From Candidatus Poribacteria bacterium (lineage in GTDB: Bacteria; Poribacteria; WGA-4E; WGA-3G), in the NCBI GenBank assembly GCA_965205015.1, contig OZ242029.1:5440001-5504000 (forward strand): 64,000 nucleotides of DNA. The letters are read 5' to 3'. The position numbers and the translations under genes are program-made. This document shows positions 1 to 64,000 of this stretch, in pieces (positions within the stretch are counted from its first letter, which is position 1; each line of letters begins with the position of its first letter). The notes under the pieces are model-generated. The model was not told the DNA's origin. It saw only the letters and a list, made by a program, of their open reading frames with translations, and did not search any database.

Positions 1-413
1 TGTCTTGCGGCTTCATAGGGTGCGCTAAATCGTACTTGATGGTCGATCGCCAATTTCACATTGTGCTGTGAACAGGTTTCCAGCATCTCCCGCGCCTGTC
101 CGAGGTTCTCCGCCATCGGCTTTTCTGAAAGAATCCCTTTCACACCCCGTTTCGCGACCTCAATTGCCACCGGCGCATGCAGTTTCGGACGGGTGCAAAC
201 GGAGACTAAGTCAATCTTTTCCGTTTCGAGCATCTCAATGTAATCGGTATACTGTTTTTCGACCCCGTACTGTTCGCCGTAAGCTTTCAGTCCCTTTGGG
301 TTAATATCCGCAATCGCCGTCAGAGAAGCCCTCGGTTCATTCACATACCATCCGGCGTGCATGTGAGAAATCCCACCGCACCCAACTATTGCAACGTTGT
401 AGGTTTTATCCAT
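1..413 (-). CDS. Gfo/Idh/MocA oxidoreductase, N-terminal part (runs off window edge)
   Basis: Manual translation from ATG at 413: MDKTYNVAIVGCGGISHMHAGWY..., Rossmann GxGxxS motif; GGAG RBS upstream; not in ORF track. Confidence 0.85.
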   Translation of the reverse strand, partial: MDKTYNVAIVGCGGISHMHAGWYVNEPRASLTAIADINPKGLKAYGEQYGVEKQYTDYIEMLETEKIDLVSVCTRPKLHAPVAIEVAKRGVKGILSEKPMAENLGQAREMLETCSQHNVKLAIDHQVRFSAPYEAAR

Positions 414-425
414 TAGAGACTCCTC

Positions 426-1154
426 TTATTTCTTTTTTGTTTCGTGTTCCAAGCAGGACAAAACATCATGTAGATTTGAGATGGAGTAATCTGGTTGTTC
501 GTCTACTGTTTTTGCCCCCAACACATCTGACTTTCGGTCAATGAGAATGCTGGTCATGCCGGCGCGGTTGGCACCCACGATGTCGTTTTCAACGGTATCA
601 CCGACGAACAGAGCCGCTTTCGGTGAAACGCCTGCGCGTTCACAAGCGACTTTGAAGATTTCAACCTTCGGTTTTCTGACACCGATTTCACCGGAAATCG
701 TCAACGACTGGATACGCTCGCTGAGACCCAGGTGTCGGACTTTAGAAAGTTGACTGTCGGTGTGTTCATCGTGCGCACCGTTTGTAATAATGCCGACATG
801 GTATGTATGTAACTTCTCAAGGACGGTGACGTCGTCGTAAAGCCTTAAACTCGTGAGGTAACGCGAACAGAAAAAGTCGCTTAGTTCTTCCATAACTCTA
901 TCTATGGGTAGATCCAATTCTTTGAACAAACACTCGAAACGTGAGTCTCTCACGTCTGCCATAGCACATTTTCCGGCGTCGAGTTGCTTGAAGAGTTCCT
1001 GGTGGACTGTTTTCCATGCCTCTGTAAGCACCTCTTCTGAAATAGCTGGATACTGCTGGCGCAGAAGCTGAAACATTTCTCTTTGCGCGATGCTCCATGC
1101 CGTATCGGAGTCGCAAAGTGTGCCATCAAGGTCAAAGAATACTGCTTTAATCAT
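426..1154 (-). CDS. HAD-superfamily hydrolase (YjjG/NanP-like)
   Basis: FFDLDGTL motif I, ITNG motif II, KP...VGDTVENDIVGA motifs III/IV. Confidence 0.9.
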   Translation of the reverse strand: MIKAVFFDLDGTLCDSDTAWSIAQREMFQLLRQQYPAISEEVLTEAWKTVHQELFKQLDAGKCAMADVRDSRFECLFKELDLPIDRVMEELSDFFCSRYLTSLRLYDDVTVLEKLHTYHVGIITNGAHDEHTDSQLSKVRHLGLSERIQSLTISGEIGVRKPKVEIFKVACERAGVSPKAALFVGDTVENDIVGANRAGMTSILIDRKSDVLGAKTVDEQPDYSISNLHDVLSCLEHETKKK

Positions 1155-2061
1155 TTACGTTGCTGCCTTCCAGGAATTCGAGTAGAATTTTCTCGCTGAT
1201 TGCATCCAATGCGCCGTGTCCCTCGTTGACGACTTTATAGTGAATCACGTCACCATTGAGGTAACTGAAGATTTCCACATTGCCATCGATTCTGGTAGGG
1301 TTGGATAATTTCTCTCCGCCGTATCCCAGCTGCCTCGCCCAGAGAAAAATCGATTCTTCGGCATCAACAAAACCCAACGTGCCGTCCTTGGCAGGAATGT
1401 ATTTTGAAGGACCCCCGCGGTAAGGGACAAGATCATCAGTGGTGCCCGAGATATTTATGAGACGTTTGCCGGTCATCGGTGTTGCTACAACTTGATAATT
1501 GTTGTCCGCGCCTTTGGCTTTGAAATTCTTCCCATCGTGCTGATATACATTCAATGGACTGACTGCGGTCACATAATTCCGAAGATTCGGTAGCTTGCTT
1601 TCGATCGCTAACTGGTTCACTAAAGCAGCGCCATTTGAGTTCCCCATGACGCTGAAATTGTCCTCCTGAATGTTGTCGTATGTGGATAGTTTTTTTACAA
1701 TCGCCTCGATGAATCCGAGGTCATCTGCCTTGGAATGCTCCGACACGATGTTCCAACCGGTCTTGTATCCGTTGGCAAACACCATGACGTACCTGGTTGC
1801 TATCGTCGTGTACCGCCGCATGAATTCATTCATCGCTCCTTTCGCATTTCCACCATGGCCATGCAAAAAGATGAAAACTGGGAACTTTTGTTCATCTGCA
1901 CTTTCAGGAACGCTGACATAATATGGACGCTTAAACGCTGTCTCTTGTGTCCACGACTGCGTGATATAATATGCCCCAGATTTTAGTTGTTCTGCAGCAT
2001 TCACGATCGGAATGCCACCTGCTGTCAAGACAGTAGTCAATATCAACATGAGGCGCTTCAC
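1147..2061 (-). CDS. Secreted alpha/beta hydrolase (PHB depolymerase/LpqC-like esterase)
   Basis: Signal peptide, FLHGHGG, nucleophile elbow GNSNG, C-terminal EGH; GTG start chosen after GGAGGGG RBS. Confidence 0.75.
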   Translation of the reverse strand: MKRLMLILTTVLTAGGIPIVNAAEQLKSGAYYITQSWTQETAFKRPYYVSVPESADEQKFPVFIFLHGHGGNAKGAMNEFMRRYTTIATRYVMVFANGYKTGWNIVSEHSKADDLGFIEAIVKKLSTYDNIQEDNFSVMGNSNGAALVNQLAIESKLPNLRNYVTAVSPLNVYQHDGKNFKAKGADNNYQVVATPMTGKRLINISGTTDDLVPYRGGPSKYIPAKDGTLGFVDAEESIFLWARQLGYGGEKLSNPTRIDGNVEIFSYLNGDVIHYKVVNEGHGALDAISEKILLEFLEGSNVND

Positions 2062-2180
2062 TATATCCCCTCCAAAGGTCCCGAAAAATTGTAAAAAAGA
2101 ATTCACTAAGCGATTCGATCTCTAAGCCACCCCAAAGATGTAAACCAATCCAAGGACCCCACATCCAGGCAGCAGCATCA

Positions 2181-2591
2181 CTATCTAAATACCCAGAATA
2201 TGTAAACCAACCCAAGTACTGCCCAAATGCCTGCAGCTATTTTCATGACACGGCTTGTCCATCCTGCTTTTGTGAAGTGAAAGGTAATATGATTGAATAG
2301 TAGCATCAATGCAACTACCAGATTGACATTAAGGTAGTCGTTAGAGCCAAAATTTTTCCACCTAAGCAATTGAAACACATTGAAGGCAAGCAGGCAGAGA
2401 ATAATCGCAAGCATACCATATTTCCAGAGATAGTTTAGCCCAAACTTACGGACACCCCCCGTTTCTGCGAATGCGGCTTCTAAAGTTTCCGGTAGGTCGG
2501 GATTCATTTTCCGGAGTGTTTGTTGGCGTTTTTGAAACTTGTCAATTTTTCCCTCAAGCTGCTTCTTCTCAGCGTCGGTTAGTTGTCTCAT
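2181..2591 (-). CDS. Hypothetical membrane protein (about 3 TM helices)
   Basis: Hydrophobic segments; packed directly downstream of GNAT gene; start uncertain. Confidence 0.6.
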   Translation of the reverse strand: MRQLTDAEKKQLEGKIDKFQKRQQTLRKMNPDLPETLEAAFAETGGVRKFGLNYLWKYGMLAIILCLLAFNVFQLLRWKNFGSNDYLNVNLVVALMLLFNHITFHFTKAGWTSRVMKIAAGIWAVLGLVYIFWVFR

Positions 2592-2596
2592 AAAAA

Positions 2597-3100
2597 TTAC
2601 CACTCTTTCGATGATTTAAGAGGCATGACAAAAGCTAAACACTTTTCATCGCGTTCCATCGGTTCCACGGCAAACCCCATAGAGAGTTTGAGATGATGGT
2701 TTTCAGGGTGATTCTCACCGCTGACGGATCGCACTTGGTAGCAGTCGTACAATTTTGCTTGCCGGATAGTGTATTCCTGTAGTGCGGTGCCGATGCCTTG
2801 CCGTTGGTATTCTTTCTTCACGCCAAACGCGAGGATTTTCGCCTCCCTCAACGTTTTTCCTTGTATCTGAAGGGGTGGGTGATCGCGGTCGTGGGGACCG
2901 ATGTCCCACACCACAAACATGAGAAATCCAACAATCGTCCCCTCCTGTTTCGCCGCCAAAAAATAGCGTGAAAACCGCTCAAAATAGGGATTAAATGCCC
3001 AGCCTTCTTGGTTTAAGTTCTTGACGAGCGCGACAAATTCCTGCCAATCCGGATGGTCGGGTGTGAGTTCTTCAATGGAAAAGTGACGTCGCTTGTTCAT
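2597..3100 (-). CDS. GNAT family N-acetyltransferase
   Basis: Acetyl-CoA motif A VKKEYQRQGIGTAL. Confidence 0.85.
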   Translation of the reverse strand: MNKRRHFSIEELTPDHPDWQEFVALVKNLNQEGWAFNPYFERFSRYFLAAKQEGTIVGFLMFVVWDIGPHDRDHPPLQIQGKTLREAKILAFGVKKEYQRQGIGTALQEYTIRQAKLYDCYQVRSVSGENHPENHHLKLSMGFAVEPMERDEKCLAFVMPLKSSKEW

Positions 3101-3169
3101 TATACGCTTTATTTCTTCAGAAAGGCAAGGTCAGATGAAGATTCAGAATTTAACTCGGTCCTGTAGGCG

Positions 3170-3217
3170 TTAATTGTTCTGAATCAGGATTTCCAGGATT
3201 CAAGGATTTTCAGGATG
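3170..3217. repeat. Short element with 9-10 nt CAGGATT units, copy 1
   Basis: ttaattgttctgaatcaggatttccaggattcaaggattttcaggat; related copy at 4194-4233. Confidence 0.65.
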
Positions 3218-3241
3218 GGATGTCTTCCTTAAGAGATGTCC

Positions 3242-4015
3242 CTACGGCGAAACTTTTATTGCTCCCCAGGTGAGTGTTAATTTCTGGGTCGGTTCGACAG
3301 CAAGTCCCTCCGCTTCAAGGTTCTGTTCAACCTCTGCTTGGCTGAGACCGCGGTTGTAGAGGCGAAGTTCGTCAAGAATGCCGTGGTAAGGCAGACCATC
3401 CGATTTTCTGGCACCCATCCAGAAGTTCTCTCCGTTATGTTTGAGGACCCCCTCGAACTTTTTTTCATTATCTACTTCACCATTGATATAAATAATGGCT
3501 TCGGAACCGTCGTAAACGCCAGCGATGTGATGCCATTTACCGACATCGGGCTGCGCTACGCTGTGAAAGGGCCACGTCTCTAAGGCACCGTTCCAGAGAT
3601 TAAAATCGACCCGAGTTTGGTCCGACCACGCAATCACATAAGAGTTATTTCCCGACCTGGATATGCCAGCGAAAATCGCCCACCCAGGTTTTTCAGGCTT
3701 TATCCACGCCTCCAACGTAATCTGATCGCCGATATCGGTTAAACTCTTATCTGCTCCACAATCCACATGCCCGCCACTAAACTTGAGTGCCTCACCGACT
3801 TTACCGTCAACGACCTCAACATTTCCGTCCATGGTTCCATCGTTTACCCCGAAAATGTCTTCAACCGTTTTCCCTGCGACTGAATCCTTATTGAACGACC
3901 AGTAACTCACCAGCCCGTCGGTAACTGCCTGACGGGCGTGGGCTGCATTTGTAGCCATTAAAACGACCATTATAATGGCTATAACAATTAGTTGTCTCAG
4001 AGTTCTGTTAATCAT
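3242..4015 (-). CDS. Secreted LamG-like jellyroll domain protein
   Basis: Signal peptide, GLVSYWSF, ITLEAWIKP, WHHIAGVYDG, GILDELRLYNRGLS; C-terminal AVEPTQKLTLTWGAIK tail. Confidence 0.9.
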   Translation of the reverse strand: MINRTLRQLIVIAIIMVVLMATNAAHARQAVTDGLVSYWSFNKDSVAGKTVEDIFGVNDGTMDGNVEVVDGKVGEALKFSGGHVDCGADKSLTDIGDQITLEAWIKPEKPGWAIFAGISRSGNNSYVIAWSDQTRVDFNLWNGALETWPFHSVAQPDVGKWHHIAGVYDGSEAIIYINGEVDNEKKFEGVLKHNGENFWMGARKSDGLPYHGILDELRLYNRGLSQAEVEQNLEAEGLAVEPTQKLTLTWGAIKVSP

Positions 4016-4193
4016 TTGGTCCTACCCTCCATTTCAGAATATTAGATCCCCTTCGGTAAGATTAGTTCCGTAATTTACCTAAGTTGCTCTGTTTCCTTAT
4101 CATGGTCACAACACGGGTTCAATTGATACAAGAAACCTCTATAGACCTATAGTACTAATGAAGATCGAGAATTTAATCGAGTAATGCGCGATG

Positions 4194-4233
4194 TTAATTG
4201 TTTGAATCAGGATTCACAGGATTAAAGGATTTG
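4194..4233. repeat. Short element with CAGGATT units, copy 2
   Basis: ttaattgtttgaatcaggattcacaggattaaaggattt, same orientation as copy at 3170. Confidence 0.6.
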
Positions 4234-4241
4234 CGGGAATG

Positions 4242-4315
4242 CGGATAGACACAAGACCCATCTCTCGGGTAGGCACAAGACCCATCTCTCGGGTAGGCAC
4301 AAGACCTACCCCAAC
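4242..4315. repeat. Tandem REP-like repeat, 3 x 24 bp
   Basis: Unit cgggtaggcacaagacccatctct; last unit forms hairpin gggtagg-cacaaga-cctaccc. Confidence 0.85.
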
Positions 4316-4350
4316 AGCAGAGACGGACTCCCTGACTGCTAACAGCCAAT

Positions 4351-4728
4351 TTAGCCATCGTATTCGACGACGACATCATCACCGTCAATCTTGACTGGGT
4401 ACGTCGCCACTCGCAAGGTTTCATCGACGAGGCACCGTCCGGTGGCAATGTCAAACGTCCATTGATGCCACGGACAGCGCAGCACCTCGCCTAAACTATC
4501 AACAGAGAGCGTCGCCCCTTGAATTGAAGGCGGGGCATCGGCGGCGAACCTGCCGCTGAGTTCACCTGTGCAGAGCGGTCCCCGTCTGTGTGGACAGATG
4601 TTACGAATGGCGTAAAATTTGCCATCAACATTAAAGACCCCAATGCCCGCCTTCCCACGGAACGGGACGATGATTTTGCGTTTCCCCGGTGGAATCTCTG
4701 ATACTTTTCCGACGACAACACGTGCCAT
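4351..4728 (-). CDS. Rieske [2Fe-2S] ferredoxin
   Basis: CPH...CPWH Rieske motifs. Confidence 0.92.
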   Translation of the reverse strand: MARVVVGKVSEIPPGKRKIIVPFRGKAGIGVFNVDGKFYAIRNICPHRRGPLCTGELSGRFAADAPPSIQGATLSVDSLGEVLRCPWHQWTFDIATGRCLVDETLRVATYPVKIDGDDVVVEYDG

Positions 4729-4743
4729 ATTTTAATTTTCCCT

Positions 4744-5964
4744 TTAATTCGCTACTGGATTCTGGGATCCGTTGGTTTCCTTCACATCCAATCGAAGGAT
4801 ATCGAGGGCATTCTGGGCGAAGATACGACGGTGTAAGTCTTCTGGGAGCTTCGGGAAAACCGTTACCGGATCGTTCCAGTCGAAATGCGGGAAGTCTGAG
4901 CAGAATATCAGCGTTTCATCCGCATGGAGCATTTCTAACATCTGGTACATCTGTTCCGGCTTCTCCGGTTCATGCATCGGCTGTGACCCGATTCGGATGT
5001 GCTCACGGAAATACTCACTCGGTAACCGCTTCAGCCACGGCGTCTGATCGCGAATTGCTTTCCAATCGGTATCGAGATGCCACATCACCGGCACCGCCCA
5101 CATCTGCTGTGCTTCAATGAGCGCGAACTTGAAGTTCGGAAATTTTTCAAAGACCCCTTCGCAGATCAGCGATGTCGCGTGTGTACTGGCGACATACGGA
5201 CGACTCATCCGGGATTCTATGTAGTAAGTCGGATGCCCGACCGGCGTGGGTACGTTTCGGTTCGCACCGCCGCCACCCCCGATGTGCGATATGACAGGCA
5301 ATCCGTGTTCCTCACACGCTTCCCAGATGGGGTGATAGAAGCGGTTGCCAAAGGGACGACTCGTTCCCATGGGAACCATAACGGCGACAGTGTCCTTGCG
5401 GTGTGCAAGCCTGTTAATCTCTTCTACGGCTTGCGGTGGATCGGATGGCGAAACGAGAATGGCGTTCACAACACGCGCATCCTTCTCGAGCCAATGCTCA
5501 ATTGTCCAATCATTAAAAGCCCGACAGAGGGCAGCCCCCCAATCGGGGTCAGGAACTCCAGAGTATCCATAGAACACAGGGGGTCCCGTCAGCACGGCGA
5601 TATCGATATTCCAGACATCGAGATGCTCATCTTGCAGGAACTCCAAGGTGAAGTTGAAATCTCTGGGATCGCCGCCGGAGTTTTTAGGTGTCGATTCGAC
5701 GGCTTCTTCGACCCGTCCCCTGAGGTCTACACGATTGCTTCGAACCGGGATGTTGGGATACCCGCCGAGATGTAGCCCCTGGTCAAGGAGATGTTCTTGA
5801 TAGAATTTTGACAGGTGGGGCAACAATTGCGTAGGGTGACGGAAATTGTGGTGCACGTCACAGTCAACGATAGCGATCCCGTCTTTCGGTTTCGCAGTCC
5901 AACCGGGTGCGGTAACAGGGGTTGATCCAATTTGACGCATGCAAACGCCTCCTTTATCAGCCAT
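4744..5964 (-). CDS. Amidohydrolase_2 family metal-dependent hydrolase/decarboxylase
   Basis: DCDVHH, FNDW, HPIWEACEEHGLPV.SH, FCSDFPHFD motifs; start could be the second Met. Confidence 0.88.
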   Translation of the reverse strand: MADKGGVCMRQIGSTPVTAPGWTAKPKDGIAIVDCDVHHNFRHPTQLLPHLSKFYQEHLLDQGLHLGGYPNIPVRSNRVDLRGRVEEAVESTPKNSGGDPRDFNFTLEFLQDEHLDVWNIDIAVLTGPPVFYGYSGVPDPDWGAALCRAFNDWTIEHWLEKDARVVNAILVSPSDPPQAVEEINRLAHRKDTVAVMVPMGTSRPFGNRFYHPIWEACEEHGLPVISHIGGGGGANRNVPTPVGHPTYYIESRMSRPYVASTHATSLICEGVFEKFPNFKFALIEAQQMWAVPVMWHLDTDWKAIRDQTPWLKRLPSEYFREHIRIGSQPMHEPEKPEQMYQMLEMLHADETLIFCSDFPHFDWNDPVTVFPKLPEDLHRRIFAQNALDILRLDVKETNGSQNPVAN

Positions 5965-6039
5965 CAGCCATCAGCCGTCGGCTTTCAGTAAGAATAACTG
6001 GACAGTTATCAGTTAGACGGATATGATAAGCCTAACATC

Positions 6040-6158
6040 TCTGGGCAGCCACAAGAACTGTCGCTAAACACCTCTGGGTAGCCACAAGGGCTACCCCTAC
6101 TTCTGGGCAGCCACAAGGGCTACCCCTACTTCTGGGCAGCCACAAGGGCTACCCCTAC
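6040..6158. repeat. Tandem REP-like repeat, 3 x 29 bp plus one degenerate unit
   Basis: Unit tctgggcagccacaagggctacccctact; reads GTAG plus hairpin on minus strand. Confidence 0.9.
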
Positions 6159-7045
6159 TAATGACGGTAGGTCTCACCGATTAAGTTATTGGCAGCGCGG
6201 ACGGGCCGGAAAAGGGTCTGCCGTTTGGCTGGCATTTCAGCTAACAATTTCGGGTGCGGATCCCAATCGTGCCACTTGCTATTGACGGTATTGTAGCAAC
6301 TGAAAATAGCGAGTCGGTCATTTTCCGCATTCGTCCACGTGTGTGTACTATGGGTCAATGCCTCTGTGAAAAAGAGGAGGGACCCAGCCGGACACTCATA
6401 GGTATCCCAAATCGGAGAGTCCTGGCTTTGGATTGTGTCGGGTGCTGTGTAGACGGCTTTATGGCTCGCCGTAATAAACAGGGTGCCTCCCTGCCGATAT
6501 TTGACGGGATTCAGTTCCCAGACGATACGCGTTAAGCCGCTATAGCCTCTGCCGGGGATACACCGATAGAGGTGCGAATCACCGGGAAAACGGAGCATCC
6601 CGTTTCCGTTGTGGGGTCCAAAGTTTCCATCACCCGCTGTCCGATAGAACAAACTACACGATTCCATACGGAAACCGTAGCATTCCTGGCTCGACAACGC
6701 CGGATGCGCGAGAAACTCGTTGAGAAAACCGATGACATTCGGATGGTCGGCGAGCCGTTGCATAGGACCGCCGAGCGGGGAGCGTTCATGTTCGGGAATC
6801 GACTCGGGTTCGTGGCGGAGTTTGTACCCGAACTCTTGCATCTCTGCGAGCGTATCGCCCGACAACACGCCCGGCACTAAAAGCCATCCGCGCATGTCAA
6901 AGAGGTATTTCTGTTCTTGTGTCGGCGCGACGACGGGTGTCCCATCGGAGGTGGTCTCCGTGAGTTGTGCGTTATCAATGTCGAGTGCCGCCCCGAGGTT
7001 TTTATCAACAATAAACGGTTTGGTGTGATCCGTGACGGGTGCCAT
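6158..7045 (-). CDS. PhyH-family Fe(II)/2-oxoglutarate-dependent oxygenase with atypical HNG motif
   Basis: YLFDMRGWLLVPGVL N-terminus, GGTLFITASHK, PAGSLLFFTEALTH, late Arg in DRLAIF; start set to MAPVTD. Confidence 0.8.
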   Translation of the reverse strand: MAPVTDHTKPFIVDKNLGAALDIDNAQLTETTSDGTPVVAPTQEQKYLFDMRGWLLVPGVLSGDTLAEMQEFGYKLRHEPESIPEHERSPLGGPMQRLADHPNVIGFLNEFLAHPALSSQECYGFRMESCSLFYRTAGDGNFGPHNGNGMLRFPGDSHLYRCIPGRGYSGLTRIVWELNPVKYRQGGTLFITASHKAVYTAPDTIQSQDSPIWDTYECPAGSLLFFTEALTHSTHTWTNAENDRLAIFSCYNTVNSKWHDWDPHPKLLAEMPAKRQTLFRPVRAANNLIGETYRH

Positions 7046-7094
7046 AATAGAAATCCTTTGTATTGACTGTTGGTTAATTCGCTGACCACTATTC

Positions 7095-8300
7095 TTATGC
7101 AGCTTTCGCGCGTTTGAGGGCATCCTCAGAGACGCTGAGTGTCTTCGCGACATCTTCATCGGTGTGCGACATGGACATGAACCAGATATGTCCCTCAGGC
7201 AGATATAAACCGCCATCTAAGGTCGCTTCGTAGAAGGTCTTCTGGAACCGCTGTTGGCGTTCATCGTCGCTGTCGGTACTCAAGCCGAAGTAAGGCATGG
7301 GTCCGATGCCACCGATGCGGGCATTCTCAATACCGAGCCGTGCCGTCATCTCTCTGTAGCCATCCAACAATTTCTGCCCCTGTTTCCACATAAAGGCGAC
7401 TCCATCCTTCGCCTCAAGTTCCGCAATTGTAGCGATTGCAGCGGCGACAAGCGATACCTCGCCGTGGAAGGTTGCGGCTACCCAGACATCGCTCACTTCA
7501 TCCATAATTTCTTTTTTCCCCACAACGACAGCCGTTGCAAACCCGTTGGCGAGTGCCTTTCCGAAAACCGACATATCGGGGGTGACCCCAAAGTATTCCT
7601 GCGCACCGCCCAACGAGTAGCGGAATCCGGTTTTGACTTCATCGAAAATCATCAAGGCACCGTTGGCATTGACGATCGCCTTTGCCTCTTCAAGATAATT
7701 GTCTTTGGGTAGGTCGTGTCCGGAAGGTTCCATAATCAAACACGCAATCTGATTGGGATGTGCTTTAAAGAGGTCAGCAAGTCCTTCGAGATCGTTGAAA
7801 TCGACGCTGAGTGTCGCAGCGGCAGCCCCCGATAGATGTCCGCGTGCGTGGCTACACCAATCGTGCCAACCGTGATACCCCGACCGAATCACTTTTTCTC
7901 TCCCGGTATATGCGCGAGCGAACTTAATCGCGCCGGTCGTTGCATCCGATCCCCCGACAAAATAAGCGACCCGATCCGCCGACGGGATAATCTGAACCAA
8001 CTTTTCGGCGAGTTCTACCTCAAGGGTATGTCCGAAATTATATACATTCCCTCGTTCAACGAGATATTTTGTGACCGTATCAATCACAGTCGGATAGGCG
8101 TGTCCAAGGATCATAGGTCCAAATCCCATCAGATAATCGATATAGTCGTTTCCATCGGCGTCCCAAAAATGTGCGCCTTTCGCGCCTGCGATCATAACAG
8201 GTCTCGGGGGCTGGCTCTGTTTATGGGGTTGCCCACCGCCGACCAATGCGGCTTTGGCTCGCTTCTGCCATGCGAGTGATTTTTCAAAACTGCGTCCCAT
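7095..8300 (-). CDS. Class III PLP aminotransferase (glutamate-1-semialdehyde aminomutase-like)
   Basis: WDADGNDYIDY, YHGWHD, FDEVKTGFR, PDMSVFGKALANG with PLP lysine. Confidence 0.9.
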   Translation of the reverse strand: MGRSFEKSLAWQKRAKAALVGGGQPHKQSQPPRPVMIAGAKGAHFWDADGNDYIDYLMGFGPMILGHAYPTVIDTVTKYLVERGNVYNFGHTLEVELAEKLVQIIPSADRVAYFVGGSDATTGAIKFARAYTGREKVIRSGYHGWHDWCSHARGHLSGAAAATLSVDFNDLEGLADLFKAHPNQIACLIMEPSGHDLPKDNYLEEAKAIVNANGALMIFDEVKTGFRYSLGGAQEYFGVTPDMSVFGKALANGFATAVVVGKKEIMDEVSDVWVAATFHGEVSLVAAAIATIAELEAKDGVAFMWKQGQKLLDGYREMTARLGIENARIGGIGPMPYFGLSTDSDDERQQRFQKTFYEATLDGGLYLPEGHIWFMSMSHTDEDVAKTLSVSEDALKRAKAA

Positions 8301-8394
8301 GCTGAAACCTCCAACGTTGGTATGTTGTGCGTTAAATCCGCTCTAATTTTATCTATTTTAACATAATTCGGAATTTGATGGCAGAATTTCTTTC

Positions 8395-8423
8395 TTGAAA
8401 ATTCCTCGTCTGTGGTATATAAT
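8395..8423 (+). promoter_or_regulatory. Sigma70-type promoter of TA operon
   Basis: TTGAAA-N17-TATAAT, 6 nt before ATG at 8430. Confidence 0.7.
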
Positions 8424-8429
8424 CGTTTT

Positions 8430-8747
8430 ATGGATATGCAGATTTACCGGGATGAAAATGGGAATGAGCCGTTTGAGCAGTGGCTTTCCTCAATTAGAGA
8501 CAATGCCACTTGGGCGCGAATCGACAACCGTCTCAAGCGGGTCCGGTCAGGTCTGTTAGGCGACCATCGTTTAATAGGTGAAGGCGTGTTTGAGTTACGC
8601 TTAGATTTTGGTCCTGGTTACCGAATTTATTTTGGGAGAATCGGGCGTGAACACATTTTGCTTCTAATGGGTGGAGATAAGAATTCCCAGCGGAGGGACA
8701 TCGCGATAGCGAAACGGTACTGGCAGGATTTTAAGGAGTCAATGTGA
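8430..8747 (+). CDS. RelE/ParE-superfamily toxin (addiction module killer protein, HigB-like)
   Basis: PFEQWL...ARIDNRLKR...GDH..IGEGVFELRLDFGPGYRIYF...LLMGGDKNSQRRDI. Confidence 0.92.
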   Translation: MDMQIYRDENGNEPFEQWLSSIRDNATWARIDNRLKRVRSGLLGDHRLIGEGVFELRLDFGPGYRIYFGRIGREHILLLMGGDKNSQRRDIAIAKRYWQDFKESM

Positions 8748-8989
8748 TGAGAAAATATAGGAATTACGAAGAGAGCCTCAAGGAGCGATTGGCAGATCCT
8801 GCGTATGCAAAGGAGTATCTTGCCGTAGCACTCGAGGAATATGAGGAAGATGGTAACATTGAAGCGTTTTTGCTTGCAGTCAAAGACGTGGAAAACGCTC
8901 AAGGGGATTTATCAAAGTTAGCAGCGAACGTCCAGCTGAGCCACCAGAGTCTTTATAAGGTATTGTCCGAACATGAAATAATACGATAA
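8744..8989 (+). CDS. Addiction module antidote protein (HTH), apparently C-terminally truncated
   Basis: EYLAVALEE...FLLAVKDV..AQG.LSKLA....LSHQSLYKVLS; ATGA overlap with toxin. Confidence 0.8.
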   Translation: MMRKYRNYEESLKERLADPAYAKEYLAVALEEYEEDGNIEAFLLAVKDVENAQGDLSKLAANVQLSHQSLYKVLSEHEIIR

Positions 8990-9022
8990 AAGTTATAGTA
9001 AGTGTTAGAAAAAGGGGGAAAG

Positions 9023-10411
9023 ATGGCAGTACACCTTTTGACAGACGCGCAGATGCGGCATTTCATTGTGAACGGTTATGTGACCGTCACTACCGAATTG
9101 CCTGCGCAATTTCACGATGCAATCTACGAGAAGACGGTAACGGTCTTTGACAAGGAAGGCAATCCGGGTAATAACATGATACCGCGGATCCCAGAGATTC
9201 AGCAAATTCTTGACGATCCGAACGTGAGTGGGGCTTTGACCAGTCTGCTTGGCGCGGACTATTATAAGCAACCGCACCGCCATCCGCACTACAATCCACC
9301 GGGTAGCAATGGACAGGGAATGCACCAAGATGGTGGGAAACGCTGGTCTCATCACACCCGCAGACTGCTGGTTTTCTATTATCCGCAAGATACCCCCATC
9401 GAACTCGGTCCAACGGGTATAGTCCCGATGAGCCATTATTATAGCACGCGTGAAGGGGCGGAGATCTCTCCAGAACAACCAATTGTCGGGAAAGCGGGAA
9501 CAGTCGCTTTTGCAAACTATGACCTCTGGCACCGGGCAATGCCCAACAGTAGCGAGAAGAAACGCTACATGATGAAGTTCCTCTACGCTCGGATGTCAGA
9601 ACCGCACGAACCCACCTGGGCAAACAAGGAAACAGAGTGGGCAAACGGCACATCTGTGGGACCTATCGAACATCAGGAGATGTTTCGACACCTTTGGAAC
9701 TGGCATCGGGGCAAGGAATTCGGGGTTGAAAACCCCTCCCACAACAAAACATCGAACGGGGAATCATTATCCGGTTTAATCAGTTCTCTCAATAGCACAT
9801 CGGAATCGACAGGATTGCAGGCGGCTTATGAAATGCCAAAATTTGGTGAGAAGGCGGTGCCTGCCTTGGTTCGGTGTTTGCAAGATGAATCGGAGATGAC
9901 GCGCCGAAATGCCTGTTACGCCCTCAATGCGGTCGGAACGCCGGTCGTTGATGCCTTACAAGAGGCGTTGAAAGATTCCCGTGAACACGTGCGGGATAAC
10001 GCTGCGGAAGCACTCGGTGACTTGGGACATAAGGCAGAATCCGCGGTGCCTGCGTTGGTGGAAACGTTAGCAGCGGATACTTCAGGTTCTGTGCGGTCAC
10101 ACACAATAGAGGCATTAGGAACGACGAGTCAAGCGAGTTCAATTGCTGTTCCCGGTCTTGTGAAGGCATTAGAGGATTCGCACGAGGGTGCCCGGCGAAA
10201 TGCGGTCTTCGCGCTGGCGCGGATTGGTCCGAACGCGACTGCGGCGGTTGAAGGGTTACAGAATGTGTTGTTCGATGAAAACCGTTATGTCCGCGGTGAT
10301 GCGGTCCACGCACTCCACCGTATCGGCACACCGGCAGCGAAGGCAGCCCTCCTTGGTTACCTTGAGACGACCCGCTGGTGCCCGCTGACCTCAAAAGAGA
10401 GTACGTTTTAG
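9023..10411 (+). CDS. PhyH-family dioxygenase fused to HEAT/PBS-lyase repeats
   Basis: HQD...LWHRA triad in N-terminal half; repeated AVPALV..L.D....VR..AA.ALG units in C-terminal half. Confidence 0.88.
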   Translation: MAVHLLTDAQMRHFIVNGYVTVTTELPAQFHDAIYEKTVTVFDKEGNPGNNMIPRIPEIQQILDDPNVSGALTSLLGADYYKQPHRHPHYNPPGSNGQGMHQDGGKRWSHHTRRLLVFYYPQDTPIELGPTGIVPMSHYYSTREGAEISPEQPIVGKAGTVAFANYDLWHRAMPNSSEKKRYMMKFLYARMSEPHEPTWANKETEWANGTSVGPIEHQEMFRHLWNWHRGKEFGVENPSHNKTSNGESLSGLISSLNSTSESTGLQAAYEMPKFGEKAVPALVRCLQDESEMTRRNACYALNAVGTPVVDALQEALKDSREHVRDNAAEALGDLGHKAESAVPALVETLAADTSGSVRSHTIEALGTTSQASSIAVPGLVKALEDSHEGARRNAVFALARIGPNATAAVEGLQNVLFDENRYVRGDAVHALHRIGTPAAKAALLGYLETTRWCPLTSKESTF

Positions 10412-10436
10412 GTGAAAAAGATTGCTACATAGAACG

Positions 10437-10458
10437 GGCGAGGTTGGGAAACCTCGCC
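10437..10458. terminator. Hairpin between convergent genes (REP-like or bidirectional terminator)
   Basis: GGCGAGGTT-GGGA-AACCTCGCC; near-identical hairpin lies inside MITEs at 32778 and 37613. Confidence 0.6.
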
Positions 10459-10500
10459 AGCGATCGGTATAAAATGGGATTCAAGAACGCGAGGTAATGC

Positions 10501-11217
10501 CTACGTAAAGAATTCCTCGTTATACGGGCGGACATCCACCTCAAAAGTCCACGCGCTCCGCTCCTGCTGTATCAACGCCCAATAGGTATCGGCAATCGCA
10601 TCGGGTTCAAGGAGCGGTTCATTCTCGGCGAGTTTATAGCGTTGTCGCACCCCCGGTGTATCAATGACGCCATCAATGATGACATGGGCGACGTGAATGC
10701 CGTGCGGACCGACTTCGCGGGCGAGTGCGGATGCTAAGCCGCGCGTCGCATACTTGGCACTGCTGAACGCTAACGCGTTTGCCCTACCACGAACAGCAGA
10801 GGTCGCCCCTGTAAAGAGAATCTTCCCGCCGCCTTTCTTGAGCATCCCCGGAACCACCTGTTTTGAACAGAGGAACCCACCGAGGGTGCAAACACGCCAC
10901 GCCCCTTCAAACGCTTCGGGGGTAAGGTCTGCGAAACTCCCCCACGCGGCGTTTGCGGCATGATTCACCAAAATATCGGGATCGCCGAGTTCCGCTCGAA
11001 TACGATCGAAACTCCCTGATACCTGCTCAGCATCAGCAATATCCGTGGGAATAGGGATAACTGTGCGTCCGGATTCTCCCAATCTCGTGGATAGGTTCTT
11101 AATGTAGGCGGATGAGCGAGAGAGGAGTGCTACATCGCAGCCTTCCTGTACAAATTTACGCGCAAGCGCAGCCCCTAAGCCGGGACCCACACCCGCGATA
11201 ACTGCTGTTTTTTTCAT
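10501..11217 (-). CDS. SDR family oxidoreductase
   Basis: AGVGPGLG, TGATS, FSSAK, HVAHVIIDG. Confidence 0.9.
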   Translation of the reverse strand: MKKTAVIAGVGPGLGAALARKFVQEGCDVALLSRSSAYIKNLSTRLGESGRTVIPIPTDIADAEQVSGSFDRIRAELGDPDILVNHAANAAWGSFADLTPEAFEGAWRVCTLGGFLCSKQVVPGMLKKGGGKILFTGATSAVRGRANALAFSSAKYATRGLASALAREVGPHGIHVAHVIIDGVIDTPGVRQRYKLAENEPLLEPDAIADTYWALIQQERSAWTFEVDVRPYNEEFFT

Positions 11218-11228
11218 AGTGATTCCTT

Positions 11229-12440
11229 TTACTCGTGTCTGAGCGCATCAATCGGATGAAGTTTTGCTGCCTTCCACGCGGGATACGCCCCGAAAAAGAC
11301 CCCTACCAACGCGCTAACAACAAAAGCGGCTGCTGCGTACATCAGTGAGACAACGGTCCGCCATCCCCAGATGGATGGCACCATCTCGGCACCGATGATT
11401 CCAACGCCAATCCCGACAAGCCCGCCAACAAGCGCGAGCGTTGTAGATTCAACAAGGAATTGAACGAGGATATCGGCGCGCTGCGCACCCACGGCTTTTC
11501 GGAGCCCAATCTCCTTCGTCCGCTCCGTCACAGAGACGAGCATGATGTTCATAATACCGATACCACCGACGACAAGTGAAACGATCGCAATTCCTAAAAT
11601 CATGTTGGTAAAGGTCTGACTTGATTCCTCCAGGGTTTCCATGAATTCCGCTTGGTTTCTGATGTGAAAGTCGAGTTCCTTGTTTATTGGGATCTTGTGT
11701 TGCTTGCGGAGCAGCTCTGTCACCTCAGTTTCCGCTGCTTGAATGAGTTTATCGTCATTTGCCTGTATACTGATACTCGACAGGTATTCCTCCCCAAAAA
11801 CGCGTTTCATAGCCGTCGTATAAGGAATGAAAACCTGATCATCTGGGTTTCGCCATCCGCTCGCGCCTTTCTCTTTCATAACTCCCAAGACGTGAAAACC
11901 GACCCCTTTAATTTTCACTGTCTTGCCGACGGGTTCTATGGTTTCAAAGAGACTGTCAGCAACGGTTTTTCCGAGGACACATACGCGCTGACGGTATCGA
12001 ATGTCGCTATCCGTAAAAAATCGTCCCTTTTCAACGGTAAAATTTGCGGTGACGAGATATTCTGGGGAGGTCCCAACGATAGTCGTGTTTGTATTTTTAT
12101 TCAGGTACTTCACCTGTGCGCGATTGCTTACCTCTGGGGTGACATACCCAAAAGTCTCGCCGCGTTCTTGTAACGCCTCTATATCCTCGACAGTGAGGCT
12201 TTTACGGGCATCAGCAGAACCACGTCCCCGAAACATGCTCTGCCCGGGTCGGACGGCGAGGATGTTCGCACCCAGTGTCTGAATCCGTTCGGTGATGTCG
12301 GCTTTCGCGCCTTCACCAATTGAGGTCGTGGTTATAATTGCGCCAACACCGATGATAACGCCCAACATTGTCAACAGGGATCGGAGTTTATTTGCCAATA
12401 AGGCACTCAATGCATTTGTAAGACTCTCCAAGATACTCAT
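11229..12440 (-). CDS. MacB/FtsX-type ABC transporter permease
   Basis: NKLRSLLTMLGVIIGV, GGIGIMNIMLVSVTERTKEIGLRKAVGA, PIDALRHE. Confidence 0.95.
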   Translation of the reverse strand: MSILESLTNALSALLANKLRSLLTMLGVIIGVGAIITTTSIGEGAKADITERIQTLGANILAVRPGQSMFRGRGSADARKSLTVEDIEALQERGETFGYVTPEVSNRAQVKYLNKNTNTTIVGTSPEYLVTANFTVEKGRFFTDSDIRYRQRVCVLGKTVADSLFETIEPVGKTVKIKGVGFHVLGVMKEKGASGWRNPDDQVFIPYTTAMKRVFGEEYLSSISIQANDDKLIQAAETEVTELLRKQHKIPINKELDFHIRNQAEFMETLEESSQTFTNMILGIAIVSLVVGGIGIMNIMLVSVTERTKEIGLRKAVGAQRADILVQFLVESTTLALVGGLVGIGVGIIGAEMVPSIWGWRTVVSLMYAAAAFVVSALVGVFFGAYPAWKAAKLHPIDALRHE

Positions 12441-12474
12441 AGCATTTCCTCCCAGCACCATTCAGCCTAAAGAT

Positions 12475-12555
12475 GAGTTCCCTCCTACACACCTGGTGAT
12501 AGTATAAGAATGCGTCGGGAATCGGAGTTCCCTCCTACACACCTGGTGATAGTAT
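12475..12555. repeat. 31-bp direct repeat (x2) containing a GTAG-type hairpin
   Basis: gagttccctcctacacacctggtgatagtat at 12475-12505 and 12525-12555. Confidence 0.85.
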
Positions 12556-14625
12556 TTACCGTCCTCGAGGACCGCCGCCACCGCCCATTCGACGCATTGT
12601 GGAAGCGGGGTTCTGCATCATGCGTCGCCGCCAATCCTCGCCGCCACCCCCGCGCTCAAAACCTCCGATTGCGACGACATCTCCTTCAGTAAGCCCAGAA
12701 ACGATTTCGATCTTGTCAAAGCTGCTGACACCCGCCACAATCGGTTGTGGACGGCCGGGTTGCCCGTCTTCACCAACAAGTCTGACCATCTTCCTGCCTC
12801 GCATATCAAGGACCGCCTCAGCAGGCAGCGTCAGAATGCCAATTTTATTGACGGCTGAGATTTGAACGCTGGCATTCATGCCGGGTTTGAGGAAGGGTAT
12901 CTTTGCATCTTCAGTCTCTGTTGATTCGGGTTGTGCGGGTGCTTCTTCAACAGGAGCTTCCGCAAAAAAGCCGCCGAAAAGTCCACCCCAATCGTCTGCG
13001 TCATCAGTATCTTCCGCCTTCGCAACAGGCTGCTCCTGTGTCGGTTGCGTGGGAGTTTCTTGGGAGGTGGGTCTTGATCTTTCACCGGTACCACCACCCT
13101 CTGCCTGGCGTTGTTGACGCATTGCCCGGAAACGTGCGCGCTGCTCTTCCGTCATATTTGCCAAGTCCGGACGGGTACCACCGCCTTGCCATCTTCCGGG
13201 ACCCCCCCGCATCCCTTGCGGTGTTCCTGTAGCTTCCACATTTTTCAACTCGGAGGTTACTTCAAAAGTCGTCACATTCTGAAGAGACAGTCCTTGGGGT
13301 GCGATCTTCAAGACTTCGCCCTGAAATGGTGTATCGGGATAGGCTTCGACTGTAATCGTCACGGGTTGTCCTATCTCCACCTTACCGATGTCGGTTTCAT
13401 CTACCTCTGTTACGACATAGACGGTGTCAAGGTCTGCCATGGTGACAAGCGTCTGTCCTTCTTCTGAGGCGAGCGAGGAGAGGCGCGAGGTAATCACCTG
13501 CCCCTGCTCCACTTTCTTTTCCAGGATTGTTCCAGCGATGGGTGCCTTGATGATGGTATCGTCATATTCAATTTGACGGAGTTCGAGCTGCGTTTCACTG
13601 CGTTTGACGGATGAGCGTGCGGTCTCCAGATCGCGTTGTTTACGTTCGATCTGTTTCCGGTTCGCTCTTGTGAGTTTCAAAGCCTCTTCCGCTTGGACGA
13701 TCCGTTGCTGCTGAAGTTCGATATCCATGTCTCGGGTGGCTTCCGCCTCCACTCGCTCTCTGGCAACTTCAAGGTTAAATTCCGCCTTTTTAATATCGGC
13801 GGCTCCCAATTCGAGTTCAGCCTCAGTCGCTGGTTCCTCAACCAATTTCAGATTTTCTTCAGCAGACCGATGCCGCGCTTGTGCTGATTTAAGCTGTGCC
13901 TGTGAAGACTCTAAGGAGGCTTGTGAAATGAGTTCTTTCTCGTAAAGTTTTTTATTTCGCTCATGCTCTGCTGTTACCAACTCTAAGTTTGCCGCTTCCT
14001 GATCCAGGGAGTTTTTCGCGCGCCGTCTATTTTCTTCCCGGACTTCATCGGAGGTTAGCAACTTATACCGAATTTTGGCAATATTGAGGCTATTTTCTGC
14101 ATCCATTACACCCCGGGCATTCGCTATCTTTTCAAGACGGATCTCTTCCTTCAACTGGACGAGTCGCTGCTGGGCTTCAATCAGAGATTCCTCCGCCTGA
14201 CGAATCTGGATTGCTGACTGCTCCTTCTGGAGTTCAAAGTCAATTTCTGCCTGTTGCAAACGCGCTTGCGCAGATCTCAAATCGGCTTCAGCCTGCTCCA
14301 AACTAATTTGGACGTAAGTGGTTTCGATGACGGCAATGATTTCATCTTTCTCGACGTAATCACCCGCATCAACTCTGAGTTCCAGAATCTTTCCGCTCGC
14401 TTTGGAACTGACTTCAACAATATTCAACGGCTTAATAGTGCCTGTGGCATCAATCGTCACAGCAATATCGCCGCGTTCGACCATTGCCGTTTTTACCTCT
14501 GATGCCTCAGCACTGTCTGTACCGTTCCCGTTCGTAAATACGATGAATCCTACGGCAACGGCGGCTCCTATCAGTAGCACCGCGCCAACAATTGCAACAA
14601 TTTTCCATTTCCCTAATCCTAACAT
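12556..14625 (-). CDS. MacA/HlyD-type periplasmic adaptor with long coiled coil and disordered inserts
   Basis: N-terminal TM, VEVSSKASGKI lipoyl half, IKAPIAGTI, VDETDIGKV, LKPGMNA. Confidence 0.9.
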   Translation of the reverse strand: MLGLGKWKIVAIVGAVLLIGAAVAVGFIVFTNGNGTDSAEASEVKTAMVERGDIAVTIDATGTIKPLNIVEVSSKASGKILELRVDAGDYVEKDEIIAVIETTYVQISLEQAEADLRSAQARLQQAEIDFELQKEQSAIQIRQAEESLIEAQQRLVQLKEEIRLEKIANARGVMDAENSLNIAKIRYKLLTSDEVREENRRRAKNSLDQEAANLELVTAEHERNKKLYEKELISQASLESSQAQLKSAQARHRSAEENLKLVEEPATEAELELGAADIKKAEFNLEVARERVEAEATRDMDIELQQQRIVQAEEALKLTRANRKQIERKQRDLETARSSVKRSETQLELRQIEYDDTIIKAPIAGTILEKKVEQGQVITSRLSSLASEEGQTLVTMADLDTVYVVTEVDETDIGKVEIGQPVTITVEAYPDTPFQGEVLKIAPQGLSLQNVTTFEVTSELKNVEATGTPQGMRGGPGRWQGGGTRPDLANMTEEQRARFRAMRQQRQAEGGGTGERSRPTSQETPTQPTQEQPVAKAEDTDDADDWGGLFGGFFAEAPVEEAPAQPESTETEDAKIPFLKPGMNASVQISAVNKIGILTLPAEAVLDMRGRKMVRLVGEDGQPGRPQPIVAGVSSFDKIEIVSGLTEGDVVAIGGFERGGGGEDWRRRMMQNPASTMRRMGGGGGPRGR

Positions 14626-14749
14626 GGAAACCCCCTCCTGACCTTAAATAATATGCTTCTCCGTGCCACCCTCACTCACTAAAAGCGTTCACTGTTTAAG
14701 TTAGTCAAATCCGCAAGAGAAAAGTTCGACTTTTCGGTGGACTTGACTT

Positions 14750-15763
14750 CTACAAACTCGGCATATCGACCGCGCTGTCTCGCCGTTCATGCATATTTTT
14801 TTCCATCGCTTCAGGATACCGATCTGGAAGATGTGAGACTTTATTGAGTTTTTGAAGGGCATCGCCTTCAAGCCTCCACCCGGATGCCCCGAGATTATCG
14901 CGTAAATGCCCCGTATGCCTCGCCCCGACGATCACTGAAGTCATTGTTCGCTGTTCAAGCACCCATCGGAGCGCAACTTGAGCAGGACTATGTCCAAGTT
15001 CGTCAGAAACGTCAAGGAGTGCCTGTAACGTTTCATCGGCGTTGTCGGCGAAATAGCGTTCTGGATACGCCCACCCTTCAGCCGATCGCGTTCCGCCTTG
15101 TGTGCGTTCGCCCGGTCTATATTTCCCAGAGAGAAATCCACCCGCTAACGGACTCCACACGACGACACCAAGCCCTTTACGTTCACAGAGGGGTACAATC
15201 TCTTGCTCTATATCTCGAACGACGAGACTGTATTGCGGTTGATAGCATGCAAATCGGACCCAATTGTTTACATCGCTGAGCCATAACGCTTCGGACAGTC
15301 GCCACGCTTGGTAGTTGCTACACGCCGTATAGCGGACTTTCCCTTGTTGAACGAGATCGTCCAGCGCGCGGAGCATCTCCTCTAACGGTGTTTGCGTATC
15401 AACGTGATGAATATAGTAGATGTCTACATAGTCCATCTGCAGGCGTTTGAGGCTATCGTCAATCGCCTGCATGATATGGGCGCGAGACATCCCGGAATCG
15501 TTGGGACCGGTGCCCATCGGGTTGAAAAATTTGGTTGCGATGACCGCATCGCGTCGTCTGCCCTTGAGTGCCTTGCCGAGGAGGACTTCGGATTCGCCTT
15601 CGGCATAAGAGTTCGCTGTATCAAAAAAGTTGACCCCCGCATCCAGCGCGAGGTCCACCATGCGGTTTGTTTCTGCCTCGTCGGCACCGTGACCAAAGGT
15701 CATTGTTCCTAAACAGATTTCGGATACCTTAATCCCGCTTCTTCCGAGTCTTCTATATTCCAC
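14750..15763 (-). CDS. Aldo/keto reductase
   Basis: LGRSGIKVSEICLGTMTFG, FDTANSY, ATK, YYIHH, WSPLAGG. Confidence 0.95.
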   Translation of the reverse strand: MEYRRLGRSGIKVSEICLGTMTFGHGADEAETNRMVDLALDAGVNFFDTANSYAEGESEVLLGKALKGRRRDAVIATKFFNPMGTGPNDSGMSRAHIMQAIDDSLKRLQMDYVDIYYIHHVDTQTPLEEMLRALDDLVQQGKVRYTACSNYQAWRLSEALWLSDVNNWVRFACYQPQYSLVVRDIEQEIVPLCERKGLGVVVWSPLAGGFLSGKYRPGERTQGGTRSAEGWAYPERYFADNADETLQALLDVSDELGHSPAQVALRWVLEQRTMTSVIVGARHTGHLRDNLGASGWRLEGDALQKLNKVSHLPDRYPEAMEKNMHERRDSAVDMPSL

Positions 15764-15784
15764 GTTTTTCCTCCGTTTTATAGT

Positions 15785-17518
15785 TTACGCATTGCCCAAG
15801 GGCACCGCTTTTTGAGCAACCTCCAAAATAGCATCAAGCACTTTAGTGACTTCCGGATCAATCTGCTCTGTTGACACATATTGGACTAAAGTATGATAAT
15901 TTGTTTTTTGCATGAGGTTCGGCATTTCCAATTTTTCAAAGAACGTTTCAAACAGTCCATCCAAAAAATCGTCAGTCACCTTGATATCTGGAGACCAAGG
16001 TGATTCTTGACGAAGTGTTTCTCGGGCTTCTTCAATCTCCGTAATCCTTTCCTCCATTATAGACACCCAGGGTATTGAGAATAGTGGACCTCCAATTCGT
16101 TCTTCCGCCTCCGCACGTGCCCAGTCAATTAACACCTGTCTGCTGGAGACAATGTAATTCTCAATCTCACGCCTTTGCCACGCGTATTCTATTAATTCAG
16201 GAGGCGTCTGAAGTTGGTCAGAAATTCGATCAAAGAGACAGAATCCGACGAGGTCAGGCTTTGCCTCACGCAAACCGTAAAAGTGTTTACGTGCCTCCGT
16301 CGGTTGATTACCAACATAATGAACGTAAGGACGTTCTAATACAGCCACTGCATCATGTGAAAGTTTTTCTGCAAACGCCTGCAGGATTGCGAGATCCGTT
16401 GCGCCTTCAAGGTAAAGCACCCAACCCTGTTGCTGTGCCTGATAGTACTGTTCAAAACCAATCGTCCGAAGCGATTTAAGAAGGTGACTACCGCGATCAT
16501 CAATTCGGTGGGGTTTGCCAAGAAAGGCGATAACAACATCGCGATCCGCTGCCTCATTGAGGATAACTTCAGAATGACTCGCAGCAACGATCTGACTGTC
16601 ATTTTCAATTGCTGACTCTGTAAGGATCTGATAAATCTGACGTTGCCGAAGGATTTCAAGATGTGCATCTGGCTCATCAAGTAAAAGGATAGATTTAGGG
16701 TGGGCTGCTATATAGGCGAGTAGTAGTAGCGTTTGTTGCAAGCCCCGTCCCGATGAAGAGAGATCAAGAGAAATACCAGATTCATCTCGATAGTTCATTG
16801 CAATCTCCCCACGCTCCTGAATATAATTGGGTTCATCGAGGTGGACACCGAATAACGAATGGATTTGCGCACAGAGTTTCTGCCACTTTTGGGCATTCTC
16901 TGAAACCTGATAGCAGAGATTACGCAACACCTCTGCTGTTCGTCCCTCTCCGATTCGCACGTTGATTGCCCCTTCATCAAGTCGTGTCTCATTGGAAGCA
17001 AGCCCAGACATCGGCGGGAGGAAGGCAACAGCAATCTCTTCCGCTTTGTCAGGAACAGGCATCCGCTCGGTATCTTTTTCATCTGTTTCTGGTACTCTCA
17101 AAGGACGACAGTAAAAGGATTCCTGATTGGCATAATCGAACTCGAAACCACACTGCCAGTTTTTACCGTCCGTAACACCCTCTACAATAATATCTATACG
17201 GATATTTTGGGTCCGTTGCCTACCTTCAATTCTTTCCACATCACGAACTTGCAAATCTCGCCAGAGCAATCGTGCGCTTGGTACTGGCACGGAGATTAGA
17301 TCACGTCGGTTTATAGCAACACCCGGACGTTTTTCTGGGTTTGCTCTCCCCTTGCGGTTCTCGTTCCAACGCCTGAGTGCTATCTCCCACAAAGCGAGTG
17401 CTTGTAACGCCGTTGTTTTGCCGGAATTATTTGGACCTATGAAGACAACAGGGTTCCCCAACTCGACTTCAACCTCGCCAAAGTTCTTGAAATTACGACA
17501 GATTAGTTTCGTTAACAT
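15785..17518 (-). CDS. ABC-type (AAA_15/AAA_21) ATPase with C-terminal TOPRIM-like domain, OLD-family-like
   Basis: Walker A GPNNSGKT, LSSSGRG signature, Walker B LLLDEPDAHL, ASHS, then LYLEGATD...FDR...REIENY. Confidence 0.8.
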   Translation of the reverse strand: MLTKLICRNFKNFGEVEVELGNPVVFIGPNNSGKTTALQALALWEIALRRWNENRKGRANPEKRPGVAINRRDLISVPVPSARLLWRDLQVRDVERIEGRQRTQNIRIDIIVEGVTDGKNWQCGFEFDYANQESFYCRPLRVPETDEKDTERMPVPDKAEEIAVAFLPPMSGLASNETRLDEGAINVRIGEGRTAEVLRNLCYQVSENAQKWQKLCAQIHSLFGVHLDEPNYIQERGEIAMNYRDESGISLDLSSSGRGLQQTLLLLAYIAAHPKSILLLDEPDAHLEILRQRQIYQILTESAIENDSQIVAASHSEVILNEAADRDVVIAFLGKPHRIDDRGSHLLKSLRTIGFEQYYQAQQQGWVLYLEGATDLAILQAFAEKLSHDAVAVLERPYVHYVGNQPTEARKHFYGLREAKPDLVGFCLFDRISDQLQTPPELIEYAWQRREIENYIVSSRQVLIDWARAEAEERIGGPLFSIPWVSIMEERITEIEEARETLRQESPWSPDIKVTDDFLDGLFETFFEKLEMPNLMQKTNYHTLVQYVSTEQIDPEVTKVLDAILEVAQKAVPLGNA

Positions 17519-17664
17519 TCTACTCCCTACCGCGATTACCCTTACGCGCAATGAATTGCGCGACTACAAACCAGATGGAACCTTTGAGGAACATTGGTAT
17601 TTTGAAGGTGTACTTGTTGATAACAAGGAAACTCTTTATCGCCTGTCTGCGTAAGTCTTACTTA

Positions 17665-17793
17665 TTATGGTAAATCCCATAATTAAGTGGACACTGGAGC
17701 GGGACGCTGTGAGTGGGCAGGTACAAGACCTAAGGAAACACCCCAGCAAAAACCCCCTACAAGATGTTTACTTATTTTTAGGATCCACCATAA
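17665..17793. mobile_element. MITE-like element family 1, copy A
   Basis: Imperfect ~30-bp TIRs TTATGGTAAATCCCATAATTAAGTGGACAC / GATGTTTACTTATTTTTAGGATCCACCATAA. Confidence 0.7.
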
Positions 17794-18833
17794 ACAGGGA
17801 CGGTCTCGCCTTCTGAGCGGAGTCCCGCTTCATAAACCTTCATTACTTCCAAGGCAAATTCAAGCGATCCTTGTTCTGCGGGTTTGCCTTCCAGAATGCA
17901 GTCACAGAAATATCGCATCTCTTGATAGAAGCCTTGTATGAATAGTCCTTTGTTTTCAAGGGTGCCGAGACTGTTTTGGGGTTCCCAGACGATAGCACCA
18001 CTGTCAAAACCTTCAGGGACATAACTCGTGCTGCCACTATAGTTGAAGGGCATGCCGCGTTGCAGTAAAACCCGTGTGCTGTTCCGAATCTCGGCGTGGC
18101 ATCCATCACCGAAGAATTGATAAAGCTCGGCGGGTTGTCCATACCTTGCACCATCAGCCAAATGAAAGTTCCCGAGCGCACCACTTTCGTATTCCAAGAT
18201 ACACGCGCCACCCCCCCGTTGTCCCCGGCGGACGGTCACAGCTGAAACCTTCCCGCCGACGGCTACAAACAACGACAGCGGATGACACCCGTTTTGGAGC
18301 CAATTGGTATGCGCTTTCTCACGCAACACCCGTTTGCCATCGATCGGTATCTGCATCGGATAGACCCCCAGAATGCTGCGTAAGGGACCGTATTCATCGG
18401 TTGCGAAGATTTCAATAATCTTCTGCGTGGCAGGCATGAACGCCTTTTTAAACCCGACAACAACGACACGATCCTTTCGGTGACGGATCATCTCTGAGAC
18501 TTCGGCAGCAAACATTCCGGGCGGCTTTTCCATCCAGACATGCATACCGGCATCTAACGCTTCACAGGTCAATTCGGGATGAAGACGCGGCGGGGCACAG
18601 AGAAAGATCGCGTCCAATTCTTCGTTACGAAACATCTCCGCCATACTCGGATAACACGCCTGAACACCGTATTGCTCGGCAGTGACGCGGGCGCGATCAA
18701 TATCGAGATCGCACAACGCTTTGAGCCGAATGGGGAGAAATGTTAGCGTCGGTAAGACATTGCGATAGCCGTGGGAACCGACACCGACGACAGCGACATT
18801 CAGTCTTTCCTCAAATTCTCTCTGATAACTCAT
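17778..18833 (-). CDS. Gfo/Idh/MocA oxidoreductase
   Basis: [20 protein letters not shown]. Confidence 0.9.
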
Positions 18834-18943
18834 ATTTTTAATTTACCTTGCGGTTCGGTTAGGTGAACAAGGGATTTGATGTCCCTTTCCGTAGACCCGC
18901 TTTCCACTTCGTTACAAGCTACACATTTGAGGCCTACTTTCAT
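18830..18943 (-). CDS. Putative 37-aa small ORF with CxxC
   Basis: [49 protein letters not shown] overlap with next gene; partly built from repeat DNA. Confidence 0.3.
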
Positions 18944-18985
18944 TTAATCTCCTAATTTACCTTGCGATTCGGTCAGGCACAGGGG

Positions 18986-20464
18986 TTACGGAAGCACGTC
19001 GTCAAGGAATGCATCCAAGTCGTCTTTCATCTTACGCAATTCCGCTTGGTCAATATACATCATGTGCCCCGCCTGATAGTAAGTCATTGTGATGTTATCT
19101 TGCAGAGATTCATCGAGTCCCAAGTGGCTGAAGGTATACTCCGATGCCAGAAACGGCGTTGCCAAGTCGTAATAGCCGTTGGCAACAAAAACTTTCAAGG
19201 CGGGATTGATCGTCATCGCCGCGCGAAGTGTATCTGCGACATTGACGTATTCGTTCTGATGGTCGCTGTAGTCCCACGGGTGCACACGTCGGCTCAGGAT
19301 TTCATACGGCAGGTCAGACACAAATTCCAGTTCATCTCGGACATAAGCGTTGAGAGCGGCGGTATACGCCCCTTGCACGACTGCGGAACTCGGATCGTAT
19401 TCGTAATTTTCACCCGCTGAATCGCGATCAATTCCCTTGTATCGGCTATCAAAACGCCCAACCGTGCGTCCTTCATCTCGGAGCAACTCTTTGCAAAACC
19501 GCATAATGTTAATCCGTAAGTCGGTTCGCTCGATATATTCCGGTGTAAGTCCAGTATACTTGGCGAGTTGTTGAACGATATTGGCACGCTGCGCTGGCGG
19601 CACAGTACTGCCCTGCATCAAAGCGAGGGTGTAATCCCCCATCGCGAACGCCCTCACCTCATCCATAAACGCTTCAAATTGGGTATCAATTTCGTCTAAT
19701 TTGTCATGATAACGTGCGGTCGCCGCATAGGTAGGTAGATAGAGGATATAGGGGAGGTCGTTGCCCGGTGCGAAGCGAATCGTCTGGAAGTTAAGCACGA
19801 CTGAAACGAGCATGATGGCGTTGAGATAGGCACCGTGCCGTCCCTGAAGATACCCTGCCAGTCCACCTGCTCGTGTTGTTCCATAACTTTCACCGATGAG
19901 GAGCTTGGGCGATCCCCAGCGTTTGTAGCGTCCCAGATAGAGGAGAATAAAATCGCCAACCGATTCAATATCTCGTTTGAAGCCGTGGAACTGTTTCGCC
20001 TCTTCACCGAGGACGGCTCTGCTGAACCCAGTGCTGACAGGATCGATAAAAACGAGATCCGTTTTGTCTAAAATAGAACACTCGTTATTGCTCAATTGAT
20101 ACGGCGGGTGTGGCAATTCTCCATCTTCGTCAGGTTTGACACACCGCGGTCCCAAGACACCTAAATGTAACCACACCGATGAAGATCCGGGTCCCCCGTT
20201 GAAAGAGAACGTTATCGGACGTTTGGATGTATCTTCCACATCATCACGAGTATAGGCAACAAAGAAAACGGAGGCTTTCGGCTTCTCACCCTCCGTGTCG
20301 ATCTCCTCTTTCAGGACGAGCGTCCCTGCCGTGGCAGTGTAACGGACCTCTTCACCATTGATGGTAACGCTGTGATGGGTAACCGAGAGTTTATCTTCAG
20401 GTATCTCGGAATTTTCTTCCTCATCTTTCATCTCTTCAGATTCTTTTTTTCCTTCTTGGCTCAT
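18986..20464 (-). CDS. Peptidase S10 serine carboxypeptidase
   Basis: FNGGPGSSS, IDPVSTGFS, GESYGT, GYYDLATP, AGHMMY. Confidence 0.95.
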   Translation of the reverse strand: MSQEGKKESEEMKDEEENSEIPEDKLSVTHHSVTINGEEVRYTATAGTLVLKEEIDTEGEKPKASVFFVAYTRDDVEDTSKRPITFSFNGGPGSSSVWLHLGVLGPRCVKPDEDGELPHPPYQLSNNECSILDKTDLVFIDPVSTGFSRAVLGEEAKQFHGFKRDIESVGDFILLYLGRYKRWGSPKLLIGESYGTTRAGGLAGYLQGRHGAYLNAIMLVSVVLNFQTIRFAPGNDLPYILYLPTYAATARYHDKLDEIDTQFEAFMDEVRAFAMGDYTLALMQGSTVPPAQRANIVQQLAKYTGLTPEYIERTDLRINIMRFCKELLRDEGRTVGRFDSRYKGIDRDSAGENYEYDPSSAVVQGAYTAALNAYVRDELEFVSDLPYEILSRRVHPWDYSDHQNEYVNVADTLRAAMTINPALKVFVANGYYDLATPFLASEYTFSHLGLDESLQDNITMTYYQAGHMMYIDQAELRKMKDDLDAFLDDVLP

Positions 20465-20616
20465 AGTGCATTCCTTTCTCTGTTTACGAATAGGATCTAT
20501 GCGAATTGTCTTGACGGGTCAGGGCATTTATAGGAAATTACGGCATGTGAATCTTGCGGAATCATTATAGCACATTTCGTAAAAACGGGTGTCATAAAAA
20601 TCCCCTTTTAAAGTAG

Positions 20617-20757
20617 TCGTACTACGCGGAACGCAAAGTTTGGCATCAATTCTCTATGCAGATGCTTGCCTGTGCATACGGAGAAGATGAACCTGAATAC
20701 ACAACAGACATGCTTAAATGGGTAAATCCGGACTATGATCGCTTAAGGTCTCTTTAA
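20617..20757 (+). pseudogene. Probable 5'-truncated remnant of a small antitoxin-like gene
   Basis: Manual translation ...ERKVWHQFSMQMLACAYGEDEPEYTTDMLKWVNPDYDRLRSL*; in-frame TAG at 20614-20616. Confidence 0.5.
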
Positions 20758-20894
20758 TTCCGCTGCGCTTATCCCCAAAACTTGCTATCATATCCACATG
20801 CCACACCTCACTCTTAAGCCCAACCACAAAACGACCTGAGACTACTACGCCACACTGCAGTTCTGAAATGTCCACATCAAGATACGTAAAGAAT

Positions 20895-20922
20895 TTGACA
20901 TAATCCCAAAATGTGCTAAACT
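20895..20922 (+). promoter_or_regulatory. Sigma70-type promoter
   Basis: TTGACA-N16-TAAACT with TGn extension; AAGGAG RBS then ATG at 20943. Confidence 0.65.
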
Positions 20923-20942
20923 CTACACAAAGGAGACACACA

Positions 20943-21998
20943 ATGCAAAAACCGATCCGATTAGGACTGATTGGCTGTGGCGGTATTGTGCAAATTACGC
21001 ATGCCCGTGCCTATCGTTCCCTCACAGATACCGTTCAAGTAACCGCACTCGCAGATGTCGTCCCCGAAAACTTGCAAAAAATTGGCGATCTGTTCAACAT
21101 ACCCACAGAAAACCGATACACAGATTATCGCGAGATGCTGGAACGCGTAGCACTCGATGTCGTGACGATTGCCACACCGCACTCACTCCACGCTGAACAG
21201 GTTATAGAAGCGGCAAGCGCAGGTGTTGCCATTATCTCTGAAAAACCGATGGCGACAACGTTAAACGAGGCGGATAGAATTCTGGAGGCGGTCCGCCGCA
21301 ACGGTGTGCCTTACACGGTGGTGCATAACTATATTTTCACAGCAGGGATGCGAGCGGCACTGACGGAACTGGACGCCCTCGGTGCCTCCCATTTCGGACG
21401 CAGCGTCGGTATGGGACTGAAACCGACAGATTTCTCGGCTGACCACCCAACGCCAGCGTTCGCATGGCGTGCCAGCAAAGCAAAAGGCGGTGGCTGTATC
21501 ATCGACACGAGTTATCACGAAATCTACGCCGTCTGCACGCTGATGCGATCCCCAGTGCGTTATGTTGAAGCACGCGTGAAAACGATGCAGCTTGACATTG
21601 ATGTTGATGACCTGGCGATGCTACTGTGCGAACATGAAAACGGGGCTGTCACGACGGTTTCAGGGGCGTGGTGTGTACCCGGTACAGATTCGGGTTGGTG
21701 TGAGATGCATGCTGCAAATGGGTCTCTACGCGTCCAGCATCGCCATAACGTCTCAAACGCGCTCCGTCGCTTTACGAGAACAGATGGATGGCAGCAGTTG
21801 GAACTCGCTGGATTTGACGAAGCGGAGCAGCAGGATGCCAGTGGACACGTCCGATACTTCACGGAGACCTTCAACGCACTTGCTGCGGATACAGCACTAC
21901 CGGTCCCCGCAGAGAAGGCGTATCACAACCTCGCGATTATCGAAGCCGCACGCAAAGCGACAACGGAACGCCGCGCTATTGAAATACAGGCACCGTAG
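20943..21998 (+). CDS. Gfo/Idh/MocA oxidoreductase
   Basis: GLIGCGGI, ATPHSLH, SEKPMA, GGGCIIDTSYH. Confidence 0.92.
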   Translation: MQKPIRLGLIGCGGIVQITHARAYRSLTDTVQVTALADVVPENLQKIGDLFNIPTENRYTDYREMLERVALDVVTIATPHSLHAEQVIEAASAGVAIISEKPMATTLNEADRILEAVRRNGVPYTVVHNYIFTAGMRAALTELDALGASHFGRSVGMGLKPTDFSADHPTPAFAWRASKAKGGGCIIDTSYHEIYAVCTLMRSPVRYVEARVKTMQLDIDVDDLAMLLCEHENGAVTTVSGAWCVPGTDSGWCEMHAANGSLRVQHRHNVSNALRRFTRTDGWQQLELAGFDEAEQQDASGHVRYFTETFNALAADTALPVPAEKAYHNLAIIEAARKATTERRAIEIQAP

Positions 21999-22008
21999 AG
22001 GAGTAGAA

Positions 22009-22440
22009 ATGAAAAGAGGTCTGCTATTTCACGTTTTGATCGTCCTGATGTTCGGACTCGGTTTAAATGTTCCGATGAACTGCTTCGCGCAGCAAAACAG
22101 GGGCGTCCTCAATGCCAAATCGGACGCTGAATTTGATGCCGAAGAGGATATAAATACGACAGTGTGGCTCGCCGCTGGAGGGCTCTTAGGCGTGGCGGGT
22201 AACCTTCCGCTCGGTGTTGTTGCTATCGGTGGGGCTTATGTCTACCAGCCTATCCCACCTGCTGAGCGACTTCTCGGCAAACCCGCGGAATATGTCAGTA
22301 TCTATACGGATGCCTACAAAGCGCGCGCGCGAAGGCTCCAATTGGGTGCCGCTGCAAAAGGCGCACTCGGTGGGTCGGCTGCGTTCTGCTTATTAGGGGT
22401 GCTTAAGATAAAGCCGTGGGCAGACTTCGTTTTCTGGTAG
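22009..22440 (+). CDS. Hypothetical exported/membrane protein
   Basis: GAGGAG RBS, MKRGLLFHVLIVLMFG signal, hydrophobic segments. Confidence 0.7.
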   Translation: MKRGLLFHVLIVLMFGLGLNVPMNCFAQQNRGVLNAKSDAEFDAEEDINTTVWLAAGGLLGVAGNLPLGVVAIGGAYVYQPIPPAERLLGKPAEYVSIYTDAYKARARRLQLGAAAKGALGGSAAFCLLGVLKIKPWADFVFW

Positions 22441-22446
22441 CACAGC

Positions 22447-22472
22447 GGGGCAGGCACAAGACCTGCCCCGAC
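22447..22472. repeat. Solo REP-like hairpin between convergent genes
   Basis: GGGGCAGG-CACAAGA-CCTGCCCC. Confidence 0.8.
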
Positions 22473-22486
22473 GGGTGTTGCAGGTA

Positions 22487-23608
22487 TTATGCACGTAAGA
22501 GGTGCCGCAACGCGTTTGCGATAATATCCTCTTCTCCTGCGTTCAGGGTGTAGGCATTAATCACAATGGTTTCTTTACCGTGCGTGTTCACCTTGATACG
22601 CGGGGTCCCTGCATCCAATTCGTGTGCGACCTGCGCAGCATCCTTGCCACTAACGGCAGTATCAAACGTAACATGTAGATTCGACAGGGTATGACTTTTC
22701 TCTTGGTAATGAACGCCACACGATACCCCATCGAGATTTTCAAGCCCCTGTGCGAGGACGGCGTATCTCCCATCCTGCTCCTTTGACCGCGCTTTGTGGT
22801 CCGTTGATAACCAAATATCGATAGCCGTCACCAACCCGATAATCTCCTGCCGATCTACTTTCATACCGCGTCCAACGGGTTTCGGTCCAATGAAACCGTG
22901 TGTCCGGACTGTTTCAATGAGATCCTTTCTGCCACAGATGAACCCTGTAGAGTGTGGGGCGTTGAAATACTTACCGCCGAAGCAGACGAGATCCGCAGAT
23001 TGGGCGTTCCGCCGGAAGTAATCAAGCGGATGGATTTGAGCGGCAGCATCCGCAATCAAGGGTAGATTGTGTGCGTGCGCAATCTCAATCGCTGTCTCCA
23101 ACGGGACGGCGTTGCCCTGATTCGGTTGGATGAGATACGCGACGGCGGCTGTGTTCTCGCCGATAGCATCCTTCAACGCCACCTCGCTGCAGCCGTTTTC
23201 GTCACCCACAGATATAAGTTTACTCCCCGGCACTGTAAACGCACGGTCATAGCCGTAGTGCTGTATCCGCTGAAAAACGATTTCGTCCTTGAGTCCCGTA
23301 GTATCTGGAAGTTGTGCGCATTTGTCAGGGTCGTTTCCGGTCATAACCGCTGCGGATGCCAAGACGAGTGCGGCATAACATCCAGCAGTGACATACGCGT
23401 CTTCAACCCCTAACCGCTCAGCGATAAACTGTCCCGATTTTTCGAGCAATTCTTCCATTTCGACGTAACTTTCATCCGCTTGACGCATCGCGTCCCTGAC
23501 GGTTGCCGAAGGTGTGGAGCCGCCTCGGACAGTCTGGTTGCCTGTCGCATTAATGACGGGTCGTGTGCCGAGTTTTTTGTAGATGTTTCCCCAACCTGTA
23601 TTCGCCAT
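22487..23608 (-). CDS. SelA-like PLP-dependent enzyme (DgaE-related)
   Basis: RPVINATG..T..GGS, IADAAA, FGGKY, VGRGMKVDRQEIIGL. Confidence 0.85.
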   Translation of the reverse strand: MANTGWGNIYKKLGTRPVINATGNQTVRGGSTPSATVRDAMRQADESYVEMEELLEKSGQFIAERLGVEDAYVTAGCYAALVLASAAVMTGNDPDKCAQLPDTTGLKDEIVFQRIQHYGYDRAFTVPGSKLISVGDENGCSEVALKDAIGENTAAVAYLIQPNQGNAVPLETAIEIAHAHNLPLIADAAAQIHPLDYFRRNAQSADLVCFGGKYFNAPHSTGFICGRKDLIETVRTHGFIGPKPVGRGMKVDRQEIIGLVTAIDIWLSTDHKARSKEQDGRYAVLAQGLENLDGVSCGVHYQEKSHTLSNLHVTFDTAVSGKDAAQVAHELDAGTPRIKVNTHGKETIVINAYTLNAGEEDIIANALRHLLRA

Positions 23609-23737
23609 GAGTAGCCTCCTTGCGTAAGGTTTCTCGATAACTCAAATGAGAAAGCGTTAACGGTTTCGGATATTAATCTAAACTCACTCTAATAGGAAAC
23701 GCAGGATTTGTCAATGAAGTTTCTTTTCTGTCGAGGC

Positions 23738-24691
23738 TTAGAGGATCGTCAATTCGTCTTCTTCGCCACTTTCCTCGAGAACCGTCGCTAATTCCGCCGC
23801 GACCGCGCCGAACGCTTCGGATTGCGGGGACTCTGGATGCCCGGCGACAATCGGCACGCCGATGTCACCCGCAGTGCAGACTTCAGCATCAAGTGGGATT
23901 TGCCCCAAGAACGCAACACCGAAGCGTTCGCTCGTGTTTTTACCACCATCCGCTCTAAAGATTTCTGTCTTTTCATTGCAGTGCGGACAGAGAAAGTAAC
24001 TCATGTTTTCAATAATGCCGAGGATGGGGACACCGAGACGTTCAAACATGGCAACACCGCGTCGGACATCGGCGAGGGCGACATCTTGTGGAGTTGTAAC
24101 AATGAGCGCGCCAGTTAGAGGAAGTGCCTGCGTTAGAGACAGGGCGACATCACCCGTCCCGGGTGGCAAGTCAATGATGAGATAATCGAGTTCACCCCAA
24201 TCTACATCACTGAGAAGTTGGCGGATGGCACCGTGTAACATCGGTCCACGCCAGATCATTGCCTGTTCTTCTGGCACCATAAACCCAATCGACATGAGTT
24301 TAATGTCATGTCGAACGAGCGGAATAATTTTACGTTCCGGGCTGGTTTTAGGCTGTTCTTGAATACCCATCATTGTTGGGATACTGGGACCGTAGGCATC
24401 TGCATCCAGCAGCCCGACTGTTGCCCCTGCAGTTGCCAAGGAGATCGCGAGATTGGTAGCGACAGTAGATTTTCCGACACCCCCCTTTCCACTGGCAACC
24501 GCGATTTTATACTTGATATTCGGCAATGTAATGTTTTGTTGTTGTTGCTGGGGTTGGGGAGCTGCCGGTCGTTGGGGTTGCCGCCCCGAAATTTGTGACC
24601 CCGTAATTACCTTCAAGTCGGGGTGCGCTTTCGTCGCGGTATCTGACGCGGATTGCGGCGTTTTTTTGCCACCTTTTTTTAGAAATCTCAT
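23738..24691 (-). CDS. apbC: Mrp/NBP35 (ApbC) Fe-S cluster carrier ATPase
   Basis: SGKGGVGKST, DADAYGPS, WRGPM, DLPPGTGD, ENMSYFLCPHC. Confidence 0.93.
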   Translation of the reverse strand: MRFLKKGGKKTPQSASDTATKAHPDLKVITGSQISGRQPQRPAAPQPQQQQQNITLPNIKYKIAVASGKGGVGKSTVATNLAISLATAGATVGLLDADAYGPSIPTMMGIQEQPKTSPERKIIPLVRHDIKLMSIGFMVPEEQAMIWRGPMLHGAIRQLLSDVDWGELDYLIIDLPPGTGDVALSLTQALPLTGALIVTTPQDVALADVRRGVAMFERLGVPILGIIENMSYFLCPHCNEKTEIFRADGGKNTSERFGVAFLGQIPLDAEVCTAGDIGVPIVAGHPESPQSEAFGAVAAELATVLEESGEEDELTIL

Positions 24692-24962
24692 TTCGCTCTC
24701 CTATAGTTTTGTTTATTGGGTACCCAGAAAGTGTTGGACAATGTCAATAATAACGTACTACATAGTGGAACGTCAATACTGCTTTATGTGACGCTGTAAC
24801 TGAAAATAGTTTAACATTTTTTCTGGTAATTTTGTATAATACATATACGAAAAAAAGCGCGTGATCGATAAATTTCCTAAATTCAACCCGGAAACCAGAG
24901 AATTGTCAATCCAATTAAATTGTCATGAATCTCGCGCGTTGCCCTACTGTAAAGGAGTTTTT

Positions 24963-25628
24963 ATGAACATTTTGATGTTACGCCATTCCGCTGGCTTCGA
25001 GCACACATATTTACCCGATGCAGAAGTCACACTGAAACAGATTGGTGCAGCAAACGGTTGGAACGTCACCACAACACATCGATGCGACCGGATTACCGCT
25101 GAAAACCTTGAAAACCAAGACATCCTCGCCTTCGCCACAACAGGTAACCTTCCATTTGATGACGCTCAAAAAGAGGCACTGTTGCGTTTCGTCCGGAATG
25201 GCAAAGCATTCTTTGGTATCCACAACGCGACGGATACCTGCTACGACTGGCCCGAATACGGTGAGATGCTCGGTGGTTATTTCGCGGGACACCCGTGGCA
25301 TGAAGAAGTAAACGTGATTGTGGAAGATGGAAACCATCCGGCAACCCGTATGCTCGGTAGCAACTTCAAGGTGGTCGACGAAATTTATACGTTCAAAGAT
25401 TGGGATCGCTCCAAAACACGGGTCCTGATGCGTTTGGACAACGATTCCATTGACCTCTCTCGCGGTAACCGTGAGGACCACGATTACGCACTCGGTTGGT
25501 GCCATACCTACGGAAAAGGGCGCGTGATGTATACGGCCCTCGGACACCCGGATGCCCTTTGGCGTGAAAAATGGTTCCAAGAGCACATCATAGGATGCCT
25601 CAAATGGGCGGGTGGACTGGAAGATTAA
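24963..25628 (+). CDS. ThuA domain protein
   Basis: GFEH, GIHNATD, GGYFAGHP, DEIY, GKGRVMYTALGH. Confidence 0.9.
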   Translation: MNILMLRHSAGFEHTYLPDAEVTLKQIGAANGWNVTTTHRCDRITAENLENQDILAFATTGNLPFDDAQKEALLRFVRNGKAFFGIHNATDTCYDWPEYGEMLGGYFAGHPWHEEVNVIVEDGNHPATRMLGSNFKVVDEIYTFKDWDRSKTRVLMRLDNDSIDLSRGNREDHDYALGWCHTYGKGRVMYTALGHPDALWREKWFQEHIIGCLKWAGGLED

Positions 25629-25641
25629 TAAAAAGTATAGA

Positions 25642-25672
25642 AGGTAGGCGCGCTGTGTTAGCGCGCCTACCT
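25642..25672. terminator. Hairpin between convergent genes
   Basis: AGGTAGGCGCGCT-GTGTT-AGCGCGCCTACCT, perfect 13-bp stem. Confidence 0.7.
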
Positions 25673-25682
25673 AATTTCGAGG

Positions 25683-26684
25683 TCAACTCGCTATAACGCC
25701 TGTGGCTCGTAGAAGCGTTTCCTGTACCAACAGTTCGTGTGATATCGGACGATCCGGCGGCTGCGTTCCCGCAAGGGTCGCTAAAAACGCATCGAGTTCA
25801 AGTTCATAGGTGCGTTGACGACTCTCGCCATCTATCTCAACAATTTGCTCACCTTGCGAATATCCGTCCTTCGCTGCCTCTAAACAGAGCCGAATATTCA
25901 ATCCCGGTTCAAAAGGTTCAACGATGATGGCACTCCCCTTGCTCCCATAAACTTCAAATCGACGCGCAACGGGTCTCGGTTCCAAAGCGGAAATCGAGAT
26001 GAATGCCATCGCTTTTTCAAATTCGTACACAGTCAGGGTATTATCTTTGAAAGGTTCAAGGGACCCCCCATCGTTTCGGAGGAAAGCGGTTACCTTTTCC
26101 GGGCGCCCGAGGAGCCAAAGCACTTGGTCGAGGACATGGCCACCCAGATCAAAAAAGATACCGCCGATGTGTTGGCTGATACGTGCGCGGGACTCGTGCG
26201 GAATATTGGTTGACATGTGTGCGCGAACGGAAAAAACATCCCCTAAAAAGCCAGATTTCACCCACTCCGCGACCTGTTTAAAGGCGGAGTGATACCGCAA
26301 CATATAGCCCATCTGTACGTGTAGGGATTTTTCTTGGACGGTATTAATGACGCGCTGCCACTGCTCCCAGTTCTCACCAGCGGGTTTGTCGTACCAGACG
26401 TGTTTGCCAGCGTTTACGATCTGCTCGGTCTGATCCAAACTTTCGGCGTTGTTGCCTTCAGAAGCCACCGCAACAATAGTAGCGTCGTCCAACATTTCTG
26501 CCGCATCCGCAAACCAGTGAACATCGGCAAACGCTCCTTCGCCAGCTTGAAGTTTTTCGCGTTGTTCCGTGTCGGGTTCAAATACACCTGCGACCTCGAC
26601 ATCAGGATTGACAAGCATCGCCTGCAGTTTCCCGCGTGCGTGTCCATGTTTCGTTCCGTATTGTGCCATCCGTATTTTCGCCAT
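25683..26684 (-). CDS. Gfo/Idh/MocA oxidoreductase
   Basis: HVWYDKP, GYMLRY, GGIFFDLGGH. Confidence 0.88.
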   Translation of the reverse strand: MAKIRMAQYGTKHGHARGKLQAMLVNPDVEVAGVFEPDTEQREKLQAGEGAFADVHWFADAAEMLDDATIVAVASEGNNAESLDQTEQIVNAGKHVWYDKPAGENWEQWQRVINTVQEKSLHVQMGYMLRYHSAFKQVAEWVKSGFLGDVFSVRAHMSTNIPHESRARISQHIGGIFFDLGGHVLDQVLWLLGRPEKVTAFLRNDGGSLEPFKDNTLTVYEFEKAMAFISISALEPRPVARRFEVYGSKGSAIIVEPFEPGLNIRLCLEAAKDGYSQGEQIVEIDGESRQRTYELELDAFLATLAGTQPPDRPISHELLVQETLLRATGVIAS

Positions 26685-26730
26685 CGTTCATCTCCAGAAT
26701 CTGAAATTTGCAACGTAGTGCTATCTGGTT

Positions 26731-26758
26731 ATTATACGAACTCGAGATCAAATGTCAA
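26731..26758 (-). promoter_or_regulatory. Sigma70-type promoter (leftward)
   Basis: TTGACA-N16-TATAAT on minus strand. Confidence 0.7.
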
Positions 26759-26780
26759 GGAATATTTTTTCAAGCAAAAT

Positions 26781-26809
26781 TTGACAAAAAAACATAACGC
26801 CTTTAGAAT
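26781..26809 (+). promoter_or_regulatory. Sigma70-type promoter (rightward)
   Basis: TTGACA-N17-TAGAAT. Confidence 0.7.
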
Positions 26810-26899
26810 AAGGAAGTCCGAAACACCAAAAACTTCGCTTCAAGAATGGAACATTAAAGTTCAAACCCACGTCATTTACCCGCAAGGAATAATTAAAAA

Positions 26900-27709
26900 A
26901 TGAAAATTGCAATATGCAACGAAATGTTTGAAAATTGGAAAATCGAAGATGTTTTCACCTACACCGCAGAACTCGGTTACGAGGCGGTCGAGATCGCACC
27001 GTTCACTTTAGCAGATTCGGTTTTAGACATCAGCGAGACGGAACGGACGCGTATCCGCAAGGCGGCAGAAAGCGCGAAGATAGAGATTGCGGGGCTTCAT
27101 TGGCTACTCGTCTCACCCCCCGGACTCTATATGAACCATCCAGATGCAGAGATTCGGAAAGAAACGCGGGATTATTTCCTCGCGCTGATTAACCTATGTG
27201 CCGACTTAGATGGCAAAGTAATGGTGATCGGTTCACCGCAACAACGAAATGTGATGGAACCGCTCTCGTTTGAAGAAGCGTGGGAATACGCGCGGGCGAC
27301 GTTCTCAGAAGGTGCTGAGCTGGCAGGCGAAAGAGACGTGATGTTATGCATGGAACCTCTGTCGAGCGATCAGACGAACTTCATCACGAATCCAGACAAA
27401 GCGGTCGAAATGGTGAAGGATGTCAATCACCCGAACTTCCAGATGATTTTGGATGTGTGTAGCACTGCGAAAGAGGGACTGGATATGCCGACACAGATCC
27501 GTAATCATGCCCCACACGTTGCGCATTTCCATTCCAACGACGATAACGGCTATCTGCCGGGTTCTGGTACTGTAGATTACCCACCGATCATTGAAGCCTT
27601 GAAAGAAATTAATTACAGGGGCTACGTCTCGACAGAGGTTTTCGACTTCAATCCGGATCCGCAAACGATCGCGAAACAGAGTATCGAATTCGTGAAGTCG
27701 CTGCTATAG
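26900..27709 (+). CDS. Sugar phosphate isomerase/epimerase (ketose 3-epimerase-like TIM barrel)
   Basis: GYEAVEIAP, MEPL, LDV, HFHSND, PGSG, STEVF metal ligands. Confidence 0.88.
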   Translation: MKIAICNEMFENWKIEDVFTYTAELGYEAVEIAPFTLADSVLDISETERTRIRKAAESAKIEIAGLHWLLVSPPGLYMNHPDAEIRKETRDYFLALINLCADLDGKVMVIGSPQQRNVMEPLSFEEAWEYARATFSEGAELAGERDVMLCMEPLSSDQTNFITNPDKAVEMVKDVNHPNFQMILDVCSTAKEGLDMPTQIRNHAPHVAHFHSNDDNGYLPGSGTVDYPPIIEALKEINYRGYVSTEVFDFNPDPQTIAKQSIEFVKSLL

Positions 27710-27718
27710 GAGAAAACG

Positions 27719-29287
27719 ATGAACACCGTTATCCATGAATGCTACGAGGCGTATACCACGCTCAGAAACGAAATGGGACGATGGCTGAAACAGAGCATGC
27801 TCCTCGATCCACCAGGTCCCAACGACGGCGGCGAAGACGAGGCGAACTATGCGCTCGCATGGTTTCCACACCATTTAATCACGGGTGATGCGACCGTCCT
27901 ACAGCACTTTGATACACTGAAGAGGGCACTTCTGGGTTGGGTGAAACGTGATTGCGTTCACGGCTATGAACCAAAAGCGGAGGCACATCACGGACCGGAG
28001 CCGTTCCTCCTTTTCCTACCCCGTTACATCGGTCTCGTGCCGCAGGACACGGAAGCGACCTCGCTATTGACAGATGCAGCGGAACATATCGGGAATTGGG
28101 TACCAGAGATTCCACCTTGGTATGACTATGACCGCGATACGTTTATCGGGTACAATATCGGCAGCCGAGATGTGACAAACGATGAAAAGGACGCGTATGA
28201 ACTGGCGGAACACTTTCGATTCATCCACATCGCGATTGCAGCGTATCGGGTAACAGGCGAGAAACGCTATCTGACGTGGGCGTTGCGGTATGGCAGAAAA
28301 CGCGCCGAACGGCTTGTTGCGGCCCCGGACCCGATGCCGTTGCTGTGGACGCTCGACGGAGAGAGCCTTGACGAAGTCTCCGTCAATGAGAAGAATCTAC
28401 AACGACTCGTCGCAAGTACGCACCACATTCCAGGCGACCCGCTGGCTGGTATTGAGGTATTGTTGGCTTCTGGTGCCATCTATGCATTGGGCGACCTGTA
28501 TCTACTCTCTGGAGAAGAGATTTTCAAAACAGCGGCAAAGCGGATTGTTGAGCCGTTAGTGCCATCGTTGCGTGATCCGTATAACGACCCCGCGGCAGCG
28601 GCACTTAGCTACTACCGTTGGACTTTTGGGGATACTGGATTTGATGCGGAAATCCGTGCAGGATTAGCCGAACTCCGTGATGAACCGCCAGAACTGCTGG
28701 CGTTGATTTTCCCACAAGAGGCACGCCGTCGGGAACCCGGTGTCGGTAAACGCTCAGATATGGCATATTGGGGTGAATGGTCGGATGATGGATCTGTGAA
28801 ACCGATTCAGGAGCCCTCAACGGCGACCTTAACACTTGCCTATCAAGTCACAGGCGAGATCACTTACGCACTGCGTGCGTTACGGAGTGCAGCGACGCGT
28901 TTAAATATTGCAAGACGTGTACTACGCGGCGGCAGGGAACACGCCGATATGGGAGGCGCGGTGTGCTCAATTGCGGCGGGACATGGACGGAATTGGGGAC
29001 AAGGCGCGGTCACAGCATGCTACGGTCCTTTGCTTCTCGGTACGCGTGAAGTCCAAAGTGAAGTTACGCAACTTCTCGAAGTTCGACACGGCGACCAACA
29101 AAACCCCCCGCAGACGCTTCTCTCTTTGGTACGACCGATGCTCGGAACAGAAAAGAAAGCAGAGGTGGTCTTCTACAACGGCGGTGACACGCCGCTGACG
29201 TTCTCATGGCGATTGCGAACCGGTGAAGAGGCTGCATGGCAGACGACAACGCTTGATGTCAGTGAAATGAAACAGGGTTCACTCTAA
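27719..29287 (+). CDS. Hypothetical protein, possibly alpha/alpha-barrel carbohydrate-active enzyme
   Basis: 522-aa ORF with RBS, co-oriented after epimerase; AAYRVTGEKRYL, LYLLSGEEIF, AYQVTGEITY helical-toroid-like repeats. Confidence 0.65.
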   Translation: MNTVIHECYEAYTTLRNEMGRWLKQSMLLDPPGPNDGGEDEANYALAWFPHHLITGDATVLQHFDTLKRALLGWVKRDCVHGYEPKAEAHHGPEPFLLFLPRYIGLVPQDTEATSLLTDAAEHIGNWVPEIPPWYDYDRDTFIGYNIGSRDVTNDEKDAYELAEHFRFIHIAIAAYRVTGEKRYLTWALRYGRKRAERLVAAPDPMPLLWTLDGESLDEVSVNEKNLQRLVASTHHIPGDPLAGIEVLLASGAIYALGDLYLLSGEEIFKTAAKRIVEPLVPSLRDPYNDPAAAALSYYRWTFGDTGFDAEIRAGLAELRDEPPELLALIFPQEARRREPGVGKRSDMAYWGEWSDDGSVKPIQEPSTATLTLAYQVTGEITYALRALRSAATRLNIARRVLRGGREHADMGGAVCSIAAGHGRNWGQGAVTACYGPLLLGTREVQSEVTQLLEVRHGDQQNPPQTLLSLVRPMLGTEKKAEVVFYNGGDTPLTFSWRLRTGEEAAWQTTTLDVSEMKQGSL

Positions 29288-29300
29288 TTCCGTGAAGTTT

Positions 29301-30107
29301 TTAATTCCCAAACTTCTGGGCGATATGCGTCAAATCGAGAATATTAACGGTGCCATCAGCGTTTAGATCTGCCTTCGGATCTGACTGCCCAAAGCGGGAA
29401 GCGACAAAGACGAGGTCTAAGATATTGATAGCTCCATCGGCGTTCACGTCACAAGGCCTCTCGGTCGCGGGCAAATGCGAACTTACCAATTCAAAGACAA
29501 TATCCTGATCCGTTTCAAATTTAACGGGTCCGAGATTCGGTGCAAGCCATTGATAGGAGATAGAGTAACTTGTGCCTAAAGCAGCAGCGGTTTTCGTGTG
29601 CATTCGAATTTTTAAGCAGTCCTTAAATGTCCCCGCCGGTGTCGTTACGTCCTGAATAGCAATAACCTCGTTCACACTGGAGAGCGTAACGGCACCGACT
29701 ATACTCACTTTGGTTTCGCCTTGTGTCTCCCATATCTCACCGAGTTGAAGCGTCGGCGGGAAAAATACGGCAGATGGTGAGAATTCCACACGAGCTACAC
29801 CGAAAACGTCCCCAAGTTCGGCAACAATTCTATGGAGCTTCATACCTTCCTCGCCGATTTCCACAAGGAAAGTGCTCGTTTTGAGAGTGCTTGTGCCTAA
29901 TACTTCTGTGGCGATTTCCAGGATACGGACCTGCGCGCCGTTGAAAGGTTCATCGGCAGCTTCAATTTTGTAAGTGATACGCTCAGCACCGTCTGTGCTC
30001 TCCAAAACCCACGTATTCCCGATATCAGTAGGGTAATAATTCTGAGCATCCGCCATGTTGGCGAAAGCACAGAGCAGTGCAAGGAGCAGAACAGTATTTC
30101 TGACCAT
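29301..30107 (-). CDS. Secreted protein: DUF3108-like beta domain plus dockerin-like domain
   Basis: Signal peptide, QNYYPTDIGNTW, VTTPAGTFKDC, WLAPNLGPVK; twin DVNADGAINILDL / DLNADGTVNILDL. Confidence 0.8.
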   Translation of the reverse strand: MVRNTVLLLALLCAFANMADAQNYYPTDIGNTWVLESTDGAERITYKIEAADEPFNGAQVRILEIATEVLGTSTLKTSTFLVEIGEEGMKLHRIVAELGDVFGVARVEFSPSAVFFPPTLQLGEIWETQGETKVSIVGAVTLSSVNEVIAIQDVTTPAGTFKDCLKIRMHTKTAAALGTSYSISYQWLAPNLGPVKFETDQDIVFELVSSHLPATERPCDVNADGAINILDLVFVASRFGQSDPKADLNADGTVNILDLTHIAQKFGN

Positions 30108-30233
30108 TTGATTCTCCTTTGTCAAAGTTGGTACGGTTACAATTATTATACCACTCAGAATAGCGAAGTGTCATAAAAAAACGCCTTGATGAAAACACCA
30201 AGGCGTTCGCGTGCATTATGTTCGCTGCGTTTC

Positions 30234-32285
30234 CTACTTGAGGATAACCATCCGTCGGGTCGCAGCGAAATCTGACGTCTGGAGCGTATAGAAGTAGATA
30301 CCACTCGCGACACGTTCGCCGACTGCGTTTTTACCATCCCAGTACGCAGCACTCGACGGCGTCATATACGAACCTATCGGCTGCCAACCCAAATCCAACG
30401 AACGAACCAAGCGACCCGATACGTCATAGATAGCGATCTTCACTTCTGTCGCTTTGCTCAACTGATAGGGAATCCATGTCTCTGGATTGAACGGATTCGG
30501 GAAGTTCTGCGCCAGTAACGTGTCTTGCGGCTGCACATCTCCAACATTCAGTTGCAGACTCAGGAACGCGTTGCGAATGTCCCCGGTCGTCACCGTGCGT
30601 TGGAACGGACCCGAGACGATTCTGTTGTTGTCGTCGTAAAGTGCGACCTTGAGTTTATCACCCGCTTCAACGACGCTCTTACGGTTCAGGTCTGCCCAAA
30701 CAGCAGAGGAACGTCTTGCTGTGCTTGTGACGTTCTCCGTGGCAATCGTGCCGGTGCGGAGGTTCTCTGCGACGAGGGTATATGCTGTGCCAGTTTCCAT
30801 GCCTTGGATGTCACTGGTCACGATGAACGCCCATGCGCTTTTATAGGTTGAAAGTGCGGGAGCGGCGGGAGCGTCATCTCCACCGGCATCAGTTGCATCA
30901 GCGGCGGCATCTCCACCTTCGGCATCTGTGGCGGCATCATCTCCACCAGCGTCGTCTCCCTCAGCAGCCTCTCCGCCAGCATCAGCAGCATCTTCTCCAT
31001 CAGGGGTATCACCCCCAGCATCAACGGCATCCCCTTCTTCAGCAGCATCGTCACCGGCATCTGCAGCGTCTGGCGCATCGTCCTCAGCCTCTGCATCAGG
31101 GACCTCTTCTTCAACGGCGGGTTCCTCAACAACTGCCTCTGGGGCAGGTTCTTCAACAGGTGTTTTTTCGGGTTCAGGCTGTTCAGGCTGGTTATCCCAC
31201 GCATCACCTGTGAACTTTACCATGCCACCAGACGGTGTATTGACGATATAACCTTTGTCCCCCGCAATGCCAAAGCCATCACCTTCATCAGCAACCGTGT
31301 AACCCACAAAACGCTGCGTTGCCGCATCAAGTTGAATAACGGCTGTCGCGTCCAGCATTTCTGCCAACGATTTTGCGGTGTAGGGTTCCGCCGGCATCAG
31401 TGGGATCGAAATCATGTTCAGTCCGGGTTCGAGCGTGACATCAAAACCGGGACCTTCCACAACGGGTTCCGGCATCGGTTCTTCAGGCGTTTCAGCGGGT
31501 GCCTCCTCAGTGGAGAGCGTTTCTTCAACGGATGGGACCTCTTCAGCAGGGGTAACCTCCTCAGCGGCGGGTGTCTCCTCAGCAGGAGTTTCCTCGACAA
31601 CGGGTGCTTCTTCGGCAGCGGGTGCCTCAACAAGATTGTAACTTTCCAGTTCAAAAACAATTTCGTTTGTATCCTGGAATTTAACGGGACCCATATCCGG
31701 TGCAAGCCATAGGAACTCATGCTCACGTATAACGGTAAGTGCCGTGACGGCTTTTCGGTTCGTCTCGATCTTAACACAATCTTTAAATACGCCGAGCGGG
31801 GTTTCAACGTCCTCGATTGCAATAACCTCTAAAGTGCTGGTAGTGGTCGCTGCGCCCACCAGTTTCAGGACTGTTTCCGTCACAATCTCCCACGCCTGTC
31901 CCACTGGTAGCGCGGCGGGGAAATTCGTAACCGGTAGATCCCACGTCGCCTCGGCGATGCCAAACGCACCTCGGTCGAAGGCAACTTGATGGAGTAGAAT
32001 CTCTCCATCTGCCGCAACCGTTACCCAGGACTTGTCAAACGCGATTGTGTCTGTTCCGACTGTCTCCTTGGTGATTTTCAGGAGGATAAACCCTTCACCC
32101 TCAACAGTTCCGGGTGCCTCAAAGCTATAGATGCGTCGCTCTGCACCGTCGGCACTTAAGAGAGCCCACGTATTGCCGACCGTCGCCGGAAAATATGTTT
32201 GTGCCATCGCTGTAGGTGCGAAACTACAGACGAGGCTTAGCACTAAGAGGGGTGTCAACCAAAACATAAATTTGGTAGTTTTCAT
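30234..32285 (-). CDS. Secreted protein: same N-terminal domain, acidic linkers, FlgD-Ig/T9SS-like C-terminal domain
   Basis: QTYFPATVGNTW, VETPLGVFKDC, WLAPDMGPVK; C-terminal QNFPNPFNPETWIPYQL...WDGKNAVGERVASGIYFY...RRMVILK. Confidence 0.85.
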   Translation of the reverse strand: MKTTKFMFWLTPLLVLSLVCSFAPTAMAQTYFPATVGNTWALLSADGAERRIYSFEAPGTVEGEGFILLKITKETVGTDTIAFDKSWVTVAADGEILLHQVAFDRGAFGIAEATWDLPVTNFPAALPVGQAWEIVTETVLKLVGAATTTSTLEVIAIEDVETPLGVFKDCVKIETNRKAVTALTVIREHEFLWLAPDMGPVKFQDTNEIVFELESYNLVEAPAAEEAPVVEETPAEETPAAEEVTPAEEVPSVEETLSTEEAPAETPEEPMPEPVVEGPGFDVTLEPGLNMISIPLMPAEPYTAKSLAEMLDATAVIQLDAATQRFVGYTVADEGDGFGIAGDKGYIVNTPSGGMVKFTGDAWDNQPEQPEPEKTPVEEPAPEAVVEEPAVEEEVPDAEAEDDAPDAADAGDDAAEEGDAVDAGGDTPDGEDAADAGGEAAEGDDAGGDDAATDAEGGDAAADATDAGGDDAPAAPALSTYKSAWAFIVTSDIQGMETGTAYTLVAENLRTGTIATENVTSTARRSSAVWADLNRKSVVEAGDKLKVALYDDNNRIVSGPFQRTVTTGDIRNAFLSLQLNVGDVQPQDTLLAQNFPNPFNPETWIPYQLSKATEVKIAIYDVSGRLVRSLDLGWQPIGSYMTPSSAAYWDGKNAVGERVASGIYFYTLQTSDFAATRRMVILK

Positions 32286-32427
32286 AACCGAAATCTCCTT
32301 TTCTCAAAAGATACTCATTTGAATAATACTTACAATAGCAGGACGGACGCAATTTTGACCATAGGCAGCTTTGTTAGCGGGAGAACCCGAAGAAAACACA
32401 GATGTTCTCGTGGCACAACCTAACAGG

Positions 32428-32676
32428 TTATGCTACAAAAGAGCAGCATGCGCACGTCCTAAATAGATAATATTGTCCGAGCGAACGCTCGCGCGGGAAG
32501 ATGGAGGCGGCACGTGGTTCATCAACGCGCGAGTCTTTTGTGTTAGAACGCTGACGCCATCCCTCTGGCGAAAGATCATCGTGTTCTGAGACGTATCGAT
32601 ACCCAAACCAGATTCCGATCGCCATCACCAGCGCGACGATGATAACAACAACTAATGCCACTTTCCAACTTACCAT
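32428..32676 (-). CDS. Small single-TM hypothetical protein
   Basis: Strong N-terminal hydrophobic helix; co-oriented with neighbours. Confidence 0.5.
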   Translation of the reverse strand: MVSWKVALVVVIIVALVMAIGIWFGYRYVSEHDDLSPEGWRQRSNTKDSRVDEPRAASIFPRERSLGQYYLFRTCACCSFVA

Positions 32677-32777
32677 GCAGATTTATCCAAATCTTGTGTA
32701 ATGATGCTCAAATATTAGCAGATTTATTAAAGGTTTTCAACAAAAAATATCAGATTCGGACCCGCATTACGGGATTC

Positions 32778-32894
32778 TTATAGTAAAACCTACAATTAAG
32801 TTTACACACTCTAATGTGGCGAGGTTCGGAAACCTCGCCAGCAAGGGGGGTTGTGTTTTCGAGAGTGCCCAAGTATTTTCGGGCTTTACTATAA
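32778..32894. mobile_element. MITE-like element family 1, copy B
   Basis: TTATAGTAAAACC...GGGCTTTACTATAA termini, internal GGCGAGGTTCGGAAACCTCGCC hairpin. Confidence 0.8.
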
Positions 32895-32897
32895 AGA

Positions 32898-33872
32898 TCA
32901 ATTGCTGAAACTTTGTGCGATACGGACCACATCCAGAATGTTAACAGTGCCATCGCCGGTGACATCTGCGTCAGAATCGGATTCCCCGAAGCGAGTCGCC
33001 ACGAAAGTGAGGTCCAAGATATTCACAACACCGTCCCCTGTTACGTCGTAAGGGAGGGGTTCAGGTGGCGTGTCCTCCTGAGAAGGCTGTTCAGGAACAG
33101 TGTCACCCTTAGGAGATGTGTCAGGCATACCGTCTTCCTCAGGAGAGGGTTCGGATATAACGTCATTCTCTATGGTTTCAGATGCCTCAGGCACGGTTAG
33201 CAGGTTGGAACTCACCAAACCAAAAAGCAAGCCATCGCTGTTTTCGTATTGGACGGGACCTATATCGGGAGCGAACCATTGGTGCGTATTTGAATCAAGA
33301 TTTAAGAATCCGCCAGCAGTAAAATTCAAATCTATCTGCACCTTGGCGCAGTTCTGGAATGTTCCCGCCGGTGTGACCACGTCCTCAAATCCAACAACTT
33401 CAAAATCAGTAATACTTTCCCCAAGTATGGGGTTCGGTAGGATTTCCACTTTCACTTCTGCATCTCCCGCTATCTGCCATTTCTCTCCCAGTTCCAAGTG
33501 TAAAGGGAAAAACGTAACAGGTGTTGGAAACTCCGCAGTCACCAGAGCAGGAGGCTCTTTTAATTCAAAGATAGTTTTATGGAGTTCAATCGCTTCAGTA
33601 CCAACAGTCAAAAAATACGTATCAGTGTCAACCTCACCAGTGCTGAATTCCTCATTTCTAATCTTCAGTAGAATACGCGCTTCACCGTCAACCGTTTCGG
33701 GTCCCTCCAGGGTATAGGTGCTTTGTTCTTCACCATCAATGCTCTCCAACACCCATATATTGCCGACATCTGGTGGATAATAATTCTGTGCTGTTGCGCA
33801 AAACACAAAGAAATGAATGAGACTCAAGACCAAAACAGGTTTGAGCCACTGTAAAAATGCGGTTTTTTTCAT
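32898..33872 (-). CDS. Secreted protein: same N-terminal domain plus dockerin-like domain
   Basis: QNYYPPDVGNIW, VVTPAGTFQNC, WFAPDIGPVQ; DVTGDGVVNILDL / DVTGDGTVNILDV. Confidence 0.82.
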   Translation of the reverse strand: MKKTAFLQWLKPVLVLSLIHFFVFCATAQNYYPPDVGNIWVLESIDGEEQSTYTLEGPETVDGEARILLKIRNEEFSTGEVDTDTYFLTVGTEAIELHKTIFELKEPPALVTAEFPTPVTFFPLHLELGEKWQIAGDAEVKVEILPNPILGESITDFEVVGFEDVVTPAGTFQNCAKVQIDLNFTAGGFLNLDSNTHQWFAPDIGPVQYENSDGLLFGLVSSNLLTVPEASETIENDVISEPSPEEDGMPDTSPKGDTVPEQPSQEDTPPEPLPYDVTGDGVVNILDLTFVATRFGESDSDADVTGDGTVNILDVVRIAQSFSN

Positions 33873-34019
33873 GCTTCAATTCTCCCTTTGTTGACTTTTT
33901 CCAAGCTTCGTGTGATAATACGAGTATATTACTATATCTGTTGCAATTTTGCAAGGAAAGAAAAGAGCGCAGGATTGACTTGTCTGCGTGCCACAAAAAA
34001 CAGTAAAAGGAGAACATAG

Positions 34020-34751
34020 ATGCGTTTAGAAGGACAGGTTGCGATTGTTACGGGGGGTGGCGGAGGTATTGGGAAAGCAACGTGTCTCGCGTTCGCCAAA
34101 GAAGGTGCGGATATTGTCATCCCTGAAGTGAACTTAGCGAACGCGGAAGCGGCTTCAGCGGAAATAACTGCGCTCGGTAGGCAGTGTCGAGTGATTGAAA
34201 CGGATGTAGCGGACGGTAATTCTGTGCGTCAGATGGTTCAGGAAACACTCGACACATTCGGACGGATCGATATTTTAGTCAACAATGCTGGTATTTTTAG
34301 TTATACGCGTATCGATGCATGCACGGAAGCAGAATGGGACCGGATGATGGCTGTAAATCTCAAAGGTCCATTTCTCTGTTCACAGGCGGTCATGGAAACG
34401 ATGAAAACACAACGCTCTGGACGGATCATCAATCTCGGTTCGTTGGCGGGACAGGTCGGAGGTTTGGTCGCGTCTGCCCCGTATTCCGCCTCAAAAGCGG
34501 GTGTCATGTGCCTGACGAAATCGCTGGCACGCGTGCTTGGCGAGTACGGAATTACGGTGAACTCCATCGCACCGGGGGTCGCAGCAACGGAGATGGCGAA
34601 AAATCATCCCGATATGACAGATCAGATCCCACTGGGACGCGTCGCCGATGCGTCAGAAATAGCAACTGCTATCCTCTTTCTCGCCTCGGAAGAGGGGCAG
34701 TATGTGACGGGCGCGACGCTTGATGTCAACGGTGGAATACGGATGGCGTAA
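34020..34751 (+). CDS. SDR family oxidoreductase (FabG-like)
   Basis: TGGGGGIG, NNAG, YSASK, VNGG. Confidence 0.93.
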   Translation: MRLEGQVAIVTGGGGGIGKATCLAFAKEGADIVIPEVNLANAEAASAEITALGRQCRVIETDVADGNSVRQMVQETLDTFGRIDILVNNAGIFSYTRIDACTEAEWDRMMAVNLKGPFLCSQAVMETMKTQRSGRIINLGSLAGQVGGLVASAPYSASKAGVMCLTKSLARVLGEYGITVNSIAPGVAATEMAKNHPDMTDQIPLGRVADASEIATAILFLASEEGQYVTGATLDVNGGIRMA

Positions 34752-34765
34752 AAAGGAGAAAAAAT

Positions 34766-35773
34766 ATGGAATATAGAACACTTGGACGAGCAGGCGTAAA
34801 GGTCTCACCGCTCTGCCTCGGCACTATGATGTTCGGGGGACCAACGAACGAAAAGGATTCTATTCGGATTATCCACAAGGCTTTGGACGCGGGCATTAAC
34901 TTTATGGACACAGCGAACGTCTATAACGATGGCGAATCGGAACGGATTATCGGGAAAGCCGTTCGCGAAAACCGAGAGAAATGGGTCATTGCCACGAAAG
35001 TTCACGGCAATATGGGAGATGATGTGAATGCAGCGGGTTCACACCGATTCCATATCATGTCGGCAGTCGAAGCAAGTCTGAAACGTCTTGATACAGATCA
35101 CATCGATGTCTATTACTTGCACCGCTGGGATGCCTCAACGCGAATAGCGGAATCGCTACGGGCTTTGGACGATTGCGTGCGACAGGGAAAGGTGCGTTAT
35201 ATTGCGTGTTCCAACTTTCAGGCGTGGCGTATTTGCGAGGCACTCTGGACGAGCGAAAAACAGGGACTGGAAGAATTTGTGTGTGTCCAACCCCTTTACA
35301 ACATTGTTAACCGAGATCCCGAGGTAGAGTTGTTGCCGTTCTGCGAAAAGTATGGTGTGGGGGTTGTGCCGTATAGTCCATTGGCGCGAGGCGTGCTGGC
35401 TGGAAAGTACCTGCCTGGCAAAGAGCCGCCTGCGGGTTCACGCGCAGCACGCAAGGATAGACGCATTTTGCAGACGGAACTTCGTGAGGAAAGTTATGAG
35501 GTCGCGCAACAACTCAAACCGCTGGCAGATGCACACGGGAAAACGTTGACGCAATTTTCGTTGGCGTGGGTGCTGGCGAATCCGATCATTACCTCTGCTA
35601 TCATTGGACCGCGCACGATGCACCAATTAGAGGATAACTTGGGGTCTTTAGATTGCACGCTCACGGAAGATGACGAGGCGGCGATCAACGCATTGGTGCC
35701 ACCGGGTGAACATACCGGTAAAGGGTATAACGATCCGGCGTATCCGGTGCTGGGGCGGTCAATAACGGGTTAG
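34766..35773 (+). CDS. Aldo/keto reductase
   Basis: VSPLCLGTMMFG, DTANVY, ATK, YYLHR, YSPLARG. Confidence 0.95.
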   Translation: MEYRTLGRAGVKVSPLCLGTMMFGGPTNEKDSIRIIHKALDAGINFMDTANVYNDGESERIIGKAVRENREKWVIATKVHGNMGDDVNAAGSHRFHIMSAVEASLKRLDTDHIDVYYLHRWDASTRIAESLRALDDCVRQGKVRYIACSNFQAWRICEALWTSEKQGLEEFVCVQPLYNIVNRDPEVELLPFCEKYGVGVVPYSPLARGVLAGKYLPGKEPPAGSRAARKDRRILQTELREESYEVAQQLKPLADAHGKTLTQFSLAWVLANPIITSAIIGPRTMHQLEDNLGSLDCTLTEDDEAAINALVPPGEHTGKGYNDPAYPVLGRSITG

Positions 35774-35818
35774 GGCAAGTGGGTGTGGAACGGCGTTAGG
35801 ATTTGCGCAATTTTAGCG

Positions 35819-35845
35819 GTAGGTGCGGTTAGAAACCGCATCTAC
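35819..35845. terminator. GTAG-bounded hairpin between convergent genes
   Basis: GTAGGTGCGGTT-AGA-AACCGCATCTAC. Confidence 0.65.
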
Positions 35846-35878
35846 TGAGTTTAACCGCACACAGAAAAAAGGCTTTAT

Positions 35879-36760
35879 TCACCTGAGCCACGGTAAGATT
35901 CTGGAAAAGGCACGGGAATCCTCCTTGACGAGGAAGAAATTTCTCTTCGGCGAGTCAGAAAGTTTTTTACATCGCCGGATAGAATATTTCCTGATCTCAT
36001 AAAGTTGATACCCTAAATCTGAAACGTAATTTTCTATGTCTGCGAACAAAGTGCGATTCGTTTCACCAACATCTTTCAACTCCGCCATTAAGAGCGGCGC
36101 GTGCGTTTTTAAGCAGTGCGTTCCGCCGCGTAACACCTCTAATTGATACCCTTCTACATCAATCTTGATGAAATCCGGAATTGGGAGTTCGCGGATGAGG
36201 TTGTCAATTGTATCAAGCGTTACGCGTTCCGATGCCGTTCGTCCATTGGCATACTTTAAGGACGCCGTGCCTTCGGTAAGTCCTGCCTCAGCGTAGTAAA
36301 GATGCCGTTGTTCTGTGTTGTCGCTGAGTCCTTTATTGACAACAGTAACATTTGCAAACCGATTCAGAGAGACATTCTCGCTGAGGTAGCCACAGGTGCG
36401 TAAGGCAGGTTCAAACGCGACGACAGCACCAGCACTCTCAACCCGTGAGGCGAGGAGACATGTATAAAATCCGATGTTCGCGCCGATGTCCCAACAGATG
36501 TCTCCCGGTTGAATCATCCGCAAGAGTTTGGTAACGACATGCCGCTCATCATGCGTCCCGTAAAAATAGAGGTATTGGTGCTCAGGATTCGCAAGATTGG
36601 CTTTCAATCGGAACCCGTACTTGGTGTCAAAAACAGCGATCAGGTCCTCAGGCGTAATCAAACCCCGTGTTAAGTTTAGCAGCAAACGCTTACCGTCAGT
36701 AATTGGGGACCATCGGAGATAGCCGCGAACAAGAGCGTTGAGAGGCAGGTTCATCCCCAC
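35879..36760 (-). CDS. FkbM family methyltransferase
   Basis: WDIGANIG, AFEP, FIKIDVEG. Confidence 0.92.
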   Translation of the reverse strand: MGMNLPLNALVRGYLRWSPITDGKRLLLNLTRGLITPEDLIAVFDTKYGFRLKANLANPEHQYLYFYGTHDERHVVTKLLRMIQPGDICWDIGANIGFYTCLLASRVESAGAVVAFEPALRTCGYLSENVSLNRFANVTVVNKGLSDNTEQRHLYYAEAGLTEGTASLKYANGRTASERVTLDTIDNLIRELPIPDFIKIDVEGYQLEVLRGGTHCLKTHAPLLMAELKDVGETNRTLFADIENYVSDLGYQLYEIRKYSIRRCKKLSDSPKRNFFLVKEDSRAFSRILPWLR

Positions 36761-37569
36761 GTTTCAAGTCCTAACAACTTTCTGCCGAGTTCGGTCAGAT
36801 ACGCCGTATTGCCTGATTCATGCTCCTTCTCTGCACGTTCACCGCTGAAACCCGCCATACGTTCTTTCCAGGCATTGACCCGGCGTTGGCGTGCCTCCGG
36901 ATTCGCTTCTCCTGTCGGGGACATCGTGATGTATTGCGCGACCCGTGGCGCATCGGCAGTGTTAATGCCCGCACTATGCGGCAAGGCACTGTGCCAAATA
37001 ACGAGATCCCCGGCTTTGCCGGGCACTGGTACTGCGCCGAGTGCCACTAAATCTTGTTGTCTCGGGTCGGCATCTTTTGGAAGACCCTTTATCCACGCCT
37101 CAATCTTATTGTGGAACCCAGGGACACACGTAAATGCCCCTTGATCGGCGGCAGTATCGGTCAGATAAAGCACGCCTTGGACGTGGAAACGGAAAGGAAG
37201 GTCTACAGATGTATCCCAGTGGAGTCCTAAGTTTGTCCGTTCAAATTTTCCGGGAAGATTGGGTGGGCTCATGCTGGCACGGTCGAAACTCACCCACAGT
37301 TTTTCAGTTTCCCAAATTTCAGCGAACGCCTGATGGACACGCGGAAATTGACGAGTTGCCCACAGTGCCGGGTGCTGATAGATTTCTACCATGATGCTTT
37401 TACGAGGGGGGTCGGGATACCAAGTGTCCGGATCATTGGCATCCATCTCAAGGAAATCCCAGACGGCTTCTGCTACATTCTGTATTAATTCTGGGGGTGC
37501 CGCATCGCGGATGACGACATAACCGTTTTCTTCCCAGAACGCACGATCTTCGGAACTCAAAACAGCCAT
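36751..37569 (-). CDS. PhyH-family dioxygenase
   Basis: FWEENGYVVI, LHWD, GAFTCVPGFH, GDLVIWHSALPH; start set to MAVLSS (upstream extension is MITE DNA). Confidence 0.9.
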   Translation of the reverse strand: MAVLSSEDRAFWEENGYVVIRDAAPPELIQNVAEAVWDFLEMDANDPDTWYPDPPRKSIMVEIYQHPALWATRQFPRVHQAFAEIWETEKLWVSFDRASMSPPNLPGKFERTNLGLHWDTSVDLPFRFHVQGVLYLTDTAADQGAFTCVPGFHNKIEAWIKGLPKDADPRQQDLVALGAVPVPGKAGDLVIWHSALPHSAGINTADAPRVAQYITMSPTGEANPEARQRRVNAWKERMAGFSGERAEKEHESGNTAYLTELGRKLLGLETWG

Positions 37570-37612
37570 TTTTTCCTCCAATTGTATTGTACGGAAAGGA
37601 CTCGTCAGGAAA

Positions 37613-37732
37613 TTATGGTGAAGCCCACAATTAAGTTTACACGCTCTCATGTGGCGAGGTTCGGAAACCTCGCTATCGAGGTGGGAGCTTGTGTTTTCTA
37701 AAGTGTCCACGTATTTTCGGGTTTTACTATAA
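37613..37732. mobile_element. MITE-like element family 1, copy C
   Basis: TTATGGTGAAGCCC...GGGTTTTACTATAA; colinear with copy B throughout. Confidence 0.8.
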
Positions 37733-37746
37733 AATGTAGTAATATT

Positions 37747-38205
37747 TTACCCTAACCGGCGTAAAAAAGCAGAGAGAAAAATAACGATCAATCCTAAAAC
37801 TACAGTGAGGTTGAGCCACGGTGCTGGTTTTCTCTGAAATACATCGAAGACAGGATACGGGAACGTCAGGATAATCGCTAATGTGAATATTAAAAAGACA
37901 ATAAAAAGTTTCACACCCAACACGAGGATGTAGAGTGAGTAATCCGATATAAATGTTCCAGTGGCGGCAACTGCACGGGCGGCACGAAAGAAGGTGATGA
38001 AATTATATAATCCCGATATGAGGACGGTTAACAGTGCCGTCCAGACGACCCCGCTGAAACGTCTCAATGCGGATGAGATCAGTGCTTCCGGTTTAGGAAA
38101 CCGTTTGGCAATCGGGAGTAAAACAACCCGGAAAAAAAAGAATCCTCCTATCATCAGAACGACGGAGCCGACATGTATCCATTGCATCAACGATTTCAGA
38201 ATCAT
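37747..38205 (-). CDS. CopD/DUF4149-like 4-TM membrane protein
   Basis: WIHVGSVVLMIGG..F...VLLP, RRFS, ISGLYN, LGVK pattern. Confidence 0.7.
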   Translation of the reverse strand: MILKSLMQWIHVGSVVLMIGGFFFFRVVLLPIAKRFPKPEALISSALRRFSGVVWTALLTVLISGLYNFITFFRAARAVAATGTFISDYSLYILVLGVKLFIVFLIFTLAIILTFPYPVFDVFQRKPAPWLNLTVVLGLIVIFLSAFLRRLG

Positions 38206-38387
38206 CTTTTTATCTATTGAGTTTTCGCTCCGATTTTTTCCGATGTCGAAATCGGGTTTTCGATGCCTTTCAAGAACATCGAGGGTAATTATAAAGTCCC
38301 AAAGACACTATGGCAGAAGGGCAGCCGGTTTCGCCCACCAACTGCCCTTCTCCATTTTCTCGTTCTTATGTTCCAGCCCCTGCGATG

Positions 38388-38627
38388 TTACACCACTGGC
38401 TTCCCACCAACGGGGTCAAAACAGGCGCGTGCCTGCTTGCAAGCGTCTGGCGACACAAACTGATCGTCGGGTCCTACGTCTTTCATGGTGCAATTGCACC
38501 AATAGTGCGAACCCGGATTGTTCTCAACGAGGTTCTGCAAGTTGCCGCCCGGAATGTAAATCGCCTTCGTCCGAAGATATTGGCATATCGGACGATTAAA
38601 GATTGGAAGTGCTTTTCCTTGTAACAT
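38388..38627 (-). CDS. Small Cys-rich hypothetical protein downstream of molybdoenzyme genes
   Basis: AAGGAG RBS at upstream stop; CQYLRTK...YWCNCT...GPDD...C....C. Confidence 0.7.
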   Translation of the reverse strand: MLQGKALPIFNRPICQYLRTKAIYIPGGNLQNLVENNPGSHYWCNCTMKDVGPDDQFVSPDACKQARACFDPVGGKPVV

Positions 38628-38639
38628 ATCACTGCTCCT

Positions 38640-39620
38640 TTAGCTTGCAGCCAGCATTGCGGCGCGGCTGACGAGGTTCTGTGTTAAGGTCACCTTATAC
38701 ACATTGTCGTTCAAGGGTTGCGCGTCCTGGACAGCATCGGCACCCGCCTGCTGGCTCACGGATTCGTCGATCATCTTACCCGTGACTGCCGCCTCTGCCT
38801 CTTTAGAACGCCACGGTGCAGGTGCAACCCCGCCGAGCACGATACTGGCGGTTTTACAAGTCTTCCCGTCCATCTCAAAAACGCCAGCAACACTTGATAA
38901 TGCGAAGTCAGGAGCCCCCTTCTCACGCGCCTTCAAATAGAAACTCTTTGTATTCGGCTTCGGTGCTGGGACACTGACCTCAACGACAATTTCATTGGGC
39001 TCCAGCACGTTTTCCCGGAACGGGTTTGCAGCCGGTAAGGTAAAGAATTCCTCAAGCGACATGCTCCTCTCGCCCTCAGGTCCAACGATCTTGATCGAGG
39101 CACCCAAAGCAATCAATGCGGGTGCGAGGTCCGAAGGATGCACAATGTAGACTGGATCGCCACCAAGGATCGCATGATATTTGCTCAAACCATCAACCGC
39201 ATAACAGATGTCTCCACCCTTTTTCAGGCAATCGGTGGATTCATCCCGGTAGTACCAACACCGCGGCCGCTGGCAGAGATTCCCGCCGAGTGTCCCGACG
39301 TTCCGAATCTGTGGCGTTGCGACAGACCCGGCAGCTTGCGACAAAACAGTGTAGTGATGCTGGATAGTCGGATGCATAGCGATGTCAGCAACAGTGGCTA
39401 ACGCACCGATTTTTAAGCCGGATGCATCCGCTTCAATGCTATCCATTCCGGGTAACGTTTTGAGATTAACGAGCGTCTTGGGGGTCTCAATGTACTCTTT
39501 GAGTTCGGCGAGCAGATCCGTTCCGCCGGCGATAAGCATGACTTCGCCCCAACCGCTTTCACTCAGGAGTGACGTGACCTGCTCCAGACTGGTAGCGTTA
39601 ACGTAACTAAACTTCTCCAT
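38640..39620 (-). CDS. Xanthine dehydrogenase-family FAD subunit (PaoB/YagS-like, with Cys-rich insert)
   Basis: IAGGTDL, QIRNVGTLGGNLCQRPRCWYYR...C..KGG..C, HPSD. Confidence 0.92.
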   Translation of the reverse strand: MEKFSYVNATSLEQVTSLLSESGWGEVMLIAGGTDLLAELKEYIETPKTLVNLKTLPGMDSIEADASGLKIGALATVADIAMHPTIQHHYTVLSQAAGSVATPQIRNVGTLGGNLCQRPRCWYYRDESTDCLKKGGDICYAVDGLSKYHAILGGDPVYIVHPSDLAPALIALGASIKIVGPEGERSMSLEEFFTLPAANPFRENVLEPNEIVVEVSVPAPKPNTKSFYLKAREKGAPDFALSSVAGVFEMDGKTCKTASIVLGGVAPAPWRSKEAEAAVTGKMIDESVSQQAGADAVQDAQPLNDNVYKVTLTQNLVSRAAMLAAS

Positions 39621-39631
39621 TGCTTACCTCC

Positions 39632-41749
39632 TTATGCCTCCTCGGCGAGTGCGTCAAGGATCTTATCGGGTGTTATCGGTAACGACCGAATGCGAACGCC
39701 AATCGCATTGTAAACGGCATTCGCGATCGCTCCGGGTGTCGGAATACACGGCGGTTCCCCAACACCAGTAACTTTGCGGTGCGTATCGAAAACGATAGAT
39801 TTCATCTCAGGGATCTCGAAAGTTCCAGGCACCTTGTAGTCCTCGAGGTTGGCGTTGACCATCCGACCCGTTTGCGGATCCATGAACCGCTCTTCGAGGA
39901 GTGCTTGACCCAACCCCATGATAACACCGCCATTAATCTGGCTTTCCGTCGTCAATCTGTTAATTGCCAATCCGCAATCCTGAACGGCGACAATTTTGAT
40001 GACCCTGATAGCCCCCGTCTGCGTATCAATTTCGACTTCAGCGAACTGGGTACCTGCGGCACCGTTTTGGCGGAGGTCCTCATCCCAAGTACCACCTTCG
40101 CTAATGCTCTCCATGCCGAGTTGTCCGGTTGCCTGTTTCCACGTAATTGTTTTGGTTCTGTCAGAAACAACATAGATAGTGCCGGTACCGACACGCAGGT
40201 CTCCGACAGGTGCCTCAAGCAGAGGCGCGATGCGTTCAAACAATTTCTGTTTCGCTGCCGCTGCTGCGGTTTTGATAACAGGTGCCACCGACGGTGTTGT
40301 TTGACTCCCACCACTGCCGCCAGAGGGTAATCCGGGCTGGCTATCACCAACCTTTACACGGATATCGGTCGTATTCAGACCGAATTCTTCGGCAACAATC
40401 ATCGCAATAACTGTGCGGACCCCGGTTCCAATGTCTTGTGTACCTGTGACGGCTTCAACAGTGCCGTCTGCATTGATAGTGACACGCGCTTCTGTGCCGC
40501 GTCCGCCACCGCCACCCCATTGCCCGCTACCAACGCCCATGCCGCGCTTTTTCACGCCTGTGCCGGCGCCTGGTACGGTGTTACGACGGTGCCAGCCGAT
40601 CTCTTGGGCACCGAGGGTGTATTGTGCCTGACGCACCTCATTTGGATCGTTGATACGACGGAACTCCACTGGATCCATACCGAGTTTTTCGGCAAGTTCA
40701 TCCATCAGAGAGTCCATTGCGAACGCGCCCTGCGGGTGTCCAGGCGCACGCATGGCACGTTGATTGCCAGCGTTGACAGCCACGTTAACCCGTTCCGCCC
40801 GACTGTTTGGTACGTGGTAGACGTAAGGTCCCGTGAAACCTGCGCCACTGGAGATGCCGCCTGTACCGTAGCCCTTCATATCGTAAGCGATAAGCCGTCC
40901 GTCGCTTGTCGCACCGGCGCGAACTTTCTGTGTCATTGAGGGTCTATTACCAGCAACAAGATGCTCCGCCTTCCGAGTCAGCATTAACTTCACGGCTTTT
41001 CCAGTAATACGTGCCAACTCAACCGCCGTGCGTCCTTCTATACCGGGTCCGAATTTGCTCCCAAATCCGCCACCCATGTGCTCCGTAATGACCCGAACCT
41101 GGTTTGCTGGCAATTCAAAGTGCTGCGCGAAATCGTTACGCACCCCAAAAACACCTTGGGTAGACGCCCAAACGGTAAGATTCTCTTCATCCTCCCATTT
41201 TGCGACGTGTCCATGTGTTTCCAAGCAAACATGCGTCTGAACAGGCGCGTGATAAGTCGCTTCAACCTCAATAGCCGCTTCAGCAAATCCGGCATTGATG
41301 TCGCCGTCTTCCCTGACATTCGGTTCACTCTGATTGCCCGCCCAATCCTCTCGGATTTGCGGCGCGCCTTCTGCCATTGCGTCATCTTCTGTGACGACGT
41401 GCGGCAATTCCTCCAAGTCGACATGAATGCGCCGAATCGCGTCCTTAGCAATGTCATCTGTTTCAGCGGCAACAGCAGCAATTTCTTGCCCTTGGTACCG
41501 GAGTTTATTCCCAACCTCAATGAGCGGGATAACAGCCTTGACCCCGGGTAACGCCTCTGCCTCGCTCAGGTCAATACCCATAACGGTAGCGTGTGCGGTC
41601 TCAGAACGTAAGATACGTCCGTAAAGCATCCCCGGTTCATTGATGTCAAAAGTATACTTCGCTTTTCCAGTGACTTTATCCTTACCGGACAAACGGGTAA
41701 CCCGTTTTCCGATGAGGCGAGATTCACTTGCTTCTCCCCATGATGCCAT
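39632..41749 (-). CDS. Xanthine dehydrogenase-family molybdopterin subunit (PaoC/YagR-like)
   Basis: KVTGKAKY, GGGFGSK, MRAPG, QDIGTG, SQINGG, GVGEP. Confidence 0.93.
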   Translation of the reverse strand: MASWGEASESRLIGKRVTRLSGKDKVTGKAKYTFDINEPGMLYGRILRSETAHATVMGIDLSEAEALPGVKAVIPLIEVGNKLRYQGQEIAAVAAETDDIAKDAIRRIHVDLEELPHVVTEDDAMAEGAPQIREDWAGNQSEPNVREDGDINAGFAEAAIEVEATYHAPVQTHVCLETHGHVAKWEDEENLTVWASTQGVFGVRNDFAQHFELPANQVRVITEHMGGGFGSKFGPGIEGRTAVELARITGKAVKLMLTRKAEHLVAGNRPSMTQKVRAGATSDGRLIAYDMKGYGTGGISSGAGFTGPYVYHVPNSRAERVNVAVNAGNQRAMRAPGHPQGAFAMDSLMDELAEKLGMDPVEFRRINDPNEVRQAQYTLGAQEIGWHRRNTVPGAGTGVKKRGMGVGSGQWGGGGGRGTEARVTINADGTVEAVTGTQDIGTGVRTVIAMIVAEEFGLNTTDIRVKVGDSQPGLPSGGSGGSQTTPSVAPVIKTAAAAAKQKLFERIAPLLEAPVGDLRVGTGTIYVVSDRTKTITWKQATGQLGMESISEGGTWDEDLRQNGAAGTQFAEVEIDTQTGAIRVIKIVAVQDCGLAINRLTTESQINGGVIMGLGQALLEERFMDPQTGRMVNANLEDYKVPGTFEIPEMKSIVFDTHRKVTGVGEPPCIPTPGAIANAVYNAIGVRIRSLPITPDKILDALAEEA

Positions 41750-41826
41750 GTGTTTTCCTCCTATAGCCAACTGCCCCATTGGCGTGGTAGGCGCTTGCGT
41801 CTCGCAAGTCAATCCTTGCTTTCAAA

Positions 41827-42462
41827 TCACACCTTCCGTGATGCAGTTTTAACGGCATCAAAGATGAATGGATAGGTTCCACAGCGACACGTGTTGCCAG
41901 ACAAGCCGATTTTAATTTCTTCAAGGGTCGGACTTGGGTTCTCGTTCAACAGTGCTGCGGACGAGACGATAAAACCGGGTGTGCAGAATCCACACATCAT
42001 CGCGTCGTGTTGGATGAATGCTTCCTGAACAGGGTGCAAATCGTCGCCGTCTGCCAATCCCTCGACGGTTGTTATCTGCTTACCTTGGGCATCTATTGCG
42101 AGCATCATGCAAGCGTAGATCGACTTCCCATCTACCATGACGGTACAGCCGCCACATTCACCCCGATCGCAAATCAGTTTGGCACCAGTTAAGTCGACAT
42201 TGTCTCCGCTGGTATCAATGCCATCACGCAAAACGGTCAGAAGCGTTGTTCGCGCTTCAACCTCGACCTGATACGATTTCCCGTTGATATTCAGTTCGAT
42301 TGTCGCAGTCTCGATAGCGTCGCCCGCTTGGGCATCGGCGGCTTTTTCACTACCGATCAAGACGCTGGGTGCAACAGTTGCGGCAACGGTACCTGTACCT
42401 ACACCTTTCAAGAAGTTCCGGCGTGAGATGTTCGTCCCCTGCTTTTTGTCTTTATCAGGCAT
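41827..42462 (-). CDS. 2x[2Fe-2S] subunit with Tat signal (PaoA/YagT-like)
   Basis: SRRNFLKG twin-arginine motif; CDRGECGGC, CGFC, CRC. Confidence 0.93.
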   Translation of the reverse strand: MPDKDKKQGTNISRRNFLKGVGTGTVAATVAPSVLIGSEKAADAQAGDAIETATIELNINGKSYQVEVEARTTLLTVLRDGIDTSGDNVDLTGAKLICDRGECGGCTVMVDGKSIYACMMLAIDAQGKQITTVEGLADGDDLHPVQEAFIQHDAMMCGFCTPGFIVSSAALLNENPSPTLEEIKIGLSGNTCRCGTYPFIFDAVKTASRKV

Positions 42463-42748
42463 GCGGTACCTCCTTCAATTGTGAGTTCGGATTAACGTTA
42501 TGTTCATCGCGTTGATTGAAAAATTCGTTATCTCTCAATTCGTTCCAATATAGCATATCTGACATTTTTTATCAAGAAAAAAAAACGAATCGGGCATAAT
42601 TAGGTTTCAGTGCGTAGACATGAAAAATTGATTGGCAATTTTTGTCAGGATAGAGTATCATATTAATGCACTTATAAGAGCGATGGCGCAAACACAATAT
42701 TATCAGGTAGCATTTCACCTATCAGATTCTAAAGAAAAAGGAGCTAAC

Positions 42749-43075
42749 ATGGCTGGAAACACATTTGAAATCAGCGACGATACGTTTGAAGGAATGGTGC
42801 TTACTTCAGATACACCCGTTGTTGTCGACTTTTGGGCAGAATGGTGCGGTCCTTGCAAAATGATTGCACCCATCTTAGAGGAACTCGCTGGTGAGAACTC
42901 AGAGACCTTTAAAGTTGGAAAAGTAAACGTCGATGACAACCGTCAGACAGCGATGCAGTACGGTGTTCGGAGTATCCCAACGCTTCTCGTTTTCAAAGAC
43001 GGCAAAGTTGCGGGGCAGATTGTCGGCGCGATGCCCAAAGATGCACTCAAGAAGAAAATCTTAGACACCCTATAA
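42749..43075 (+). CDS. trxA: Thioredoxin
   Basis: DFWAEWCGPCK; AAGGAG RBS. Confidence 0.95.
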   Translation: MAGNTFEISDDTFEGMVLTSDTPVVVDFWAEWCGPCKMIAPILEELAGENSETFKVGKVNVDDNRQTAMQYGVRSIPTLLVFKDGKVAGQIVGAMPKDALKKKILDTL

Positions 43076-43122
43076 GCCGTCCGGTTCATAATCACCCCTC
43101 TGGCGAATGGAAGCTTTGCAAA

Positions 43123-43229
43123 TTATGGTGGATCTTAGAATTAAATGGACATTATGGACCTGTGTATTGGCGGGCAGGTGCAAGACCTGCCCCTACAAGG
43201 TGTCTATTTATTTTTCAAATTTACTATAG
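43123..43229. mobile_element. MITE-like element family 1, copy D
   Basis: TTATGGTGGATCTTAGAATTAAATGGACA...TGTCTATTTATTTTTCAAATTTACTATA; internal GGGCAGGTGCAAGACCTGCCCCTAC hairpin. Confidence 0.7.
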
Positions 43230-43284
43230 ATTCGCACTTCCATTCTCCCACCGTCTCTACCCTGCCATCCCTCTAAGGTTCATT

Positions 43285-44601
43285 ATGTTTTGGCAACTTG
43301 TCTATAACCTGTTCGCTGTCCCCATTATGTTTGTCGGTTTTTACAGTGCCGGGTGCTGCAATCCGAAGATTCAGGAAGGGATTAAGGGACGAAAACGCGT
43401 GTTTGCGGAACTCGCAGACCAACTCCAGACGGCTCGACCTCTGAAGAAAACAACATGGTTTCACTTTACCTCTGTCGGCGAATTTGAACAAGCAAAACCC
43501 CTTATCGAAGCGATTCATGCAGAGACCCGAATTGTTTTAACCTTTTTCTCCCCGTCCGTTGCCCCTAATGCCCGATCTTATGCCTACGCCGATGCCGCTG
43601 TTTACCTGCCATTGGATACACGGGGCAATGCGGAACGTTTGATACGTCTCATCGGACCTACGTTGATCGTCTTTTCCAAATTCGACATTTGGCCCAACCT
43701 CGTCTGGAAAGCCTCTAAACACGGCATTCCCATTATTGTTGTCGCTGGCACGCTACACGCTGCATCGAAACGGTTGTCTCGTTTCGCGAAGCCGTTTTTC
43801 CGGAGTGTGCATCGGTACATCCGAGTGCACTGTGCGATTTCGGAAGGGGATGCGGCGCGCTTTCAAGACCTCTGTTCACCCACACATGAAATTGTTGTCA
43901 CCGGCGATACCCGCTATGAGCAGGTCTACCGACGGGCAACAACAATTGAACCCGATGTCGAATTTTTCCCCGGACAAGCAACTTTAGGGCACGGCTTGCC
44001 AGTCCATATTGCAACGAAACGTCCAATTCTTATCGCTGGTAGCACCTATACAGAAGATGAGAAGGTGTTGTTACCGGCTTATCAGCTGCTGCGCCAAAAC
44101 GGACCTGATAATTTCCCACACTTAATTCTGGTACCCCACGAACCGACCCCTGAACGGATAAAGGAAATTCGTGAACATCTGGATCGAGAGAAATTGATAT
44201 ACCACTGCTTCTCTGAACTTAAATCTGAGACAGATTTATCGGCTGTGGATATTCTCATCGTCGATAAGGTAGGGCTGCTTGCGAAGTTATATGGGTTGGC
44301 AGATATAGCGTTTGTTGGTGGGAGTTTTCGCGGGAGCGTTCACAACGTAATGGAACCCGCTGCGATGGCGAAGCCTGTCCTATTCGGGCCGACCATCCAA
44401 AACGCGTATGAAGCGTCTTTGCTTGTGGAGCGAGGTGGCGCAAAATTGGTTCATACCGCGCAACAGTTGGCAGATACCCTTACCGTGTGGCTGAACGATA
44501 CAGACGCAAGTGTTACAGCGGGACATATCGGGCAGGAATTGATTACGGAGAATCTGGGCGCGGTGGATCGGACGTTGACGCATTTGCGGAGGTATGTGTA
44601 A
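43285..44601 (+). CDS. waaA: 3-deoxy-D-manno-octulosonic acid (Kdo) transferase
   Basis: WFHFTSVGE, YLPLD, IWPN, AGST, FVGGS...HNVMEPA, FGP. Confidence 0.88.
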   Translation: MFWQLVYNLFAVPIMFVGFYSAGCCNPKIQEGIKGRKRVFAELADQLQTARPLKKTTWFHFTSVGEFEQAKPLIEAIHAETRIVLTFFSPSVAPNARSYAYADAAVYLPLDTRGNAERLIRLIGPTLIVFSKFDIWPNLVWKASKHGIPIIVVAGTLHAASKRLSRFAKPFFRSVHRYIRVHCAISEGDAARFQDLCSPTHEIVVTGDTRYEQVYRRATTIEPDVEFFPGQATLGHGLPVHIATKRPILIAGSTYTEDEKVLLPAYQLLRQNGPDNFPHLILVPHEPTPERIKEIREHLDREKLIYHCFSELKSETDLSAVDILIVDKVGLLAKLYGLADIAFVGGSFRGSVHNVMEPAAMAKPVLFGPTIQNAYEASLLVERGGAKLVHTAQQLADTLTVWLNDTDASVTAGHIGQELITENLGAVDRTLTHLRRYV

Positions 44602-44748
44602 ATGTGCTGCGTGTAGACGTATTTTCTCTATCTTGACGCGGAGGTTCGGGAGGCGTCGCACGGATGCCAATCGCATGCGGTTTCTGTCGCAATACCTCCA
44701 AGAACTCCTGAGATGAGTACTGTACCAAAGGGCTTAAATATGGATATA

Positions 44749-45054
44749 TCAATCGCTATTTTCCATTAGAATCTGTGCGAAGTCGTCGAGCGTCTCTGCA
44801 AGGATCGCGGCGCGGTGCAATTGGGCAAGCCGATCTAAGTCCTCAATTGTCTCAAGTGTGGGTTTGAAGACAGTCGCTGCATACGGCTTTAATCGGAGTG
44901 TAAGCACTTCAAGGATGTCTTTCAGGGCGCGTTCCCTAGCACCTTGTTCAATGCCTTGTTCAATGCCTTGTTCAATGCCCTGTTCAATGCCTTGTTCAAT
45001 GCCTTGCTGTAGTGCTTCTGCTGCAAAGTTTTCAAAAATAGAAGGGCGTTCCAT
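44749..45054 (-). CDS. Stand-alone C-terminal domain of Rpn/YhgA-like family (RpnS-like)
   Basis: GGAGG RBS, MERPSIF...(QGIE)n QGARE...LE.IEDLDRL.QL.RAA. Confidence 0.65.
   Translation of the reverse strand: MERPSIFENFAAEALQQGIEQGIEQGIEQGIEQGIEQGARERALKDILEVLTLRLKPYAATVFKPTLETIEDLDRLAQLHRAAILAETLDDFAQILMENSD
44942..45007. repeat. 12-bp coding tandem repeat, about 5.5 units (GIEQ)
   Basis: (ccttgttcaatg)n. Confidence 0.95.
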
Positions 45055-45276
45055 GGTTTCCTCCGAGATAATATTCAGAAGCAAAGATGGACGAAATCCT
45101 TAGGAGATATTTCAGCGGTTTTCTTAGAGGCGGTATCAAAGTTTGCCACTTAAAGCCTTTCGTTGGTTCAGCACATTTCTTGTCAGGTGAATTATAACAT
45201 ATATAGGCAATTTATGTCCGTTTTTATTGTCCGAGACTGTGATTCAGACGCCCAAACTGTAGAGTTTTGTGGAAAG

Positions 45277-46332
45277 TTATTCCTGCACCTCGGTTCTGAC
45301 CGGTGGCTGTGTCAGATAACGAATTGTTAACATCGGACGCAGGTTTTCATCTGCTGCCTCTTTTGACGAAAAAACGATAGGTACACTGCCATCACGCAAG
45401 GCGAAAAGATAGCCGTAGTTGTAATCGGGATTCGCTACCCAAAAGCGGATGGCGTCGGTGAGGAGGTTGCTTTTAAATGTATAATGCTTTCCTGCTCCCT
45501 GAATCTCGCACGTGCCATCAATCCGATGGGCGACATCCTCAGAACCGTTGTAATCGCTTTCAGTATCGCCGTCTATGCCCGACAACATCGCTTGCGCGGG
45601 GGGTCTGTTCCACGGGAGATTCCGATGCAACGCGCTGTTATAGGTGAGCTCGTTATCTTCCGCACGCTCGGAGATACCCCTGCCCTCTCGCCATGGGAGC
45701 AACACACGGCGGAAGATGACGGTCTGTGCAGCGTCCGTATCGCATTGCTGGACATGTAGGCTTATCGAGGCTTCTAAGACTTGTGTCGGTTCCCGGATCC
45801 CTATATCTTCAAATGCATCATACAGATCAAAAGCGATGAAGAAAACAGTGCCCGTCGGATTACATTCGAGGGTCAACTCGGCACCCGAATTGTTGTTTCG
45901 CGTTTTGCGATCTTTATTGACAATCAGGCTCGTATCTTGCAAGCCGCCAGAGAACGTGACGGCGTCGCCTGTGCCAAAGGTTATCTCGTTTACAAGTGGA
46001 AGCGTTATTACGATTCCGGTTTGTGAACTGGGAAGTGTGAGGCGATAGGTTTTCTCAACCGCTAACGGCGAAGTGAGGAGCAGGACGCGATCGAGTCGTG
46101 AATCAAGTAGGGCGTATTCGAGTTGGACATCGGGTGCAATTTGATAATTATTCAGGTCTTCGGCAGTCTCTGCTTGTAATTGTCCATCAAATTGGAGTTG
46201 AATTGCGGTCTGTGATAATGGTGTCGCCTTCAGGAGTTTTGGGGCATCTGCTGAATTGGCGACCAAAATGGGATAAAATAGGAGAAAGAGAAATATTGAG
46301 AATGTGTCTGCGACGCTACGATAGATTTTCAA
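45277..46332 (-). CDS. Secreted protein with Ig-like plus DNRLRE/CBM96-like domain
   Basis: Signal peptide, LQFDG...AEDLNNY Ig-like motif; QDT...N, W.E, WVANPDYNYG, FSSKE..RPMLTI; TTG start after GGAG. Confidence 0.65.
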   Translation of the reverse strand: MKIYRSVADTFSIFLFLLFYPILVANSADAPKLLKATPLSQTAIQLQFDGQLQAETAEDLNNYQIAPDVQLEYALLDSRLDRVLLLTSPLAVEKTYRLTLPSSQTGIVITLPLVNEITFGTGDAVTFSGGLQDTSLIVNKDRKTRNNNSGAELTLECNPTGTVFFIAFDLYDAFEDIGIREPTQVLEASISLHVQQCDTDAAQTVIFRRVLLPWREGRGISERAEDNELTYNSALHRNLPWNRPPAQAMLSGIDGDTESDYNGSEDVAHRIDGTCEIQGAGKHYTFKSNLLTDAIRFWVANPDYNYGYLFALRDGSVPIVFSSKEAADENLRPMLTIRYLTQPPVRTEVQE

Positions 46333-46368
46333 GATGGCTCTCCAAAATTGTTTATCGCAACCAATCAT

Positions 46369-46460
46369 ATGGGCAGGCACAAGACCTGCTCCTACAGGTT
46401 ATGGGCAGGCACAAGACCTGCTCCTACAGGTTATGGGCAGGCACAAGACCTGACCCTACA
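46369..46460. repeat. Tandem REP-like repeat, 3 x 32 bp
   Basis: Unit atgggcaggcacaagacctgctcctacaggtt. Confidence 0.9.
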
Positions 46461-46467
46461 ATCGCTT

Positions 46468-47667
46468 CTATGGGACATCTGCTGTGATAAAGACGGCATT
46501 TAGGACCTCGCGTTCTCGCTGACCTGACGGCTTGTTGATGACCGCATCGCTAACGACAAAGGTGCTGGAAGAACCGCCGTCAAGATTAATCGCTTCGGTT
46601 GCGCCGAGGTCATTGAGAATACTGGCGAGTTCGTAGAGGGTTAATCCGGTGCTATACTTCGGTTGCCGCCCGTCTGCGACGACTAAAAAGAGTGTGTCCG
46701 CATTGTAGCCAAGCGCAGTGCGCGGTTCATGGCTCAGACTCAACACCGATGCGCGTTTACCGGGGGTGTGCCGCTTCTCAGCGTGATGCATCTCCACAAG
46801 CGTCTCATTTATCTTACCATCCTTAAGGAGTCGGAGCCGTCCGCCAATAGCATGTTGAACCCGATTCCATTCAGGCGGTGAGAGGGTAAGCGTAAGGGTA
46901 CCACTTGCCCCCACATCGAACTCAGAAACGCTTGGGTCTTTTAACCGTGTGCTCATCCAGAGGACTGCTCCATCTCTGGGAATTGGACTGTTCCCATCGC
47001 GTGAGATTCCCTTCACACGGTAAGGGTGCGCGTAATTTGGGGTCAAAGGGAGCGGGAGTCCGCCGATTATCACCTCACTGCCTCGGCGGCGGTTGGTATG
47101 GGTTGATTCACCGAGTCGTGGCGTGTAAAGCGTTACCTGACATCCATCAAGCCGTCGTTGATTAATGCATCCCAAGGGTAGTGTGTGCTCGCCTATTTGC
47201 AGGTTTGCTTTCATTTCTACGGGAGTGCTCAGGAATTCACCGGATTCGGTTACGCCGAAGCACGCCTCGGTATCTGTCGGTTGGGTGATGAGTTCACCGT
47301 CTTGGACATGCAGACTCTCTAATACACCGCCGTAACCGCGCATATCCCCAAGAACGCCGAACCCACCGTTGACTGCGACAAGGACGCGACGATCGCCACG
47401 TTGGGTGCGTCGATTCGCCATCGAACGCACGGTTTCCTTACCGAGTACTTGCGCATTCGCGAGTGCTACCTCAAAGTGTAGTGTCGGCTCATGTCGGGAC
47501 ATTTCAGCGACATAAAGGACGCACGTTTCGACATCCCAATCGTAACGGTAGAGATGGAGTCCCCGTGCTAAATCTGGAAACAGTGTTTTTTTCTCGCCAC
47601 CGGCTTGTGCGGTAGCGACTGTCACCATCAGGAATAGTAAACAGATGATAGCAGGGAATTTACGCAT
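46468..47667 (-). CDS. Phosphodiester glycosidase (NAGPA/DUF2233) family protein
   Basis: AVNGGF, EPRTALG, VADGRQ, AINLDGGSSS. Confidence 0.9.
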   Translation of the reverse strand: MRKFPAIICLLFLMVTVATAQAGGEKKTLFPDLARGLHLYRYDWDVETCVLYVAEMSRHEPTLHFEVALANAQVLGKETVRSMANRRTQRGDRRVLVAVNGGFGVLGDMRGYGGVLESLHVQDGELITQPTDTEACFGVTESGEFLSTPVEMKANLQIGEHTLPLGCINQRRLDGCQVTLYTPRLGESTHTNRRRGSEVIIGGLPLPLTPNYAHPYRVKGISRDGNSPIPRDGAVLWMSTRLKDPSVSEFDVGASGTLTLTLSPPEWNRVQHAIGGRLRLLKDGKINETLVEMHHAEKRHTPGKRASVLSLSHEPRTALGYNADTLFLVVADGRQPKYSTGLTLYELASILNDLGATEAINLDGGSSSTFVVSDAVINKPSGQREREVLNAVFITADVP

Positions 47668-48016
47668 TACGGAAAATCTCAACAGCAAAATAATCAATGG
47701 GTTGCTCTATAGGGGGGTGCAGCTTCTTGACGATGAGATGGATCTCATCTACAGCGAATTGTTCTAAAATCACTGTAGCGATCCTCTCAGCGAGTGCCTC
47801 AATGAGTTGGAACGACTGCTGCGTGCCGATCTCAATGATACGCGTGACGACTTCAGAATAATCGATGGTGTCGGCGAGTGCGTCTGTCCTGCCGGGGTTC
47901 GCAAGCGTACACCCCAAGGTTGCATCAATTTCATAATGGCCACCGACGTGGCGCTCCGCTGCAGGAACGCCGTGGTGACCATGAAATCGAATCCCTTTGA
48001 GAATAATCTTATCCAT
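47660..48016 (-). CDS. folB: Dihydroneopterin aldolase
   Basis: FHGHHGV..AER, DTIDYS, LIEALAE, KLHPP. Confidence 0.93.
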   Translation of the reverse strand: MDKIILKGIRFHGHHGVPAAERHVGGHYEIDATLGCTLANPGRTDALADTIDYSEVVTRIIEIGTQQSFQLIEALAERIATVILEQFAVDEIHLIVKKLHPPIEQPIDYFAVEIFRNA

Positions 48017-48018
48017 GA

Positions 48019-48639
48019 CTATTCTTCGGGAATCTCTCCAAAAGTATGGGCAGGTTCGATGAGGTATTTCACCTGTTTTCCGAACCTTCCATCGGTGTAA
48101 TCAATTGCGCGAATTTTCCAGCCCTTAGCCTCCTTTTTCAGTGCAGAAATCAGGTCGCCCTTCTGATTCCCCCAGGTATACGCGCCTCGTAAGACGGCTT
48201 CTTTCCCTCTGCTATCAATAGCGATATAGGTGATGTCAACCTGCATCTTTCCACCGCGGAGCCGGAATATTCCGTCCCATGCTTTGCTAACAGCCTTTCC
48301 GCCTTCGTTTTTTTCAAAGGTCCCCGCCCAGAACGTCCAAGCCGTAAAAATGTCTTTGCTCTCGCCAGGTAGCCACACGCCCGTTAGCGCGTCAACATCC
48401 TGGTCGCCATGGGCAACAGCGTACTCGGCATAAAGGTCCCGAATCGCCTGCTCCTCAGCGGCAAAGTCAATATCTCTTCCAACAACTACATCGGGTTGCG
48501 TTGATTCAGTGGATGTCGTTGTCGGCTGGGTTTGCTTATCAGGTGCTTCTGTTTCATCCGCAGTGTCGCCGCCACAAGCCATCAGTCCAACGGAAACCAG
48601 CAAAACGAGGATGAAATAATAAATAGCTTTCGGTTTCAT
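48019..48639 (-). CDS. Lipoprotein with NTF2/SnoaL-like domain
   Basis: Lipobox LMAC; EEQAIRDLY.EY..A....D...WKI pattern. Confidence 0.7.
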   Translation of the reverse strand: MKPKAIYYFILVLLVSVGLMACGGDTADETEAPDKQTQPTTTSTESTQPDVVVGRDIDFAAEEQAIRDLYAEYAVAHGDQDVDALTGVWLPGESKDIFTAWTFWAGTFEKNEGGKAVSKAWDGIFRLRGGKMQVDITYIAIDSRGKEAVLRGAYTWGNQKGDLISALKKEAKGWKIRAIDYTDGRFGKQVKYLIEPAHTFGEIPEE

Positions 48640-48743
48640 ATTGCCTTCTCTCCTCTGTTGAAGGTGATAGATAAATCACGTTCACACACTTTGTTCTATT
48701 TTACCCTATCACACGATAAAAATCAACACAATTTTAATAGCAA

Positions 48744-48768
48744 CCAGCAATCAGCAATCAGCAATCAG
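48744..48768. repeat. Heptamer tandem repeat (CAGCAAT)n
   Basis: cagcaatcagcaatcagcaatcag; related (CAGCCAT)n at 5958-5978. Confidence 0.7.
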
Positions 48769-48861
48769 TATAAAGATTGTTTTGTAATCGATTTTATGCT
48801 ATACTTTATCGGTACAGTTACATGCTGTTAACCTCTAAAACCTTGTCGAAAAGGAATTCCT

Positions 48862-49116
48862 ATGAACGTCACAGTCAAATACTTTGCCGTATGCCATGAA
48901 ATGTTAGATAGATCCGAGGAAGAGATGGAGCTCCCGGAGGGTGCTACTATACAAACAATATTAGAACGTCTTGAGGAAGAATGGCCCGAAATCGCCGAGT
49001 TTTATGAAGTGATGCAGATGTCCGTCAATTGGGAATATGCTACGGAACATACGGAACTCGCAGAAGGGGACGAAGTCGCCCTAATTCCACCAGTGACGGG
49101 AGGCTGCAATGTTTAA
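48862..49116 (+). CDS. moaD: Molybdopterin synthase sulfur carrier subunit
   Basis: VKYFA, SVN.EY, GDEVALIPPVTGG followed by CNV. Confidence 0.9.
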   Translation: MNVTVKYFAVCHEMLDRSEEEMELPEGATIQTILERLEEEWPEIAEFYEVMQMSVNWEYATEHTELAEGDEVALIPPVTGGCNV

Positions 49117-49570
49117 GATAACGACAGAAGTTATCACAGGCGAGGAAGCGCGCGAAACCGTGGAGGGTCCAGACGCGGGCGCAGTTGTGTTATTCTTCGG
49201 CACAGTTCGGAATAATACTGATGGCAGATCGGTAAAATGTCTCGAATATGAAGCCTATCCCCCGATGGCAGAGAAGAAAATGGCAGAAATTGCACAAGAA
49301 ATCTCAGACAAGTGGGGTCTCGACCGCGTCGCAATGGTTCATCGCGTCGGAAAATTGGAAATCGGCGAGGTAAGCGTCGTCGTAGCAGTTGCGTCCCCGC
49401 ATCGCAAAGACGGGTTTGAAGCCTGCCAATACGCGATGGATCGCCTCAAACAGATCGTGCCTATCTGGAAACGCGAAGTCTGGGCAGATGGCGAAGCGGA
49501 ATGGGTGAAACCGGATGCCGTTTTCTTCGATGCTCCTAAGCCCCACAAAACCGCTTCACAAATTGACTAA
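49109..49570 (+). CDS. moaE: Molybdopterin synthase catalytic subunit
   Basis: GAVVLFFGTVR, LEYEAY, HRVG.L, SPHR, LKQIVPIWKRE. Confidence 0.95.
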   Translation: MFKITTEVITGEEARETVEGPDAGAVVLFFGTVRNNTDGRSVKCLEYEAYPPMAEKKMAEIAQEISDKWGLDRVAMVHRVGKLEIGEVSVVVAVASPHRKDGFEACQYAMDRLKQIVPIWKREVWADGEAEWVKPDAVFFDAPKPHKTASQID

Positions 49571-50660
49571 AGATTGAAATGCCTTGTGGGAATTGGTCCA
49601 ACGCCATCCACTCATCGACTGTATGCGCCTGTAAAATACTGCCAGGTCCGATAATGACAGTCTCCATGTGCTGTCCGAAGACGGCTGCATCGGTGCCATA
49701 GGCGACGGTTTGAGGTTCGGTTTCGCCGGTTATTTCAAGTGCTGCTTGGATAATCTCCGCCTCGGGCGGTGTGCGCACTGGAGGCGCATCAATATACAAA
49801 TCGAATATTAACCCGTGCTTCTCAGCCGAGTCACGCGCGCGGTCTATCCACTCTTGCGAATTGTCCCCGGGCATTGGACGGTAATTGATACAACACACGC
49901 TTAACGGCGAAGTAATATTCCCTGGACACTCGCCATCACTGATAGTGATATTCCAATCCGTAAAAGCCGGTGTGAATTCATCGTTGAAATACTGAGTATT
50001 GGTTGTCAATTCGTGATAAATATCCCGCATTTCTGCGAGAAACGGAATTAACTTTAGATTCGCGTTGTCCCCTTCGCCTGTACTGCTGTGTGCTGCACGC
50101 CCGTGGGCTGTGGCAGTAAAGCGGACAGTCCCTTTGTGGGCATATACCGCATGGAGTTCTGTCGGTTCACCGACGACTCCATACTTCGGAAAGCCGTGCT
50201 TTTTGAACATCTGCGACTTTTCGGCAACCGCTGTTGCTCCGAGGTAGCCCACCTCTTCATCAGCCGTGATGACGACATAGAGGGGTGCTTTCAAATCCGA
50301 TGCTGCATAGTGGGACGCGACCTCAATCATACACGCAACACTGCCCTTCATATCGCAACTGCCTCTGCCGTACATCTTCCCATCATCAATCCGCGCCTCA
50401 AACGGATCCATCGACCAACCGGTAGTCGGCACAGTATCTATATGTCCGAGCAGCGCAAGCCCGCGTTCCCCGTTTATGGGTCCTTTACGACCAATGAGAT
50501 TTACCTTCAGCACACCTGCTCGGTCTCTGTATTCCACCCGTTCGACTTCACAATCAATGGATTCCAGCGTTTCGGTGAGAAAATCCATGACCTCAACATT
50601 GCTGAGATGGCTCACTGTATTATACCCAATGAGGGTTCTGGTCAATTCTTTTGCATCCAT
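49536..50660 (-). CDS. argE: M20 family deacylase (acetylornithine deacetylase-like)
   Basis: GHIDTVP, GRGSCDMKG, DEE, GEPT, AHSS, AHTVDE. Confidence 0.8.
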   Translation of the reverse strand: MDAKELTRTLIGYNTVSHLSNVEVMDFLTETLESIDCEVERVEYRDRAGVLKVNLIGRKGPINGERGLALLGHIDTVPTTGWSMDPFEARIDDGKMYGRGSCDMKGSVACMIEVASHYAASDLKAPLYVVITADEEVGYLGATAVAEKSQMFKKHGFPKYGVVGEPTELHAVYAHKGTVRFTATAHGRAAHSSTGEGDNANLKLIPFLAEMRDIYHELTTNTQYFNDEFTPAFTDWNITISDGECPGNITSPLSVCCINYRPMPGDNSQEWIDRARDSAEKHGLIFDLYIDAPPVRTPPEAEIIQAALEITGETEPQTVAYGTDAAVFGQHMETVIIGPGSILQAHTVDEWMALDQFPQGISIFSQFVKRFCGA

Positions 50661-50743
50661 AGTTAACAATTTTATAAAAAGCGGCGAAGTTTGTCAATGA
50701 TTTTTTTACAGTAGAGCAGAGCGTCGCGATTTAGCGATGGATC

Positions 50744-51481
50744 TCACAGTTGGTACTCATACGCGGCGATGGCGACGGCTACAATCGCGGCAGTTTCCGT
50801 GCGGAGGATGTTCCTTCCAAGCGTTACAGGTGTACATCCACTTTCAACAGCACTCGTGACCTCTTGATCGGAAAATCCACCTTCTGGTCCCACAAAGAGT
50901 GCAATAGAAGCCGGAGGTGGTGTCTCTCGCAAAACCGTCTGTATATGCTGGACCTGCGATCCCTGATTCCGATGCGGACTGAGGAGCAGACAGAGCGAAA
51001 ACCTATCAAGTTGGGCAAGTGCAGCCTCAAACGCCTGACCCTGGCACAATTCAGGCAACCACGCGCGTTCGGACTGCTTCATAGCAGAGATAAGAACCCG
51101 GTGCCAACGCGCATATCGGTTTTGACTCGGTTTCTGCAAAGCGTATTCCGAATGTAGTGGAACAATCCGTGTGATGCCGAGTTCGGTCGTTTTTTGGAGA
51201 ATTAACGCCATCTTATCGTTTTTGGGGAGTCCTTGAAAGAGCGTGATTTCCGGTGGAACAGACGGGTGAAATTTGTGGCTGAGGATCTGGGCTTCGCTTG
51301 AAATCCGAGTATCGTGTGTTTCAAGAATTTGCGCGGTATACACATTCCCTACTCCATCAATGATTCGGACAGTCTCACCCGGTCTTGTCCGGAGCACATT
51401 GCGGAGATGATGATGCTCCGAGCCCGTAACTATAGCGATATTATTGGATATCTGAGAGGGGAAAACATAGAAAGTGTGCAT
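50744..51481 (-). CDS. rsmE: 16S rRNA m3U1498 methyltransferase
   Basis: HLRNVLR, QKTTELG, VGPEGGF, LGRNILRTETA. Confidence 0.95.
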   Translation of the reverse strand: MHTFYVFPSQISNNIAIVTGSEHHHLRNVLRTRPGETVRIIDGVGNVYTAQILETHDTRISSEAQILSHKFHPSVPPEITLFQGLPKNDKMALILQKTTELGITRIVPLHSEYALQKPSQNRYARWHRVLISAMKQSERAWLPELCQGQAFEAALAQLDRFSLCLLLSPHRNQGSQVQHIQTVLRETPPPASIALFVGPEGGFSDQEVTSAVESGCTPVTLGRNILRTETAAIVAVAIAAYEYQL

Positions 51482-51496
51482 CTTGCGAGCAACGTC

Positions 51497-52156
51497 TTAG
51501 GTCGCGCATAATCGAAGCTGTTGAATAACTTTCTCTGGCTGCTGACTGCGGAAGATCGCGGTACCCGCGACGAGGATCGTTGCGCCTTGATGAATCGTGA
51601 GGGGCGCGATCTCTGTCGTTACACCGCCATCAACGGAGATGTCAAGCGGCAGCGTCATTTCCTGAACAATTTGATGTAATGTTGCTATCTTTTCGAGTGT
51701 ATTCCGCTGAAAAGGTTGACCCCCGAACCCAGGTTCAACACTCATTGGTAAGACTAAGTCAATGTCTGAAAGGTAAGGTGTAACCGATGAGACAGGTGTC
51801 TTCGGGCAAAGTGCTAAACCCGGTTTAAGCCCGTGTGCTTTGATCGCCGAAATTACTTCGTCCGGTTTATCATCACTTTCGATATGAAAGGTAATCAGAT
51901 CTGCCCCTGCCGCTGCAAGCGCGTCAATATAACGAAGCGGGTGCGTCACCATAATGTGGACATCAAAAGGCACATCAGTGATCTCACGAACAGCCGCGAT
52001 AAAGGGTGGACTGATAGCGAAATTTGACACAAATTCGCCGTCCATCACGTCAAAGTGGAGCATATCCGCCCCAGCCGTGACGATCCGTTTGACCTCTTCG
52101 CCAAGACAACTGAAATCTGCCGCCAGTAATGAAGGCGCAATTTTAGGCGTAAAAAT
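51497..52156 (-). CDS. rpe: Ribulose-phosphate 3-epimerase (probable ATT start)
   Basis: IAPSLLAADF, HFDVMDG.FV, DVHIM, MSVEPGFGGQ, VDGG; frame extends 93 nt upstream of the ORF-track start. Confidence 0.9.
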   Translation of the reverse strand: MFTPKIAPSLLAADFSCLGEEVKRIVTAGADMLHFDVMDGEFVSNFAISPPFIAAVREITDVPFDVHIMVTHPLRYIDALAAAGADLITFHIESDDKPDEVISAIKAHGLKPGLALCPKTPVSSVTPYLSDIDLVLPMSVEPGFGGQPFQRNTLEKIATLHQIVQEMTLPLDISVDGGVTTEIAPLTIHQGATILVAGTAIFRSQQPEKVIQQLRLCAT

Positions 52157-52179
52157 CTGTAATCTCCTTTACCGGCGTT

Positions 52180-53157
52180 CTATCTATAAACCACTTCAGG
52201 TAATTTTTCACCGTTTTCGTAGACAATCACCCGTGCTTTACCAAAGACGCGAATCCCTTTCTGTTCCAAATCAATCACTGTCCCGGGCGCGTAGCGTTGA
52301 TCGACCTCGATGCGCTCACTGTACTCATCAATTATAACAATTCTGACGTGCCGTGAAAGTTTTCCTTCCTCACTCACCGTATGCGTGAAAGTTAAGGGTC
52401 TGCTAATGTTTTCGGTAGTTCCCTGCACACCACTGATTTCGAGTAGGATACGGTCTCCGGTTCTTACCATGACACCCCCAACAGGTTCGTGAGTGATAAT
52501 TGCCCCTTGAGGGATTTTAGGGTGTGAACTATATTCAGTCTCAATCTTTAGTCCCACTGCTTCCAAGGCAGCAATCACATCGGCAGCAAATTGACCTTGG
52601 AAATTCGGAAGTTGTACCACTTGTGGTCTCGGTCCGCGGCTCAGTAAAAGATTGACAGGATTGCCGCGGCGTTGCCCTCCCCCTTCTGGCGGTGTTTGTG
52701 CGATGACCGTATCCTGCAGATAATCTTCGGAATGGACGAAGGCAACTCGATTCGGACGAAAACCAGCACTCGTCAGGGTATCAAAAGCCGCATTCCGCGA
52801 TTTTCCAATGACGGAGGGGACGGGGACTAACTCCGCTCCTATACTCACTGTGATTTCAACGGGTTGATACGATTTTATTCTAAAGTTCGCCTCTGGATTT
52901 TGTGAGACGATTTCACCCTTCGGTGCATCGCTGCTCGCCTCTTGAATGGCTTTCGCGGGTTGTAACCCCGCATCACCAAGAATCCGCACGGCTTCATAGT
53001 AACTTTCGCCGATAATGTTGGGAACAAGCACTTCTTCGGTTCTGACCCAATTCGGAATAACGACGAAAATGGCTAACACGCCGATGATAGCGAAGAAAAT
53101 CAAGAAATATAGGAGAACCTTGAATGATGCAAATAGGGTATTATTCAGACGATTCAT
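52180..53157 (-). CDS. Membrane-anchored triple PASTA domain protein (no kinase domain)
   Basis: TM then VPNIIG, VPSVIG, LPNFQG repeats with SQNP / AQTP / THEP. Confidence 0.88.
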   Translation of the reverse strand: MNRLNNTLFASFKVLLYFLIFFAIIGVLAIFVVIPNWVRTEEVLVPNIIGESYYEAVRILGDAGLQPAKAIQEASSDAPKGEIVSQNPEANFRIKSYQPVEITVSIGAELVPVPSVIGKSRNAAFDTLTSAGFRPNRVAFVHSEDYLQDTVIAQTPPEGGGQRRGNPVNLLLSRGPRPQVVQLPNFQGQFAADVIAALEAVGLKIETEYSSHPKIPQGAIITHEPVGGVMVRTGDRILLEISGVQGTTENISRPLTFTHTVSEEGKLSRHVRIVIIDEYSERIEVDQRYAPGTVIDLEQKGIRVFGKARVIVYENGEKLPEVVYR

Positions 53158-53225
53158 CTTCTAATTTTACCTTGCGGAGCGGATCAGAAACCTGCCCGTA
53201 ACGGAGTGAAGGGCAGCGCGAAAAC

Positions 53226-54164
53226 CTAAGAATTAAAAAACTCTCCTGTTTGCAATTGATAACCGTTAATAAAATCGTGTGCTTCCATAGATTTCTTGGT
53301 TGCGGGTTGAATTTCCAACAATTGAAGTGCTCCTTCTGCTGTGGTAACGAGGAGCTTTTGTCTTTCAACTATTTCAAGGGTTCCCGGTTGTCCAGCGAGT
53401 TTCTGTGGCAGAGGTTGACAACGCACAATTTTCAGTCGAAGTTTCTCACGGAAGAAAGTATAAGCACCGGGCCAGATCGCTGTACCTCTGACCAAATTGT
53501 GAATGGCAATTGCCGGTTGATTCCAATCAATGTGCCCGATCTCCTTCGTTAGCCGTGGGGCATGCGTTGCGTCTGCATCGTTCTGTGGGACTGCCGAGGG
53601 GGGTTCCCCATCTGGCATATTGGATAAACATCGGATTAGCTGATTTGCCCCGAGTTGCGCCAACTGTTTCGTCAAGGTGAAAGCAGTATCTTCGTTTCGG
53701 ATCGGGACCCGGTTTGCAGAGATAATATCACCTGTATCCTCACCTGCATCCAGTAACATCAGTGTCACACCTGTCTCAGTTTCACCCTTAATGAGTGCCC
53801 ACTGAATTGGGGCGGCACCGCGGTACTTTGGAAGCAGGGAGGGATGCAAATTGATAGTGCCACAGGGCGGGATATCTAAAATAGTTTGGGGGAGAATTTG
53901 GCCAAAGGCAGCAACAATTATTACATCCGGCGCGAGACGTTTAAGAGTCCGTACAAAATCTGGCTTTCTCGCCTTCTCAGGTTGATAGATCGGTATCGTA
54001 TGCTCTGTAGCAACGACTTTGACGGGGGACGGAGTGAGTCGCTTCCCGCGTCCGCTCGGTCGGTCGGGCTGTGTAACAACACCGATGAGTTCAAATTTGT
54101 GGGAGATGAGTTCTTTGAGTGTTGGAACGGCAAACTCACTGGTCCCCATAAACAGAATACGCAT
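53226..54164 (-). CDS. fmt: Methionyl-tRNA formyltransferase
   Basis: FMGTSEFA, VTQPDRPSGRG, NLHPSLLPKYRGAAPIQ. Confidence 0.96.
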   Translation of the reverse strand: MRILFMGTSEFAVPTLKELISHKFELIGVVTQPDRPSGRGKRLTPSPVKVVATEHTIPIYQPEKARKPDFVRTLKRLAPDVIIVAAFGQILPQTILDIPPCGTINLHPSLLPKYRGAAPIQWALIKGETETGVTLMLLDAGEDTGDIISANRVPIRNEDTAFTLTKQLAQLGANQLIRCLSNMPDGEPPSAVPQNDADATHAPRLTKEIGHIDWNQPAIAIHNLVRGTAIWPGAYTFFREKLRLKIVRCQPLPQKLAGQPGTLEIVERQKLLVTTAEGALQLLEIQPATKKSMEAHDFINGYQLQTGEFFNS

Positions 54165-54165
54165 C

Positions 54166-54470
54166 TTTTAATTATTCCTTGCGGTAAAATGACGTGAACT
54201 CTATCTTTGGCGCGCCTTTCTGAAATCCGCCTGCGTGTTTTTGCTTGGGCGTTTCTGCTTGGTGTCTTTGCTTGGTGTCTTTGCTTGGGTGTTTCTGTGT
54301 ATTTCTGCGTGTTTCTGCGTATTGTTGCAGGCTACAAAATATACAATTACTTGGAGATTTAAAATAAAATAAGTTTCAAACCCGTTAGCACGTAATGAAA
54401 TGGAGTGCGGATTTAAGGAACGCCGCAATCGTCTAAACGACTGTTATTTCTCCGCAAGGTAAAATTAAAA
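54166..54470. mobile_element. MITE-like element family 2 (about 305 bp) with internal degenerate tandem repeats
   Basis: Inverted termini TTTTAATTATTCCTTGCGG / CCGCAAGGTAAAATTAAAA; internal 10-14 nt GTGTYTYTGCTTGG / GTGTTTCTGC units at 54232-54322. Confidence 0.65.
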
Positions 54471-55031
54471 GCGAATTTGAAGGAGCGGCAGCGCGAAACC
54501 GACAGACGGCTCATTTGCCCACCCGTTGAGTCCTTTATTCATCGAGTCCTGCAGCGACCTATTCCTATATGTCGCTACATACGGGTCCGTTTCGGACAAC
54601 CGTGTCAGAGGTCCTTCCACGGGATCCTCATCCTCAGGCGATGGCGGTGTTTGGGGTTCCGGCACACGCGGTGCGGATCGGTCAACATTACGCGTATGCA
54701 ACCAATCCCATACCCCAATAAACAGAGACAATGAAACAGCCCCGATGCCAATTATACGATAGTCCTGTGTGGATAACTCAGGTGCGAATTTATTTTCACG
54801 CAACATTTTTACCACACGCATTATTCCGTAACTGTGAATCGCCGTGAACGGGATGGAACTCAAAGTAATGATCTCAAACCGTCGCAAAGCACTTTCGCTA
54901 TATTCCTCTGAGTGCGTATGTCCTGCCTCCGATTCGGGAGCTTCGGAGTGAACTTGGGCTTTTGCATGTGGGATCCCTAAGGCAAGAAAAATTAGGCTAA
55001 ACAAGAATAATCGAACGCTCAATTTATACAT
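54465..55031 (-). CDS. Hypothetical exported/membrane protein
   Basis: Signal peptide AKA-Q, ESALRRFEI motif, 2 TM-like segments. Confidence 0.7.
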   Translation of the reverse strand: MYKLSVRLFLFSLIFLALGIPHAKAQVHSEAPESEAGHTHSEEYSESALRRFEIITLSSIPFTAIHSYGIMRVVKMLRENKFAPELSTQDYRIIGIGAVSLSLFIGVWDWLHTRNVDRSAPRVPEPQTPPSPEDEDPVEGPLTRLSETDPYVATYRNRSLQDSMNKGLNGWANEPSVGFALPLLQIRF

Positions 55032-55090
55032 GGATTATTTTCCCTGACGATTGGAACACGTCTGAACTATGATTTACATGAAAATCCTGG

Positions 55091-55603
55091 TCAAGTTTCT
55101 TGGTGTTGATCTCGGTTTTGAAACAGGTAAACAATTAACATCCCCGCTCCAATACAGACAGAAATATCCGCAATGTTAAAGGTCGGCCAAAAGAGTCCTT
55201 TGTCAACTATACCAAATTGCAGGAAATCGACGACCTCACCCAAATAGAGACGATCCATGAAGTTTCCAACAGCACCCCCGAGTAGAAAACCGAGAGCGAC
55301 TTGCATCCAACGGCTCTCCCTGAATCGAAGATAATAAGCGAAAATGAAGACTAAAGCGATAATAGTAATGAGAATCAGTAAGACCCTGTGTCCAGCCAGT
55401 ACACCAAAAGCGGCGCCTGTATTTCTATCGTGCCGAAGGTTAAAAAAGCCGGGAATAATCGGAATGACCTCAGTAACCTGAGCGATATGGTTCTGCACCA
55501 GCCATTTACTCACCCAATCTACTATCAACACTGGAATCGCCACACCGATTAAGGGTAGAAGCGTCTGCCAGGTATTTTTTTTAGGACCCTGCATCGTGGG
55601 CAT
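55091..55603 (-). CDS. lspA: Lipoprotein signal peptidase II
   Basis: NTGAAFG, GAVGNFMDR, VVDF, FNIAD; start uncertain (55603 or 55594). Confidence 0.95.
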   Translation of the reverse strand: MPTMQGPKKNTWQTLLPLIGVAIPVLIVDWVSKWLVQNHIAQVTEVIPIIPGFFNLRHDRNTGAAFGVLAGHRVLLILITIIALVFIFAYYLRFRESRWMQVALGFLLGGAVGNFMDRLYLGEVVDFLQFGIVDKGLFWPTFNIADISVCIGAGMLIVYLFQNRDQHQET

Positions 55604-58313
55604 TCTTAAGCACCTCCCATTCCGCTTTTGCATCATCCGTGTCCATATCGGAAACATGCAGCGTTTGCTCGATAATAGATGAGGACAGGTCCCAATTACT
55701 GTGAAAAATGCTATGATTCCCCATTATCCCCGCTGTAGAAATGAGATGATAGAAATGTTCCGCCAAAAAAGGCGTCAAGGGTGCCAACCGTTGCAGGAGC
55801 ACAGTCGAGATGAGTGACAGGATACCTTGCGGTACGTGTCGGATCGTATCAGGACGTGATTCCATGACCCCGACATAAAAACGTAGATCGTCTTCGCAAA
55901 AATCGGTTAATAGGGTCCACATTTCATGAAAATTCCCATCTTGGTAAGCCTGCCGTATATCCTGTAAAAGTCGAGAGGTAGCGATTATCGCCAACGAATC
56001 AATCGGAAGAATTTCATCAAGCGTAACGGAATTCGCGCTTTCCATCTTCCGTGCCTCCAGATTCGTAAGGGTTTGTGTATGAGGGGTCTCCGTCTCAACA
56101 CCGCGCTTGTGGCTCTGTCTTTCGTTGGGGCGTTCCTCCTGCGATACATCTTTCGACGCTGCTTTGTTTCTACCTTCAGAAGCCGTCGCAAAATGGTAGA
56201 GACAATTACTAATATTCTCTAAGAGTTGCTGCAATTGCTGATATTGAACAAGATAGTCCGCTGCGAGTTTATGAAGATGCTTCGGATTGACCTGTGTTCC
56301 GACATTAGGCGTTATTGCCACCAAACGTGCTACATCAGCTGGATATTTTTTCAGAAATGCGTCTTCTACCTGTATTTCCCGACCAACGTTCGGCATCGTG
56401 TTAAGCTTGAGTTGCTTAAAAGGTTGGCTTTCTTTAATTGGACGGCTTCTGCTAAGCGATGCGGAGATAACACTGATCTCAGCTAACCATTTTGTCCATT
56501 TTGAATCCGTTGTGTCCGTTTGCGGTACAAACATAACACTGGTGTGCCCACCGATCGGTTTCTTGAAATCAGAATTGTCAATGATCTGAAGTAGATTGGC
56601 AAAATGGCTATCAATGAGCGTAGCTTCTTTGCGAAAGTCACTTGAATTACAGTTTAAACACCGTGTATCGACAGGTAAAAGTTCCTCAACGCTCAATCGG
56701 AACCAGAATTCAAATCCTCGTTGTATAGAATTCCGGATTGCATTGAGGGTATTTTTATCAGTAAGAGGTTCATCACACTGGTCACACAGAAGGATTGGAA
56801 GTGGCATTCCCCATTGACGCTGTGCTGAAACCTGCAAATCTTCAAAATTGCGGACAATGTCTTGGACTTCCCGAATACCTTTATGATCCGTGTCCCCGTA
56901 ATTATCCCAGTATTCTTGGGCGTTGAGGAGCTGGGTAGTGGCGCGGTTCTCAGAGATAGAGAACACCCATTTTGAACAGGGACGGAACACAGCCAATGCT
57001 GTACAGCGCGGACAGTGCGGCTCATGCATTTCGACTTTTTGTGTTTCAAGGAGATAACCGCATTTCTCCAATTGTGGAACAATAAATTTCTCAGCATCAG
57101 ACAGATACAAACCGCACAATTGCCCAGCTTCCTCGGTAAACCTTCCGGTTTCATCAAAAACAGGCATCGCATTCATTTCTAACGCTTGGGCGATGTTGTA
57201 ACTCGGCAGATGATGTGCCGGATTTAAGGGCATAACACCGGATTTTAAGGAAGATAGCGATTTATCGCGGATAACGTCTGTCGCTACAGTCTCAGGAATG
57301 AGTGTAATCTCTAAATCTTTTGACGGAAACAGTGGATGCGCCACAGCGCATTGGGCGAGTTCAGCGGCTTTGATTTCTTTGACAGGTTCCGGTTTGGATT
57401 GTCCTTTTGGAAGGTGCTTGGTAAAGTGTTCGAGCTGCGGTTCCGCAAAAAGTAGGTAGTCGTCTTGCCATTGGGTGAGCCAATAGGTCGTATCGTTGGT
57501 AATTCCGAGTTTAACGATTCCGGCTATTTCCGAAAGGTGCGACATTTGGAGACAGAAAAAGACATTAACGCCAAATTCCTCTAACCCGACATCGAACGGA
57601 AACTTTACGTAGCCATTCAAGGTATGCATGGGTATTTGCATGAGATTCGCTTCATGGATCGGGACGGTGCAATTGGGGCACCATGGACTCAGCTGCGGCA
57701 AGTCATGCAGATAGTCAGAATCGCGAAGTCGACTAATGAGTGCAATAAGCCGGGCTTCCTGTCGTGATTCGAGGGTTTTCTGTGAAGTATCCCAATCCGC
57801 GAAGATGCCAAGTTGATGGAATTTCTGTTTTTGGACTTCTAATTCCTGTTTATGTCGTGCGCGACATCGCTTCCGGAGGACAGATAACTTGATTGGCGTT
57901 TTAGACTTGGCAGCCTCAATCACGTCTTCCTCAATCCAAAGGGGATAGGTCTCCCAGGCAGGCACGTATGTAACGTGATTTCCTTGCATTATTTCTGCTT
58001 TAAGGAAGATATCCTGACAAACTTTTCTACAAAGGGTGTTAAGAGTGAGGGCATCAACGGAGGTGGGCATCTCGCGCAGGACATAGGTTTTTGTCTGGGA
58101 GGAGTGACGGGGCTGCGCAGCATTTGCCTTGACTCCGTTACGGTCTACAGTCCCAGATTTTTTGCTCGCGAGTGGGTATACATTCGCGTTCTGCCAAATT
58201 TCCAGAACGGCGTTCTCTTGTTCGCGGTCCGTCAACTGAGGTTTCTCTTTCGGTTTCGTGGATTTACCGCGTTTACGCGTCGCGCTTTTTGTGGTGGAAT
58301 TTCGTTTTCTCAT
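55581..58313 (-). CDS. Isoleucyl-tRNA synthetase homologue with degenerate catalytic motifs
   Basis: IleRS-colinear remnants (YVPAW, LGIFADW, YVKFP, HPL, QRQWGMPLP, YPADVARL, LAPLTPFLAE) but no HIGH or KMSKS; start may be 58313 or 58421. Confidence 0.8.
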   Translation of the reverse strand: MRKRNSTTKSATRKRGKSTKPKEKPQLTDREQENAVLEIWQNANVYPLASKKSGTVDRNGVKANAAQPRHSSQTKTYVLREMPTSVDALTLNTLCRKVCQDIFLKAEIMQGNHVTYVPAWETYPLWIEEDVIEAAKSKTPIKLSVLRKRCRARHKQELEVQKQKFHQLGIFADWDTSQKTLESRQEARLIALISRLRDSDYLHDLPQLSPWCPNCTVPIHEANLMQIPMHTLNGYVKFPFDVGLEEFGVNVFFCLQMSHLSEIAGIVKLGITNDTTYWLTQWQDDYLLFAEPQLEHFTKHLPKGQSKPEPVKEIKAAELAQCAVAHPLFPSKDLEITLIPETVATDVIRDKSLSSLKSGVMPLNPAHHLPSYNIAQALEMNAMPVFDETGRFTEEAGQLCGLYLSDAEKFIVPQLEKCGYLLETQKVEMHEPHCPRCTALAVFRPCSKWVFSISENRATTQLLNAQEYWDNYGDTDHKGIREVQDIVRNFEDLQVSAQRQWGMPLPILLCDQCDEPLTDKNTLNAIRNSIQRGFEFWFRLSVEELLPVDTRCLNCNSSDFRKEATLIDSHFANLLQIIDNSDFKKPIGGHTSVMFVPQTDTTDSKWTKWLAEISVISASLSRSRPIKESQPFKQLKLNTMPNVGREIQVEDAFLKKYPADVARLVAITPNVGTQVNPKHLHKLAADYLVQYQQLQQLLENISNCLYHFATASEGRNKAASKDVSQEERPNERQSHKRGVETETPHTQTLTNLEARKMESANSVTLDEILPIDSLAIIATSRLLQDIRQAYQDGNFHEMWTLLTDFCEDDLRFYVGVMESRPDTIRHVPQGILSLISTVLLQRLAPLTPFLAEHFYHLISTAGIMGNHSIFHSNWDLSSSIIEQTLHVSDMDTDDAKAEWEVLKNAHDAGS

Positions 58314-58417
58314 ATTTTTCGTATTCGTAAACGGATTACTGATGAGGTTATACTTTCTCGCCCGCGCTGCCTCCTTGTGCATTCCTCTATCAAACAGATT
58401 GGCATCGCCACCCTCTA

Positions 58418-58681
58418 TCACCAGATCGCACGTGCCAAAAATTGTAACAGAAGGATCAGCACAAAAGGTGAAATGTCAATACCAAAATTCCGAGTCACTG
58501 GTCCGAGGGCATTCCGAATCGGATTTAAAACTGGATCTACAAGGCGACTTGTCCACCAATAGAGTTGCCTAACGACTGCGTTCTGCGTGCCAAAAACAAA
58601 CCAAGAAAGTATAGCATTCGCGAGAACCACTATTGTATAAATTTCAAGCAGCTCACTGATAAATCGAGCGAACATATCCAT
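58418..58681 (-). CDS. yggT: YggT family membrane protein
   Basis: ILSW...LVDPVLNPIR...GIDISP. Confidence 0.9.
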   Translation of the reverse strand: MDMFARFISELLEIYTIVVLANAILSWFVFGTQNAVVRQLYWWTSRLVDPVLNPIRNALGPVTRNFGIDISPFVLILLLQFLARAIW

Positions 58682-58709
58682 TATTCCCTACAAGCCTTTC
58701 ACAAACTGA

Positions 58710-59510
58710 TTACGTGTTCCCAAGTTCCTTTGCTCGCTCCGTTGCAGCGAGGATGGCTTCTGTAAGCGTTGCTCGTAAACCCCCTCGTTCTAAAGCGTGT
58801 AGTCCGGCGGCGGTTGTCCCACCGGGTGTGGTAACACGGTTCTTGAGCACAGCGGGGTGTTCCTGCGTTTCAACTAACATGGTAGCTGCGCCTAAAACGG
58901 TATGGGTGGCAAGTTGCTGCGCATCTGCACGAGGTAAACCGACCTGGACCCCTGCATCTGCTAACGCCTCGACGAAGAGCGCAACATAGGCAGGACCACT
59001 CCCACTGACCGCCGTGACAGCATCAAGATGCCGTTCATCCATCACTAAAGAGGTACCACACGCGTCGAAAATTTGTTGTGCTATTTCAAGATGCTCCTGA
59101 TTCGCTGCCCTGCCAGCCGTGAGTACCGAGATCGCAGCGCCCACCGATGCTGAAATATTTGGCATCACCCGAATGACGGGGGGCGCGTTGTCAAAGTAGG
59201 ATTCAAGCGTTGTGGTGGTAACACCCGCTGCGATGCTAATGAGCCATTGCGGTGATGACAAGGCGCGTGCAATCTGTGGCAAGACGTGTGGAACCGCCGG
59301 AGGCGTGACAGCACAGAGAATAATTTGGGTATTTTCTACCAAGACCGCGATATCGCTTGCCCTGTGCGTCCCTTTTTCATCGCAAAGCTGCCGGACAAGG
59401 GTATCATCCAGGTCCGCAACCCAGATGTGTTTCGCAGGAAATACCGTGTCAGCGATACTTCGGACGATAATGCCGCCCATCTTTCCAACGCCTATTACAC
59501 CTAACTCCAT
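58710..59510 (-). CDS. proC: Pyrroline-5-carboxylate reductase
   Basis: GVGKMG, SIAAG, RVMPN, SGSGPAY, VTTPGGTT. Confidence 0.95.
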   Translation of the reverse strand: MELGVIGVGKMGGIIVRSIADTVFPAKHIWVADLDDTLVRQLCDEKGTHRASDIAVLVENTQIILCAVTPPAVPHVLPQIARALSSPQWLISIAAGVTTTTLESYFDNAPPVIRVMPNISASVGAAISVLTAGRAANQEHLEIAQQIFDACGTSLVMDERHLDAVTAVSGSGPAYVALFVEALADAGVQVGLPRADAQQLATHTVLGAATMLVETQEHPAVLKNRVTTPGGTTAAGLHALERGGLRATLTEAILAATERAKELGNT

Positions 59511-59561
59511 ATTTTAATTGTTCCTTGCGGTTCGGTCAGGTAGGTTTCGCTCATACTGATG

Positions 59562-60290
59562 CTATTCCTCTGACCCCTCGAAGATCGCCCTGCCGATTCT
59601 CACGAGGTTCGCGCCTTCTTGAACAGCGACCTCAAAGTCGTTTGTCATTCCCATCGAAAGATACTCCATGGTAACGCTGGGAAATTTTTGGATTTCTATT
59701 TTTTCAGCAAGCGATCTCAGCAAAGCGAACGCGGGACGGTTTGCGTCCGGCGAAGGTGTTAACTGCCCCATTGTCATCAATCCAACGATGTGCACTGCGG
59801 GATACGCCTGTGCATCTTCAATAAAGTGAAGCACATCCTCCGCTGCCAATCCGTGTTTACTCGCCTCACGAGTCGTATTGACCTGAATTAAAACATCTGT
59901 TCGTTGTGAGCGTTGTTCAGACCGACGCGCGATCTCTGCGAAAAGCCGCAAACTGTCAACTGAATGAATCAGTGAAAACATTTCCAATGCGGTTTTCACC
60001 TTATTCCTTTGCAAATGTCCAATCAGGTGCCATCGGCATGTTTTATCATCGGAATCAGCACCTGTAGCCTCCACAAAGGCATTGACTGACGCGTACTTCT
60101 GTTGCGCCTCCTGCACCCGGTTTTCCCCGATATCCGTTGCCCCTGCAGCGAGAACCGTCTGAATTTCTGCCACTGAACGCCCTTTCGTAACAGCAACGAG
60201 CGTTATTGAATCGAGTGTACGCTGACGCCGCTCTGCAGCATTGGCAATCCGTTCATTGATCCTGGAAAGATTATCAACAATCGAGTTCAA
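59562..60290 (-). CDS. yggS: PLP homeostasis protein
   Basis: LVAVTK, GENRVQE, WHLIGHLQRNK, GLMTM, LSMGMTND, VRIGRAIF. Confidence 0.95.
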   Translation of the reverse strand: MNSIVDNLSRINERIANAAERRQRTLDSITLVAVTKGRSVAEIQTVLAAGATDIGENRVQEAQQKYASVNAFVEATGADSDDKTCRWHLIGHLQRNKVKTALEMFSLIHSVDSLRLFAEIARRSEQRSQRTDVLIQVNTTREASKHGLAAEDVLHFIEDAQAYPAVHIVGLMTMGQLTPSPDANRPAFALLRSLAEKIEIQKFPSVTMEYLSMGMTNDFEVAVQEGANLVRIGRAIFEGSEE

Positions 60291-60323
60291 TTTTTCAATT
60301 CCACAATTTTTCGATCAAAAATG

Positions 60324-60602
60324 TCAAGCGTCAAGACTGTCTGTTGATGGCGGATCTGGATTTAAAGGCTTACTTGCGTGAAAGAGTATACCAATGACTG
60401 CGACTAAGACGGCTATACTAACAATCCCAATACCAACGGTTATCTTATGCGTTGCCTCCGTATAAACCTGCGTGACTTGCACCGCACTGACGTTTTCGGA
60501 CAAAACTTCCTGATACTTGGAAGGATGGTTTCCGCCTTGTATAACAAAAACAAGTCCGATCAAACCTGTAACGATTGATAACGTCGCAAAGAGCACGCGC
60601 AT
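60324..60602 (-). CDS. Hypothetical 2-TM membrane protein
   Basis: Two hydrophobic helices; co-oriented with neighbours. Confidence 0.6.
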   Translation of the reverse strand: MRVLFATLSIVTGLIGLVFVIQGGNHPSKYQEVLSENVSAVQVTQVYTEATHKITVGIGIVSIAVLVAVIGILFHASKPLNPDPPSTDSLDA

Positions 60603-60823
60603 CTTCAATTCTTCCCGGCACACGCCAAATTGTTGCTTAAGAACGAGTTTAAGAAATCCGCGTCCTAAACAGGTTGGGACATCTAAGGAAAATAACGTTA
60701 CAAATTGTAGTGAGGTTTCGACTGGGGACGATGCTGATACTGCTATTTATTTATTCGCGGGATCTATAATATATATTAATGATACTATATTTTTTCAAGA
60801 AAAGCAAATTTTCCGTCCCAGGA

Positions 60824-61582
60824 TCAGGGGCATTCAATATCAAGCTGAATATATGAGCACATCCTACCTGTTTGTCCGTTCTCAGCCCGATGTGAATAAA
60901 AAAGGTCTGTACGACAAGCGGTGCAAAGTGAGGATATTGAAATGGAAGTGGAGGGTAAACCCGCTTCAACCAATTGGTTAACATTGGCAGCCTGTAGACT
61001 CAAGTTTGTTCCGTCATGGACGCCACTGCCGAAGCGTTCAGCAAATTGTGTAAGCAATTCTGCGCTGACGGTATAGCAACATTTCTGGATAGAGGGTCCC
61101 AAATGAATCCGGCAATTTTCAACAACAGTTCCGAAACGGAGTTTCATTTGCAAAAGCGTGTTTACGGCAATTCGTGCGAAGGTGCCGCGCCACCCCGCAT
61201 GCGCGATCCCGATGGCTGGCGTCTCAATATCAAGAATGAAAATAGGGACACAATCCGCTGTAAAAATTCCCAATGCCACACCGCGAGAGGCGGAAACAAG
61301 AGCGTCTGCCTCTGGAAGGTTTTCAGGAGATGCGCCCGTTGTATCATCTACATCAATAACACAGTTTCCATGAACTTGACGACAATACCGAAGATTCTTT
61401 AAACCCGTTTGCTGAAAAAGGATTTCCCTGTTGGTTGCGACTGCACTCGGATCGTCGCCGACATGTTCAGCGAGATTCAAGGATGCGTAAGGTGCCCGAC
61501 TAACGCCCCCCGTACGTAGACTAATGCCGGCAGTGACACCGCCGGTTGTTTGCAGTTCCTGAATCGCGCGATACGGCTTCAT
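60824..61582 (-). CDS. pgeF: YfiH/PgeF family purine nucleoside phosphorylase
   Basis: RTGGVS, SLNL, QVHG, TADCVP, HAGWRG, GPSI..CCY, FYSHR. Confidence 0.93.
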   Translation of the reverse strand: MKPYRAIQELQTTGGVTAGISLRTGGVSRAPYASLNLAEHVGDDPSAVATNREILFQQTGLKNLRYCRQVHGNCVIDVDDTTGASPENLPEADALVSASRGVALGIFTADCVPIFILDIETPAIGIAHAGWRGTFARIAVNTLLQMKLRFGTVVENCRIHLGPSIQKCCYTVSAELLTQFAERFGSGVHDGTNLSLQAANVNQLVEAGLPSTSISISSLCTACRTDLFYSHRAENGQTGRMCSYIQLDIECP

Positions 61583-61905
61583 GGCTTGTAATCTTCTCGT
61601 GGTGGACTAAAGATGTCAAGAGCAACAGCCGGCTCTTCAAACGCCCTGGCACTGTGCTTCACATTAGAAGGGATAAGGTAAGCATCACCCTTTTTGAGTA
61701 TCCGAGAATCTCCGTCGATAGACAGTTCAAATGTTCCTTCGAGGACCATCCCCATCTGTTCATGCGGATGACTGTGCTCCGCAACGATACTCTGGGGTTG
61801 CAGATTGACAAAGGACATCATTACTTTTTCACCGTGAAGGGTCCGAATACTCGCACCATCAAACACCTGCTTTTCGGGTTGCTCATCAATAACAAAAAAG
61901 GGCAT
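61579..61905 (-). CDS. Cupin domain protein
   Basis: HSHPHEQ, IPSNVKH, DIFSPPRED. Confidence 0.92.
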   Translation of the reverse strand: MPFFVIDEQPEKQVFDGASIRTLHGEKVMMSFVNLQPQSIVAEHSHPHEQMGMVLEGTFELSIDGDSRILKKGDAYLIPSNVKHSARAFEEPAVALDIFSPPREDYKP

Positions 61906-61976
61906 CGGTTGTGGGTATCTCCTGTTTAGATATGTGCTGGATCAGTTGCCAGTTGTCAGCAAACGCATCACCTTAT

Positions 61977-62750
61977 CTATGGAAATGGCACATCGGGTGT
62001 GGCAGGTTCGACGTAAAGCAGCCTTTTACAACTTGAACAGTAGACCTGCTTCTGATACTTTTGCGCCTCCTTGAGGGTCTGCGGTTGAATAGCGATGCGG
62101 CAACTGGCACAGATGCCGTTTTTGCTGAGTGCGACGAAACCGGTTTTTGCTCGTGCTGCGCCGGACTGGCTTGCAAACTGTGCTTTCATCCAACGGTGAT
62201 ATTCGTCTCTGAGTGCTTTTTCAATTTTAGGAAGAAACGCCCTCCGCCGTTTCAACTTTTCATCCTTCTCTGTCTCTAAATCCTGGCGTTCTCGCTGGAG
62301 TTGTGCGGTTTCAGTAGCCGTTTTCTGCTTTTCGCGGTTTACTTCAACTTCCAATTGTGCCAATTCTTCTTTGAGTTGATCGCTTTTCTCCATAAGAACC
62401 AAGATCGTATCTTCCGCTTCTTCGTCCACCATATCAAGATATTCAATTTGTCGTTCAAGTGCATCATAAGCCTCGTTTGTCTTAACAATGCGTTGTTCAT
62501 CTTGATATTTTTCGCGTTGTACAGCGTTCATTTCAATTTCAGCGTTTTTGGATCGTTGTTCTCTCTCTGTCTCCGCGAGTTCCGCCGATTTCGCCGCCAT
62601 ATCTTCTTCATACACTACAACGTCTGCCTCTAACTGTTTAATACTCCGTGGGATCTCTTGAAGTTTTCGCTGGATTGACAACAGTTCTCGGTCACGCTCC
62701 TGTAATTGGTATAACAAAGCAAGTTGTTGTTGTAAAGGCTCGTTAGCCAT
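61977..62750 (-). CDS. Coiled-coil protein with C4 zinc ribbon (DUF164 / CT398-like)
   Basis: Long coiled coil then CASC...CSSCKRLLY. Confidence 0.88.
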   Translation of the reverse strand: MANEPLQQQLALLYQLQERDRELLSIQRKLQEIPRSIKQLEADVVVYEEDMAAKSAELAETEREQRSKNAEIEMNAVQREKYQDEQRIVKTNEAYDALERQIEYLDMVDEEAEDTILVLMEKSDQLKEELAQLEVEVNREKQKTATETAQLQRERQDLETEKDEKLKRRRAFLPKIEKALRDEYHRWMKAQFASQSGAARAKTGFVALSKNGICASCRIAIQPQTLKEAQKYQKQVYCSSCKRLLYVEPATPDVPFP

Positions 62751-63580
62751 TATACTTCTGCCTCCTTTTCGACGAGGTATGCAAAGAAAATACCGAGTTG
62801 ATATAAAACAAAGAGGGGTATTGCCATCAACAACATTGAACCCGGATCGGCAGGCGTCAAGAGGGCTGACATGACACAGATACCCAATAAAGCGTAACTT
62901 TGCTTCTCACGGAAGCCCTGCGCATCAATAACACCGATACGGGATAGAAACGCCATCACTATCGGTAACTCAAAAGCGATACCGAATCCTAAGATCAAGC
63001 GAGTTACAAAGTTGATATATTTTTCCAGGTCCCACATATTGGGTAGCTCGGGTAGCAGCTGCGCCGAGAATTGCAGAACCACCGGTGTGACAATAAAGTA
63101 TGCGAAAGCCGCACCGAAGATGAAAAATATGACGATAATTAAAAACAACGGCACCGCGAATTGTCGTTCTTGGCGATTCAGCGCCGGAAAAACGAACGCC
63201 CAAATGTGATAAATGATGATCGGTAGTGCAAGCAAAATACCGGTGGTTATCCCTAATTTCAGGTATGCCATGATACCTTCCAAGGGACCCACCTTCATCA
63301 GGATTGCGTCGACACTGGAAGTTCCAGACCGCAAAGCGAGTGCGAAAAATCCGAGTATCGAGCCCTCAGCTCCCCCTACGGCATCAATAGCATTCGCAAT
63401 TAGCGTATTCATCGAAGTTCCCAATGGAAACTTAATGACCTTCTCAATAGGCTTGCTGAAGGACAAACTTAAGACCGTAAAAACGGCGATTGCAATAGCA
63501 GAAATAATAATGCGACGCCGGAGTTCCTCCAAGTGTTCCCAGAAGGTCATTGCTATTTCTTTAGATTCCGTAGATTCCAT
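62750..63580 (-). CDS. tatC: Twin-arginine translocase subunit TatC
   Basis: MTFWEHLEELRRR, FVFPAL, FELP, LTPAD. Confidence 0.96.
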   Translation of the reverse strand: MESTESKEIAMTFWEHLEELRRRIIISAIAIAVFTVLSLSFSKPIEKVIKFPLGTSMNTLIANAIDAVGGAEGSILGFFALALRSGTSSVDAILMKVGPLEGIMAYLKLGITTGILLALPIIIYHIWAFVFPALNRQERQFAVPLFLIIVIFFIFGAAFAYFIVTPVVLQFSAQLLPELPNMWDLEKYINFVTRLILGFGIAFELPIVMAFLSRIGVIDAQGFREKQSYALLGICVMSALLTPADPGSMLLMAIPLFVLYQLGIFFAYLVEKEAEV

Positions 63581-63607
63581 AGTGCACGCCGCTCACGGTA
63601 TGAGCAA

Positions 63608-63823
63608 TCAAGAAGGTTTTGGGGGTTTAATGTTCGGATCCGGTTCTTTATCAATCTCATTTGCCGCTTTTGTCAATTCATCTTGAAGATCACTCCCTGC
63701 ACTCTTAAATTCTCGGATCGCTTTGCCGAGCGAACGCCCCATTTCGGGCAACTTTTTCGGTCCAAAAATGACGAGTGCGACCACAAGGATTATAAAGATC
63801 TCCATTCCGCCGATTCCACCCAT
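63608..63823 (-). CDS. tatA: Twin-arginine translocase subunit TatA
   Basis: EIFIILVVALVIFGPKKLPEMGRSLGKAIREFK. Confidence 0.95.
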   Translation of the reverse strand: MGGIGGMEIFIILVVALVIFGPKKLPEMGRSLGKAIREFKSAGSDLQDELTKAANEIDKEPDPNIKPPKPS

Positions 63824-64000
63824 ATCTTTATGCCTCCTCCAATGAAATGTAGTCGTTTGCTGCTATTTATAGTATAGCAAAAAATCGCTCTATTCGCAAC
63901 TATTTTTTATTGATGTCAGGGGTCCGTTCTACCTGAACTACATTTATAGATTTCAGCCCCAGTTAGGAAGGTGAAAATGTTTGAATTCACTCGCGCAATA

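What the first reader, a model, noticed from the sequence alone, without database searches (positions are those of the whole stretch)
55581..58421. Apparently catalytically dead, full-length IleRS homologue in the canonical ileS-lspA slot
Seen: an uninterrupted ORF of more than 900 aa, colinear with IleRS, between yggT and lspA, a known ileS neighbourhood. Each functional motif is replaced. GPPYANGxxHIGH reads EMPTSVDALTLNT, and GWDCHGLPIE reads AWETYPLWIE. The editing motifs WTTTPWT and GTGxVHxAPxHGxxD read QMSHLSE and KSGVMPLNPAHHLPS. DVWFDSG reads DSHFAN, EGxDQxRGWF is unrecognisable, and the KMSKS loop is missing before YPADVARL. Four CxxC pairs survive (CPNC, CPRC, CDQC, CLNC), as do the anticodon-domain helices (LAPLTPFLAE). 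There is an added K/R-rich N-terminus and no C-terminal Zn domain. Inference: selective loss of catalytic residues, with frame and structural Zn retained, fits a repurposed pseudo-synthetase (tRNA/RNA-binding, scaffold or regulator) better than neutral decay. The working IleRS would then be encoded elsewhere, perhaps as a displacing IleRS2.
Basis: partly seen in the sequence, partly recalled or inferred. Interest (0 to 1): 0.9.

Follow-up and report, generated by a model that had tools for sequence, protein, structure and literature searches.

The report
Conserved dead IleRS1 relic in Poribacteria
This gene is a full-length copy of the isoleucine tRNA-charging enzyme that has lost its catalytic and proofreading motifs, yet most members of the sponge-associated phylum Poribacteria have kept it under selection in its ancestral place, while a second, intact enzyme found elsewhere in related genomes most likely does the charging.

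Summary
One correction: the conserved start is the ATG at 58313, giving 910 aa. It is not a pseudogene. All 28 related genome loci have an open frame. dN/dS has a median of 0.147, and is 0.08-0.15 in the Rossmann/CP1/zinc body. Orthologues at 85-25% identity occur in 105 of 120 sampled genomes of the phylum. All 14 divergent loci examined have the gene directly upstream of lspA and lack the synthetic-site motifs. An intact IleRS2 with the natural GVHH motif lies elsewhere in 5 of 5 closed relatives and in 118 of 120 sampled genomes. The model folds as IleRS1 (TM 0.69-0.70). New points: constraint sits in the former catalytic body, not in the anticodon-binding domain (dN/dS 0.42). A clade-specific G[LF]Ex[FLY]G motif is present in all 148 family members checked and in none of 28 other IleRS1-type proteins. 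The gene was cleanly deleted in a subclade, so it is dispensable there. The function is unknown; a non-catalytic binding role, possibly RNA, is my best guess. I found no description in print.

The parts
55581..58313 (-). Pseudo-IleRS gene (910 aa), derived from IleRS1, starting at the conserved ATG
   Evidence: the ATG start M[RK]K..NS is shared by 28 of 28 loci; it is an IleRS1 homologue scoring below the ileS cut-off. AF2 pLDDT 81.8. IleRS1 fold, TM 0.69-0.70.
58314..58421 (-). In-frame upstream extension of the maximal ORF (36 codons from a GTG); probably not translated
   Evidence: this stretch is not conserved among the 28 loci, and several have stops just upstream of the shared ATG; homologues cover 96% of the 946-aa query.
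58236..58313 (-). K/R-rich, predicted-disordered N-terminal tail (residues 1-26)
   Evidence: pLDDT below 50 for residues 1-27; the tail is present in two of the three crown-clade orthologues shown (L051, L052) and absent in deeper lineages; the third, L053, has only 5 K+R in its first 30 residues. L041 keeps the canonical IleRS1 N-terminus; dN/dS 0.40.
58035..58073 (-). Remnant of the GPPYANGxxHIGH block (EMPTSVDALTLNT); no histidines
57930..57959 (-). Remnant of GWDxHGLPIE (AWETYPLWIE)
57669..57680 (-). First Cys pair (CPNC) of the CP zinc knuckle
   Evidence: C212/C215 are kept in at least 90% of the 73 aligned rows.
57570..57587 (-). Clade-specific motif G[LF]Ex[FLY]G (GLEEFG, residues 243-248), in the loop before the former WTTTPWT strand
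   Evidence: present in 120 of 120 close homologues, 14 of 14 divergent representatives and 14 of 14 divergent genome orthologues, and in 0 of 28 canonical or partly degenerate IleRS1 in the same region.
57528..57548 (-). Remnant of the editing motif WTTTPWT (QMSHLSE)
57201..57245 (-). Remnant of the editing motif GTGxVHxAPxHGxxD (KSGVMPLNPAHHLPS); the final Asp is Ser
57003..57014 (-). Second Cys pair (CPRC; canonical HCWRC)
56775..56813 (-). Conserved WGxPxP...CxxC block (WGMPLPILLCDQC), third Cys pair; the most constrained segment
   Evidence: dN/dS 0.084 for residues 441-570.
56649..56660 (-). Fourth Cys pair (CLNC)
56595..56612 (-). Remnant of DVWFDSG (DSHFAN)
56484..56531 (-). Remnant of EGxDQxRGWF (FVPQTDTTDSKWTKWL)
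56322..56345 (-). YPADVARL (canonical YGADxLRLW); the KMSKS loop that should precede it is deleted
56010..56168 (-). Lineage-specific insert (residues 716-768) whose middle is predicted disordered
   Evidence: 80% gaps in divergent members over residues 721-750; pLDDT below 50 for 724-760; dN/dS 0.59.
55674..56009 (-). Anticodon-binding helical domain (residues 769-880, includes LAPLTPFLAE); fold kept, constraint relaxed
   Evidence: Anticodon_1 8.5e-9; dN/dS 0.42 and 0.31, against 0.062 for the same domain of IleRS2.
55091..55657 (-). lspA (signal peptidase II). The likely start is the ATG at 55603, after a GGGAGG that lies inside the 3' end of the pseudo-IleRS gene, so the two genes overlap.
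   Evidence: The start and the translational coupling are read from the sequence and are an inference.
58418..58681 (-). yggT (YGGT family), the upstream neighbour
   Evidence: yggT is directly upstream in 9 of 14 divergent loci.

Best explanation
The gene descends from the ancestral bacterial-type isoleucyl-tRNA synthetase (IleRS1) of Poribacteria and still sits in the old yggS-proC-yggT-ileS-lspA-fmt gene row. It can no longer make Ile-tRNA or proofread. The HIGH and KMSKS signatures, the Ile/adenylate-contacting blocks and both editing motifs are gone. In this lineage the C-terminal zinc-binding anticodon domain is gone too. Charging is most likely done by an IleRS2 with the natural GVHH motif encoded elsewhere. 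The dead copy is kept as a folded, zinc-knuckle-containing protein under purifying selection, so it has a second, non-synthetase job. Selection is concentrated on the Rossmann/CP1/CP-core body. All members share a gained G[LF]Ex[FLY]G loop at the entrance of the former editing domain. My best guess for the mechanism, which is inference only, is a non-catalytic binding protein. It would use this body, helped in the crown clade by a disordered K/R-rich tail, to hold an RNA (for example the tRNA acceptor arm) or a protein partner. It would not read the anticodon. The job is accessory, because one subclade deleted the gene cleanly. Rough odds: dead as a synthetase, retained and repurposed, about 0.85. 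RNA binding as the specific mechanism, about 0.3.
For: Shown. Of 104 columns that are at least 90% conserved in 22 canonical IleRS1 proteins, 35 are lost in the clade, including the G82, G119, H123, G124, W570, Q600, R607, G608, H638 and G639 equivalents. TIGR00392 scores 201 bits against a cut-off of 621.

IleRS1 descent. The best PDB sequence matches are IleRS1 (1ffy, 128.8 bits) against IleRS2 (64 bits). The best fold matches are IleRS1 (8c9f/8c9e TM 0.69, 1qu2_A 0.70). In the tree of 54 rows that I chose, all 23 fully degenerate rows form one clade (SH-aLRT 100) inside IleRS1 when rooted on IleRS2. The gene row is shown.

Selection. There are 28 of 28 open frames. The median dN/dS is 0.147, range 0.108-0.311, over 306 pairs with dS 0.05-1.5 out of 406 pairs. 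For the same genome pairs IleRS2 gives 0.040-0.080 and the pseudo-enzyme 0.12-0.19. By region: Rossmann-N 0.109, CP1 0.154, CP core with the second zinc site 0.084, Rossmann-C 0.148, anticodon domain 0.421, insert 0.587.

Spread. 105 of 120 sampled genomes of the phylum have an orthologue, at 85-25% identity. In 14 of 14 divergent loci it is directly upstream of lspA, and none of the 14 has HIGH, GWDxHGLP, DVWFDSG, EGxDQ or KMSKS.

Working enzyme. A canonical ileS scoring over the cut-off is present in 5 of 5 closed genomes (963-976 bits) and in 118 of 120 sampled genomes. It is IleRS2-like: 1032 bits to 8c8w against 357 bits to IleRS1 8c9f. It has KMSKS, WTTTPWT and DCWFDSG.

Gained motif.

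Published support that IleRS1 does not tolerate changes in HIGH: GXHH mutants of two IleRS1 enzymes gave no product (bioRxiv 10.1101/2023.01.31.526100, passages read).
Against: No expression or biochemical data exist, and no RNA run is on record. The window's own genome is not held, so its IleRS2 is inferred from relatives at 85% identity or less. Five of 5 closed genomes without a hit have yggT directly followed by lspA and no remnant, so the protein is dispensable in at least one subclade. The RNA-binding idea has weak support. The anticodon domain is relaxed and the IleRS1 zinc-binding domain is lost. The basic tail is clade-specific with dN/dS 0.40. No tool here tests RNA binding. Most positions conserved across the family are also conserved in active IleRS1, so much of the constraint could simply reflect fold stability. 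The single clade in the tree could be helped by long-branch attraction (quick method, warnings), although the shared gene position and the shared motif argue for one origin.
Confidence: 0.72

Rival explanations
1. It is a new enzyme. The former synthetic or editing pocket was rebuilt, with the G[LF]Ex[FLY]G loop and conserved R184, R527 and C400, into a site for a different reaction or for sensing a small ligand such as isoleucine or an IleRS inhibitor. This would resemble HisZ or SbzA-type reuse of a synthetase body.
For: The strongest constraint lies exactly on the former catalytic body (dN/dS 0.08-0.15). In the same genomes the body scores 0.086 against 0.043 for the working IleRS2. A gained motif is invariant across the family. 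Pocket aromatics W120, F571 and W609 are kept.
Against: Few polar positions specific to the family are invariant. The Asp equivalent that holds the amino group varies (E, D, N or Q). The ATP-binding signatures are absent. The editing Asp is Ser in the crown clade. No biosynthetic cluster lies around the gene. The gene was lost in a subclade.
Confidence: 0.12
2. It is a protein scaffold or regulator that does not bind RNA, for example a partner of envelope or division proteins encoded in the same gene row (yggT, lspA).
For: The position between yggT and lspA is conserved over the whole phylum. The stop of this gene overlaps the lspA start. The anticodon domain is relaxed and the anticodon-reading zinc domain is lost.
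Against: ileS-lspA adjacency is ancestral and widespread, with no known functional link (my own knowledge). The neighbours stay when the gene is deleted. No partner was tested.
Confidence: 0.15
3. It is an ordinary pseudogene in neutral decay that happens to be open in this genome.
For: All catalytic motifs are lost. Nonsynonymous divergence is 1.5-3.6 times that of IleRS2. One subclade deleted the gene.
Against: There are 28 of 28 open frames, and 14 of 14 in deep lineages. dN/dS is 0.11-0.31. The four Cys pairs are conserved, and a gained motif is invariant. The model folds with confidence.
Confidence: 0.02
4. It is still a working IleRS with an unorthodox active site.
For: The fold is full-length IleRS, with zinc knuckles and an anticodon domain. 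Some sources label relatives 'isoleucyl-tRNA synthetase'.
Against: HIGH, KMSKS, GWDxHGLP, DVWFDSG and EGxDQ are all absent in every member examined. An intact IleRS2 co-occurs. Even a HIGH-to-GXHH swap abolishes IleRS1 activity (10.1101/2023.01.31.526100).
Confidence: 0.03
5. The frame is kept only for operon architecture, meaning translational coupling or promoter spacing for lspA, and the protein itself does not matter.
For: The pseudo-IleRS stop overlaps the likely lspA start, and the GGGAGG lies inside its 3' end. The gene row is on one strand with short gaps.
Against: Coupling needs only the last codons, not 910 codons under amino-acid-level constraint. The 3' end is the least constrained part. 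Genomes that deleted the gene keep lspA directly behind yggT.
Confidence: 0.04

Closest known systems
Bacterial type 1 isoleucyl-tRNA synthetase (IleRS1; e.g. PDB 1ffy/1qu2 from S. aureus, 8c9e from P. megaterium)
   Same: It shares descent and fold: the best sequence and fold matches are IleRS1. It has the same Rossmann, CP1, CP-core and anticodon-domain order, the same four CP cysteine pairs, and the same place upstream of lspA.
   Different: HIGH, KMSKS, the Ile/adenylate blocks and the editing motifs are absent. The C-terminal zinc-binding domain is absent in the window's lineage, though it is kept in the basal orthologue L041. New elements are a K/R tail, a roughly 50-residue insert whose middle is predicted disordered, and a G[LF]Ex[FLY]G loop. 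It scores 201 bits against the 621-bit ileS cut-off.
ileS1 and ileS2 together in one genome (Bacillaceae; Zanki et al., bioRxiv 10.1101/2022.02.09.479832, passages read)
   Same: One genome carries an IleRS1-lineage gene and an IleRS2 gene.
   Different: In Bacillaceae both are active enzymes, and the paper calls this coexistence unique to that family apart from a mupirocin producer. Here the IleRS1 copy is catalytically dead and IleRS2 is the only intact enzyme.
SbzA, an IleRS-like aminoacyl transferase of SB-203208 biosynthesis (review PMC12945691, section read)
   Same: It is an IleRS homologue used for something other than housekeeping charging.
   Different: According to the review, SbzA keeps HYGH and AMSKA and a weak charging activity. 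It is IleRS2-like and lies in a biosynthetic cluster. The poribacterial protein has none of these.
Catalytically inactive synthetase paralogues: HisZ, the Gcn2 HisRS-like domain, and Sulfolobus LeuRS-I (review PMC9437257, passages read; PNAS PMC11363354, abstract seen in a listing). SLIMP is recalled from memory only.
   Same: A synthetase body is kept under selection for a regulatory or binding role while a paralogue does the charging.
   Different: Those are class II HisRS or SerRS bodies. LeuRS-I is listed in the review as still making leucyl-adenylate. I found no report of a full-length class Ia IleRS with all signatures lost.

Membership tests
Isoleucine--tRNA ligase (functional IleRS, NCBIfam TIGR00392 equivalog) | Score at or above the curated cut-off of 621.4 bits | tested here: not met
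   201.1 bits. Orthologues in closed genomes score 163-168 bits. The basal orthologue in G007 scores 445.5 bits.
Isoleucine--tRNA ligase (functional IleRS, NCBIfam TIGR00392 equivalog) | Class I HIGH (HxGH) signature | tested here: not met
   reads ALTLNT. It is absent in 14 of 14 divergent orthologues and in the 16 family proteins aligned.
Isoleucine--tRNA ligase (functional IleRS, NCBIfam TIGR00392 equivalog) | KMSKS loop | tested here: not met
   the loop is deleted.
Isoleucine--tRNA ligase (functional IleRS, NCBIfam TIGR00392 equivalog) | CP1 editing motifs WTTTPWT and GTGxVHxAPxHGxxD | tested here: not met
   The final Asp is Ser in the crown clade, though several deep lineages keep it.
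Isoleucine--tRNA ligase (functional IleRS, NCBIfam TIGR00392 equivalog) | Aminoacylation of tRNA(Ile) | not testable with these tools
   This needs biochemistry.
IleRS1 lineage (by descent) | Closer to IleRS1 than to IleRS2 in sequence, fold and tree | tested here: met
   128.8 against 64.3 bits. TM 0.69-0.70 against 0.62-0.64; the clade nests inside IleRS1 when rooted on IleRS2.
IleRS1 lineage (by descent) | Ancestral position upstream of lspA | tested here: met
   the window and 14 of 14 divergent loci.
IleRS1 lineage (by descent) | C-terminal zinc-binding domain (ZBD) that reads the anticodon | tested here: not met
   the window protein ends about 100 reference residues early. The basal orthologue L041 still has CxxC...CxxC.
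Pseudogene | Frameshifts or stops, and dN/dS near 1 | tested here: not met
Synthetase-derived pseudoenzyme (a kind, not a curated family) | Synthetase fold kept, catalytic residues lost, purifying selection, active paralogue in the same genome | tested here: met
   fold; losses; selection; IleRS2 in relatives, not checked in the window's own genome, which is not held.
SbzA-type IleRS-like transferase | HYGH and AMSKA motifs kept, and a location in a biosynthetic cluster | tested here: not met

The most novel reading that the evidence does not exclude
The poribacterial protein founds a new family of repurposed class Ia synthetase bodies. After a hyper-resistant IleRS2 took over charging, the IleRS1 body would have been rebuilt around a gained G[LF]Ex[FLY]G loop into a new ligand-, RNA- or protein-binding (or catalytic) module. 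Partly degenerate IleRS1 copies in other phyla (Bacillota, Hydrothermota, Armatimonadota) would be earlier stages of the same recurrent afterlife of a displaced synthetase.
Probability: 0.15. Interest if true: 0.85.

Novelty: new variant of a known kind. Interest (0 to 1): 0.66.

Why it matters
Synthetase-derived pseudoenzymes are known, for example HisZ and the Gcn2 HisRS-like domain. A full-length class Ia IleRS that has lost every signature motif and yet stays under selection across a phylum was not found in the literature I could search. It preserves, in place, a record of how an acquired IleRS2 displaced the resident IleRS1, with graded stages. The basal lineage still has the canonical termini and the zinc domain. 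Crown lineages have shed these and gained a basic tail and an insert. One subclade deleted the gene. This gives a natural series for asking what a synthetase body is good for once catalysis is gone. It also qualifies the published view that bacteria carry either ileS1 or ileS2, with coexistence special to Bacillaceae. In practice, annotation pipelines label some members 'isoleucyl-tRNA synthetase'. That can mislead metabolic reconstructions and marker-gene sets for these uncultured sponge symbionts.

Tried and rejected
The own-genome search was not possible, because no genome is held for the window. I used relatives instead. The window itself holds no IleRS2: tblastn with the G001 IleRS2 hits only the pseudo-gene, at 21.6% identity.

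Expression: the look-up of sequencing runs listed no RNA holder, only 5 runs of unrecorded type kept as contigs. I did not lay reads. This says nothing about expression.

An Rfam scan of the whole window found no family at gathering score, so there is no T-box or other known leader. The promoter and terminator scan of 54300..60500 did not exceed shuffles.

The ESM Atlas look-up returned only generic class I synthetase clusters and added nothing.

I considered complex prediction (homodimer, or pairing with the neighbouring 188-aa ORF or YggT) and did not run it. I make no binding claim, and adjacency alone is not a sufficient reason. The neighbours persist where the gene is deleted.

A mupirocin-decoy role is rejected as unlikely, because the residues that line the Ile-AMP/mupirocin site are the ones lost. 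A trans-editing factor is rejected as a family-wide role. The Thr-rich motif is lost in all members except a partial remnant in L041, and the editing Asp is not conserved.

Literature searches found no description of a dead IleRS or of poribacterial ileS. None of the 15 papers listed contains 'Poribacteria'. The IleRS trees and sequence sets in the supplements of 10.1101/2023.01.31.526100 and 10.64898/2026.02.03.703510 could include poribacterial sequences that I could not see.

I did not test whether the partly degenerate IleRS1 proteins of other phyla sit beside an IleRS2.

Full report
**What is there.** The window carries an uninterrupted ORF at 55581..58421 on the minus strand, 946 aa from a GTG. 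Upstream lies a YGGT-family gene (58418..58681) and downstream lies lspA (55091..55657). The wider row on the same strand is YfiH/YlmD-like, a 99-aa ORF, YggS-like, proC, yggT, this gene, lspA, a 188-aa ORF without a Pfam family, fmt, a PASTA-domain protein and rpe. From my own knowledge this is the classical distal part of the division and cell-wall gene region, where ileS precedes lspA in many bacteria. The protein matches Pfam tRNA-synt_1 (6e-23) and Anticodon_1 (8.5e-9). It reaches only 201 bits on the ileS equivalog TIGR00392, whose cut-off is 621.4. Its best solved relatives are type 1 IleRS (1ffy, 128.8 bits; 8c9f/8c9e, about 124 bits). Type 2 enzymes score about 62-64 bits.

**The motif losses are real.** I aligned the protein with canonical IleRS1 proteins found in the representative search (P0153, P0155, P0161, P0147). 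The HIGH block reads LREMPT-SVDALTLNT. GWDxHGLPIE reads AWETYPLWIE. WTTTPWT reads QMSHLSE. GTGxVHxAPxHGxxD reads KSGVMPLNPAHHLPS. DVWFDSG reads DSHFANL. EGxDQxRGWF reads FVPQT..KWTKWL. The KMSKS loop is deleted before KYPADVARL. Of 104 columns that are at least 90% conserved in 22 canonical IleRS1 proteins, 35 are kept by fewer than 30% of 23 family members, and these include the pocket-lining residues. The four cysteine pairs of the CP zinc knuckles survive and are nearly invariant. The protein stops about 100 reference residues before the IleRS1 C-terminus, so the zinc-binding anticodon domain is missing.

One correction concerns the coordinates. All 28 related genome loci share an ATG start (M[RK]K..NS), which in the window is at 58313. 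The 36 codons upstream are not conserved. The gene is therefore 55581..58313, 910 aa.

**It is not a pseudogene.** The search for homologous proteins returned more than 120 full-length homologues at 62-99% identity. Sources label them Candidatus Poribacteria 'class I tRNA ligase family protein' or 'hypothetical protein'. A scan of one genome per species gave 28 loci, all titled Poribacteria, with 28 of 28 frames open. Nei-Gojobori dN/dS over the 29 sequences gave a median of 0.147, range 0.108-0.311, for the 306 pairs with dS 0.05-1.5 out of 406 pairs. For the same pairs of closed genomes the working IleRS2 gives 0.040-0.080 and this gene gives 0.12-0.19, with 1.5-3.6 times more nonsynonymous change. 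Deep-lineage pairs give 0.15-0.34, though some have saturated dS.

**A working IleRS lies elsewhere.** The window's own genome is not held, and the window contains no second ileS. In 5 of 5 closed poribacterial chromosomes reached through the loci, a canonical ileS scoring 963-976 bits lies far from the pseudo-gene, which scores 163-168 bits there. That enzyme is 1048 aa. It has KMSKS, WTTTPWT and DCWFDSG. Its best PDB matches are IleRS2 chains (8c8w, 1032 bits) against 357 bits for IleRS1. Its signature reads GVHH. According to the Brkic et al. preprint (passages read), this is the natural non-canonical IleRS2 motif linked to mupirocin hyper-resistance. The same paper reports that IleRS1 mutants with the swapped motif made no product. 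In a sample of 120 genomes of the phylum, 118 have an ileS over the cut-off. The two without one (G014, G122) still have the pseudo-gene.

**Age and spread.** With the 910-aa protein as query, 105 of the same 120 genomes have a match at E of 1e-20 or better. By identity, 45 are at 60-85%, 4 at 51-57%, 32 at 43-46%, 15 at 34-36%, 2 at 30% and 7 at 25-29%. I fetched 14 divergent loci. In 14 of 14 the IleRS-like ORF (708-944 aa) is directly upstream of lspA. In 9 of 14 yggT is directly upstream. None of the 14 has HIGH, GWDxHGLP, DVWFDSG, EGxDQ or KMSKS. Twelve of 14 keep all four Cys pairs, and L049 and L050 lost the first two.

The most basal member (L041, 931 aa, 445 bits on TIGR00392) still has the canonical IleRS1 N-terminus, a partial WIGTPWT and the C-terminal CxxC...CxxC domain. 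So the loss of the synthetic-site motifs came first, and shedding of domains came later. The exhaustive representative search shows the same gradient (69% down to about 25%) before ordinary IleRS1 proteins begin. The named members of the divergent clusters are again Poribacteria, plus one MAG labelled Deltaproteobacteria. In a quick maximum-likelihood tree of 54 rows chosen by me (23 fully degenerate, 6 partly degenerate, 22 canonical IleRS1, 3 poribacterial IleRS2 as outgroup), the 23 degenerate rows form one clade (SH-aLRT 100) inside IleRS1. Long-branch warnings apply.

**Loss in a subclade.** Fifteen of the 120 genomes gave no match. Twelve of these belong to the 27 genomes whose canonical IleRS is a longer form (open frames of 1120-1194 aa) that scores 541-562 bits in its best stretch. 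In 5 of 5 closed genomes of that set, yggS-proC-yggT is followed directly by lspA, the 188-aa ORF and fmt. The gap is 78-552 nt, and tblastn finds no remnant in it. The protein is therefore dispensable there, and the neighbours do not depend on it.

**Fold.** AlphaFold2 on a 73-row alignment gave pLDDT 81.8 and pTM 0.80. Low confidence was confined to residues 1-27, 49-71 and 724-760. Foldseek places it with IleRS1 structures (8c9f/8c9e TM 0.69, 1qu2_A 0.70), ahead of IleRS2 (0.62-0.64).

**Where selection acts.** I pooled 12 sister pairs. dN/dS is 0.109 in the N-terminal Rossmann half, 0.154 in CP1, 0.084 in the CP core with the second zinc site, and 0.148 in the C-terminal Rossmann half. It is 0.427 in the following helices, 0.587 in the insert, 0.421 in the anticodon-binding domain and 0.404 in the K/R tail. 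In the same genomes IleRS2 shows 0.043 for the body and 0.062 for the anticodon domain, while the pseudo-enzyme shows 0.086 and 0.309. The retained job therefore depends on the former catalytic body, not on anticodon reading.

A search for positions conserved in the clade but not in IleRS1 found a tight cluster, G243-L244-E245-x-x-G248, together with R184, R527, C400, P445, P848 and F870. The motif G[LF]Ex[FLY]G is present in 120 of 120 close homologues, 14 of 14 divergent representatives and 14 of 14 divergent genome orthologues. It is present in 0 of 28 canonical or partly degenerate IleRS1 proteins in the equivalent region. In the model it is the loop just before the strand that once carried WTTTPWT.

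**Interpretation.** The following points are shown. The gene is an IleRS1 descendant in its ancestral slot. It has lost the synthetic-site signatures, and all but the basal member have also lost the editing signatures. It is ancient within the phylum, under purifying selection and accompanied by an intact IleRS2 in relatives. It is accessory rather than essential. What it does is inferred. The constraint pattern, the zinc knuckles, the gained loop and the basic disordered tail of the crown clade fit a non-catalytic binding protein, with RNA or a protein as ligand. A rebuilt pocket with new chemistry or ligand sensing is a minority alternative. Neutral decay, residual synthetase activity and a purely architectural role for lspA expression are each contradicted by the data above.

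**Comparison with what is known.** Passages of the Zanki et al. preprint state that bacteria generally rely on either ileS1 or ileS2. They describe coexistence as peculiar to Bacillaceae, apart from a mupirocin producer, with both enzymes active. The aaRS-duplication review lists IleRS2 and SbzA as the only IleRS entries. SbzA keeps HYGH and AMSKA. Six literature searches gave no report of a dead IleRS or of poribacterial ileS. Supplements could not be read. I therefore rate this as a new variant of a known kind, namely synthetase-derived pseudoenzymes.

Noticed in passing
L032:1441-4632 (G001) and L029-L033: The intact poribacterial IleRS2 (1048 aa from the conserved MF[GEK]EVS start) naturally carries GVHH in place of HxGH. 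The Brkic et al. preprint links this non-canonical motif to mupirocin hyper-resistance. It hints that an IleRS inhibitor in the habitat favoured the takeover by IleRS2.
   Followed up: partly
Proteins P0141, P0150, P0152, P0157, P0159, P0160 (also P0143, P0154, P0158): These IleRS1-type proteins from other phyla have partial motif loss. Source labels are Bacillota, Hydrothermota, Armatimonadota, Atribacterota and Planctomycetota MAGs. Examples are HLGQ or ILPV in place of HIGH, KMSKS lost or reading xMHKS, while DVWFDSG is kept. In the tree they scatter among normal IleRS1, so these are independent events. I did not check whether an IleRS2 sits in the same genomes.
   Followed up: partly
G008, G012, G015, G016, G020, G023, G025 and others (27 of the 120 genomes): A second form of canonical IleRS occurs in part of the phylum. 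Its open frames are 1120-1194 aa, and the TIGR00392 match is split (541-562 bits in the best stretch, 671-699 bits with neighbouring stretches in the frame). This suggests an insertion near the N-terminus. The clean deletion of the pseudo-gene occurs only within this group (12 of 27).
   Followed up: no
window 54465..55031 (-): A 188-aa ORF directly downstream of lspA has no Pfam family. It is conserved in the same place in five other genomes, including those that lost the pseudo-IleRS (36-62% identity).
   Followed up: partly
window 55581..55657: The pseudo-IleRS stop overlaps the lspA reading frame. A GGGAGG at about 55612-55617 precedes an ATG at 55603, so lspA probably starts there (170 aa) and is translationally coupled. 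This is read from the sequence.
   Followed up: partly
L049 and L050 (G057, G068): Two deep orthologues (787 and 770 aa) have lost the first two cysteine pairs (CDKRN, CKISK) but keep the third and fourth. The first zinc knuckle is therefore not universally required.
   Followed up: no
window 60324..60623 (-): A 99-aa ORF without a Pfam match lies between the YfiH/YlmD-like and YggS-like genes, roughly where sepF lies in Firmicutes (from my own knowledge).
   Followed up: no
G039:C1:19-990 and 6470570-6471367: In one closed genome the pseudo-IleRS match is split between the two ends of the chromosome record, which is consistent with the gene spanning the arbitrary start of a circular sequence.
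   Followed up: no
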